Assembly (NCBI GenBank): GCA_002189035.1
Contig: NEEC01000021.1
Coordinates: 1,116,001-1,180,000 of the forward strand
Origin: Utricularia gibba
Lineage: Eukaryota > Plantae > Magnoliophyta
Direction: 5' to 3'
Length of the DNA: 64,000 bases
Shown: in pieces, positions 1 to 64,000 of the stretch
How positions within the stretch are numbered: position 1 is the first letter of the stretch
Layout: each line of letters opens with the position of its first letter
The notes under the pieces: generated by a model
Databases searched by the model: none
Told to the model about the DNA's origin: nothing
What the model saw: only the letters and a program-made list of their open reading frames with translations
Position numbers and translations under genes: made by a program

Positions 1-3000
1 CGAGCTGCATATGTTTTGTGCATCAAAGCTTCACCTTGTAGGTCTCCAGAGGTATCTGTTTGTCCTTCTACAAGTTCCACAACATGACCCGCACCAATCT
101 GAGAAATATTTCTTGTTTGGTGCACAAGCATTGACTTCATGCATAGCTTATCAAATGTTGCTTTTGCCATAGCAACAACAGAATCAAGAAGTTCTACATA
201 TTTTAAGTCTCTGTAATGGCCATCACTGGGCATGAGCGCATAAAAATCAAGCAAGCGAACCTCAGGCAACCTTGGGTATACAGATTTCCCAAACATTAGG
301 CAGAATAAGATATAGTATATGTCAGGAGAATCATAGAAGCTCGGAAGTACCCTTGCTAAAGACTGGTAGCCTCCACTTGAACGAAACTTAAATGCAAATG
401 TAGGAGAAGATGTAAGGCTTACACCTAGAAGAGTCATGATCCATCGCATACTGGTTGGATGGACGCCCTCATCAAGAAAATAAGTAACTAGTTTTGATGA
501 CACAACTTTGTGCCACTGCTCAAGCAAGTCTTCGGGTTGAATGGTAACCTGGAGGTCAATTAGCATCTCAAGCAACATGTTTCTTACAATAATATGTTTT
601 CCCATTGGTTCTCGTGCAATACGTTCATCCAGCATTAGTTCAGGTGGATCAAATGTCATTATCACAAACCTTACAACAAGCTCCAATTCAGATGGAAGAA
701 ACCCATCCTCCAGAATAACTCCAAGTAGAACAACTAATTTTTCAAGTACAGGTACTTCAACATCACCCCTTTGTAATGTTACAAGTAGATGTTGAACAAG
801 GTTAATTCGACGCAGAATAGTCAGATTGTGATTTCTATACCAATGCATGGAGACAAGGTGCTCAAGAAAGCCAAGCAGAGCAATCTGAATAGAAACTGGG
901 GCTGTCACCCAAAGGGTCCAATCCAATAATACATGCTCAACCATATCAGGATTGGAGAGCACAATGCAGTTTGATGTTTCTGTAGGCATGGGCATAAACG
1001 TATTTTCCATTTCAGAGATTTGACTAAAAGAGTCTTTTGGTGCAGAGAAATCATCTCTCTCACCCTGTGAACCACCTGACGAAAATTCATCATGGAACTT
1101 TGACAAATTGACATCTTCCAAACTACCATCCCTCATGGACTCACCAGGAGAAAGAGGGTTTTGCAAATCCTTATTTTTTCTTGGTTCAGAAAAAGATGCT
1201 TCACATGCTGCGATTTTGAAAAAAATTTCAAGCGATTGCATGTCAAACAATGACATTCTTCTGTGCAGGAAAATCGACAGTAGGTGGTAGCCCCTGTACT
1301 TTTGCATGTCTCTCACATTTTGAGGATTCTGATGAAGTGCACATGCCAGCAATGTCAGTGACATGTGAAGCATGTCCCTGGTTTCTGCAGCTTCAACTAA
1401 GGCAAGTACAACAGCCATACCACCTATCGGCCGGATGGTATCACCAACAACACAATGCTTACAGATATAAATATCTCCAACAAATCGACCGAAACGCGGT
1501 ATCCCTATAATAAACCACAAACAAAAAGACATAAAGAATCAACGAAATCTGACAGTCTAATATTGAAAAAATGTAAACTTAAGCAGAAATAAGACAACAA
1601 TTAATTTCCTAACCACCAATAGGAGAAGCAGCAGCTGACAGAGTATCAACTAGATTGAGCATGGATACAGTTCCAGATGCTTTGAAAAATTCTGTACAAG
1701 TTCCATCAAATGCAAAAATCATTTTCCGACCCAACAACTGCAATGATAGATTCCTTAATTTGTCGGAATCCCAAACAATCCCACTGCAGTCGGCCTTAGA
1801 TTGCTTTGAAGAGATCTCAGACTTTTGAGCGTTGGAGGTCAAAGACAAGTCCGCTTCTAAAGACTCTAATATAGACATGCTCCCCCCTCCACATGCCTGA
1901 TGTGGAACGAATTGCAACAGATCTGTATCTAGAAAAAGCCCCTTGTATCCTCTTCCAAGTATGTACATAAAACATATTGACCCAGGCGTGAGTACCTCTT
2001 CAAAAAGGTAGCATGATCTGAGTCTCCATGAGATATCTGAAACTCTAGCACAAGTGACTGGGGTACCGATGGTGACCTGTAGAGATTTCCCAGCAGGTGA
2101 AGGAGAATATCCTAGCTTTCCCGTGTGCCTTAGTTTTCCATTAAGATACACATAAGCAATACTGGCTTGGAATAACCCAGCCAAGGCGTTGGGCTTACTG
2201 TGAACAACTGCAAGGTGATGCCATCGACCTTCATTGAGTTCCAAGCCTGTAAAAGTCAAGTAGGAAGAATTACTGGTAGCAAGGGTCAGTTGCCCATCTT
2301 CCTGTAATCTTAGTTCAGCGAAAAATGAGCTTCCATCGTCCACAGCTCCAACACTGAAGATTCGGAGAGTCTGGGATCCATGTACACCTGTTGTCTTGCT
2401 ATATAACTTTGGATTTGGAACTTTAGGACAATCACCCTCCTTTGCAGGTGATTTGAGAAGATTTTGAAACTGAAACCAACAAACAAAAGAATAACCAGCA
2501 GCAGGAGGCCACACCCTTTCTCCCAGTGGCACCTGAATCGAAGCATGCCCAATTTTGCTCATGTCAAACTCCACAAAAGGTGCAAGGGGCGCATCTTCTG
2601 ATCCCATCTCTGCAGAAGAAGCCAGTCTTCCCATCGTTTCAAAAAGAAAACGACCAGAACTTGCAAGTCTCAGTTGGAAAATACACCTTACAAGGAGTCG
2701 AAGCTCTGATACTGATAGCCTGTCAATCATGAATGCATCTTGGTTTAGTATATTTTGTTTGAGAATGGCAGTGAAATTGGGATTTCTGCTTGAAATATAA
2801 CTCTCATTACCTATTAGCACCAAGGACTTCCACAATTTTCAGTGCACGAGAAACCAATGGTGAAGAGCTTGACATGAATGGATGTACAGTTTCCAAAATA
2901 AGTTGCACACAGCCTAAGAGATTGGAAATAACAATTACTTGGCCAATCAAAAAAAGTAAAACAAGTCAAAACTTGATTCAGCTGTTTCCCACCTAGTGAT

Positions 3001-6000
3001 GAAAGATTTTCCTGATTGAAGGCACTGGCATGAGCAAGTTTCTGAATGAGATTCAGCAACTCAAGTTGCAGCTTTGGGGTGAATAACAACAGTGTACGTA
3101 AAAGTATTCTAACAGCAGCGGCATTGTAAACATGATGTTGGCAAGGGTCAAAAGAACCAGTTGGTGTAAGCAAGAAAAAATGAGACGATTCGGCTCCTGA
3201 ATGATCAAATGCAGCAGTAATATCTGGCATCATAAAGGGTGGAAGAATGATCTCCAAAGCAAGCTCCATGAACAACTGCACAACTTGGCGTTCACACTCA
3301 ACACAAATCAGACCAGAGTCTGACAGAAGATCAAAAAAGGTATGTGAAGTCAATATTGCCATCAGTTTTGTTCGGTTGACTGCATTGTCTGAGACTCCAG
3401 TGGTCATTACCCGCATCATATATGTGAACACCTTAATACATGATGTAAGAGATGTTTGAATCTTCAACTCTCCATCGGTCTGAAATGAATGAAGTGTAGT
3501 GAGTAACAAGGAAAATCCAGTTGCTTCACCAAAAACTCTCTGGGCTGGACAATTAACACCTAATACACGCCATACGGCTCCAAACAAATCACATTTGGCA
3601 TCATCTAATAGTGTAAATTGAGATCCCAATGTACTTGTGACCATCCCACTTTTCAAAATTTCAACCAGAGCGCCCAACTCTTCTGGATGAACCTGAAAAG
3701 AAAAAAAAAACAAAAGGCACACAGCAGAAATGTCAGCGGTAACTAATTCACTAATTCAAGAAATACAGGAAATCATTGAAACAACAAACTCAAGGATTAA
3801 AGTAATATTCAAAATGTAGAGTATTCAGAAACGGGAAAAGGTAAGTTTGTATTGATATCCCAACCTACTCTGAAAAGACTACATATAGGAATGAATACTT
3901 GCAATCACCAAGGAAGCAAAGAAATGGAACAGAAAATATTTACAGCATCAGTGGAGCTGAGAAGCAGAATAGACTGGCTGACCAAAAATGAAAAGAGCAC
4001 ATAACAAAAAGGCCGGCCATAAATGAACTATTATGGCCTAATTGTTGCAGAACCTATAGAAGTTACTCCACAAATCGCCAGAAAAGTCAAAGGGTCAACG
4101 GGTTAAGTTTGACTGCAATTAGTTGAAATGCGTTTGGATAACAAGGAGAAGTAAAAATCTCTCCTGAATTATTTTTAAAGAATCATAACTATAAAGAACA
4201 AAATGGCATACGAAGCATATAAAGGAAATGAATAGAGAATTTCATGCCTGTTTGGCGTCCTCAATTATCAAGCATGAAAGTAATCGAAGGACTCCTGAGC
4301 GGTGAATATCAGAAGCCAAAAATGGAAGTATGGTTGACACAGCATTAACCGAACGAAATAAATCTTGATTGGCTTCAGATTTTTTTAACAGGGAGACCAG
4401 ACATCCCAAGAAACAGCTATTGTTTCCAGAGTCTCAAAAAGGGGTAATTTTCCAGAACCTGTTTCCATGAGTTTTGGAGAAGAAAGAATTGCATCTTTTC
4501 CAGGCATCTTTTTCATGAGGCTGCTCATATCTTTTCTCTCTATATAGCCACTCTCACTCGTATGCTTACCAGATCCTAGTAGAAATTTATGCTGGGTGAT
4601 GTCATCTAGGAGAACCTCCAGTAGGCCAACTTCCCTTAGGATTTTCTTGTAAAGTTGGTCAAAGGATAGGAGTTTCACAAAGAATGACAAAATTGTGTGC
4701 TTCAATTCAGAGGTTACAGGTCGCTGCAGTAACAAGCAAAGTGAAAGCAACTCCTGTTCTGGAATAATATTCACTACAGTAACAGCATATTCAAGAATTT
4801 TCAAGATAATATCTTGGAGAGAGGTGGGAAAACCAGCCATATTTTGGATCAAGAGGGGAACCGTTCTCAGTTGCTGACATAGCTTGTAATTTTCAAGATG
4901 AGAGGAGAACATCCTAAACATTCTATTTATCACTTCTGCTTGCAGTTCAGCGGATTCTGCTTTAATTAAAATATCTTGCAAAACCTGTACAGCTTCTAAA
5001 TCTCGAACCTTGTCTCTATCCTTCTCCCAGAAGTCATCAGAAATCCTTTCTGAGGAGGAAGTACGATTTCTACCATGCCCATTAGGCTTTGTCTGCGAAG
5101 CTTTAGAGGATTTTAGTGCAGATGGTTCTAGAGAATATGAGGGACCTATTTGAGCAAAATTAACTATGGCATCAAGAAGCCTGCTAAGCGTCGGAGAGAG
5201 CTTGTCAGAAGACTTGGCTTCCTCTTTGTCATCTGATTTCACTCTTTCTATTTCTTCATGTACGCTGGCCAAAGCAGAATCATCAGAACTTATTGAATAT
5301 AAATTATGAGCTCGTTTATCCATTGACAAGGCCAATGCAAACTGCACCAAGAAGTGATAGCCATGAGCATTTTGAATGTCCTCTCTCAGTCTGACGCCAC
5401 CAGCCTCTACAAATCAGGAATTTCATATAATAAAAATTCATAGCATTCAGGAGAATATCACAAACCCAATAATATCAATCACTCAAAGGTGCAGGAAGAA
5501 TCTAGAGCCCTTTCAAGCTACAGAGTTATATACTCTAGGTAAGTAAGACTAAAAGCACTGCATTGATTCCACTATATGATGTATGCATCTTACCAGGCCT
5601 ATAAGAAAGTTCCACGCATTGCAGAAGCAAATCAATAATACCCATAGTATATGCAGGATCACCACAGTCCGGGTCAAAATCCTTGACAGCAGTTAGAAGA
5701 ACTTTGATCTGTCAGATGAAAAGAAAATTATAAATCAAAATCTGGACGTTTTTGTTACCAGGAATGAATTAAGCAATTATGCTAGGGAATTAGAAGTGAA
5801 TGAGATAAATCAAGAAAAACTTTATGAACTGGAAGTAGGGGAATTAAGATTATCCATGTACAACGACCACTAAAAAATGCCTTAGCATTCCCATGTCACA
5901 GTAATATGTAAATGAGTTTACAATAACATAAACAGTAAGTATCCACATACCATGTGATGCTTGCGTATATATTTTGCAGTGCAACCACTGTCATTAGCTA

Positions 6001-8639
6001 AAACAAGGCCAAGGATCTAAAGTACCACAGAGAGCGACAGCCATCAGTTGAAAGTTGGGGAAAACTGGTCAAATTCACCCATACCCCACACCAACCCCCC
6101 AAATATGGGAAAAAACACAGGGTGCAAGCCTGGAGAATGACTGGTACCTGCATAGCATGCCGATGCAGCTGAATGGCATGCAAAGGAATAAGCCCTTGCT
6201 TGTATCTAGAGAACGCCACTAAAGAACCATTGGCGACGATTTGAAAGAGCATCTCAAGTGAATTATCCTCGATTAGACTTTGAGATGCTGAAGGATGATC
6301 AGCCAATGCCTTCATGATGTGTACAACGCTTGCTTCCACCTTTCAAATGGAAAGCAAATGGACTCGTAAATCAAACATCAATTAGAAATAAGTCCAAACT
6401 GGGCTAACGGCCAGCACATAGAATAAAAACTGTGATTCACATTTGAGGCACAAAAGTACAACAATTCTGTTTTGAAAAGAATATTCATATTGTTGCAATC
6501 ATTTAATCGTTTAATTCTGAAGCAGTGGAAAATCTATTTTTTTAATAAAAATTACTCCAACCACAAATTTTAGCTTCCCCGAACATATGCATAGAAAACT
6601 CATAAAGCCCAGAAATACTGGATATTTTCAAAATTGTTTTTTTTTTTTTGGCACACTGTCTAGGAATATGAGAAATAATTACCTCAAGCTGTAAGGGAGG
6701 CCCAGATTCGTGATTTTCATTAACTAACAACAATTTTTCATTTTTTGGTTCTTCTGAAGAACAACCGTTGTCAAGAGCAGTAAGGGCATCTAGAACATTA
6801 ATAAGGCAGCACAAGATTCCAGAATCGATGATGGATTGTTTATCAATAGACTGTAGACAGAACAAAGAAATGAAAAGAAAAATGTAATTAGCAAGTGGTA
6901 AAAACTCAAAGAGAACAAATACGTGAAAAGCCACAAAAGCAAAACAAAATCTTAGAAAACACATTTACGAATTGATCAATACTTAAATAGGATAGTAAGT
7001 AAAAATAGTCACGCTCAATAATACCAACAAACTAACACCACAGAAAATCCTCATACATGTGAATTACAAGATAAAAGACACAAAATTCATGAAACATCTC
7101 ACATACAAGACTACAATAAATTACTTCAAGGAAACAATAATAAGAGAATGTGAACAATTTGCAACATAATGCAATGCTGTCAAAAATATTCATGAGTTTT
7201 TCGAGCCATAGATAATAAGTAAACGTTCAGGTAATCACTCATGTAGAATTTTTAATGTAGAAATCAACTGGGGTTTAATTTCGTATGGACACATGTGTGT
7301 GATGCACAAACCCCAGAGACAAGGACCTCCACCGCACGCAATAAATTTGCACCAGGTCTAATGCCATCCTGTGGAGAAAAATATATATATATATATATAA
7401 ATACCAAAAAAACACGAAGTACGAGCATAACATAACAAAGGAAGCAAGCTAATGAAGTATAAATATTAAAGGAACCTTGGTGATTTCTGAGTAAAATATC
7501 AAGATTTTCTCAGCTTCTAATGTTCTTTTTTTGCTGCTAAGCTTTAGTTTCTCTATATCTGATACAAGTGCCCTCCCGAGCACGAAAGAAAAAATATGTG
7601 TCTCTACCAACCTGCGGTCAAAAGCATAAGATTGTTTTTCATCTGGAGAATCATTTAGCGTTTAAAATGTGTTCTTCAATCATGGAGAAGATTCTATGCA
7701 ATTATCATGCAAACTCAGATTGATGAACTTCGCCATGGTGGTATACCAGCATGATGCAAATATCATCAAGACAACAAACATAAAAACACAAATCCAAACA
7801 GAAAAAAAAATCAGTATACCCAAAGGAAAAGTTAAATGGGACAACTGCAAAAGAAAGTTCCTCTTACATGGAAAGCAACTGAGCAACATTGTTGTGTTGC
7901 TTCTCTAGTCTACAGAAAATTTCTATTGTCCACATCAAAGCTTTTTCCTTTTGCTGCAACACACGAAATAGGTATTACATTAGAAGCAGCAATTGGTAAT
8001 ACAGGTGCCGTTCTTATAGGAGGATGTTCGTCTGCTGCACATGCATTTGAGGATAAAGAAACATAAACAAACTTTCCAACTCTATGAAACTCCAACTATA
8101 CCTTTTCAGAATTAGAAGAACGAAACACTTCCCAGTACCTCTTGAAGTCCAATTCCAATTCATGTTTGTCTCTGCTTTCAAGTAATCACAAAGAAACATG
8201 ATGGACTCTGTTAGTGTTCATGTACCAACACGGAAATGCACCCAAAAATTGCCAAGAACACATCTTGGATGTACTTCTCAACAAAATGAACTACTTTGAG
8301 AATGGACAGCAGTCCCACATAAGTGGCAGTATCATAACAAGGAGCGAAGAATTTGATTCTTCATCTGATAAAATCTGAATCATTTACTCCTTCGCCCAAG
8401 AAAAATCAAACAAAGTTGTAACTTGAAATAAACATACCGACCTTGAAGAAACAGTAAAATAAAAAATCAGACCTTGAAGACAAGGACCCGGAATCTTCAT
8501 TAGGCGAAAACGAAGTGCTGGCATCGTTGGAGCTATTTTCTTTGGAAGGGGAAGACAATGGAGAGGACGAAGGCGATGCTGCAGTCTGAGAAAGACCAAC
8601 TTTTTCCTTAATGTCTTTAAACAACGATGCCCATTTCAT
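1..8639 (-). CDS. SPI: BEACH-domain protein, SPIRRIG/BCHA1 type; multi-exon, 5' part only (gene continues past position 1)
   Basis: Starts MKWASLFKDIKEKVGLSQ (ATG 8637-8639). Exons read RDKHELELDFKRYW, LVETHIFSFVLGRA, SIDKQSIIDSGILCC, a ConA/LamG-like segment (WPPAAGYSFVCWFQF...GRWHHLAVVHSKPNALAGLFQAS) and GIPRFGR...YRNHNLTILRRINLVQHLLVTLQRGD, matching Arabidopsis SPI as recalled. One -1 frameshift near 4403; one GC-AG intron at 3693-4247. Confidence 0.95.
7380..7399. repeat. (AT)n microsatellite in an SPI intron
   Basis: atatatatatatatatata directly visible. Confidence 0.9.
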
Positions 8640-9188
8640 TGTATTATTCCAACTTGATTCCCAGACGAACAACAACAAAATCCTCAGCTACCACAACACA
8701 ATTCTCTCATCCGAAAGCCAACCCCTCAACGCATTCCTAACACCCGCGATCAGATCCACCATCCAAAGCTTCCTAAACCTATTCTAGAACAGCCCCACCT
8801 CCCTATAGAAATCAAAACGAACAAGCACCTAGAAAATCCAATGTGCTCCAGCAGAGTGAAATCAGGAATTAAGAGGCAAGATCCATGCGGACAAGTCCTC
8901 CGCGCTTATGTATCCAAACTAATTCTTGTAATCCAAGACAAGACCGAAAGACAAATATTTCGGTATTTTTCTCTCTCCGTCTCCCCTTTACAAACGAACA
9001 GAACCACCTAAAAATGCGAGTAGAAAGAGGATTACGAAGAACTCGCTCGGATTTCGCCCTATAGATTTGGGGAAGAAACAACCAAAAAACAAAGTTTGAT
9101 TTTTTGAACAAGAAGCAGAACAAACACCTCGTTTTCAGACGATGGCTGCCCCGCGCCTTGTTTCTCACTCTTAATTACGCTAATTACG

Positions 9189-9218
9189 CTCTCTCCCTCT
9201 CTCTCTCTCCTCTCTCTG
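9189..9218. repeat. (CT)n/GAGA-type tract upstream of SPI
   Basis: ctctccctctctctctctcctctctct, in the 5' region of the minus-strand SPI gene. Confidence 0.7.
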
Positions 9219-10726
9219 TAGAATCCAGTTTAATTATTTTTCTTCCAATTAAATTAAATACATTTGACGAAATAAGATTAAATAGCTGAATTTTTTTTAT
9301 TTTTTAACAATAAAAAAATTAAAAATAACTAAATTTAATTATAAAATTTAAGTGCATCTAATTTAATAACCTATTCATTCATATTAATATAAATTATAGA
9401 ATATATTAATATTTATCATTCATAATCATTAATTGTTTATAAATTATATTTACTCTAGTAATTGTGATAATTAATTAAATTATTTGACGTTTATTTTATT
9501 TTTAAATAGTTGAAATTTTTAAGTAAAACAGGAATAATTTTTTTTAAAAAAAGAATAATTTAATTATCAGAAGACCGGATGATGCCACGTCAGCTCCATA
9601 GACATTGAAATCAAAGTAGTTAGTAGACGTTACGACGAGGGTCACCTGCTCTTAAATTCAACAACACCACTATTAATCTACAAGTAAAAATATTACATTC
9701 ATTATCAACCTATAAATTATAAATTTAAATTTAAATATTAATAAAATAAAGTATATAATAATGTTGAATTATGTTCTTTATTAAAAAAATACAATTTATG
9801 AATTATTAATAAGTATAACTGTAAATAAAAAAAGTATTTAATAGTTTAAAGTGGTATGAACGAATAATTAATTTATTGAATATTTTGAAAAGTCATCCCA
9901 ATTTTATAGGCATAACTAGCTATATCTAAATTTTTGTTCAACAAATATTTTTATTTGATTATAATATATATTATTATACTAATATCATTTAAATAATATA
10001 TACATCAAGTACATTTTAAGAATCTTAGTTCAGGTACAATTAAATCATTTTGAATTGTGAATCGTTAATGATAATGATTAAATTAAATTAAAATTATTTT
10101 AAAATAAAAATAAATGAAATACAATATTCAATCATGATTTTGTTGGAAATTTTGGTATTGAAGGAGTATATAATTTCATATTGCTAGTTGAAATACATTC
10201 AATTACTTTATATGGAATGAAATTACTTTAATATTTATGGTTTTGAAAATGAGCTATATATCACATGTATACAGAATCTAATTTATTAGATTAGGAGAGT
10301 CATCGAAACCTAGAAGGCTTACGTGCACAAAAGGATGCAAATCCGATCCTAAAAAATTTTTAGACTTTGTTTGATATATAAGAGGTAATATATAAAAAAA
10401 GAATATATTGCAACATAATTTTATCACAACTCGTATTCTTTCGTTATTTTATCTCATATTCATGATATAAATTATCTTACCTATCAAACATTCTATTATT
10501 CTTTTCATATTTAAATATTTCATTTATCTTCTCTACTAAACACACTCTAACGCTCACAACAAAATCGATTAGGATTAAACGTTGATATATCAAAATAATG
10601 GACATCATGTTGTTATTCTGGTTGATTAGGATCATCTTCGAGTACATAAACTTCCAACTAACAGACAACCAGGAACACAACATGCTTTCCATTTCCTACA
10701 CAAGCATCCTGTCTACTTGGCCTCTA

Positions 10727-13442
<2,716 letters not shown>

Positions 13443-16400
13443 TTTCCTACAACTAGGGATGCAGGAGAAGAAGATCACGAGTTAGTGGGAAACCAAACAG
13501 AGAAGATGAAAACCAACTGAAAAACATGAAAATTCTAGTGGTTAAGCAAAAGTCACAGCACACATTGAGCTTGAAAGCATACGGGAAGCTTCAAAAAAGT
13601 ATATTCTAACGAAAAGCATATTCATCTTCTTAAACACTCAGAAACGGGCATACCACATTGCAGAGAACCAACAACTTCAACTGGGTCTCAAAAAGACGGG
13701 AAATTTCGATTCAAGAAGAAGGGCATTCTCCGCCCAGTAAAACGAAAAAAGCAAAACACATTCTGCAAAAAAAAAAATGCTCAACTTCGGGCCAAGACTG
13801 CACCTTGAGTGAGTGTACCCAGACAAAATGCAGATCTTCTAACACAGCATGTAGATAGACTGAGTCAAAGAAAACAAGGGAAATACGACGAGGTCCATTC
13901 TGAACCTGCTGAAGAAAGTCTGTGAACAGAAAAAGATGGCGAAGAAACCGAGTGAGCGGCAAAAGGAAACAACCCCCACAAATAAAAAGAAGGGGGGGTG
14001 ATTTCCAAATTGTGACAGAACGTGATATCTCAACTCCGCAACCATAAAAGCAAGGAAAATGAGATGCTACCCAACTTGCAGTTTCCCCGTACAAAGTGAA
14101 ACGATGGATGCCTATCCACTGTTGTGTCCCTCTTGTGCTATATCTCACTCTCCGCCATTTTTGTTACAGTACATATGGGTAAAAAGGAAGCTCTTCTTGA
14201 AAAAAACCTCAAGCCCGAGTCAGCAAGAGAGAGGAGTTAGGACACGCATACAAATCTTCCGTCCGTGGGTCTGTATCTGTCTGTTTTTGTGTTGTAATCA
14301 AATGTCTTCAGCAAATTATTCAATCCTCCATGATTCCATTCCTTAAAACGAGTTACACTACCGTTTATCATTCATGTAATTAGAACACGTGCAACTTTTG
14401 TTTTAAAAAGAGTTTGAACCTAAAAATGTTTTTTATTTCTAAAAATTTAGAGAGATAAATATAATAAACTCATGATATTTCATTTATATGATATTGTCTA
14501 TTTTAAACATATAATTATAACAATTCTATGTTTTTTCTATCTTTAACTTAATTTCGTAAAAAAATCACACAATTTCAAATTACTTCAAAACAAACACGTT
14601 TAATTTTAAAGTTCCTATTAAAGGAGCTCTATACTGTTTAAAAAATATTTAAAAAATTATATGATTATTTTATTCAATTCATCTTATTTTATGTTCATGG
14701 CGGTCAAATTTGCTTATAATACATACATCCTTTCTTATGCCAATTTCTGTTAACTTATTTTTTATTATAAAAAATGATTCTGTATTATAAAAAAATTATA
14801 GAAACAACAATCTAAGATATTAAAGTAAAAATTCAAACATTTGTGGCGTTTCTTTATTATTAAAATCTAACATTATTGGAGTTGGAGTTGATTTCAATAA
14901 TTTTTACAATTAATGCATCACATACAGAAATATGCATTATTACAAAATAAATGTGTAATAAACAGTCTTTCTTAACTTTGAAAGATTGGACTGGATTAAA
15001 ATTTTGATTTAATGGTATTATATTATCATGGTTGATAAACTAAACACTATGTTCTTATATAAATTATAAAAATCTATTTATTCGAGTTTTACTCGTTTAT
15101 TTTTCGAACATGAGCCAAATCCACCTTGATTCAAGATGATTTTGAAAAATAACCATTCTACTCATTGTATATGTAAAATTTTGATCTTAATATATGATAG
15201 AGAACGTTAGGATGATTAAATTTTAAAAAGACTCTCTTGGTTCAGGAATACACGAATTTGATATCAAACACTTATTGAATCAGTTCATTTGCAAACCTAT
15301 TTAAAACATGAAAAATTTGATTCAATCTTATTTATTATTTCGATTATTTGCGTGCAATGTAGTTTATTAGGTAGGGAGTGAAAATGCACATTACGCCCTC
15401 GATATCCATAACTCGGCAACAACTCGTATGGTACTTGTTGTGTCCTTTTCCATGTAACGTTTAAACTATCATATAAATGATAGTTATATGTTAACAAAAT
15501 AATTGACTTTTTTCCTGTACATAATTGGGTGAAATGTACTTGTATTGGAAGTTGCAACTGCTTGAAAATGCCAATCATCTTATGATTATAATGATTATTA
15601 TATACTAATTAGAATTTGGATAACTGCAAGTTGGGCCCACTGTTGATATTTGATGTTGCCAACGACCTGCATAGGAAGAAAGTTGGATCCGGCCCGGTTT
15701 GACTTTTCCAAATTAAGATTTATTTATTATTTAAAATCAATTTTTAAATAATGTTTTTAATAGAATAGAAATTGGGTTTCTAAATCCTTTTAAAATAGAA
15801 TTTGCTCATATTTTCGTAATAAAATTATTTTTAAAAACGTTTTTCAAAATCATAATCCGTTATGAATAGATCCCACAATTCTGTTTAATTATATTATTTC
15901 AAAATTATATTTAAAAAAGTGATGTTAAAAAATTGAATTTTTATTTAAAAGGTGTGTTCTAGAGGAGATGAAAGCAACAAAAGAAGGTTGATGGTGGATT
16001 GGAGCCTAACCTCTCACGTCTAATGATAACGCGTGTCTAATCTCGTTTCTTTTTCTTCAATAATCTTCTTATGAAGTCGATATCCCATAAGGAAAAAGAA
16101 TAATTTATCTTTTCATCTTTTCAGAATTGTATCAAACACGTATCTCAAATTTAAATACACAATAAATATGAATCACATTCAAAAAAATATTAAATTTAAT
16201 TAATTAACAATGATTCATAATCTTTTATATATTTAACCATATTTCTATAATATTTCAATATTGAATAGTTTAGCTTTAATACTTGATTTTAAGTTGAATT
16301 GACATTGATCCAATTATAATTTTTTAACGATTATAATTAGCATTCGAGTTATGGTTTAGTTTAATTTTTGTCCAAATCTAATGTATCTTTTGTTTTTTTG

Positions 16401-17538
16401 TTAATCGAAAGTCATATCAGCATAAACTCATATTAGTCACCCAGATCCTAATATAAGTCAAAATTTTTAACACCGTGTTAAATTAAAGATTTAAAATTAA
16501 ATGAACATATATATATAATTAAATTACATAAAAAAATATAAATCACATTATAAAAAATTAGATACAACGAATTACTAAAGATTCATAATATCTTATATAT
16601 CTAATCATATCTCTTTAATCTTTCAAAGTGAGATTGTTTTATTGTAATAAGCTACCATGTGCTAATCGGTAATAATAAAGTCCCCCATGTACACCGACTA
16701 ACATTAACAAATATTATCCGATTTATAACCTAAGAAATACCTTATGAATATTCAGACCCTTGAGCCTTCGTTCTAACACCGCATGCTACTTTTGTCGCCC
16801 GACGTGATGAGCATGGCATATGGCATGGCGACCGAAGGTACCCAAACCACACAAAAGGCCGAGAGGCTCGTAGGAGGGCTTGTCGGGGCTCGCGCCCGTG
16901 AGCCCGTGACGTCACACCACGCCCTTGGCGTCTTCTCACTCAATGATATGGCCGTACTAAATTAATTCTTTTTATTTTTTCGAATATTTTGAAATATAAG
17001 TAAAATTATTAAACCTAATTTAACACATCATAAAAAGAATCATTAGAAATATATAATTAAATCAAAAAAATGAATTAAATCCATTTTTAAAACTCTGATT
17101 CCAGCAAAATAAGTCTGATTGTTGAATAATGTGGGACCCGCAATCACGGGGCACCAAGACCTTTCCTGACTTGGAGTCAAATCGTGACACCAAGCACCTT
17201 CTATTATTGGCATGATTATGACTTGGAAAAATTATTTTTAAGAAAAAATAAATTTCTATTTTCCATTTATTAGAAGTTGAGGTTTTATAGTTTTTTTTTT
17301 AAAAAAAATCAATGTTTCTAAATTTTTAAATTTTTTCAAAACATAAATTATTCGCATTTGATAATAAATTTACTTTTTTTTTTCAAAATAAAAGGTATTT
17401 CAAATAGAATATAAGTTGTTGTTATTACAAGTTCTATTTGTAAATTAGTTTCTTATGTGTTGCATTTAATGACCAAATAAATAACGGAAAATTTTTTTAT
17501 AAAGCAGCAAGCCCCATTTTAGAACCCACGAAAGCAAA

Positions 17539-20500
17539 ATGGGGGAGGTGGACGGAACCGCTCCGCAGGCGGAGGATGCCGACGTGAACAAAAAGCAACG
17601 CATCCAAGTCACCGCTCCACCGCCGCAGAGCTTCATCAAGTCCATGAAAGTTACTCTCGAGGAGACCCTTTTCCCGGACGACCCGTTTCGCCGGCTAAGG
17701 GACCCGAATCTGACCCCCGGAGAAAGGCTGTCCTCGGTCTCCAGTACTTGTTTCCGATCCTAGAATGGGGCCCCAATTACAGACTCCGACTCTTCAAATC
17801 GGATCTCATCGCCGGAATTACCATCGCCAGCCTCGCTGTTCCTCAAGGGATCAGCTACGCCAAGCTCGCCAATCTCCCTCCGATTATTGGCTTATGTAAG
17901 TATTCTATTAAAAAAAAACAAGTAATTCAGATATTTGATTGTGTGTTCCCAGATTCCAGCTTCGTGCCGCCGTTGGTTTACGCCGTGATGGGAAGCTCCA
18001 GGGATCTGGCGGTGGGCACGGTGGCGGTTGGCTCGTTGCTGATGGGGTCGATGTTGAGGAAGGCGGTGAGTCCCCAGCAGGATCCCACGCTTTACCTTCA
18101 TCTCGCCTTCACCGCCACCTTCTTCGCCGGCGTTTTCCAGGCTGCGCTTGGCATTTTCCGGTGAGTCCCCAGTCCGGAGCTCCTACCTAGTAATAAAATT
18201 CAAGTGTCGAGCCGGTAACTAACCCGACCGACCCGAATACAGACTAGGGTTTATAGTGGATTTCCTGTCTCATGCAACGATTGTGGGGTTCATGGGCGGA
18301 GCAGCCACGGTGGTGTCTCTTCAGCAGCTCAAGGGCTTTTTGGGGTTGGACCATTTTACCCATCAGACGGACGTTTTCTCCGTTATGCACTCCGTTTTCT
18401 CTCAGTCTCACCTGGTGCGTACGTCCCGCCATTCTCCTCATAATAGGGAAAAAATTATAATAAACAATAGTATGAATTTTTAAAATTATTAAACAATATT
18501 AAACTGTTTGCCTGAACTTTAGATAATTTAGCTGTGATTTAAACCGTGATTATGTTCGTTTAAAAAAACAATTTTGATGTTTTATCCACAAAAATTAAAT
18601 GATCGATTAAAAAATTGGATCATAAATTAAAACATAAAGCTTCTATTTTCTTAGAATGACTTCTAGAAAAGTGTTTTTTGAGAATTATACAAAAAAAGAG
18701 GTAAAATGTTTCTAAATTTATATTTTTTTAAATGAAATGCGTTTATATTTGATAATAAAACTATTTTTGAAATACTTCTTTTGAAACTGATATTTTTTCT
18801 GGAAGGGGAAGTTTAATTATAATTAAGAAGATCATGTATATAAACATGCATTATGATCAATAAGAAACTATTGTTTTATCTTCATTTACTCTTGTTGAAT
18901 TATGCAGTGGATGTGGGAGAGTTGCGTGATGGGATTCATTTTTCTTGTCTTCATCCTGGCAAGCAGGCACCTTGTAAGTCACCCTCTGCCCATAATTCCA
19001 ACTGCCTTTTTCTTAAAAAGCTTTGACATCTTGTCACCATCTTCGTTCTCGATTGAAAATGTGGGTTTTCTGCTCTGATAGAGTAAGAGGAAGCCGAAGC
19101 TGTTCTGGGTATCAGCAATGGTGCCCTTGGCATCAGTCATCCTCGCAAGTCTTGTGGTTTACTGCACCCATGCAGACAGACATGGGATCCAAGTGGTATG
19201 TATATTGATCCTTATTCTTCTTTTGTTGATCCTCTCCCTTTTCTTTTCGTGTGCATTATTGTGCTAAAAGGTGAAGTTGATTCGAAAACACATCCTTTGA
19301 TCCACTGTGGGTTGCTCCGAATGAAATCGAGTTTTCGATTTTATCGGATTCGAATGATGCAGCCATCACATTGTAGATAAACTAAGACGTAGTATCTGTT
19401 TAAAATCAATGAATCTGAAAACCCCATTGGAAATCTCATCACTCAAGTTGATATTGTTCGTTTTGGATCGAAGTTGTTCGATTTTACCCTAAAAGATCTC
19501 AACTTGGGTGATGTATTGCTGGTTTATTAACCTGCATATAGTTAGATGAAATATGGGAAGAATGAAGATAACATGTACTTTCAACATTGACATGTACTTC
19601 TATAGGTTGGATTGCTTGGGAAGGGGATCAATCCACCATCACTAATGGATCTCAACTTCAACTCAAGATACCTTCCAACATCCATCAAAACCGGAATCGT
19701 AGTCGGAGTCATCGCTCTTGCGGTAACTAAGATTTTGTTCTTCATCTCGAAAGATACATACCCATGTTCTGTGATTTCGATACGTTATTGTTATTGTTAT
19801 TATTATTGTTGCTGTTTAGGAGGGCATAGCAGCTGGAAGAAGCTTCGCCATGTTCAAAAATTACCATATCGATGGGAACAAGGAAATGGTTGCCTTTGGA
19901 ATGATGAACATTGCCGGTTCTTGCACCTCTTGTTACCTCACCGCAGGTGAGATGATCACCTTAGAACTAAAGTTAGAAAATTAGGCAATAGGAGATTGAC
20001 ATGTGGATGAAGGATGGATAACCGTTTTTTGAATAATGGAGTAGGTCCGTTCTCAAGGTCCGCCGTGAACTTCAACGCCGGGTGCAAGACGGCGGTGTCG
20101 AATATCGTGATGGCGGTGGCGGTGATGATGACGCTCCTATTGCTAACTCCGTTGATCTACTACACCCCGCTAGTGGTCCTCTCGTCGATCATCGTGGCTG
20201 CGATGCTGGGCCTCATTGACTATGAGGCTGCGTTGCATCTGTGGCATGTAGAGAAATTCGATTTCTTCGTCTGCATCGGAGCCTACTTTGGCGTCGTCTT
20301 CGCTGACATTGAAGTTGGATTAGTCCTTGCGGTATGCATAACATTGATAAGAATACATGAATGGCATGATCTATGATTTGATCATTGCTTGTGTAGGTTG
20401 GAATGTCGATTCTTAGAGTGCTGCTCTTTGTGGCACGGCCGAGGATATTAGTCCTCGGAAACATCCCGGACTCGAAGCTCTACCGAAGTGTCGAGCAGTA

Positions 20501-21198
20501 TCCGGCAGCGGTACGTGCGCCCGGAATTCTTATACTTGGGATCAGAGGTCCGATTTACTTTGCCAATTCCAACTACTTGAGAGAAAGGTGAAAACATGAC
20601 CTCAAAAACTCAGTTCACAACTTGTCATGTTCACTATTGGGAGTTAAGTATGTTGTGCTTTCAATTAGGATCTCAAGGTGGGTGGAGGATGAAGAAGAAA
20701 AACTCAAGTCACTTGGGGAGACTCACCTTCACCACCTCATCCTTGACATGTCAGGTACATCTCTTCACCAAATCATGAACTTGATTGAATCATTCAGTTG
20801 CTCTTCGCAATGACGATTTTGCATCATCAGAATGATAGAAAAGGATTCCGATATTTGATATGCAGTTGAATGATCTTGTAGCCATTGGAAACATTGACAC
20901 AAGTGGGATCACTATGCTTGAAGAGATGAAGAAGATTGTCGAAAGAAAAGGCATTAAGGTAATTGTATATTACATAAAGGTATCTTTCTTTTGTTCATGG
21001 ATGCAAGTGAATGATATGTCACATTATTAGCTCTTGTTGGTGAACCCTGGAGATGAGTTGATGAAGAAACTAAGAAAGGCGGAATTCCTCGAGACGATCG
21101 GCGTCTACCTCACGGTGGGGGACGCCGTCGAGGCTTGTGACGTTGCTTTAACGGTTTCCGACTTCTCTATCGAGAAGTATGGTAGCTCTAATGTGTGA
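17539..21198 (+). CDS. SULTR3;1: Group 3 sulfate transporter with STAS domain, SULTR3;1-like; 12 exons; -1 frameshift in exon 1 as assembled
   Basis: ETLFPDDPFR, FPILEW, DLIAGITIASLAVPQGISYAKLANLPPIIGL, SRDLAVG, FSRSAVNFNAGCKT and the STAS motif PIYFANSNYLRER. GT-AG junctions traced; stop TGA 21196-21198. Frame changes at ~17730. Confidence 0.9.
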
Positions 21199-21628
21199 GT
21201 AACTAAGAGATGTATGTGTTGCTAATGAAACTTATATGTTATGCATGCTAATAATAAATAATAAGTTTAAATGGCTTGTTTTTATTTCCAAATTTACAAT
21301 TAATAATAATATAATTTTTTTCAAAGTTTGATAATACTTATTTAATAATAACAAGATTAAAAAAAGATATTTATTGATATTTCAACAAGTACAAAAGGGC
21401 AATTCTGTCGTTTCACCTTCACAAAGTAAGGCGACAATGAAAGAACACTCAAAAAGAATTTTGTGGTAGGAGCACCTTATGTGTATCTTTCCCGAATAGT
21501 GATGCTCATAAATAGACAATGACTGTTTTGCCCTTATTCAAGGTGCCCCACCACAAAAATCTTCAATTCAAATATCTTCTCACATTAATTAATTATTCCT
21601 CCCATCCTATTCACAAAGTATATCCGTT

Positions 21629-23263
21629 TCAATTAAACCCTAATTTCGTGACAGGCAGAGGGGGAAGAGTACCATTTTCCGGTTGACGTTCTTCCCGGCC
21701 GCCGCCGTCGCGGATCTTGGTCAAGATCGGCCCCAGATCCCTCTTATGCACCTGCATTTTCAACCCATTCTTCATGAACAAGGTCAAGGACATCTTCTGT
21801 TCCACCTTGTGGCCGGGCGCCACCACAAGGCGGTGCCGAAGAAGCACCGCCGCTGCAATCGATTTCATCTGCAGATACGCCAAGTCTTTCCCTAAGCATA
21901 TTCTTGGTCCGGCGTTGAACGCCACGAATTGGAACTGATCCTTCGCCTGAAACTGCTTTCCGTCTTCAGATAGCCATCTTTCTGGCTTGAATTCGAGGCA
22001 GTCTTCGCCCCAAATGAATTTCATTCTTCCGCTGGAGTAAATTGAGTAGGTGATATTAGATCTCGCCGGAACGAAAGTCCCGTCCGGCAATACATCATCT
22101 GAAACTACGTATTTCGAATCCTGCGGCACGGAGGGGTACAATCGGAGAGTCTCAGACAGCGCTGCTTTGAGATAAATCAGCCGATCTACCTCCTCGAAAA
22201 CCAGGGGCGATTCTATCCAATTTTTTATATCGTCTCCGCGAGTTTCTGATAAAATTGAGCAAATCTCGAGCAGTATCTTCTCCTCGATTTCTGGATTCAG
22301 ACTTACCAGCCAGAAAAACCAGCTGAGCGCCACCGAGGAGGTGTCCCTTCCGGCGAGGATGAAATTCAGAGTAACATGTTGGAGGAATTCGTCGGTGTAG
22401 GTTTCTTTTTTCTTCATGAACCTCGATAGCAAATCATCGTGTTGGCCATCGTTGCGAAGCTCGAGTTTACGAGTATCGATCACCTTTGTCATGTAACTGT
22501 CGACATTGTTCAAGCTCTGGTTCAGATTCTGCTCCATTCCCAGACGAAGCCATTTCTTGAACTTCCAGATGAACTCCGGAAGAATAAACCGCTGCAAAGT
22601 CGCCTCCGTCGCGGTATCGAATGACGTGGCGAATACATTCTCCGGTAGACCGGGAGCCAGAGTCTGCGGATCCTTCCCGAACGCCAACCCGCAGATGTTA
22701 TCAAATGTGAGCCGCAGAAGAAGATCCTGCACATCAACGGCTTCCCCACTGTTCTCCGCTGCACTGAGAATCGGACAGAGACGATTCCCGATCGCTCGCG
22801 TCACCCACCGCGACATCGCCTGCCGGAGCGTCCGCGTCGTGAACTCCAACGCGGCGGTCTTCCTCTGGAACAGCCACGTGTCCCCATCGGAGTTGAAGAT
22901 CCCCTTGCCCAATAGATCGTGGAATACAGCTTGCCATGTGGGCCCCTTCGGGTAATTATCGAACTTCACCTTGAGAATGTGCTCTAGGTTTTTCGGATCG
23001 CACGTGACCGTCACGAGCCCATCCTTCCGAGCCACGAACGGCAACGCCAGTATACACGTCTGGTAGGTGCCGCCGCAGGCTCGGAGGTTGTCGGCGATCC
23101 AGTCGTGCATACGGTGGCTGTTCGCGATCACCCCCGGCAAGCTCCCCACCACCGGCCACACCCTCGGCCCCTTCCCCACCCTCAGCGACCCCTTCAGCAA
23201 TCTGAACCACACATAATACCCCGCCAAAAAAGCCAGAATTATCACAGCCGTCGATGCATCCAT
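21629..23263 (-). CDS. CYP86A: Cytochrome P450, CYP86A subfamily (fatty-acid omega-hydroxylase, cutin-related); CDS intronless
   Basis: MDASTAV...[18 protein letters not shown]...[22 protein letters not shown]-helix AGRDTSS, ExxR (ETLR), heme motif [13 protein letters not shown] 23261-23263 is preferred to the ORF-track start, which lies inside a 5'UTR intron. Confidence 0.95.
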
Positions 23264-23269
23264 CTTCCC

Positions 23270-23340
23270 CTGCAAAACAGGTACCATCCCATCAAAAACC
23301 TTACTTTCTGCTACTAATCAATCTTCTTTCCTTCACTTAC
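23270..23340 (-). other. 71-nt 5'UTR intron of CYP86A
   Basis: Minus strand reads CTG|GTAAGTGAAGG...TTTTGCAG|GGGAAGATG: strong donor and acceptor 6 nt before the ATG. Confidence 0.65.
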
Positions 23341-24306
23341 CAGGATAACCAGAAGCCCTGATGGAGAAGAAGCAGTTGAGAGTAAGGAAGAGGACGCAGG
23401 AAAATGATTTATAGAGGAATAACAGGGGGTGGCAATAAATGCGGGGAGTAACCGCACACAGCAGCAGTGAGTTTTCTCTACGCATATGTGTGTGTATGTG
23501 TTATATAGGCATATGCTCTGGCCTGTGTGTGTGAGTATGTATCCGATAATGCAGAGCATGATGAAGGAAGGAGGGGTTTTAAAGCAGCGGCATTGAATGC
23601 CGGCATAGGCCGCTGGACCAGCAGTCCTGGATAGCATCATTAAGTAGCCGACCAAGACCAGTGCTTGGTGAGGATTCCTTTCATTTTTTTCGGTTCATGG
23701 CCATGTTCATCAATGCTGCTAATAATGGGCTGTTAGCTTGGGATTCCTTCATTTCTTTTTCCCTCTAGAGGAGAGGCGTTGTCTTCTGCTGCGTCACCTC
23801 CCACCTAACTGACCATCAGTCATCGGTTTGCTTTCGTTTTGAATGTAATGCTAGGCGATCCCATGGCAGATATTTGATAAATAGGTTTTGGGATTGTTTG
23901 ATGATCAATTGTGCTTGTTTGATACATAGGTATATTTATACCTCCTTGAATATATGTACATAATATCCTCTTGTGTAAACCCCTGTAGGGAATATAGGTA
24001 TTTGTATGACTACGCATTTCGATTTATCGAAATTCAAATGATCTAAATCCATGAAAATCTAAATCAACCAACCAAATATGGATTTTATCATTCATTTTTT
24101 GTCTTATGGCTGGTTTGGTTGCATAGTAGGGGTAAATCTGGATTTTAAGTATTAAGGTGTGGTTCATTCGGATTTGAGATGAGACTTTTTTGATTGATAG
24201 ATGTAATATAATATTATTTGTGACACCCATTAATTAAACATAGGTGTCGTTTTCACAAATAAGCTAACATTCACTTATACCTACGAACCAAATAAACCTT
24301 TATGTA

Positions 24307-24579
24307 GTATTTGGTTGATGTAAATGAGATAAAATGAGTTTAATTTATTTGGATTTAAATAAAGTTGATGTATTGGAAATAATTTCTTAAGTATTATTTA
24401 ATTATTGGGATTAGAAATAGGATTAAATGGTTTTAAGTAAAGTAATGAAGTGATGTAGTTTTAAATAAACTCATGTACATGGAGTAAAAAAACTCATATA
24501 ATTTTGGATTTATTTAAATTTATCAACTGAATATCTTATCATTTATAATCTCACTTTTATAATTCCATAAATCAAACAC
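24307..24579. mobile_element. Degenerate AT-rich MITE remnant with Tourist-like GTGTTTGG ends
   Basis: Left end GTATTTGGTTGATG; right end CATAAATCAAACAC (reverse complement GTGTTTGATTTATG), 11/14 match. Confidence 0.35.
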
Positions 24580-25967
24580 ACTCTTAATGCATTAAATTTG
24601 TAAATGATCCTTAGAATACCCATATGGAGCCTTCCAACAAACTAATCTCTTATGAATTTAGTTTTGTAAGATTTAATTTTGTGCAGATCATTTGGAATCT
24701 GATTTTAAATTGTTGAGGTTTAAAACAAACTAATCTCTTTTTGTCAATAACCATTTGAAATTTAAAATTATCTGAAATTGATTTATAAAAAGAAATTTAT
24801 TACTTTTATGTAAAACACGACATAAAAGTGCTTCTAAACCAACTACTTTTTTTTTTTCAATGTAAACTTCTAAACCACCTAATTAGAACAATTGATGGAA
24901 TATCCTTATGGGAATATGGAGTAAACAAGAGATCCCAAGACTAGTTTTATTCTGATGCCTTAGGTGGGGTGGGGGTTTAGTGTTTTAAAACTAGATTAAA
25001 ATTAATGTCTGATTTAATGCTATACTTAAGTTAAATATTTTTTTATAGTAAATTGATCGAGTTCAATAATTTTTAATCATTTTTAAAAATAATTTAAAAA
25101 ATAAACCATTATTATTTTAAAATTATGCATATATTTGAGTTAAATTGAATCTATAATTTTAAAATATTATTAGACTCTACAGAAATTATATATAAATTGT
25201 TTTGCACACTCCTCATTTTTTGGAGTTTGTGGGTTTTTAGTCATTGAACAATGAGAGGTTTTGTTTTGTGGGTTTTATTTATATTTTTATATAAATAAAA
25301 TATTTCTCATCATATTTATATTTCATCAATCAAATATCTCATTTCATTCATATATTTCTGTTAAAACATTACTAGTATATTTAAATATCATAAGAAAATA
25401 CAATTGAAATGAATCTCAGGAAAGGATAACAATAAAAAAATACATTTATATAATATTAATCTTATTATTATAAGTTGGAATTTATATTCTTTTTTTTAAA
25501 AAAACTATTTAATATTCAAATACATATTTTTCAATTAATTTAAGTTTTTTGTAATTTGATTAAATCCGAAATTTTAATCACTTTTTTGAGGATTGTTATC
25601 CCCAAAAGGTGGAGTCTTTTTGTGCCGTTGGAGATGTTCAAGCCGCCACCTGGAGAAGAGTTGAAGCCAGGGACGCAATGAGTGGAACAAGGGAACTGAT
25701 CCATGGAACAACATGAGGAGAGTTGCTTGATTAATCTGAATCTAATTGTCTGTGTTGTAAAAGCTGAAGTGGAAATTGTTCTGTAAGCCTACGCATTCGA
25801 ATTATCGTCAAGGAGCCGACGCCGAAGCGATCTTGTGTTGGTGTTCTGGAAATTTTGGCGTTTCAGGGTTGGTTTGATCGAAATCTGCGGCCATTTTATC
25901 GTTTCGAAAACTTGGGAATAACACAAGGTTTAGACGCTTCCTTTTCATTTCCACAGTCTTCGATTCG

Positions 25968-28900
25968 ATGTCTCGGTTGGTTTTACCCCACAAAGTTTCG
26001 AGCTTCTCGCGGGCTTCTCTCCTGGGTTTTGCCTCTTCCGTACCTGTGGTTACCCTCCTATCCGTATTTTGTATTTTTTCTCCTTTTCTGGAGATAGTTA
26101 GGGGGGAGGAGGAAAAAGCAAAGAATCTTTTGAAGTTTTCAACTTGAACTTAATTGTGACTTGACATGAATAATGTGATCATGCTGACGTTTTTGTGCTG
26201 GTATAAAACTTTGTTTCCCCTGGTGTGATTGTTCTTTTTTTTTTTTTTTTTTTTCAGTCTCTGGGAGTTGTCATTCAATCAGTTATCGGAAAGTTGTTCG
26301 AAGATCCAAGCGGTTCTATTTTCCCGCGGTAGGCTTTTCTAGTGATGCGGCTTACGAGTACCTGGGTTCTCAGTTGTTTCTCTATTCTGTTTATCAATCT
26401 CTTTTCAGGGCCAGGTGAATTACTTGACGGAAGTTAGGCGAAGGAGTTACCTAGTCCCTGTATGATTACTTGCTCGCCTAAGTAACGATACCACTATCCA
26501 GATGTTTCGGAACAGTGACACAATTATATATTTCTCATGTGTATTAGGGTGTTTCAGCTGGTAGTATCAGTCGCAGGTTGATCTGCTCTGTGGCAACAGA
26601 ATCGGGAAGAATGAAAGTTCAGGAATATGCCGTGGATACCCCAAAGGAGATCTTTCTGAAGGAGTACAACCAACCTGATTACTTATTTGAGAAGGTAATT
26701 GTGTTAGCATTTTTTTCGTTTTCTTTGTCTAAGCACTGACTCGATGGCTTGGTTGTGCCAAAGGTTGATTTGAAGTTTACCCTAGGTGAAGAAAAGACAA
26801 TTGTACTTTCAAAAATCTCCGCATACCCCAGACTTGAAGGTATTCTCTTTTGATGATTAAGTTGGCTCATTTGTGTTAGTGTTGTGTATTATGAGTGGAT
26901 TCCTACTCCTGCTAGGTACTTAGCGTAGACATTCTTCTTGATGGACTTTTTTCATGATTATTCATTTAATACTTTTTCTAATTTATGTTGTCATACTCTA
27001 GTAATGCTTTCTTGTCTTTGGTGATTCAAAAAAAAACAAAAAACCATATGATGGTCTTTGCATTCAGGTTGCTCTTCTCAGTTAGTCTTGGATGGGGTTG
27101 ATCTGAAACTGATTTCAATACATTGCAATGGGAAGGAAGTGAAGGTATTTTGCCTGCAAATTTTTGGAATGACATCCAACGATAGGAAATAAGGACCAAA
27201 ACGTTGCTTGCATTAATTTTTTTTGAAAAACTTAATTCGCAGGAGAATGATTATCATGTTGACTCAAGACACCTTATTCTTTTCTCTCCTCCAAGTGGAA
27301 AGTTTACTTTGGAAATTGTTACTGAAATCTACCCACAAAAAAATACTTCGCTGGAGGTAAAATGAGATTGCTGTTTGATTTTATCATTCAGTTGTTGAAA
27401 ATGAAAGCTACTCACAATTACCTTAGTTTTTTATATTTCCTGATGCAGGGGCTCTACAAATCATCTGGTAACTTCTGCACACAGTGTGAAGCAGAAGGTT
27501 TCAGGAAAATTACATATTATCAGGTATGTTGCATAGTGTCAGAGGAACTTCTGTGTTATTTTAGCGTCCTGAACGTTCAACTTATTTTCTCATCACTGAT
27601 GCAGGATCGTCCGGATATCATGGCAAAGTACACCGTCTGTATTGAAGGTGACAAATCATTATATCCCATTTTGCTTTCTAATGGAAATCTCATCGAGCAA
27701 GGCGACATGGAGGTGAATTTTCTTGATAATGATGTTTACTTACACTCATAATTGTATCTGAATGCATTGCCACATTAATCCAGGGGAACAGGCATTATGC
27801 TATATGGGAAGACCCTTTTGTGAAACCGTGCTACCTTTTTGCATTAGTAGCAGGACAATTGAAATGCAGAGAAGATAGTTTTGTGACTAGATCGAGTAGA
27901 AGAGTCTTGCTTAGAATCTGGACACCTGAGGAGGATCTCCCAAAAACTGCCCATGCAATGTACTCACTGAAAGCTGCAATGAAATGGGATGAAGATGTAA
28001 GATTGCGAGTGCTACTTTACTTTTATTACAAAGTTATTCGGAGAAAGATATTGGGTTAATTAAGCCACTATTTGTGTGCAGGTCTTCGGGCTAGAATATG
28101 ACTTGGATCTTTTCAATGTCGTGGCTGTCCCTGATTTTAACATGTTAGATGCATCCTCTATAGTAGCTATTTTCCAACATGATCATTGTGGATTCCCTTT
28201 CCGTATTGAATTTTTTTACTTGTTTAACTCCACAGGGGTGCCATGGAGAACAAGAGTTTAAATGTAATCTTGAAAAAGCACATCATGTTTGATATCATAA
28301 CTCTGATGTTATCACTGGATGCTGATACGTTTTTGGGGTGGGCAGATTTTTAATTCAAAGCTTGTCTTGGCATCTCCTGAAACTGCAACTGATGCGGATT
28401 ACGCTGCTATCTTGCGTGTGATTGGGCATGAGGTATGATGTTCTTGAATATTGCTGCGTGTGGGTTCTTTAGTTCTGTGTAAAAACCTATTACTATGTTT
28501 TGAACCTTATCTGCTTTACTTGTGTGCAGTATTTTCACAACTGGACTGGAAACAGGTCGGTTTAAATTACTTTATTGATTGTATTACTATTTTATTTCAT
28601 ATCTACACGCATTATACTAATATTTAAGTATTTATAATCTCTATTCCCAGAGTAACATGCCGTGATTGGTTCCAACTAAGTTTAAAGGAAGGACTTACAG
28701 TTTTCCGTGATCAGGTGAGTGTTTTCTTAATTTTTCAGATGCCCTTCCATCAACATTAATGTGTTGTCTCCATGTAGGAATTTTCTTCTGACATGGGTAG
28801 CCGTACAGTGAAGCGGATAGCAGATGTTTCAAAGCTAAGAACTTATCAATTTCCTCAGGTAGAGATGCTTTTGCTTTGAACTTACTATTTTGAAATTTCA

Positions 28901-31900
28901 ACTATGTTTCCTTTCCTTGCACGAGATATTTTAAATCTGTCATCAGGACTCATGCCTTGGTAAAAGAGTAATTGAATCCCTGATTTTAACATGTCTGTTT
29001 ACTTTCTAGCTATTAATTATATGAAGATATGCAATTAATTCCTGCGGAGAATGAGATCTTTTTTCTTTTGGAAACTGTGGATTTCCAGGATGCTGGTCCA
29101 ATGGCTCATCCTGTTCGACCTCATTCTTATATTAAGGTAACAAATGTTCATCCATTGCTCTCTCTCTTTCTCTCTTTTCTCCAAACATCGTGTATAAGAT
29201 GGTTTGCCTGCAGTATTTCCCCAATTTGTTTATAGTTAACTTATACTTCTTTTTCTTGGTTCTGCTTTCAAAGATGGATAACTTCTATACAGGTCAGCTC
29301 CCTTCCATCTGAATACTTGATTGTATCTTACATTATGTTGAAGTCGATAATTCTTTAAACTCTTTTAACATCTTACTTTGGATGATTTTGGCATGCGCCA
29401 CACAACGTGCTCATAACATTCAGTGACGGTATGTGTTCAAAATGTTTATTTTCTACATTTTTTTCTTCTCCATCTTGAGATGAATGAATAACTGCCTTTT
29501 TGTTTTTTTGGATTCCTCATCATCAGGTGTACGAAAAGGTTTGTTTTTCTCTTTCCTGTAGTTTGGAACTTGCGAAATGTACTAGCATGTTGGTTGATAA
29601 AATTTAATGATTTTCAGGGTGCCGAGGTGGTTAGGATGTACAAAACATTGTTAGGTTCTTCTGGGTTTAGGAAGGTAGAAAAAAAAAGAATCACCAAATC
29701 TTCAAATACGACCACCATCAAAGTTATAGAGACTCTGCATGATTACCAAGTGCTTACTGTTCTTCTGTTCTAGGGCATGGATTTATACTTCAAGAGACAT
29801 GATGGTCAAGCTGTCACTTGTGAAGATTTTTTTGCTGCTATGAGAGATGCAAACAGAGCCGAGTTTCCTAATTTCCTTTTATGGTATTCCATTATTACTT
29901 CTAACGGGATTTTTTTTTCCTGTTTCTTTTTTGCTGATATTTCTGATTACGTTGATCAAGGTATTCCCAAGCTGGTACTCCCTGTCTTAAGGTTGCTTCT
30001 TCCTACAATGCTCAGGCAAAGAGTTTTAGCCTGAAGTTTAGGTAAGATCTGATAGACTTTGTGTTTGTTGAGCTCTTGAAAGTTAACATCATCAACAATT
30101 ACTATTTCCCCTCCTCTTAATATATTAATTTTCTTGAAATGGTTGATGAATTATAAATTTTTGCAGCCAAGAGGTTCCTCCAACTCCCGGCCAGCCACTC
30201 AAGGAACCCATGTTTATTCCTGTAGCTTTGGGTCTTCTTGGTTCTAATGGCCAAGATCTTCCCTTATCTTCTGTTCACCACAATGGGAGGTTTGAGAATC
30301 TTACGAATAATGGTCAGCCATTGACCACAGCCATTCTTAGAGTGACAGAGGTAAATGAAAGATTTCTAAGCCGCTTCCAGTTACCAATAGGTTTGACTTG
30401 CAACTGCAATACGATCAAATCATTGCCTAGGATCAGTGATGAAATCACAATGTTCAAAAGACTCGTTCTGATCAAGTGATATGATCAAGCAGTCCTAGTC
30501 ATTTTGGCTCTGATTTTTTATTTTTTTATGAGATCCGATTTGTATTAAGATGTGAATGGTAGTATGCATTATGAACTTGCTGACCAATCAGTTTTTTTCC
30601 CTTTTCTAGAAAGAAGAAGAATTTGTGTTCTCAGACGTCTCTGAACGGCCTGTACCTTCCCTACTTAGAGGATACAGTGCACCTGTTCGGCTGGTTACAG
30701 ATCTTGATGAATCTGATTTGTATTTCCTCCTTGCGAATGATTCTGATGAATTCAACCGGTATGTGATTTTGGAACACAACAAATATTACATAATATGTCA
30801 AGAAACCTGTTAATTCTGCATTTAAAAAAATAAAACTGCTTTGTCTTTTTTGAACTTCAGTTGGGAGGCTGGTCAGACATTGGCTAGGAAGCTAATGCTG
30901 AGTTTGGTACTTGATTTTCAACAAAACAAGCCACTGACTCTCAACCCTCAATTCTTGCATGGCATCAGAGGCATTCTGTGCAACACGGGCTTGGACAAGG
31001 TAGTATATCCACTGTGAATTCTATTGGTTAAGTGAGACTGAGGGTTGACTGGAATTGCTGTTTTTTCTAGGAATTCGTTGCAAAGGCAATCACATTACCT
31101 GGCATAGGGGAAATCATGGATATGATGGAAATCGCTGACCCGGATGCTGTTCATGCAGTTAACCTGTTCATCAGAAAGCAAATTGCTTCTGAATTGAAAG
31201 AAGAGTTTCTCAAGACGGTATGAAGCTGCATGCTTAGAAATCTTGTAGGAGTTTTTCATAGGCTCAAAAGTCCTTACACTTCTTTAGTTTGAGTGTTTGC
31301 CTTGACATCGCTTGTATCTAAAATATGTTCCCCTTCTTATTTTACTAGTATCTTCTTTCCATCATTGAGAAAGTATCTCATCGGTTGTCTATTGATTTTT
31401 TTTTTTTTTTTTGGTCTATGACGTGTTGCAATTACGTTTTGCAGGTTCAAAACAATAGAAGCTCAGAAAAGTATGAGTTCAACCACTCAAATATGGCAAG
31501 ACGCAGTCTTAAAAATGTTGCCCTTGGTATCACTCTTGTTTGCAAAGGCATCTAGACCCTTTTTTGGGCACTATAATCTGATCTGTGTATGTTTCGTGTT
31601 TGCAGCCTATCTTGGTTCACTTGATGACCGTGAAACAATCGAACTCGCGTTGCATGAATACAGGACTGCTACAAATATGACTGATCAATTTGCTGCGCTT
31701 GTAGCTCTAGATCAGCAGCCTGGGAAAGTTCGCGATGAGGCCTTGGCTGATTTCTTTACCAAATGGCAGCATGAGTTCTTGGTAAACTTAGGACACCATC
31801 AGTTAATTTATCGTAACATCGAGCAGGAGAACAACGAAATAAGTTATATGATCAGAGGAAAAGCTGCATGCTTGCTTAGTGCTGGTAGTAGTATCCTATG

Positions 31901-32538
31901 ATTTGTCAATGGTTGATTTGCTACCCTGTAGGTTGTGAATAAATGGCTAGGACTCCAAGCCATGTCAGATATCCCGAGAAATGTGGAGAACATCCGTAAA
32001 CTCTTAAAGCACCCTGCTTTTGACATGCGCAACCCCAACAAGGTAGATAAAAATCAAGATTGCCGTTTTTTTACACTCGCTCATATCCTGATCCAGTAAT
32101 GTGATCTGCAGGTTTCTTCCCTTATTGGAGGATTCTGTGCTTCTCCAGTCAACTTCCATGCAATCGATGGATCAGGGTACAAGCTGCTTGGAGAAGTGGT
32201 GGTGGAGCTGGACAAGCTGAATCCTCGGGTGAAAAAACAATGCATTTCATTTCATGCTTCCAGCTTCTTTTCTATATACTCACACCGCTTTCTCATGGGG
32301 CGATGCGGATATCAGGTTGCCTCAAGGATGGTGTCTGCCTTGTGTAGATGGAAGCGCTACGATGAAACGCGCCAAAACCATGCAAAGGTAAGAGTGCTCA
32401 TCTTTATTCTGCAATTTGCAGCCAACATTCTTAGTTAACAGAGCATGTCTCTCTCAGGGTGTGCTTGAAATGATCATGGCCACAAATGGGCTCTCAGATA
32501 ATGTGTTTGAGATCGCATCGAAGAGTTTGGCCGCGTAG
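25968..32538 (+). CDS. M1-family aminopeptidase N (PepN-type, puromycin-sensitive aminopeptidase-like) with N-terminal transit peptide; ~30 exons including microexons
   Basis: [12 protein letters not shown]..., [83 protein letters not shown] (HExxH...E), NFYTVTVYEKGAEVVRM. Ends IASKSLAA* (TAG 32536-32538). Confidence 0.95.
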
Positions 32539-32944
32539 AGTCACTCATTCATTGTCTTTGATGCCCAGACAAACCCACAAATGCATTTATTGAGAATTAC
32601 CATTTCCATTCCCTTCTTCAGCTCTTCAGCAACCCCCGTAAGTTCACCTGAGTATTTTTCAAGGAACTTTTCTCCTACTTCATTCCACTAACTTCATTCT
32701 TGTGCACTATCCCTCAGATCAACACCAGAAGCTGAGCCCTTAAGTGAATCCCATGTGGCAGCAGATCACCATAAGTTGCATGGGATGCATGAGAAGAGTA
32801 TGCCATAGAAATTCACAAAATATATTGCATGCAGCCTCAACTATATTGTATGCTTGTATCATAGTTTATTTGCATATGGATTCAGCCTCTGAAAATAGGC
32901 CTAACAATGAAATAAGTTAAGTTCATGATGTGACAGTGTTAATT

Positions 32945-33902
32945 TTAGAGAACAGAAGGGAAAGGAAACATAGGGTGGGAAGTACTAGCAGCAGATGGAT
33001 TAGGGAGTATGCCATCCCCATGATCCATGAAGAAGTAAGATCCATGTTGCTGATCAACCATGCAATCAAGAGCCTCTGTGCACTCCATAGCCGGTAGTGG
33101 CATCTGCCATGCTTCGAAACCGGAACCGAAACCGAATCCGAAACCAAACATCTGTTCCTCCTGATGGCAACGGATGTCGAAAATGAACGATGCCGGATCC
33201 AGTTGTGGAACCAGTAGGGATTGCTGATGATGAGTCTGGGATGGCTCCAAGGGAACCAACATCTCATTGTGCTGGTTTTGTGAGGTATAAGTTTCGAATC
33301 GAAGCTTCTTTTTCTTGATCCATGAGTTCCAATAGTTCTTTATCTCGTTGTCTGTACGTCCAGGCAGATGGCTAGCAATATGAGCCCATCTACAAGTTCA
33401 CAGAGATTCTTATCCTTCATCATCTTGTTTTGAAAATCCCATGAAGGAAAACATCAGCTTGTTTGAAAATCCTATGATCAAACTAGTACTCATTTGGATC
33501 ATCCGATTTCGGATTTCTACGATGCAATGTAGTTCAGTAAAATGGAAGCTCAAGGAATTTGAAGTTACAAACCTATTCCCCACTGCAGCATGGAGACTGA
33601 TGATAAGCTTCTCTTCATCAGCTGTAAACCTTCCCCTTCTGATATCAGGCCTCAGGTAATTTATCCACCTCAAGCGGCAACTTTTTCCACATCTTTGTAG
33701 CCCTACGTATGCGCATGTAAACTAAACTGTAAGAAAACAAGGTCTTCGTGATGATCATAATTTGCAGACCTGCTTTCTGAGGGACTTCACTCCAACAACC
33801 ATAGCCATGGTTAGTTATGTATCGAACGAGCTTTTCGTCCTCCTCCGGTGACCATAGACCCCTCTTCACCTTCTGCTGATTGCAGCATGAATGTTGCCCC
33901 AT
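32945..33902 (-). CDS. MYB103: R2R3-MYB transcription factor, MYB103-like (secondary wall); 3 exons
   Basis: [45 protein letters not shown] | [25 protein letters not shown] | [27 protein letters not shown]. The N-terminus is nearly identical to AtMYB103 as recalled. Confidence 0.9.
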
Positions 33903-35850
33903 AGCTTAGGTTTTCACAAGGGAAGGTTCAGCGTGTTGGCTATTTTATAGCAGGAGATGAGGTTCTAGGAATGTGTTGATTTTGCTGAAACACCTCCATC
34001 TAACCCTAAAATGACATCTCATCCACTGTCTACCAAGTATTTTTCTGCGTAGCGTACTTTTCATGCAGCAGACCAAATGCTTTTACGTAGAATAAGATCA
34101 GGTGCGGGCATAACGGAGCATGTAGAGTTCCCTCTTTGACACGCTTAATCTTGAATTTTCGATAAGTAAAATACCTTGGTGGATTTGCCAAGAGAGCAGA
34201 TTCTCTGAAATGATTCTTTTGTATATATAGTATTTTGTGATATCGATATTAACATGATCATTCTAGTTAATCTTTTGTTATATACCGTATCTAATTGATA
34301 CGAGATGCATCATAGTATTTTTTTGAGTTTAATCCCAAACCACTCGGACAACATGTCTGATACCATGGATTTACTCTCTATTCATCACATGATATTGTTA
34401 ATTCCCGATTTGACTTTTTTTTCACTTTCGGTATCTTTTCAAATGGTTAATTCCACTCTTGATCTCAACATGATTAATTGAAGTTTCAATACAGTCTGTA
34501 TCCCATGAAAAAAAAAACCTCGTATAAAATTAGTGTGATCATTGTCTTTGAACCTTTGCTGCACCAATGTTGGAAAAATAACTCGTAATTTGCCCTACAT
34601 ATACATCTTTCACATGAGAAAAAAAGTGTCATCATGAAAGCGTGTATATTAAGATTGAGTTAAATTCAAATCACTTATAGAAAAAAATAAATTATGATTC
34701 AATCACGATTAAACTATAGTTGAATCAGGATTTGAACTACAATTAAACTACCCAAGTTAAGAACCATTCTTGCAAACGATTTACAGTTTCTCTTACCATT
34801 TAAAACACTCACTCACATACCAACAAAAGGGAGGGATGATGTGGTGATGGTAATCACTCACCACACTGATTGAAACCCTAGCCGTGGGAGGGGTTTGCTT
34901 AACATACCAAAAAGGTGTGTTTGAAAGTTAAATGGAAATGATGACGAAAAAATGGACACTTTGGTTAAGGAATAATTGATCTTTGTCTTAGGTTTGAGGC
35001 AAACCAAAACAACTAACCTTGAAGAAAAATAATCGAATGATGATCAAGTGGGATGTCCCCGGTTCGACTCAATCGAGCCGGATGTTCTTGATTCGACCGG
35101 GTCAAATCATTATGTAAAAAATGTGGTTTTCCGAGGAGATTAAGGAAGTTTTACAATTGTTAATTAGAATTATAAATTATAAGATATTTAATTAGTAGAT
35201 TTAAATAAATTCGATATTATATGAGTTTTTTAATCACATGTGCCTTTGTTTAAAACTATATCTCTTTATTACTTTACATAAAACCACTTAATCCTATTTC
35301 TAATAACAATAAACCAATTGATTGATTGAATAACATATATTCGACATCGAAGTAATCACATCGATTCAAAGCACACCCAAAAGTTATTTGATAAACAGTT
35401 TTTCTTGAAAGTGAAGGAAATGTGTGACGACATCGAAATCAACCAACTGTGTAAACAGCTCAATGGATAACGTTTTGAGGACTCATCGTCTTCCTTGAGT
35501 GGAATCAGATCGCCGCAGAGGTTGCTTTCTTTGGGTAGCCTGCTTTTCAGCCACTCGTGAACACTCTTCTCTAGTGAGTAGTAGTTGTTGGATGTTGGGG
35601 CGATGTTTCTTGTCGGAGGATGAGTTTGGACTTCGGAGTGTCGGTTGGAGGTGCTTTTTGTAAGAACAAAGTCAAACACGAAATCATTTAAAAAATTGAT
35701 CATCCTTTCATTCTTTCTCAAATATTAAAATAAAATTTGTTTAACTAAAGATAGTCATTTTTATCACATAATGAAGAAAGAATGACCATATTTCTAATAG
35801 ACCCGGCAAACACCCTCCACTGTGTACTAAGCAATCTTCCATTTTCACAT

Positions 35851-36306
35851 TTGATATAAAACAAAACAAAATTTTGAGGAAAATTGTCAAATTTCAAGGA
35901 TATTTCATTGAAAATTAAAACACTACTTGGAGATGCTAAACTAGATTGATTAACCTGTATAAAATGTCTTTTTTTTAACCGAAATTGATATAATTAGAAA
36001 AAAAAACTAAGTACAATTTAATTTGGGTAAAACACTGTGCAATACTTGGATGTAATGTTCAAATTTCGAATGTGATAAATCAAACAAACTTTGAGGAAAA
36101 TGATCAAATTGGAAGAAATTTCGAGAATAATTCCCTTTTGGAAATGAATTAAAATTCTAAATTTCGATGAAATTTAAAACATTGTTTAGATGGGGATGCT
36201 AAATTAGGTCCACGAATCAATAAAGTTTTGATTTTTTTTTTTTACAAAAGTTTAGTATTAAAATCGATATAATTAGAAAAACCCTAAATACGAGTTAATT
36301 TGGGTA
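35851..36306 (+). repeat. Diverged tandem duplication (~180 and ~235 bp copies) in the ROH1 proximal promoter
   Basis: Collinear shared blocks between 35851-36029 and 36071-36306: aaacaaa(att/ct)ttgaggaaaat, gg(a/g)gatgctaaa(c/t)tag, aaat(t/c)gatataattagaaaaa...ttaatttgggta. Confidence 0.75.
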
Positions 36307-36447
36307 TATTTTTAGGATAGGTTTCGTGTGCAGATTTAGTATGCTTGCTATTAATAGTCATTCAACGAGTGGAAGCTAAAGAAGACTACCAGCCAATTAA
36401 TTCAGACAAAATTTTCATGCATGAAATTGGATTGAAGGCCATCAGCA

Positions 36448-37695
36448 ATGCCCGATGTTGACAACCAAGGCTCCTTCCTCAACCTCCTCAGCATCCGGCG
36501 TGCCCAAGTTTCCATGGTGGACAACGATCAAGAGCTCGAGGACATCGAGCTTCTCCAGAGACACGTCGCGCATCGCTTTTCTACCCTTTTGGATTCTGCA
36601 GAGTCGATGAACGCCGACCGGGAAGATCCCCCTCCGCCGCTTCTGTCTGTTGCATGGCTGCGTGATTTCCTTGATGTTTTCCTGTGTTGTGAGGCGGAGT
36701 TCAAGGCGGTGCTTGTTTTGGGACGAGATCAGTCGCAGTTCTCCAAGCCGCCCCTCGATCGCCTCCTCCCTGAGTTTCTTGAGCGGGTGGTGAAGGCGCT
36801 TGATGTCTTCCATGCTCTGTCTCATGGTATAGACCTTCTTCTCCAATGGATGAAGCTTGCGAAGGTCGTCGTTGCATCTCTGAATCATAATCCCCTGGGA
36901 GAGGGTCAGGTTGTTAAGGAAGGCTCAACGCTTTGACTGTTTGTATCGACCCAGACTAATACTCTCGCGCAGGTCCGTCGTGCGAAGAGGGCTCTATCGA
37001 CTCTTCTAACTTCGATGGCTGTCGATGATCGGGAGAACGGGATTGCCGGAAAATGCACCGAGAGACATTGGTCTTCAACCCACAGCAAAAGCAAGAAGCA
37101 TCACCACCAGGCGGCGAGCTTCCGGCCGCTATCATCCCCGGTGGCGAAATCCTGGTCGGCGACGAAACAAATCGCGGCTGCAACGATGAATCTTGCAGCA
37201 CCCCGTGGCGTCGATTCGACAGGCCCCGCAGTTCCCGTCTACATAATGAACAACGTGCTGGTGTTCGCTATGTGGGTTCTAGTGGCCGCACTTCCATGCC
37301 AAGAAAGGAACGGAATGGCGAACCATCTCCCATTTCCAAAGCAGCTTGTTTGGGCGCAGCCAATGAGTACCCTTCATGAGAAGATCGGCGAGGATTGGAA
37401 GAGAAAGGAGAAGAAAGGGACTGCGGGATTGCTGGAAGAGGTCCAGAGGATGGAAAAGGTGGCTCATTCAATTGTTGAATCTGTGGACTCATTCGTGTTC
37501 CCGTTAGAGGAGGAGAAGGCTGCCGGCTTGGCGGCTCAGGCCAAGGAGCTCGAGGAGATATGCAAGAAGATGGAGGGGCTGTCGCCATTGCAGCAGCAGC
37601 TTAGAGAAGTTTCTCATAGGATGATCAGAAGCAGAGCTGAGATTTTACAAGCTGTTGAGCAGGCCACCAGGTCTTCTGCACCTGTTCTGTACTGA
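36448..37695 (+). CDS. ROH1: ROH1-like protein (DUF793/BPS1 family); two exons, intron 36910-36972
   Basis: NQGSFL..SIRR, FLCCEAEFKAVL..GRD, KPPLDRL, then VRRAKRAL after a 63-nt GT-AG intron, WSATKQI, PCQERNG, IGEDWKRKEKKGTAGLLEE, QQQLREVSHRMIRSRAEIL. Confidence 0.9.
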
Positions 37696-38434
37696 ACAAT
37701 TCTTGTGGCTCAAGTGTTCATAATGTTCCATAGTTCAACCAGAATAATCCACTTTAATTCTTCATGGTGGAATTGAGTTTTTAACCATCATCATCCTCAA
37801 CTCAATCTTGGGATCCCTGTCGGATTCTTCGGTAATTGATCACAGAATCCTTGATTTCATCTAAATAACCTATCAAACAATGTGAGAATCCTAATGATAT
37901 CACACTTAAATACGTTATTTTAAAGTATTTCTCTATATCCCATTATTTGAAATAGTTTTAGAGAAAACTATCTCGATAATATGCTTTTAAAATCCGTTTT
38001 TTTCACCTTTTTGCAGATATAGTTTTTTAGGTTTTAGAATCTTATTAAATTTTAATATAATCTAATAAATTAGAATCCTATATGTATGTGAAATCCTATT
38101 CATTTTCGAACTCATCAAGGTCAATGGATTGTTATTTTATATAAATTAATTGAAAAGTACTTCAACTAATAATGTGAGAAACTTAATTCTTATCAAATAC
38201 AATAATTTCCAACAGAACCATCGGAAAATCGGAAGGCATAAAAAGATCCAAACTTCTAAAACACCTGACTAAACGGGCTCCGTCGGGGCTATGCATCAGA
38301 AATTCAGGCCTGTGAGGGTAAGGAGCTGGGCTGGTTGGCCCTGACCTGTGTAATAAAAAAAGAAGTCAACGTCTATATAACCGTTGCCTTAAACCCGTTG
38401 ATGAGTGCTGTGTCGTTCTGTTCGACATTGGCTT

Positions 38435-38442
38435 AAACCCTA
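38435..38442 (+). promoter_or_regulatory. Telo-box (AAACCCTA) 20 nt upstream of the twin-CX9C gene ATG
   Basis: AAACCCTA is directly visible; a TGGGCT site II motif lies upstream at ~38327. Confidence 0.55.
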
Positions 38443-38461
38443 GAAATCTGTCACCGTTCTC

Positions 38462-39192
38462 ATGGAGACTTCGCGTAACAAAATGCAGCTTGTTTGTGGG
38501 AAAGAAGCCCTTGATCTGCTCAACTGCGTCTCAGAATCGCCCTACGATCAGCAGAAGTGCATCCTCCTTCTTGAAGCCTTGCGCCAATGCGTTGTTAAGA
38601 GGGTAAACCAACAATCATCATTTTTGAGTTTCTGACCCAGAAAGATTTTTCGTTGCTGAGGGCGATTCTTGGTAGTTTATTTAAGCCGTGATTATTGTTG
38701 ATGCGTGAGGTGTAATTGAGGGCAACTTACACCACCATGGTTTTCAAGCTGACCAGTGATTGTTCGTTGGCTCCTCTGGAAATGGAGTTTCTAGTAACCA
38801 GTGATAGTTATAGTAACTATGGGAGCATGAATTCTTGAAACTTGCAACTACTGCTTTATAGTGACAAGGCTGATGGTGCCCTGGGGGGTTTTATGTTAAC
38901 TAGATTGTTCTGATCCAACTTGGTAGCTATGTTCTGTCTTTCCTAGATTGATTTGATCAAATTTTGTAGTATGGTTCGCTTGGTGGTCTCTGATGATGCC
39001 AAAATCACCATCATCATACAGACTAATTATTGACTACATTCTTATTCTCCTGGAGTGGAATAGCACCTTTTCTGCAGTTTATCTTTTCATGCTGAGCCTG
39101 TTTGGTATAAATTGAGTGTTTCTTTTCAGAAAGTGAAGAAGTTCTCTCTTGCTGATCAAGGTGAAGAAGCAAAGCAAATAAAAAATCCCTGA
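38462..39192 (+). CDS. 67-aa twin-CX9C (CHCH-like) protein, probable mitochondrial intermembrane-space protein; exons 38462-38602 and 39130-39192
   Basis: METSRNKMQLV-CGKEALDLLNC-VSESPYDQQK-CILLLEALRQC-VVKR|KVKKFSLADQGEEAKQIKNP*. Two exact C-X9-C motifs; AGG|GTAAAC donor and TTTTCAG| acceptor in phase 0. Confidence 0.8.
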
Positions 39193-39623
39193 GTTTTCCG
39201 GAAGTTGGGATATAACTATTCAATGTGGGATTCACTCCCCGCACAAGCACACTCCTAATGACACGCTGGTTCATTTTTGTACTACAGTTGAACCCGGATA
39301 CTCGAATCGACGCCATTTAAGTGGTTGTGGAAACAACCAGACTGCATATGAGAATTAGATACCATTTGGGAACTGTTTGAAATCTTCTGATATGGTTGGT
39401 GTTGTTTGTGTTCGTTTTCAATTCACACTGCAGTGCAAAACCTTATTTCAGAGGTTCATGTTACAGAGGCCTAAATCCAGGAATCTATGAGAATATCAAC
39501 TGTTGCAGCTTTGCTGTGATGGTGTGTTTGTTTCGGCATTTGGTGTTCTTGGCTCATGATCTTTATAGTGCCATTTTGCTGTTGTTGGTTCATGATTGGC
39601 ACCAAAAGGGTCATAAATATCGC

Positions 39624-41425
39624 CGGCTCCGGGTTACATCCACCCTGTGGATCTACATGGATAGTCTGGGCTAGAGAACATCAAAAGTGTATTGGGCTGC
39701 CTTTAGCATGTGGGCTGGGCTATATCCCGTAAGTGCCGAACCAAATACTTAGGCTGGGCCATCGCTAGATGCCAGATGGGCTTCATTTTGTGTTCGGGCA
39801 AAGCTGCACTTAGTGCGTGGGCTGGCCACATCAATAGCTGGACTGGGGATTAATTTACTGTTCAGTCTGGGCCATGCTAAAATCTGAGCTGGTCTATTGC
39901 TATTCTATGGGCTAGGCTTCATTCTGTATTCGGGCTGGACCTCACCACAAAGCTGGTCTGGGTCGCACTTAGTGTTTGGGCTGGGTTACATCCTGTACGT
40001 TTGATGGGCTGCATATAACATGTGGGCTGGGTTCGGGCTGACCCTTTACAAATATATGGGCAGGCCGTAGCCAGTAGATGGGCTGGGGTCGAAAAAGTGC
40101 GTGGACTGGGGCTTATTTAAGTGTTTGGACATGACCGCACCAAATAAGTGGGCTGGGTCTCACCTTGCTTTTGAGCTGGTCGATATCCACTACGTGGGCT
40201 GGGCCGCATAAAACATATCGGCGAGGCATCGTTTTTGTGTTCGGGCTGGGTCGAAACAAATCTAGGCAGGCCTGCATTTAGACTTTGGGCTGAGCCGCAT
40301 TGAACAGGTATCTGAGCCGTGGCAAGTAGGCAGGCTGGGCTGGGTAGCACATAGATTGTGGGTTGGTCGCACCAAATAAGTGGGCCGAACCAAATGTTTG
40401 ATCTGGGCCGCACTTAGCTTATGAACTCTGCTACATCCTGTACGTGGGTTGGATCATTAAACATGTGGTCTGGGCTTCATCATGTGGGGTGGGTCGAATA
40501 TAATACTTGGGCTGTCCCGCATGACGCGTCTGGGCGGGGCCGTAGCTAGTAGGCGGGCTGGTCTGCATTTTACATTCAGGCAGGCACGAACAAATTGGGT
40601 TAGCCTACTTCCCATACGTGGGCTGGGCATCATTTTACTGTTCGGGCTGGACCGCACATAATACTTGGGCGGGGCCGCAAATATCATGTGGGCTAGGCTA
40701 TATTTATTTTGTGTACTGGGCTGCATTAATTATTTGGGCTGAGTTTCATTTTGTGTGCGAGATGGGCCTCATTTAGCTTGTAGACTGGGCACCAGGTGGA
40801 CTGACCGCATCTAGTAGGTGAACTGGACTTAATTAAGTGTTCGGGCTGGGCCGTAGCTAAAAGATGGGTTGGGCTTCGTTTTGTGATCGGGCTGGGTCGC
40901 ACCATATCCTTGGGCATACTCTTAGTTATACATTGGGCGGGGCCGTATCTAGTGTGCGGACTAGGGCTTAAGTGTTTGGGCTTAGTCGCATCGAGCATGT
41001 GCGATGGGCCGTGGCTCGTAGGCAGGCTGGGCACCACTTTACCGGGCTGAGTCGGACTTAGATTGCGGGTTGAGCTCCATCCATCCAAGATGTGGGCGGG
41101 GCTTTGTGTTTGTGTTCGGGCTTGTCATACCAAGCACATGGGCTTGGCAGCAGCAAGGCAGTGGGCTGGGCTGCCTTTAATATGTGAGCTGTGCTACATT
41201 TGTGTTCGGGCTGGTCCGCACCAAATACTTGGGCGGGTCCACATTGAACATCCGGGCATGGCCTTAGGTATTAGGTGGGCTGGGCCGAAGTCAATATATG
41301 GGCGGGGCATCATTTTTGTTAGGCCGAGCCGCACCAAATACCTGGGCCGGACCGCATTAAGCGTCTGGGCTGCGCTGCATCTTTTAGGTGGGCGGGGCTG
41401 CATACAACTTTGGGTTTATCGGCAT
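39624..41425 (+). repeat. ~1.8 kb degenerate minisatellite-like array; 23-24 bp units with core YGGGCTGGGCCGCA plus variable spacer
   Basis: GGG-register positions at 40620, 40644, 40667, 40690, ~40713 and 40736 (spacing 24,23,23,23,23). All cores lie on the + strand. About 70-80 units, estimated from length/period. Confidence 0.9.
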
Positions 41426-41602
41426 TCGTGAAAAAAGTTGCAGTTTGGTTATCTGAGAAGAACAATTTCGGAAAAGGGCGGCCCAGTTTTTGTTATACGA
41501 GGCAATCTTTTTTATTTACAAGATGTCGTTGCTCTAGTTTTATCTGAGAACAATTTCTGGATTCGATCTGCCGTGATCAAGTTCCCATTTTTATGCTCAC
41601 CG

Positions 41603-44501
41603 ATGCCGACGAGTCAATCGGAGTTGTCCACAGAGCAGGTGTGTTTCTTGATTAAGCGGTCGTTGGCAGAAACTATTGGTGGATTGTCCCTCTGTTTTTC
41701 AAGTTAGGATTTGCTTGTGTTTCCTTTCATACGTAATTGTGACAAGAGCTGGTGTTTGAAGGTTGTTTATTGGGGAAATGGGTCCATAAGTTGACAGTAT
41801 GATTTTCACATTTTGGTTTTTTGGTTAATTGAAGGTATTGAGGAGGGATATCCCATGGGAAACATATATGACGACGAAGCTGATAACAGGAACAGGGCTT
41901 CAGCTGCTGCGACGGTACGATAAGAAGCCCGAGAACTATAAGGCTCAGTTGCTTGATGAGGTAATCCTCCTGCTAATGTGTGTATTTGTGTGTGTGATCC
42001 AGCTTCCATAAGATTTAAATGGTCGATATTGTACGCTGATCCGTTTTGTATGCAATGAATATGTAACTTAGTTAAAATGTCGAATTTCCAGTTGGTGTTG
42101 GTAAATAGAGCAAATCCATCGAGAACCTAGAGAAAGTTTTCTGTTTTTCAGGATGGTCCATCTTATGTTCGCGTTTTCGTCAGCATTTTGCGTGACATAT
42201 TGAAGGAGGAAACTGTGGAGTACGTTTTGGCTTTGATTGATGAAATGCTTTCAGGTAAGTGATAACACTGGTGATGTTTCCAAGTTTTTGGGATGAATAG
42301 GCTGATCTGTTGAAATCTTTTACATTGCAGCAAACCGAAAGCGAGCAAGATTGTTTCATGATAAGGCTCTTTCTGATGAAAATGTATACGAACCTTTTCT
42401 GAGGCAATGATCTGCTATCTTAGACTGTGCATTCATTTGTTCCTTTCAATTTAAACTAGATCTTCTAATGTCTCTTCTCGATGGTATTGATCTGTTGATC
42501 AATGCTTAGTGTTATCAAGTAAAAAAAGAAAGGTAGTGTAGAATAATTGTTATTTTTCAAAGATGGTGTACTTTTAGAACCTTTTGGTGCCAATCATGGC
42601 CCTATGCGTTAGTGTTGTTTTCACTTATTCAAATGTCTCACCATTTAATATATGCAGATTGCTCTGGAAAGGTAACTGGTTTATACAAGAGAAGAGCTCT
42701 AAACTTCTTTCTCTGATAGTGAGGTAAAATGTATGGGATTATCCCTCCTTCACCTGTCTTTTCTCCCGACATCATTTTCTTGCTTCCAGTGAAAGACCAC
42801 AAATTGAGGATTTGGTTGTTGCAAATGGATCATCAAATTCAAAGAAAGCGATTACTACAATACCTGATGTTTTGAAGGGCCTAGTTGATTGGCTGTGCTC
42901 ACAGGTTTGCATTCCGTTATCTATTTATTTTTCTTGGTATGAAGGCTACTTTTCTTGAGACATCCCTACGTATAAAGCTTCACTAACTACAATTTGGCAC
43001 ATAGAATTCGTACAAGCACTCACATTTGAAAACTGGTAGAAACATCAAAAATTTCGGAATCCTAGTATCTTAGAGAATTATGAATATATTTTTGTCTCTG
43101 TTTCTTAAGTTGAGTGTATATTTTCTCCGGACAAGTCAACTGTACGAAAGATATGGATGATAATGGTCTAATTGATACGCATTGCATTTTGCACTTCGCA
43201 GCTGAGGAGTCCTAATTCTAGTCATGGCATACCAACTGCCATTAATTGCCTCGCAAATCTACTGAGAGAGCCTGAAGTGCGATCTTTGTTTGTGCAAGCA
43301 GATGGAGTAAAGTTGCTCATTCCTCTAATTTCTCCAGCATCAAGCCAACAATCTATTCAGGTAATATCAAGGATTTTGATAGGGGTCATTATGCCTGCAT
43401 GTGTCTGCACTCTACATGTAGTACATCAACTTTCTAAAACAAGTCCATGAGCCCCCTTTATCACAGCTCTTGTATGAGACCTGCCTTTGTGGCTGGCTAC
43501 TCTCGTACTATGAACCTGCAATTGGGTATTTGGCTACTTCAAAAGTCTTGCCACGATTAGTTGAAGTTATTAGAGGATCCACAAAAGAAAAGGTACTATT
43601 CTAGCCTTATTTGGTTATAATAATTGCATCAGTAATGGCCTACTATTTCTCTAGGATCTTTGTTTATTTTTTTTTCATCCCTCCATGACTCTGACCATTT
43701 AATCTCACTGTAGGTTGTAAGGGTGGTTATCTTGACTCTCAGAAATTTGTTACAAAAGGGCACATTCGGAGCTGACATGATTGAACTTGGGTTGCCACAG
43801 CTAATTCAGAACTTAAAAGCTCAGGCATGGAGCGATGAGGTGAAATGCTATTTTAAGCCGCAAATTCCCATAGTAGACGTTGTTTAGCACACAAGATTAG
43901 AGATTAGCCTGCCAAAAATAGGACCTTGGAGAGGGTCTCTGGAATATCCAATATCACTAACTACGTATTATTCTGAAGGATCTGCTTGAAGCTTTGAATC
44001 AAATGGAAGATGCACTCAAGGATAAAATCAAGAACCTCAGTTCTTTTGACAAGTATAAGCAGGATGTCCTCCTTGGCCGTCTAGATTGGTCACCTATGCA
44101 TAAGGATCCTGTATTCTGGCGTGAAAATGCTACATGCTTTGAAGAGCATGATTTTCAGGTAGAATCCTCCACCTACATAACACATGTACTGAGCTTCATC
44201 TGGCTTCTTGGCAAGATCATTCCTTCTAAGCTGATGCGTTGCGATCATGCAGATTTTAAGGGTCCTCATCACAATTTTGGACGCATCAACTGATCCCAGA
44301 ACACTGGCAGTAGCTTGCTTTGATCTGTCACAGTTCATCCAGTACCACCCTGCAGGGCGCATCATCCTGACTGATCTCAAAGCTAAAGAAAGAGTTATGA
44401 AGCTGATGAACCATGACAACTCCGAGGTTACTAAGAACGCTTTGCTCTGCATTCAAAGGCTGTTTCTGGGTGGTAAATATGCGAGCTTCATGCAGGCCTG
44501 A
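41603..44501 (+). CDS. VHA-H: V-type proton ATPase subunit H; multi-exon
   Basis: [12 protein letters not shown]|[94 protein letters not shown]. One GC-AG intron at 42404-42657. Confidence 0.96.
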
Positions 44502-45202
44502 TTGTTGGTTCCTGCAACTTGTTAATTTGTGGAAAAAAAGTGTGTGAAGTTTCCTTTCCACATACATTATATGTGTAACTCTGTGACAAGTTCCAAGGAA
44601 TAAGCTGAATTCTGTCATGTTCACACTGCTGGTGAAGGAGCACTGAGTTGCCTTTTCATTACAACTAAATGAATCTACTCATTTTCATAGACTTCATCAG
44701 AACTCATAGCATACCAGCGAAATGATGATGTATCATGCCAGCTTGGAACCAGTTATCAAAAATAGCAAACCAATGAGTCATTAGACACTTCTAAACCAAA
44801 CCGAAGCAAACCAAAAAGACTAACAGAACCGATATGCACGATACATTGTCCATGCCGCTAGCCGAACTTACCAAGTAAACACATACATTCACATGCAGTT
44901 TTGCTGCTAAACGAGCTCAAAAAATCAAAACAGATACAAAAAAATAAGCACCCTCCCGTACAAAATCATGCCGAGCATACACAACAAAATGCGATGCACA
45001 TTGTTCATATATCTCTAGAACTCGGGAGATGGGGTGCTTGAAGATTTAGACAGCCATCTTGATTCTTTTGAGGAGGATTCCCAGACAATCTAATATATCT
45101 GCTGAGAGACCTTTGCTACATCAAGTACAACCATAGTCAGAAGCATATGCAAGAACCAAGTACCTAAAAAGATGTATCTTGATCCCTCATCTGAGCACTG
45201 CT

Positions 45203-46857
45203 TTACTCGGCAATGCCAGGGCGTTGCAGGAGAGGCTGTGATGGAGGATCATCGTTCTCATGCGAGCAGATATCCAAATTAGATTTGGAGATAAAATGTG
45301 ATTGCTCTTTTGAGTCGAGGAACAGGCAGACCACTGCACAATCATCAATCTTTGCATTTGGATACTTGGATTTCCAAACCTTAATGGCAGAAGCAACCAC
45401 ACTACGAGCTGCGAGTGATCTTTTGGGGCAAGAACCAACAATCTTCACCACTTGCTCATTCGAGAGGACATCCCAGATCTAAGAAATGGAGGGCAAAACA
45501 GTCTGAATATTTCTTCACTTAAGGGACAACAGAATGAAAAAGAACTCATACCCCATCTGTTGCTAGGATCACGAGTTCATCCTTGTTGGAAATACACTTG
45601 CAAAGTATATCAGGCGTAGAAATAACACCAAAATCTTTGAGACAGAAATCTCCAAATGCACGGGTCATGGAAAGCCCTGGAGAGTTAGTTTTTGGCAGCC
45701 ACACTCGTTCAACATCAGGTTCATCCTTGAGTGCGAAAACACGTCCTTTACATTTCTTGATCCTCTCTTTTTCAACTACAGGAAGATGCTTCAAATTACT
45801 AGGAATCACCTAAATTTATGACAATAGGTACTAGTGGACGCATATCCAAAAGCCTAACCATGGTCATTGCAGCAAAAAGAACTCTTAAGATTATTATGGT
45901 TGTGGAGAAGCATACCTGGAATATTTGGTTTGAGATCCACTGTCAACTGGACTGCAATAAGTGAACCATTTACATCTCTGGTACCCAACACAGCCCTGGA
46001 GTCTCCAAGGTTTCCAATGATGAGATTTTGACCCTAAAAAAGATGGTAATTAGACCATACATAGTTTATAGATAAAGCACAACTCACAGGCTCTCAAAGT
46101 ACCTGTTTCACAAGAACAACTGCTGTTGTTCCACTGCAGAAACTGTTGATGTTTGTATAAGATTTCAATTCCTTGTCCATAGCTTTAAAAGCGTTTACAA
46201 AAGACTCTTTCAACGTTTGAAACCACTCAGAAGGCTTTATACATTCTCCGGCATCAATGGAAGGTCTCACTTCAACATTAAACAAAGAAGCACTTTTGGT
46301 TGGACTTAGCCTGATCTCAGATTGTGTGTTATCGGCCTTTTCAATAATTTCCCAGTGTTCATTCAGTTTCTGAGGAAGAGAATCCCTAACGCACCTTGCA
46401 ACCATATGACCATAAGGTCCATGCCCATCAAAAACCGAACAGAGAACAGTTCCAGCCCTTGAACAAAAGTTCTGAAAATAAATCAATAAGAGTTTCTTGA
46501 ACCTCATATGCAATGTAAGGCCCAAGTTTACATCCGCATCATCATGATCCTCGAGCAACTAGAACAAACTGTCGATTATAAAGTCAAGCAAAAGTGAAAA
46601 GAGCTAACCTCCCAAACAATCATTGCATCTTGATTGATTCCTTTCTTGCCTTGCAAAGTAAAGAGTGAGGCAATGTCACTGGAGCCATTCAAAAACATCC
46701 GCCCAGGAAGCTTGTGCAACAATAACTCCTCCCTTCTGAAGTCGTAGGCTGAATTCAGAGGTTCCACTTTCCTGCTGCGGCCTCCCTTCTTGTTGCTAGA
46801 AGTTCTTGGAGAATCTGGAACGGGATTTCTACCTTCATTTGACAAGCAGGACCTTAT
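45203..46857 (-). CDS. Protein phosphatase 2C, clade E-like; canonical start codon missing (ATA at the MGSC position), true start uncertain
   Basis: GRMFLNGSS..ASLFTLQGKKGINQDAMIVWE, VFDGHGPYGH, SGTTAV, GNLGDSRAVLG, GLSMTRAFGDFCLKDFG, LATDG, DDCAVVCLFL. Confidence 0.88.
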
Positions 46858-48162
46858 CCTGAAGGCCCTGACGATCTTCACTAGGCAATCCAGCCCGGGA
46901 AGCCAGTCATACCACCTATTTTCGGAGTGGGAACCCGTGACATAGGCACAGTTAGCATGTATGTCACAGTTAGCAATGTCACAAGTTATTTGGAATCAAA
47001 CCATCCAACTGTCAGTCAATAAGCACTACAAATGAAAGCATGAACATATCGACGGACGCTTTTGTCCTAAACAGGCTTTTTTCCAACCTCTTGTGCTCAC
47101 CCAAAAACTACAACAAACGCCTTCTCGGCATCATGAAAGAAAATGCATCTCAAACTTTACTCAGCGGGTATTAACAGCGCAACCCCCTTGCGCAATCCAT
47201 CGAAGAAGACAACACCCACAACTAAAGAAGCAAGAAAATACATGCCTTGCAATCATACTTGCAACAGCAATAACAATCAAAGATTAAAAGCAGAAAATGG
47301 AGCGAGAACTCTAGAAACCCACTTCGCAGAAGCCTCCTCATCCGGGTTAACAATCATGCCAACAGAGTATCAGGACCCAGAAGGTTAAGGCGCTAAAGAA
47401 GCGTTCTTCGCGCCTCCGGCTCAATGACTCGGCGAAGAAATCAAATGAGCAAAGCACCCCTTGATCAAATCCTCTGGTCACAAATTACCATAGCAAAGAA
47501 AGATGATTGACTCAATCAAAGGAAGCAGAGAATGATGACCGCAGCGAAGGAATCGCAACACGGCTTCCTTGTATTCTTCGTTTCTTCTTTTTCGAGAAAA
47601 GCGTCCTAAAATATTTCCAACCACACCAAAATCTGATCTTTTCCCTTTTTTTGAGTCCACTACAAAATCCATAGTATCTCGACAACAAAAAAGACAACAG
47701 AAGCACTGTATGTCCCAGATATACAACTCACATCTACGGTGTACTACTAAAAAAAACATACTTGGGTCAAAAGAAAACATCTACAGTGTACTTCTCATCT
47801 CATCTCCCACTTCGGAAAATCTGCTCCAGTTTCCGCATTAATTACACTGCAGTCAGAGATCATTCGGGAATTAGGAGAGATGAGGTCATCATCCTAAAAT
47901 CAACTTCCGACTCAAAACCTAACAATTTGGGAATTTTATTCCTGAAACCTATTTTTAGATTTCCTAATAAAAAAATTACATTCGATATATAAATATTTAT
48001 AAAAATCCAAAATACCTATAAAGTAATTAAAAGACATAATTAAAAAACCATAATTTATAGAAATTAAATATCGTTTTAATGTATATTTGAAAAAAAAAGT
48101 CAAACAGCACAAGCTGGTGTGGTACATTATCGAACTCAGGAGGCAGAGAAGATGGAAGTGAT

Positions 48163-49909
<1,747 letters not shown>

Positions 49910-50334
49910 TCAAGATTAAAACACCCAAGGAAGCATGGTGACGGCGCACGCTTCACTTGACCGAACAGGGGGTAGTCATCGCTTGGATTTTTCCACTTTT
50001 CTCACCACACCTACCGCATGGGCTGGGTTGATGATTTGGTCACCGGCTGTTTCTTCTTCAACTTTACAGATGATACCCAATTGCATCTGTTAGCATATTC
50101 TTCTGGTAGAATCTCCGACAAGAAAGCCCAATATACCCAAAGTAGAAAGGCCCAGCCCGAGTAAAGTAAAAAAGGCCCAGTACGTGCGATTTTTAAAGAG
50201 CTTTTCCAGGTTCCTTCTTCCTCCTCAGGGTGGAGTGATTTGCGGGATTGTTTGATGTTGAGTTCGTTATAGTTAGGTTTTAGTGTAGAGTAGAAGCCCT
50301 TTTCGCTAAGTTTCTTTCTGTTAGTTGATAGAGA
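49910..50334. promoter_or_regulatory. 425-nt head-to-head (probably bidirectional) promoter between IDI and SIN2 with four site II motifs
   Basis: TGGGCT 50019-50024, AGCCCA 50125-50130, GGCCCA 50149-50154 and GGCCCA 50174-50179. Confidence 0.6.
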
Positions 50335-52277
50335 ATGATGAAGAAGGTATCCATCGGTGAAATGGGTTTCATCAGGGGCGGCGGGAACGTCAACTGGTTC
50401 CCCGGTCACATGGCGGCCGCCACGCGGGCCATCCGAGACCGGCTCAAACTCTCCGACCTGGTTATCGAAGTTCGTGATGCCCGTGTAAGTGATGTGCCGA
50501 TGTACCTATAGTCTCGTCATAAGATTTCTTTCATTTTCGCCGCGTATGTCACTCATTGGGCTGAATTTTGTTGTGCATTTAGTGATTTCTTGTGGAATGA
50601 AAAAATGAGTTCTTGCTGAAAACTGTGTGCAGATACCATTGTCGTCTGCCAATCAGGAGTTGCAGCCGACGCTGGCTGACAAGAGGAGGGTTATTGCATT
50701 CAACAAGAAAGATTTGGCCAATCCCAACATTCTTCACGTAATTTAACAATAATTACACTGTTAAATATAGTTCGAGTTTGCGTTGCCACCCCTTTTTGCT
50801 GTTGTGTTCTTATATTTACTACTGTTGTGATTTCTTTAGCTTCTGAATCTTGCCATTCTGGAGTGCTAACTCCAATTTAAAAGATGTGTTTATGCAGAAA
50901 TGGGTACGCCATTTTGAATCTTGCAAACAAGATTGCCTTTCCATTAACGCTCATAGTAGAAGCTCTGTTAGTAAGGTTGGTTGGGTTTATTTTTCATCTA
51001 CAAATTCGTGTTTATGCTTTGATTTATGTGCAACACCTCCTAGTTCACATTTTTAGCTTCAGATTTTGGTTCTTTCTGACTTGGTGCTTGTGCCAAGCTT
51101 CTCGAGCTTGTTGAGTTCAAATTGAAGGAAGTTATAGCCAGAGAACCGACTCTGCTTGTCATGGTTGTGGGTGTTCCAAATGTTGGGAAGTCAGCTTTGA
51201 TTAATTCAATTCATCGGATAGCATCCATTAGATTTCCTGGTTAGAAATTCACTTACAAGATGCCTGCTTTTGGTCTTCATGCCAAGGATAATGGTTCTAT
51301 TTCAATCGTAGCGCAGGAGAAAAACAAGCGAGCCGTAGTTGGGCCTTTACCAGGAGTCACTCAAGATATTGCTGGATTTCAGGTATGCTGTAGGCAGCAC
51401 AAGAATAAAACAAGAGGGAAATGCTAATGGTTTAGCACTTTGATAGTATGATTCACATACACTTGCTGACATAGATTGCCCACCATCCGAGCATATATGT
51501 GTTGGATACACCTGGGGTGCTGGTTCCTAGTATCCGTGACATTGAAACCGGGCTAAAGCTAGCCGCAGCAGGTTCATTCACCCTCCTCCTAAATTTCATA
51601 TAGTTGATGAGCGAGTGAATGTTATCTTACATCTCTTCAAATTGTGCCCCTTAGGCAGCATATGACAAAATAGTTTCATAGTGTGTATAGCTAGATGCAC
51701 TATAGAATGTGGTAGAAACTCCCATCAGTGAATTCCCTTACAATGGTAACTTGAACAATCTATGCAGGTTCAGTTAAGGACTCAGTTGTGGGTGAAGAGC
51801 GGATTGCTCAATATTTACTGGCTGTTCTCAACACACGAGGCACTCCCCTTCATTGGAGGAGCAACCGTTTGAACCGTGAAACCGAAAGTCCTGCAAGTAG
51901 CTTTGGTGGGGAAGCAAAAACAAGTCAGAAATCTCCTGCCAATCCTTCTCATTCTCACTACATACAGGTAACCACGACCACCAACATTGCAAAAAGGCCA
52001 GTTTTTTTGCTCATTCATGTGAGCATCACAGGACGTCGTGGCGAATGTCCAAAGTGCACTCTGTGCAACATCATCGGAGTTCAATGGAAACTTGGAGGAT
52101 GAATGTGACCTGGGAAAGCTGATTGACCTGCAGTTTGAAGCGCTACAGAAGGCACTGAAAGTGCCTCAATCAAGCTCAGAGGCTCGGCTCATAGTATCCA
52201 GGAAGTTGGTTGCATTGTTCAGAGCAGGAAAGCTTGGGCCCTTTATTCTAGATGATGTGCCTGAATCTGCTCTTTGA
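50335..52277 (+). CDS. SIN2: Circularly permuted RbgA/YlqF-family GTPase, SHORT INTEGUMENTS 2 type (mitochondrial ribosome assembly)
   Basis: [45 protein letters not shown] (G4), VVGVPNVGKS (G1), GVTQD, LDTPGVL (G3), GSVKDSVVGEERIAQY, GKLGPFILDDVP. Confidence 0.93.
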
Positions 52278-52520
52278 TTCCTTCTTTCCCTTGTCTTCTT
52301 ACAGTGTTGGGATATGGCTTCCACTTTTAAGACAAGTAAATGGGACTTTAGGGGAACAGTTGTCTGTAAGGCTTACGATGATGTTGTGTTGCACTAGTGA
52401 AACAAACCAAAAGAATGTCTCAAGGAATCTCAGCCGTACATAAGGGAGCATTACACGCAGCGGCTATCTGTGAGTTCCATGAGACGGCAGAGACTGTTCC
52501 TCCAGGTCATCCACAGCCAC

Positions 52521-54473
52521 TCAAGAGATCGAGAACCTACGCCGCCGTGGCTTGGCGCCCTCCGGCCGGGATTCGGTGATCTGCAGCGTGTCCTTTGATC
52601 CCTGCTTGAACGGGTTCAGTTTACCCAGTTTCTTCGACATCGATGAGAAGAAGGTATTCTTCTTGGACGTCGACCCCTGACTCTTCGTGTTGATTTCATC
52701 GATGTAAATCTTCATTTTCAGCAGCTCCGACCTCAGCTCCTCGTTCTCCTTCACCAGCGATGAGTCCGCCTGAGCTCGCACCCGCGTCGTCGTCGCGTCC
52801 GATCCGAAATCGTCCTTGCCGCTCCGGAGTTGCAGCTTGTCGTAGTAGAGAGCATGGAGGACGACTTGAACGGGGAGACGCTTGTTCTGTGACGCGTGGA
52901 GACGCGCTTCGTGTGAGAGTCGCAGGGGATCCATGGTGCTGCACACCTTTTCTCTCTCGATTTCGTCCAGGTTCGGATGCGCCTGTTGTCAATTGCCGAT
53001 CGGAAAATCAGAAATGGAATCGAGTGGGAGATCCTAGAAGCTCGGAGAATGGAAATGACCTTGAGGAAGATGTCAATGGCTCTGTAGAGGTCATCGTCGA
53101 CTTTTCTCGCCATCTTCGGGATCAGATTCGCGATTTCTTTGAACTTGGAAAGGGTGAGTTCTTCGCAGGGAGCAATTTCTCCGAGGTACGTATCCAGAGT
53201 TTTGGCGATGCGCTGTACTGCGGGGGAGCAAACTTCCCGGAAATCGCCGACGTTGAAGACCTCCACGCTCTTCTCCTTCTCCACGTAACTGGATATGATT
53301 CGCTTCACGCTATCAAGATCGAAGAGCCTCTCGCCGTCGTAGGAGGAGATGGTTAACAGATCATCTACGGTGGCTTGATCCAAGACGGCGGAGATCCGTG
53401 ATTCGAGTTCCTTCTTGCACTTTGCATCCGCCTTCAGGACGATCGCCGTCCGGAGGAGGCAACAGAGGAAGCTTATGTGGAAGGCTGTTTTCTCTGGTGG
53501 TAGTATCGCGACTATGGACTCGACGAACTCGAGTTGAGCTGCTCGGATTTCCGATCCCGCAGACCGCGTTCCCGGACTGTGGATCACGATGTCCTGGAGC
53601 GTTTTCTCTGTGTAGGTTATTATCGCGCTGGCTATTGTGAGTCCTTTTGCTCCTCTCAGCTTCATCGCCGTCATGATCCTCTTGAAGAAGGACACCTTGA
53701 GGACGGTGAGCTCCTGTGTCCACCAATTCGGCGGCGATCTGCTCGGAAAATTCGCCTCCACACACGCCTGAAAAGCCAGAGAACTCAGAAACAATCCGAG
53801 AAGAAGACACAAATGAAGTTAAAAGACGGATAACTACCTTGGCGCTGGCGACTTCAACGCATCTCTGCACGATCTTAATATCCTCAGCGATCGGTAGAAG
53901 ATCTTCGCAGGATTTGAGGACAACGATGGCTCCGGAGAGCGTCCCCAAGGCGACCTGAGAAATGAAATCCTCCGTCCTGCTGGCGAGATTGCCGCTGCAA
54001 AACTTGTCCGTCATCTGCAAATACTCCGCCGCACACCGCAGCGCCGCAACGTTATGCACCGTGATCTCGAAGTTGACACCATAGCAGAATTTCGCCGCCT
54101 TCTCAAAAATCTCCGGTCCACCGGGGACTTCCGTCAAGTCTATTCTGGTCAGATCGGATTCCTTCGATTCCAGAATCAGTTTCCTCATCAGATTACTCTT
54201 CGCCACAAGCATGAACTGCCAAAGAAGAACCAGATCAACACACAAGCCCACCAAAACACAGAGAAAACTGGCTCACTCACACTCCTCCTACCTTGTGGAG
54301 ACAGAAATTGGCTTCCCCAACTTCAACAACAACATCAGTTGGGATTTCTTGAGAGAAGACCCTGTTGCAGAAAGAGTGAGAAGCAGAAACACAGAAGCAG
54401 TGAGAATCAAAGTGGGGAACAGAAGAAACCATTGGCCAGTTCTCTCCATGGCGTTGCTGTGCCTTCCAGACAT
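52521..54473 (-). CDS. RPT2: ROOT PHOTOTROPISM 2 (BTB/POZ-NPH3, NRL family); 5 exons
   Basis: ERTGQW|VFSQEIPTDVVVEVGEANFCLHK|FMLVAKSN...PGGPEIFEKAAKFCYGVNFEITV, PPNWWTQEL, DDDLYRAIDIFLK|AHPNLDEIEREKVCSTMDP, ASQNKRLP, RRRRFSIS*. Matches AtRPT2 as recalled. Confidence 0.92.
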
Positions 54474-56253
54474 CCCTGTAAAGCTGTAGCGGGTGGATTA
54501 CCACCTCTTGTGTAATTATATAGAAAGCCCTCTTCTTTGGCAGCTCATACGACCACCTTCCTATCCTATGTGCTGCCCCATCCTGGTTTTGCGATACTAC
54601 TCATCCCTGTCCCACAATCGCCTGGATCAGTTCTATGTTTCGCACCAGATGGCTCCAAATCCACCCATTAGCCACCCCTCCGGCTCAAACCGTAGTTGGG
54701 AAACATGGGCTCTGTGGCTCCCACGCCCCCTCTAACCCAAAGGTAGCTCATGCTCCTCTCTTGTCTTGGGACTCTACATTGGCCCTTATTTTGTCTGTTC
54801 TATCAAAATATGCTTACTTTTAGAGTTCTGATTGTATTGCTTCTACTGTAACGAAAACTTCTATAAACGGGGATTGCGGTTCATGAGGTTGGTCCCAAAC
54901 CAGGACCGGTATCCGGAATGAATGGAGGGCAAGGGGCATTTGTCGCGGACCTTGGGAGAGCGACCTAAGGATGCGATTTCACTTGGCGTACCGAATGCAC
55001 ACAGAAGTATTGGTTAATTAGGAAACTATGATGGACATCTTTAGTATGAGTTGATCCACACCACGAATTTAGAACCGAAACCGCAAAAGCGTAAGATCCC
55101 GGTTTCCATACACCAAATTTGTTACAAATGATGAAATAGATGTAATTAAATCTCTCGAATATTATACAATATCTTTTTTTTGTTATAAGAATAAAACGTA
55201 AAATTATGAGAATTGAGCGATCAAAATAAATACTAAAAGGATATTTGATAATATAATATATAATATTTATATCTAAATACATATGTATCGCTATTTAATT
55301 GACTAATATATAGTTATAACACTCATATACTCATTTTTTGAGTATATAAATAGTATATACAAATATAGAAAGAAGAGGGGAAAACAATTATATATATCAC
55401 TTGTATAATTAGATTTTTATTTTCGAATAACGTTATATATAATTTAGTATAGATATAATCAATTATACTATAATTGAACATATTAATACCTCTAAATACA
55501 AGATGAGTTTGGCCGCCAAATTGTTTGGCAATTGATTATTAGATGAATCGCATGGTTTGGTTTTCGAACTCGAGCATTCTCTAGTCAAATCACCAAATTA
55601 GGCATTCCTTAATCCGGTTTCCGGCTCATCCATCCGAAAGCCTGGAACCGCATGCTCCCGGAGGCAACGGGGCCCCGGCGGAGGCTCAGCCACAAGGGTT
55701 CACGTCGAGGGCCAGGGCCCAGGCCATGGGAGCCACTGGAAACGTGTGGCGTGGGGTTTTTCTTGCCGGCATGTGGAGTCCGATTTGCCACGTCGCGCCA
55801 GACCAATAAACCATCCCGAGAAGAAAACAAGAATGATGATCGGTGTCCGCCTCAGTTTTCTATGTTGCTGTAAGAACACAAAAGGGATTTTGATGATGAG
55901 GTGGTAGGGTTAAAAGCACATGCAAGTTGCGGATTTAGGCCTCGTTCTCCCCATGTTGCATGTCGATCCGTACGGATGGGTGTAAAGTTCAATCCGCTTG
56001 AAACACATTGAGATCAGATTCATAATTAAAATGAATCATATCATAAAATAATATGCTAAAATTATACAGTTATATCATGATATCCTAGAATGATTTTAAT
56101 TTGTTTTAAAAAAATTATTTTTATAAATATTTTAAAGTGTTATTAAAAAAGTTTCAACCTAAGTACACAATTAAATTTAAGAATGTGTTCAACTTGCTTT
56201 TAAAAAACAACGCTTTTAAATCTCAGTTTGTTATTTTATTTAAAATTTATTAA

Positions 56254-56515
56254 TTTAAATTATATCATGTACTGATAATTTTAATTGTGCTTTTAATTTT
56301 TATTAAATATTATAATTGAGATAAGGATGGAATCCACATCTACAAGAGTGGAAGTTGGGAATCCAATCAGCCAATGCCAATTATCCACGTAGTGGCGGAC
56401 TGATTTTTCAGCCAATGACAATTTATCAATGATTATTTTAATTATTTTTTAAAAACTTGGCCCTTGGGAATCGACACGGTCAACGAGAGTGCAGCCACAT
56501 TACAAAAACATATTA
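56254..56515 (+). repeat. Copy 1 of a diverged direct repeat (copy 2 at 59716-59922)
   Basis: Collinear blocks shared with copy 2: aattatatcatgt(a/g)ctgataa, attataattgagata..gatggaatc, gggaatcca(a/g)tcagc, ctgattttt(c).gccaatgacaatttatc, cggtcaa(c)gagagtg.ag.cacattacaaaaa. Confidence 0.85.
56371..56389 (+). promoter_or_regulatory. ERSE-like motif CCAAT-N9-CCACG
   Basis: ccaat-gccaattat-ccacg is an exact consensus match; function untested. Confidence 0.4.
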
Positions 56516-56800
56516 TAAGGAGAAAACTATTATTCATCATTGATGATCATTATAATCGACAATTATTATTTTAAAATCAATAATTAATATTTTTAGTAAG
56601 AGAAAACTCTAATTTTTACTTGAATCAAATATGCTCAATTTTCAAATAATAAAGATCAAATAATAGTGATAAAAAAAAACCAAAATAAAAAAACATTGAA
56701 CATTAATTTTTCAAACTTTAAGTTGATGTTTGATAGATAATTTAAGATTTTAACTATATGGTTTAAGATAAAATGTACTTTACGGTATTAAATTTAAAAT

Positions 56801-57048
56801 GTGTTTGATAGATAAATTTAAATTTTGTAATGAAAATATATTTTTAATTATGGTTTTAATTATTAGTTTTATATTTATTTTGAAATAGAAGATAAAAAAA
56901 AGCAAATTAGAAATAAATATGGGGTTTAATATAAAATATACTGTTTTCACAATTTTTGATAAATCTTTGTATGTAGATTTTAATTTATCTTAAACTAATT
57001 TGAAATTAAACTATTGAATTAATTATCATTAAACCATCTACCAAACAC
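56801..57048. mobile_element. AT-rich MITE remnant with GTGTTTG(A/G)TAGAT inverted ends
   Basis: GTGTTTGATAGAT (56801-56813) versus ATCTACCAAACAC (57036-57048): 12/13 reverse-complement match. An extra copy of the left end lies at ~56726. Confidence 0.5.
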
Positions 57049-57276
57049 CACATAAGAATCGTTCAATATAATGCATATTTTTGAATATTAATCTTATTTT
57101 ATCATAGTTTATATAGGTTAAAAACGATATTAATCTTATTTTTCAATATTTTAAATAAGTCGATTTGCAAAATGGGAATTAATCTAAATCTAGTGATTTA
57201 TTTTAAAATCAAAAGTGTGCCGAAAGGTTACCGTTACTTTCTTCGAACACCAACGAGTGTTTATTAAGTTCATGTT

Positions 57277-57657
57277 TAGAGATGTCAATGAGTCCAGGTC
57301 AAGTTGGGTTTCGGGTTCAGGTTGTTTGACCTATAAACCCGAACCCGAATCGATACATAAATATTTTAAAAATATTAATAAAATATAATATATTAATGAA
57401 CTTAATAATTAATATATTTTTAATTCTAATTCATCTTTTTAACTTTTAAAATCATTACAGTTAAAATTTGAAAAATATGTAATCAAAACATTTTTAAATT
57501 TCTGTTAGAATTGGAACTGAACCCATTGGATCTCGATTTTTGGGTTCGGGTTTGGGTTCTTGTCGGTCTGGTTCGGGTTCGAGCCCAGCAAAAGGTTCCT
57601 CTGGTGGAGTTCGGTTTTAAGAGTACCCGGACCGAACCCGGCCCATTGATATCCGTA
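57277..57657. mobile_element. Non-autonomous hAT-type element (MITE), 381 bp
   Basis: TIRs TAGAGATGTCAATG and CATTGATATCCGTA (11/14), subterminal CCCGAACCCG/GGGTTCGGG repeats, 8-bp TSD TTCATGTT / TTCGTGTT (7/8). Confidence 0.82.
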
Positions 57658-57914
57658 TTCGTGTTGCAATAGATTCCTAGATGAAACTGCAAGATTGAGT
57701 GCTGTGTAGGTTCTCCAAGATGTGTTTTTTTTGTGGGAAAGGGCATAACAATGGTGGGCTGAAAATGGATGTACAACGTGGTCCACTAACACTGCCTACG
57801 CCATTGCTCATATGATTTGACACATGAAAAAGAAGTGGGAAAATGACAACATTTTGTAACGAAGGGTAAATTGCGCTGCTTTCCTTTCATCTCTGCAACT
57901 TTTTCGTGCCTCCC

Positions 57915-59042
57915 ATGGAGCCCCTTCGAGGTTTGTGTAATCCCTTTGGTTTATACTTGAACAAAGATTGTTGCTTTGTTCGTTTGATGCCCAGATCTTA
58001 GAAAGCCTCTTTGATTCTTGGGGTTGTTTTGTATATGATATTGCATCTAAGTTAGTTTTCTTGTAGTTATTGTGAACTTACTCTGTGTATTTCATTCAGT
58101 TGCTGGGGATGAAGAAGGGGTGCGAGGTTTACTTGATGCAGAGATGGACAACAGGCACTCACCCAGAATGAAAATTGAGGTGAGGGATCTGACAAAGGTT
58201 TCAGACAAGAATGTCATGATTCTAAACAAAGTCAATCTCGACATCCCAAAAGGAGTGATCATGGGGGTGATCGGCCCGAGTGGTAGCGGAAAATCGACGT
58301 TTCTTCGAGCCCTGAATCGTCTCTGGGAGCCGGCGGCCGCCACCGTGTTTCTGGATGGTGTCGATATCTGCAAGCTTGATGCCCTGAATCTCCGTAGGAG
58401 AGTTGGTATGCTGTTCCAAATTCCCGCTCTCTTCCAAGGTAGCAAACCCAATTTCATTTCTTCTGCAGTTCAATGGAGGCTAATGAAATAGTAGAATCTG
58501 TCTGTCTCGAATTCAGGCACGGTTGCGGACAATGTCCGGTACGGGCCACAACTGAAGGGGAGGAAGCTGAGCGAGGAGGAGGTGAAGAAGCTGCTAGCGC
58601 TTGCTGATCTGGACTCCTCGCTGTACGACAGGCCCGGTTCAGAGCTATCAGTCGGCCAGGCTCAAAGGGTGGCTCTTGCCAGAGCCTTGGCAAATGAACC
58701 AGAGGTAAACGAAGCCGGTGGATCGGAACCCGAAGAATACTAAAAACTGAATCCATGGCGATCTGATGGCTGCAGGTGCTGCTGCTGGATGAACCCACCA
58801 GCGCTCTGGATCCAGTGTCCACACAAAACGTGGAAGACATTCTGGTGAAGCTTAAGAGGGAGCGAGGGCTGACGGTGGTCCTGGTATCTCACAGCATTCA
58901 GCAAATCCAGAGAATTGCCGACGTTGTTTGCCTTGTTGTGGAGGGAGAGATTGTTGAGATCCTCCAGCCGCGGAACCTCTCGCAGGCGAAGCATCCCATG
59001 GCGCAGAGGTTTCTCAGCCTCGCCACCCAAACCATTCATTAA
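57915..59042 (+). CDS. STAR1: ABC transporter I family member 17 (STAR1/NAP3; NBD-only, partner of ALS3/STAR2); 4 exons
   Basis: Walker A GPSGSGKS, LRALNRLWEP, GMLFQIPALFQG|TVADNVRYGP, signature LSVGQAQRVALARALANEPE|VLLLDEPTSALD, H-loop VSHSIQQ. The start ATG 57915 with a 16-nt first exon is inferred from splice phase. Confidence 0.93.
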
Positions 59043-59715
59043 CAAACAAAGGATTCCTTCTATGTGAACTGTGAACTGTGAACTGATTCCCATACATTTG
59101 CAAACGCAAGAACAACAAAGAGAGCAGAGAAGAAAGGACACGTGGCTGCTTCATCCGCAGCCTGGGTGTGTGTATCGTGGAGCTGGGCCAAGCTTAAAAC
59201 ATTTGGAAGTGGGCCCACCACGGTATCAAATAGGACAATGGGCGTCACTAATTTCCATATAATTAACCTCTTATTTATTTATGTATATTATACATATACT
59301 CAAAAAAGTAGTATGTTAATAGTATATTCATATTAATTAATCAAACATCGGTTAATGTTTAAACTTAAATATAATTTTTCTATATTATACTATCAAACTC
59401 CCTGTTATCATAATTAATCTCTATTATTTCAAAACAATATCAAAATTGGTCTCTACTGTATTATAGCTTAGCACAATTGATCTTCAAGAATTTCATACAT
59501 CCTATTCACATGAATAGTTTGATATAAATGATCTCCATTATTTAAAATAATTGAAATACTTAGTTTATATTTGTTTACGGATGTTGTAAAACCAGTCTCT
59601 AAAAAAAAAGCCCATCAACACTTGTCATACTATTATTAATCAATCATGAATGATTACTTTTTTCATGACATTCCACCCTCTTTTAGAAAAATATTATTAT
59701 TAGTAAATTATAACT

Positions 59716-59922
59716 TTTAAAATTATATCATGTGCTGATAAACATTATAATTGAGATAGAGATGGAATCAGCGGGAATCCAGTCAGCTAATGCTAATTTT
59801 CCACGAAGTGGGCCACTGATTTTTCCGCCAATGACAATTTATCGGTGATTACTTTTAATTATTTTTTAAAGACTTGGGAGTAGACGCGGTCAAGAGAGTG
59901 TAGTCACATTACAAAAATATTG
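59716..59922 (+). repeat. Copy 2 of the diverged direct repeat, upstream of the LRR-RLK
   Basis: Collinear with 56254-56515; the ERSE-like motif is degenerate here (CTAAT-N9-CCACG). Confidence 0.85.
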
Positions 59923-60630
59923 TTTTAAAATCAAATAAAATATGATGAAATTAATCCTCGTAATCAAATTCTAATTTTTAATATAATTTTTTTAAATAAA
60001 AAATTATCAAGATAAATATTCGAATAAGAGAATAAATAGTGAAAATCAATGATTAAATATATTATTTTTTATTAAATAATTGAAACATAATATTTAATTT
60101 TTATTCAATAATGTTTAGAAATAATTTATTATACAAAAATATTCACAATTTTTTAATGACTTTGGAAAAAGATGCGCAGAGGTCTCTGCCACCTCCATTG
60201 ACTTCTTCTTTTCATATTGAAGTTTTTCTGCAATCCCGGAATGAGAAGTGGGAAACGGGGATGCACAAACGTTTGAGCTGCATGAAGGTGTAAAGGTGGT
60301 GGGTGTATGCTGTTATTTAAGAAAGTTGCCAGTTTTTAAATGGAATGAGTTGTTGACCTTATTCATCTTTTTTTTTTGTCATCTTTTCTTTACTTTACTT
60401 CATCTTACGTTGTGGGCTTGGGTCTTTCTTGGGTTTATTCATCTATTAGTCGGGAAAGCGTTTGTGCTTTGGGTGGAGTTAGTTGGCTGACGAAAGTTTG
60501 ACATTTGCTGTGCTCTCTTCTGGGTCACTAATGGCGGAGATTTATCTTGTTTCTTTATTCCTGCTTTGTAAATTACTGATTCCTTCATGCAGGATTCAGT
60601 TCTATAGAGATAATTCATGATCTTGGAGTT

Positions 60631-63600
60631 ATGGCGATTGTTGGGGCACCTTATAAGACCCGGACAAAAATGATGGCCGCTTTGGTTTTGGGTTTATGCT
60701 GGTTTTCAGTTCCTGTGGCCTCAGGTGGTTCAAGAACAGCTCCAAGTGAAGGTAGTTGTTTTTCTAAATAAGTTTATTCATGCATCTTCCCCTTCAGGAA
60801 AGGTATTTACTTGGAAGCTCTGCTGAGTCATGTGTTGATGTAGCCTGTTGATTGGCTGCACCTTAGCAAGATTCCAAGTTCTTAAAGCTCTGTTGCATGT
60901 TTGGAATGCTGTATCGAAGATTCCTCAAAGCCTTCCTTATCCGCATCTGAATTCTGATCATCTCTGATATGTGTGGCTGCTTCAATGCAGTGCGAGCTCT
61001 GAGAGCCACACGGAGAAGTTTGATTGATCCGCATGGGAATCTAAGAAACTGGGCACGAGGGGATCCGTGTACTTCAAATTGGACAGGAATTACATGCTAT
61101 AATACAACAATTGATGATGGCTTCCTCCATGTTAGAGAGATGTATGAATTGAAATATCTTTATTTTCCTATTTGCTTGAATACCATCATACTGTAACCTG
61201 TCCTTTTATGTCTTACTTGTGTGTCATTGCTTGTCTATGCAGTCTGTTATATACTAGAAATCTTTCAGGAAGTTTATCTCCAGCACTTGAGCATCTCTCG
61301 TACCTGAAAATACTGTGAGTTCATTCATACTACGGTCCTGTCAAATGAGCATACACATTTTCCTTGTGTTCCACTTTCCTGTAATCACTTACTCTCACCG
61401 TCTCGTTTTAGTGATTTTATGTGGAACAACATCAGTGGGAGCATACCGAAGGAGATAGGCAACATTGCATCACTAGAATTACTGTGAGTTGGTTTAGCCT
61501 TTTGCTCTGCGTTCTTTGCTCCCACTTCATACCGGTGATGATGCTTCAAATGTACTCCTTTGCCTTTTTTCCCCCTTCATTTATTACCTATGGCTCGTAT
61601 CTGTCTTACAGACTTCTCAACGGGAATCAACTGACAGGCTCGTTGCCTGAGGAGCTAGGAAAACTTTCCAACATGGACAGAATACAGGTAGACCAGAACC
61701 ATATATCAGGACCAATCCCTGCATCATTTGCCAATTTGACAAGTACACGACACTTGTAAGTCTCCTTAAGTTTTCTAACTGCTGCTTTCATAACTTTTTA
61801 TTTGTACATTATCATTTGGATTCTCTCCGATTCACTATTTCATGTTTCCAATAATGAGCAGCCATATGAACAATAATTCCCTCAGTGGACAAATACCTCC
61901 AGAGTTATCTCGACTACCAAAACTTGTACATCTGTGAGTTGAACATTCTGTTACAGAACACATCATTGATCTATTCATTTTGCTGAAAGTTCTCATACAG
62001 GCTGCTGGATAATAACAATTTATCGGGATACATTCCACCAGGACTTGCTGAAATGCCTATTATACAGATTATGTAAGAACTGTTGCCATCGTCTGGCCTT
62101 TATTTTATCATTAATCTTGTTGACTCCATCTAGCTTATTGGTTGTTTTGGTTACTCATTTGAACCCTCTTACAGACAACTCGATAACAACAACTTTGGTG
62201 GCACAATTATTCCATCCCAATTCGGCAATATTTCAACTCTGTTGAAGCTGTAAGCAAAAGCAAGCTTTGTTTATGTTACAATTTTTATTTTAGACCTTCT
62301 TGTAAATTTTTTCTACCCATCTTGCTGAGGTGAAATGTATGCCACTTGTTTGCTCCCCTCTTCTGCATCAGGAGTTTGCGGAACTGCAGCTTACGAGGCC
62401 CCATTCCTGACTTGAGCAATAATACCTTTATCGCCTACATGTGAGTTCACAGGCATCACAGGCATTGTTGATTTGAAACAAGAACATGGGCCTGCATCAA
62501 ATGATTTCTTATAGTACCTTATCATGGAATAAAAATGCATATCCATTCTGGGATATTTTTGCATACTTCATTTTAAGTTGACAATATTGATATATGTATT
62601 TTTTTATTTCAGTGATTTGAGCCATAATCAGCTCGAAGGGAACCTACCTGCCGATTCATTATCTCCAAATATCACTACAATGTAAGCCATGATATTTTGT
62701 ATAATCTAGCTCTGCTGATGCACATCAAGAAAGAAGAAAAATTGCTCTGAAATGGTTTAATCTCTTGTCATGCAGCGATCTGTCAAACAACAATTTGACT
62801 GGAATGATTCCTCCTAGTTTTTCTGGTCTTCCTCATTTGCAAAAGCTGTAAGAAATAATTACCTTTTGTTATTACGTTACCATCTAGAGTTTCTGATAAT
62901 CAACAAACTGTGTAAACTCTTTTTTAAATCCTCTTCCTGCAGGTCATTGGCTAACAACTCCATGAGTGGTCCTATTCCATCTACCATTTGGCAAAATAGG
63001 GCAATGAGTTCAAACCATAGTCTTATTCTGTAAGCAATAATGCACTATATCTTGTTTTCCCTGAAAGTAACACAAGATTGTGTTTTGTGTTTGTTGGAGC
63101 ATTTTGTTGTTCAAGTGTCTACAAAAGCATGTAAAGTGCTTGGTTGAAAGAGTTGCTCAAGAGAAACAAACCTTCCAATCTGAAAGTTTATGTGGATGGG
63201 CTAACATTATGCATTGTTTCTGAGTTTTGCAGAGACTTCAGATTCAACAGCTTTTCAAGTATCACTGGCAGCCTTCCTGTCCAAGGGCACATGAGACTTG
63301 GGTATGCTGATTGCATATTTTCTTTTTCACATGTTTTCATGCCTGTTTCTTTCTTGTTTGTTTGTTCAGAAGAGAATTCCCACAAGGTTTTTGCTTGTAC
63401 CTGAATACCACACTAATATGTTAGGCTTCAAGGCAACCCCATATGCTCCAGTAGCATCCTAACTGCAGTGTGCGGGCCTCATCAAGGTTTCAGGGAGAGC
63501 GTGAACAATACCAATCCTGCTACTTGTCTTCCTCAATCATGCCCACCTCCTTATGAGTATGCTCCTGCATCTCCCCAAACTGCATGCTTTTGTGCTGCCC

Positions 63601-64000
63601 CTCTTCTTGTTGGATATCGGTTGAAGAGTCCCGGGTTCTCCAACTTTGCTCCATACCTCTCCACCTTTGTGGACTATGTGACCTCTAGTCTCGATATGAA
63701 TCCCTATCAGCTTGAGATTGACTCATTGGCATGGCAAGAAGGACCTCGTCTCAGAATGCATCTCAAGTTTTTTCCAGCCTATGTGAATAACACTGTCCGG
63801 TTATTTAACACAAGTGAGGTTCATCGGCTAGAAAGCTGGTTCAGTGGATGGAGATTTCATGGCAATACAATTTTTGGACCTTATGAGTTCCTTAACTTCA
63901 CACTCGCAGAGCCTTACCGTGCTGGTAAGCTGCTTATTCTTTATTCATGCTATCTGAAATGGATCTTGGATTGTTGTACTCTGAGTGAAGGTTAGTTGTT
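60631..64000 (+). CDS. LRR receptor-like kinase (LRR-VIII-1 type, one LRR per exon); 5' part only
   Basis: Signal peptide; LRRNT ([20 protein letters not shown]); 72-nt LRR exons ([44 protein letters not shown]); ectodomain [19 protein letters not shown] and [15 protein letters not shown]; [11 protein letters not shown]. Confidence 0.93.

What the first reader, a model, noticed from the sequence alone, without database searches (positions are those of the whole stretch)
39624..41425. 1.8-kb repeat-spacer array of ~70-80 site II/G-tract units directly upstream of V-ATPase subunit H
Seen: a regular 23-24 bp period. The conserved core YGGGCTGGGCCGCA (variants GGGCGGGGCCG, GGACTGGG, GGGCTAGGC) alternates with 9-11 nt AT-richer spacers that vary far more than the core. 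All units point one way. The array starts ~430 bp after the CX9C stop and ends ~180 bp before the VHA-H ATG, filling the whole promoter. Known: TGGGCY is the site II element bound by TCP factors, and ordinary promoters carry a few copies (four in the IDI/SIN2 promoter here). Inference: core conservation despite spacer turnover suggests selection for a homotypic binding-site lattice, i.e. an amplified enhancer for VHA-H, rather than a neutral minisatellite. Other possible roles are a G-quadruplex/R-loop element (paired GGG tracts on the non-template strand) or a methylation-sensitive switch (CG/CHG in every core).
Basis: partly seen in the sequence, partly recalled or inferred. Interest (0 to 1): 0.82.

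Follow-up and report, generated by a model that had tools for sequence, protein, structure and literature searches.

The report
Degenerate site-II-core minisatellite before VHA-H
A real 1.8-kb run of about 78 decayed 23-bp repeats, each built around a G-rich TGGGCTGGGCC core, sits just upstream of a plant V-ATPase subunit H gene; it behaves like a fast-changing, length-variable minisatellite, and there is no evidence that it is a conserved enhancer.

Summary
From 39624 to 41426 there are about 78 head-to-tail 23-bp units, all on one strand. YGGGC occurs 62 times on + and never on -. The array is too degenerate for Tandem Repeats Finder.

The core (unit positions 8-17) really is better conserved than the spacer. 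The contrast is 0.25, against 0.05 in uniform-decay simulations.

Evidence for selection is otherwise weak:
- Only 34 of 78 units keep a TGGGCY motif, as many as independent decay predicts.
- The longer TCP consensus GGNCCC is almost absent.
- The 25 listed differences to a second accession split 13 core to 12 spacer, exactly in proportion.
- That accession lacks exactly 34 units, cut in register inside the core.
- The array diverges 2.5-4 times faster than its flanks.
- No RNA run holds the array.
- VHA-H promoters of three other Lamiales carry only 2-5 site II motifs and no array.
- A canonical G-quadruplex is not possible, and CpG content is at the genome average.

The scan's own unchecked notes list at least four similar arrays elsewhere in this genome, on other DNA.

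Best reading: a lineage-specific promoter minisatellite seeded by a double site II element. Only its TSS-proximal units plausibly act on VHA-H. A selected TCP-binding lattice is not excluded.

The parts
39624..41426 (+). Degenerate 23-bp minisatellite of about 78 units, with the G-rich strand on +. Consensus TAGTATGTGGGCTGGGCCGCATT.
   Evidence: Lag-23 self-identity; unit chain; per-column counts; motif polarity.
40612..40750 (+). Best-preserved run: six consecutive units at 23-24 bp spacing with nearly intact cores.
   Evidence: Unit list with scores of about 16-21.5 bits; lag-23 identity of 0.52 in this 100-bp bin.
39825..40602 (+). 778 bp, exactly 34 units, absent from the allele in DNA run X3. 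The breakpoint lies between unit position 14 and position 15, inside the core.
   Evidence: An X3 contig at depth 40 joins 39824 to 40603; register and unit count computed.
41200..41426 (+). TSS-proximal units of the array. They carry four intact TGGGCY motifs (at 41276, 41281, 41343, 41366) about 100-330 bp upstream of the first transcribed base seen.
   Evidence: Motif positions; RNA contig start inferred from the depth bins.
41427..41602 (+). Non-repetitive proximal promoter and 5' UTR of VHA-H, with one inverted site II (GGCCCA, 41480-41485). CpG observed/expected is 1.2.
   Evidence: Sequence; motif hit; CpG; the RNA contig of X6 starts near 41528, inferred from depth.
41603..44501 (+). 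V-ATPase subunit H gene (VHA-H), multi-exon and expressed.
   Evidence: Exon-by-exon matches to plant VHA-H proteins; spliced RNA contigs with GT..AG joints.
38462..39505 (+). Upstream CX9C/CHCH-domain gene. The coding sequence ends at 39193 and the 3' UTR runs to about 39505, about 120 bp before the array.
   Evidence: Pfam CMC4/CHCH hits on exon 1, below the curated cut-off for this 46-aa piece; RNA contigs 38461-38601 joined to 39129-39505.

Best explanation
This is a lineage-specific, fast-evolving, length-polymorphic G-rich minisatellite (a promoter VNTR). It most likely arose by tandem amplification of a promoter segment holding a double site II element (TGGGCT overlapping TGGGCC). It lies in the intergenic gap between the 3' end of a CX9C gene and the VHA-H transcription start. 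The array grows and shrinks by in-register unequal exchange or slippage, with breakpoints in the shared core. Duplication moves blocks of several units, so neighbouring spacers are unlike and spacer subtypes recur at a distance. The last roughly 10 units, with four intact TGGGCY motifs, plus one inverted GGCCCA lie where site II elements normally act, and probably provide the gene's ordinary TCP/site II input. The remaining roughly 1.5 kb is probably neutral or nearly so. The better-kept core is best explained by exchange or gene conversion being anchored in the core, possibly with GC-biased repair and weak selection, and not by strong purifying selection on 78 binding sites. Shown: the anatomy, polarity, core/spacer contrast, in-register 34-unit length variant, raised divergence, absence from RNA contigs and absence from three other Lamiales promoters. 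Inferred: the origin from a site II element, the exchange mechanism, and function limited to the proximal units.
For: Array anatomy and polarity. Run X3 carries an allele 778 bp, exactly 34 units, shorter, with the junction between unit positions 14 and 15 inside the core. The two sides share only 3 letters, so a collapse by the 31-letter-word assembler is unlikely. X3 depth over the array (40) equals the flanks (40-45), so these words are single-copy. Divergence from X3 is at least 2.6% in the array, against about 1.1% in the upstream flank and 0.6% in the VHA-H body. Other DNA runs of the same species label hold 0.00-0.27 of the array's words. The listed differences fall 13 in the core and 12 in the spacer, with 52.6% core expected. 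Intact motifs and perfect cores match independent decay. Adjacent units have less similar spacers than random unit pairs (0.299 against 0.351, p=0.0007). Multi-unit blocks of 100-180 bp align at about 70% identity, with core 0.73-0.84 and spacer 0.50-0.71. No RNA contig covers 39522-41391, and no RNA run holds array words. Sesamum, Erythranthe and Olea VHA-H promoters have 2-5 TGGGCY motifs and no periodic array. Site II type hexamers peak at -70 to -110 with a width of about 300 bp (PMC1832190).
Against: The core/spacer contrast is large and has no proven neutral cause. Within spacer subtypes, the half of the spacer not used for clustering is still less conserved (0.50) than the core (0.65). 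The order of subtypes is not significantly non-random (p=0.32), so a simple higher-order-repeat history is not demonstrated. The polymorphism test has only 25 sites and low power, and the tool listed only its best-supported differences. Anchoring of exchange in the core rests on one junction. Similar arrays noted elsewhere in the genome (unchecked) could mean either a shared function or a dispersed repeat family instead of a local origin.
Confidence: 0.5

Rival explanations
1. Selected homotypic lattice. The whole array is kept as a platform of many weak site II/GCCCR sites that concentrates TCP factors and boosts or buffers VHA-H transcription.
For: The core is far better conserved than the spacer, beyond any uniform-decay simulation. 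Position 8 is a pyrimidine in 76 of 78 units, fitting YGGGC, the complement of GCCCR. The array abuts the core promoter. VHA-H promoters of relatives use site II motifs.
Against: There is no deficit of polymorphism in the core. 44 of 78 units lack TGGGCY, and intact motifs are as frequent as chance decay predicts. The TCP consensus GGNCCC is nearly absent, with 0 and 4 matches. A 34-unit indel separates accessions. The array is absent from three Lamiales orthologues. Most units lie far outside the usual site II window, and all point one way although the element works in either orientation (PMC1832190).
Confidence: 0.2
2. A copy of a dispersed repeat family, such as a satellite, rDNA-spacer-derived minisatellite or transposon-internal minisatellite, that landed or spread here. 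The site II resemblance would be incidental.
For: First-stage notes of this scan list at least four other TGGGCY arrays of 1-1.8 kb in other intergenic regions of the same genome. These notes are unchecked.
Against: There are no terminal inverted repeats and no second copy in the 64-kb window. The array's 31-letter words are at single-copy depth in X3. A family-specific pattern found only chance hits in metagenome contigs. I could not read the other arrays, so whether they share units is unknown.
Confidence: 0.15
3. Boundary or spacer element. A polar block of TCP-type motifs insulates the CX9C 3' end from the VHA-H promoter in a very gene-dense genome.
For: TCP motifs are enriched at plant TAD boundaries (PMC12086760). 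The array fills the gap between two same-strand genes. Gene spacing here is about 2.6 kb per gene.
Against: [quoted passage not shown] The array's length is freely variable. There are no chromatin data.
Confidence: 0.08
4. A G-quadruplex or R-loop element formed by the paired GGG tracts on the + strand.
For: There are 89 GGG runs on + against 5 CCC runs, and GC skew is about +0.2.
Against: There are no canonical four-tract motifs with loops of 7 or fewer, and only 2 when a central loop of up to 21 is allowed. No transcription through the array is seen that could drive R-loops.
Confidence: 0.04

Closest known systems
GC-rich hypervariable minisatellites (VNTRs) with a shared G-rich core, as first described in human DNA (own knowledge, not tested here)
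   Same: Unit of tens of bp, kilobase-scale array, strong G/C strand asymmetry, a short G-rich core shared by otherwise different units, length alleles produced by in-register exchange, and a raised mutation rate.
   Different: Here the units are much more decayed (45-50% pairwise identity). Neighbouring units are less alike than distant ones. The core coincides with a plant promoter element.
Site II / Element II / GCCCR promoter elements bound by TCP (PCF) factors
   Same: The TGGGCY hexamer (or GCCCA core) lies close to a TSS of a housekeeping gene. Relatives' VHA-H promoters carry 2-5 copies (PMC1832190).
   Different: Normal promoters hold a few copies within about 300 bp, in either orientation. 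This locus has 38 TGGGCY and 62 YGGGC over 1.8 kb in one orientation, and the longer TCP consensus GGNCCC is almost absent.
Unstable tandem repeats in promoters that tune expression, such as yeast promoter repeats and human promoter VNTRs (own knowledge)
   Same: A variable-length repeat immediately upstream of a gene whose units contain transcription-factor motifs.
   Different: No link between repeat number and expression has been shown here.

Membership tests
Minisatellite / VNTR | Head-to-tail tandem units of about 10-100 bp forming an array of 0.5 kb or more | tested here: met
   78 units of 23 bp over 1.8 kb.
Minisatellite / VNTR | Copy-number variation between individuals | tested here: met
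   The X3 allele lacks exactly 34 units, in register. This rests on one assembled contig of one other accession.
Minisatellite / VNTR | Neighbouring units most similar, the slippage signature | tested here: not met
   Adjacent spacers are less alike than random unit pairs, p=0.0007. Duplication seems to move multi-unit blocks.
Site II / TCP-binding cis-element cluster | TGGGCY (GCCCA-core) hexamers enriched over background | tested here: met
   38 TGGGCY in 1.8 kb, against 0.63 per kb (both strands) outside the array.
Site II / TCP-binding cis-element cluster | Position within about 300 bp upstream of the TSS, either orientation | tested here: inconclusive
   Four intact motifs and one inverted GGCCCA lie in that window. 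The other roughly 34 lie 0.3-1.9 kb upstream, all in one orientation (PMC1832190).
Site II / TCP-binding cis-element cluster | Match to the TCP binding consensus GGNCCC (class I GGNCCCAC) | tested here: not met
   GGNCCC occurs 0 times on + and 4 on -; GTGGGNCC occurs 0 times.
Site II / TCP-binding cis-element cluster | Bound by TCP proteins and needed for expression | not testable with these tools
   Needs EMSA, DAP-seq or ChIP, and reporter deletions.
G-quadruplex-forming sequence | Four G3+ tracts separated by loops of 1-7 nt | tested here: not met
   0 matches on either strand; 2 when a central loop of up to 21 nt is allowed.
Transposable element or its internal repeat | Terminal repeats, or further copies with the same flanks | tested here: inconclusive
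   No inverted repeats of 14 bp or more in 39200-41700, and no other copy in the window. The rest of the genome could not be searched.
Conserved regulatory region | Retained at the orthologous promoter in related species | tested here: not met
   No array upstream of VHA-H in Sesamum indicum, Erythranthe guttata or Olea europaea. Closer relatives were not available, and gene neighbours differ, so strict orthology is uncertain.

The most novel reading that the evidence does not exclude
This is one member of a genome-wide class of polar minisatellites seeded by site II/GCCCR elements in a miniature, gene-dense plant genome. In that class the conserved core would be kept because the arrays serve as TCP-binding platforms, acting as promoter hubs or insulators between tightly packed genes. 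Repeat number would then be an evolvable dial on housekeeping-gene expression.
Probability: 0.12. Interest if true: 0.75.

Novelty: new variant of a known kind. Interest (0 to 1): 0.42.

Why it matters
If the bulk of the array is neutral, it is an ordinary though unusually old and decayed promoter minisatellite. It would still be a useful hypervariable marker, and a caution that motif counts alone do not show enhancer function. If the core is kept by selection, or if many promoters of this genome carry such arrays, it would show transcription-factor sites being amplified into kilobase lattices in a genome otherwise stripped of non-coding DNA. It would also give a natural allelic series (78 and 44 units) for testing how the number of TCP sites sets the expression of a housekeeping gene.

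Tried and rejected
- Tandem Repeats Finder at default settings and at score 30 found nothing. I replaced it with lag autocorrelation and a position-weight-matrix chain.
- A simple higher-order repeat is not supported. No unit lag stands out, and the order of spacer subtypes is not different from shuffled (p=0.32).
- Registration artefact as the cause of the core/spacer contrast is rejected by simulation.
- Transposon signatures are absent: no inverted repeats and no other copy in the window.
- A coding reading is rejected. The 120-aa ORFs inside the array are repeat translations, and no RNA covers them.
- Synteny through the ROH1-like neighbour failed. The best relative, a Genlisea aurea contig, has different neighbours. 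The exact-protein look-up for the window's ROH1 ORF found nothing.
- The metagenome scan with a family-specific 18-base pattern gave 10 hits, all in GC-rich or unrelated contigs and none in an array.
- Literature searches for site II minisatellites and for the core string found nothing relevant.
- The organism is coded in the run tables. Protein matches place it in Lamiales, nearest Genlisea, probably a Lentibulariaceae species with a very compact genome. This is not proven.

Full report
**Observation**

The region 39624-41426 is a real tandem array.
- Self-identity peaks at lag 23 (0.409 against a mean of 0.259, sd 0.028), with echoes at 46 and 69. The signal is confined to about 39600-41450.
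- A position-weight-matrix chain that allows spacings of 19-28 bp finds 78 units from 39660 to 41426. Of the 77 spacings, 46 are exactly 23 bp.
- The consensus is TAGTATGTGGGCTGGGCCGCATT.
- Polarity is complete. GGGC occurs 70 times on + and 0 on -, TGGGCY 38 and 0, and YGGGC 62 and 0. Outside the array the window has 1.56 YGGGC per kb on both strands together.
- Tandem Repeats Finder reports nothing, even at score 30, because units are only 45-50% identical to each other.

**Core against spacer**

- Consensus frequency is 0.69-0.82 at unit positions 8-17 and 0.77 at position 21. At most other positions it is 0.37-0.64.
- Registration by the core could inflate this, so I simulated 78 identical units decaying uniformly, with indels, and ran them through the same pipeline. 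The best 10-column contrast was 0.05 on average and at most 0.10 at a matching mean identity. The observed contrast is 0.253. The contrast is therefore real.
- The spacers are not random. They form about 6-10 recurrent subtypes whose two halves, on either side of the unit boundary, are linked. Identity in the half not used for clustering is 0.50 within a subtype and 0.35 between subtypes.
- Adjacent units have less similar spacers than random unit pairs (0.299 against 0.351, p=0.0007).
- The longest internal alignments are multi-unit blocks of 100-180 bp at about 70% identity. In these, core identity is 0.73-0.84 and spacer identity 0.50-0.71.
- Subtype order is not significantly structured (p=0.32).
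- My reading: the array is old, grew by duplication of blocks of several units, and has since been shuffled. This explains part of the contrast but not all of it.

**Tests of constraint**

- The 25 substitutions to DNA run X3 that read laying listed inside the array fall 13 in the core and 12 in the spacer. The core makes up 52.6% of the covered positions.
- Only 34 of 78 units retain a TGGGCY motif (TGGGCC 10, TGGGCT 28).
- The first site is intact in 21 units and the second in 16. A hand calculation from the column frequencies, assuming independent positions, gives about 18 and 13.
- Perfect 10-nt cores number 5, against a shuffled expectation of 5.2.
- The extended TCP consensus GGNCCC is almost absent.
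- None of these results shows current purifying selection on the motif, although the polymorphism sample is small.

**Population behaviour**

- A 40x contig of X3, another accession under the same species label, joins 39824 to 40603 and so lacks 778 bp.
- The last base before the joint is unit position 14 and the first base after it is position 15. Exactly 34 units are missing, and the break lies inside the core.
- The two sides share only 3 letters, so collapse by the 31-letter-word assembler is unlikely.
- X3 depth over the array equals that of the flanks, so the array's words are single-copy.
- Divergence from X3 is at least 2.6% in the array, about 1.1% in the upstream flank and 0.6% in the VHA-H body.
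- Other DNA runs of the species hold only 0.00-0.27 of the array's words.

**Transcription and promoter geometry**

- RNA contigs cover the CX9C transcript to about 39505, and VHA-H from within the 41392-41578 bin.
- From the bin means and the contig depth of 50.5, the VHA-H contig starts near 41528. This is an inference.
- Nothing covers 39522-41391, and no RNA run holds array words.
- The last roughly 10 units therefore lie about 100-330 bp upstream of the first transcribed base seen. They hold four intact TGGGCY motifs, and one inverted GGCCCA sits at 41480.
- In Arabidopsis, site II type hexamers peak at -70 to -110 with a width of about 300 bp, and they work in either orientation (PMC1832190).
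- Only the proximal end of the array is therefore placed like a normal site II cluster.

**Comparison with relatives**

- The VHA-H exons match Lamiales proteins best, at 75-93% per exon.
- The neighbouring ROH1-like gene's best hit is Genlisea aurea at 63%.
- With about one gene per 2.6 kb, this suggests a compact-genome Lentibulariaceae species. This is unproven.
- VHA-H loci of Sesamum indicum, Erythranthe guttata (two assemblies) and Olea europaea carry 2-5 TGGGCY motifs, in both orientations, in a single 400-bp window upstream of the gene. None has a periodic array.
- Their neighbouring genes differ from those in this window, so strict orthology is uncertain.
- The Genlisea ROH1 contig is not syntenic.

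**Other readings**

- G-quadruplex: there are no canonical motifs, and only two with a long central loop.
- Methylation: CpG observed/expected is 0.63 in the array, 0.67 in the window and 1.2 in the 176-bp proximal promoter. This fits ordinary methylation-linked decay in the array and an unmethylated core promoter, but it is not a test.
- Transposon: there are no inverted repeats and no second copy in the window.
- Boundary element: TCP motifs are enriched at plant TAD boundaries, but TCP proteins are not needed for boundaries in Marchantia (PMC12086760).

**Leads from the scan**

First-stage notes on other pieces of the same genome describe at least four more arrays of TGGGCY-type units, in other intergenic regions. 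They are 1.57 kb, 1.8 kb between PEX10 and an sHSP gene, 1.0 kb, and one with a 67-bp higher-order period. I could not read or check them. They make a VHA-H-specific explanation less likely. They also raise the question of whether these arrays form one dispersed family or result from a genome-wide tendency of site II promoters to amplify.

**Verdict**

The array is real, and the conserved core is real. The best-supported reading is a lineage-specific, hypervariable promoter minisatellite seeded by a double site II element. Exchange occurs in register at the core, and only the TSS-proximal units are likely to function (confidence about 0.5). A selected TCP lattice (0.2) and a dispersed repeat family (0.15) remain open. 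Promoter VNTRs and G-rich core minisatellites are known kinds. The site II core, the unlike neighbours and the possible recurrence across a miniature genome make this a new variant and not a new category.

Noticed in passing
window 41603 (run X1, table 7): One X1 contig matches from the VHA-H ATG onward but carries at least 255 unrelated letters upstream, ending in ...CAGCCGGGCCA. It may be a second VHA-H copy or allele with a short promoter bearing a site II motif and no array.
   Followed up: no
window 36910-36972: The ROH1-like gene (36448-37695, Pfam PF05633) seems to have a 63-nt in-frame GT..AG intron containing a stop codon. Its own protein is not in the protein collection, and its best hit is Genlisea aurea at 63%.
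   Followed up: partly
window 41447-41472 and 41538-41562: An imperfect direct repeat of about 25 bp (…TTATCTGAGAA(GA)ACAATTTC.GGA) brackets the probable VHA-H transcription start region.
   Followed up: no
window 39591-39617 and 42573-42598: A 27-bp inverted match (92.6% identity) between the left edge of the array and a VHA-H intron. It could be chance or a small shared element.
   Followed up: no
window 42723-42820 (run X10): An RNA contig replaces 96 bp with 30 other letters at a VHA-H exon/intron border. It could be an alternative isoform, a paralogue transcript or a strain difference.
   Followed up: no
window 36000-49000: Gene density is very high, with five genes in 13 kb: ROH1-like, CX9C, VHA-H, a PP2C-like gene on the minus strand and an IPP-isomerase-like gene. 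The 1.8-kb array is the largest non-genic block in this stretch.
   Followed up: partly
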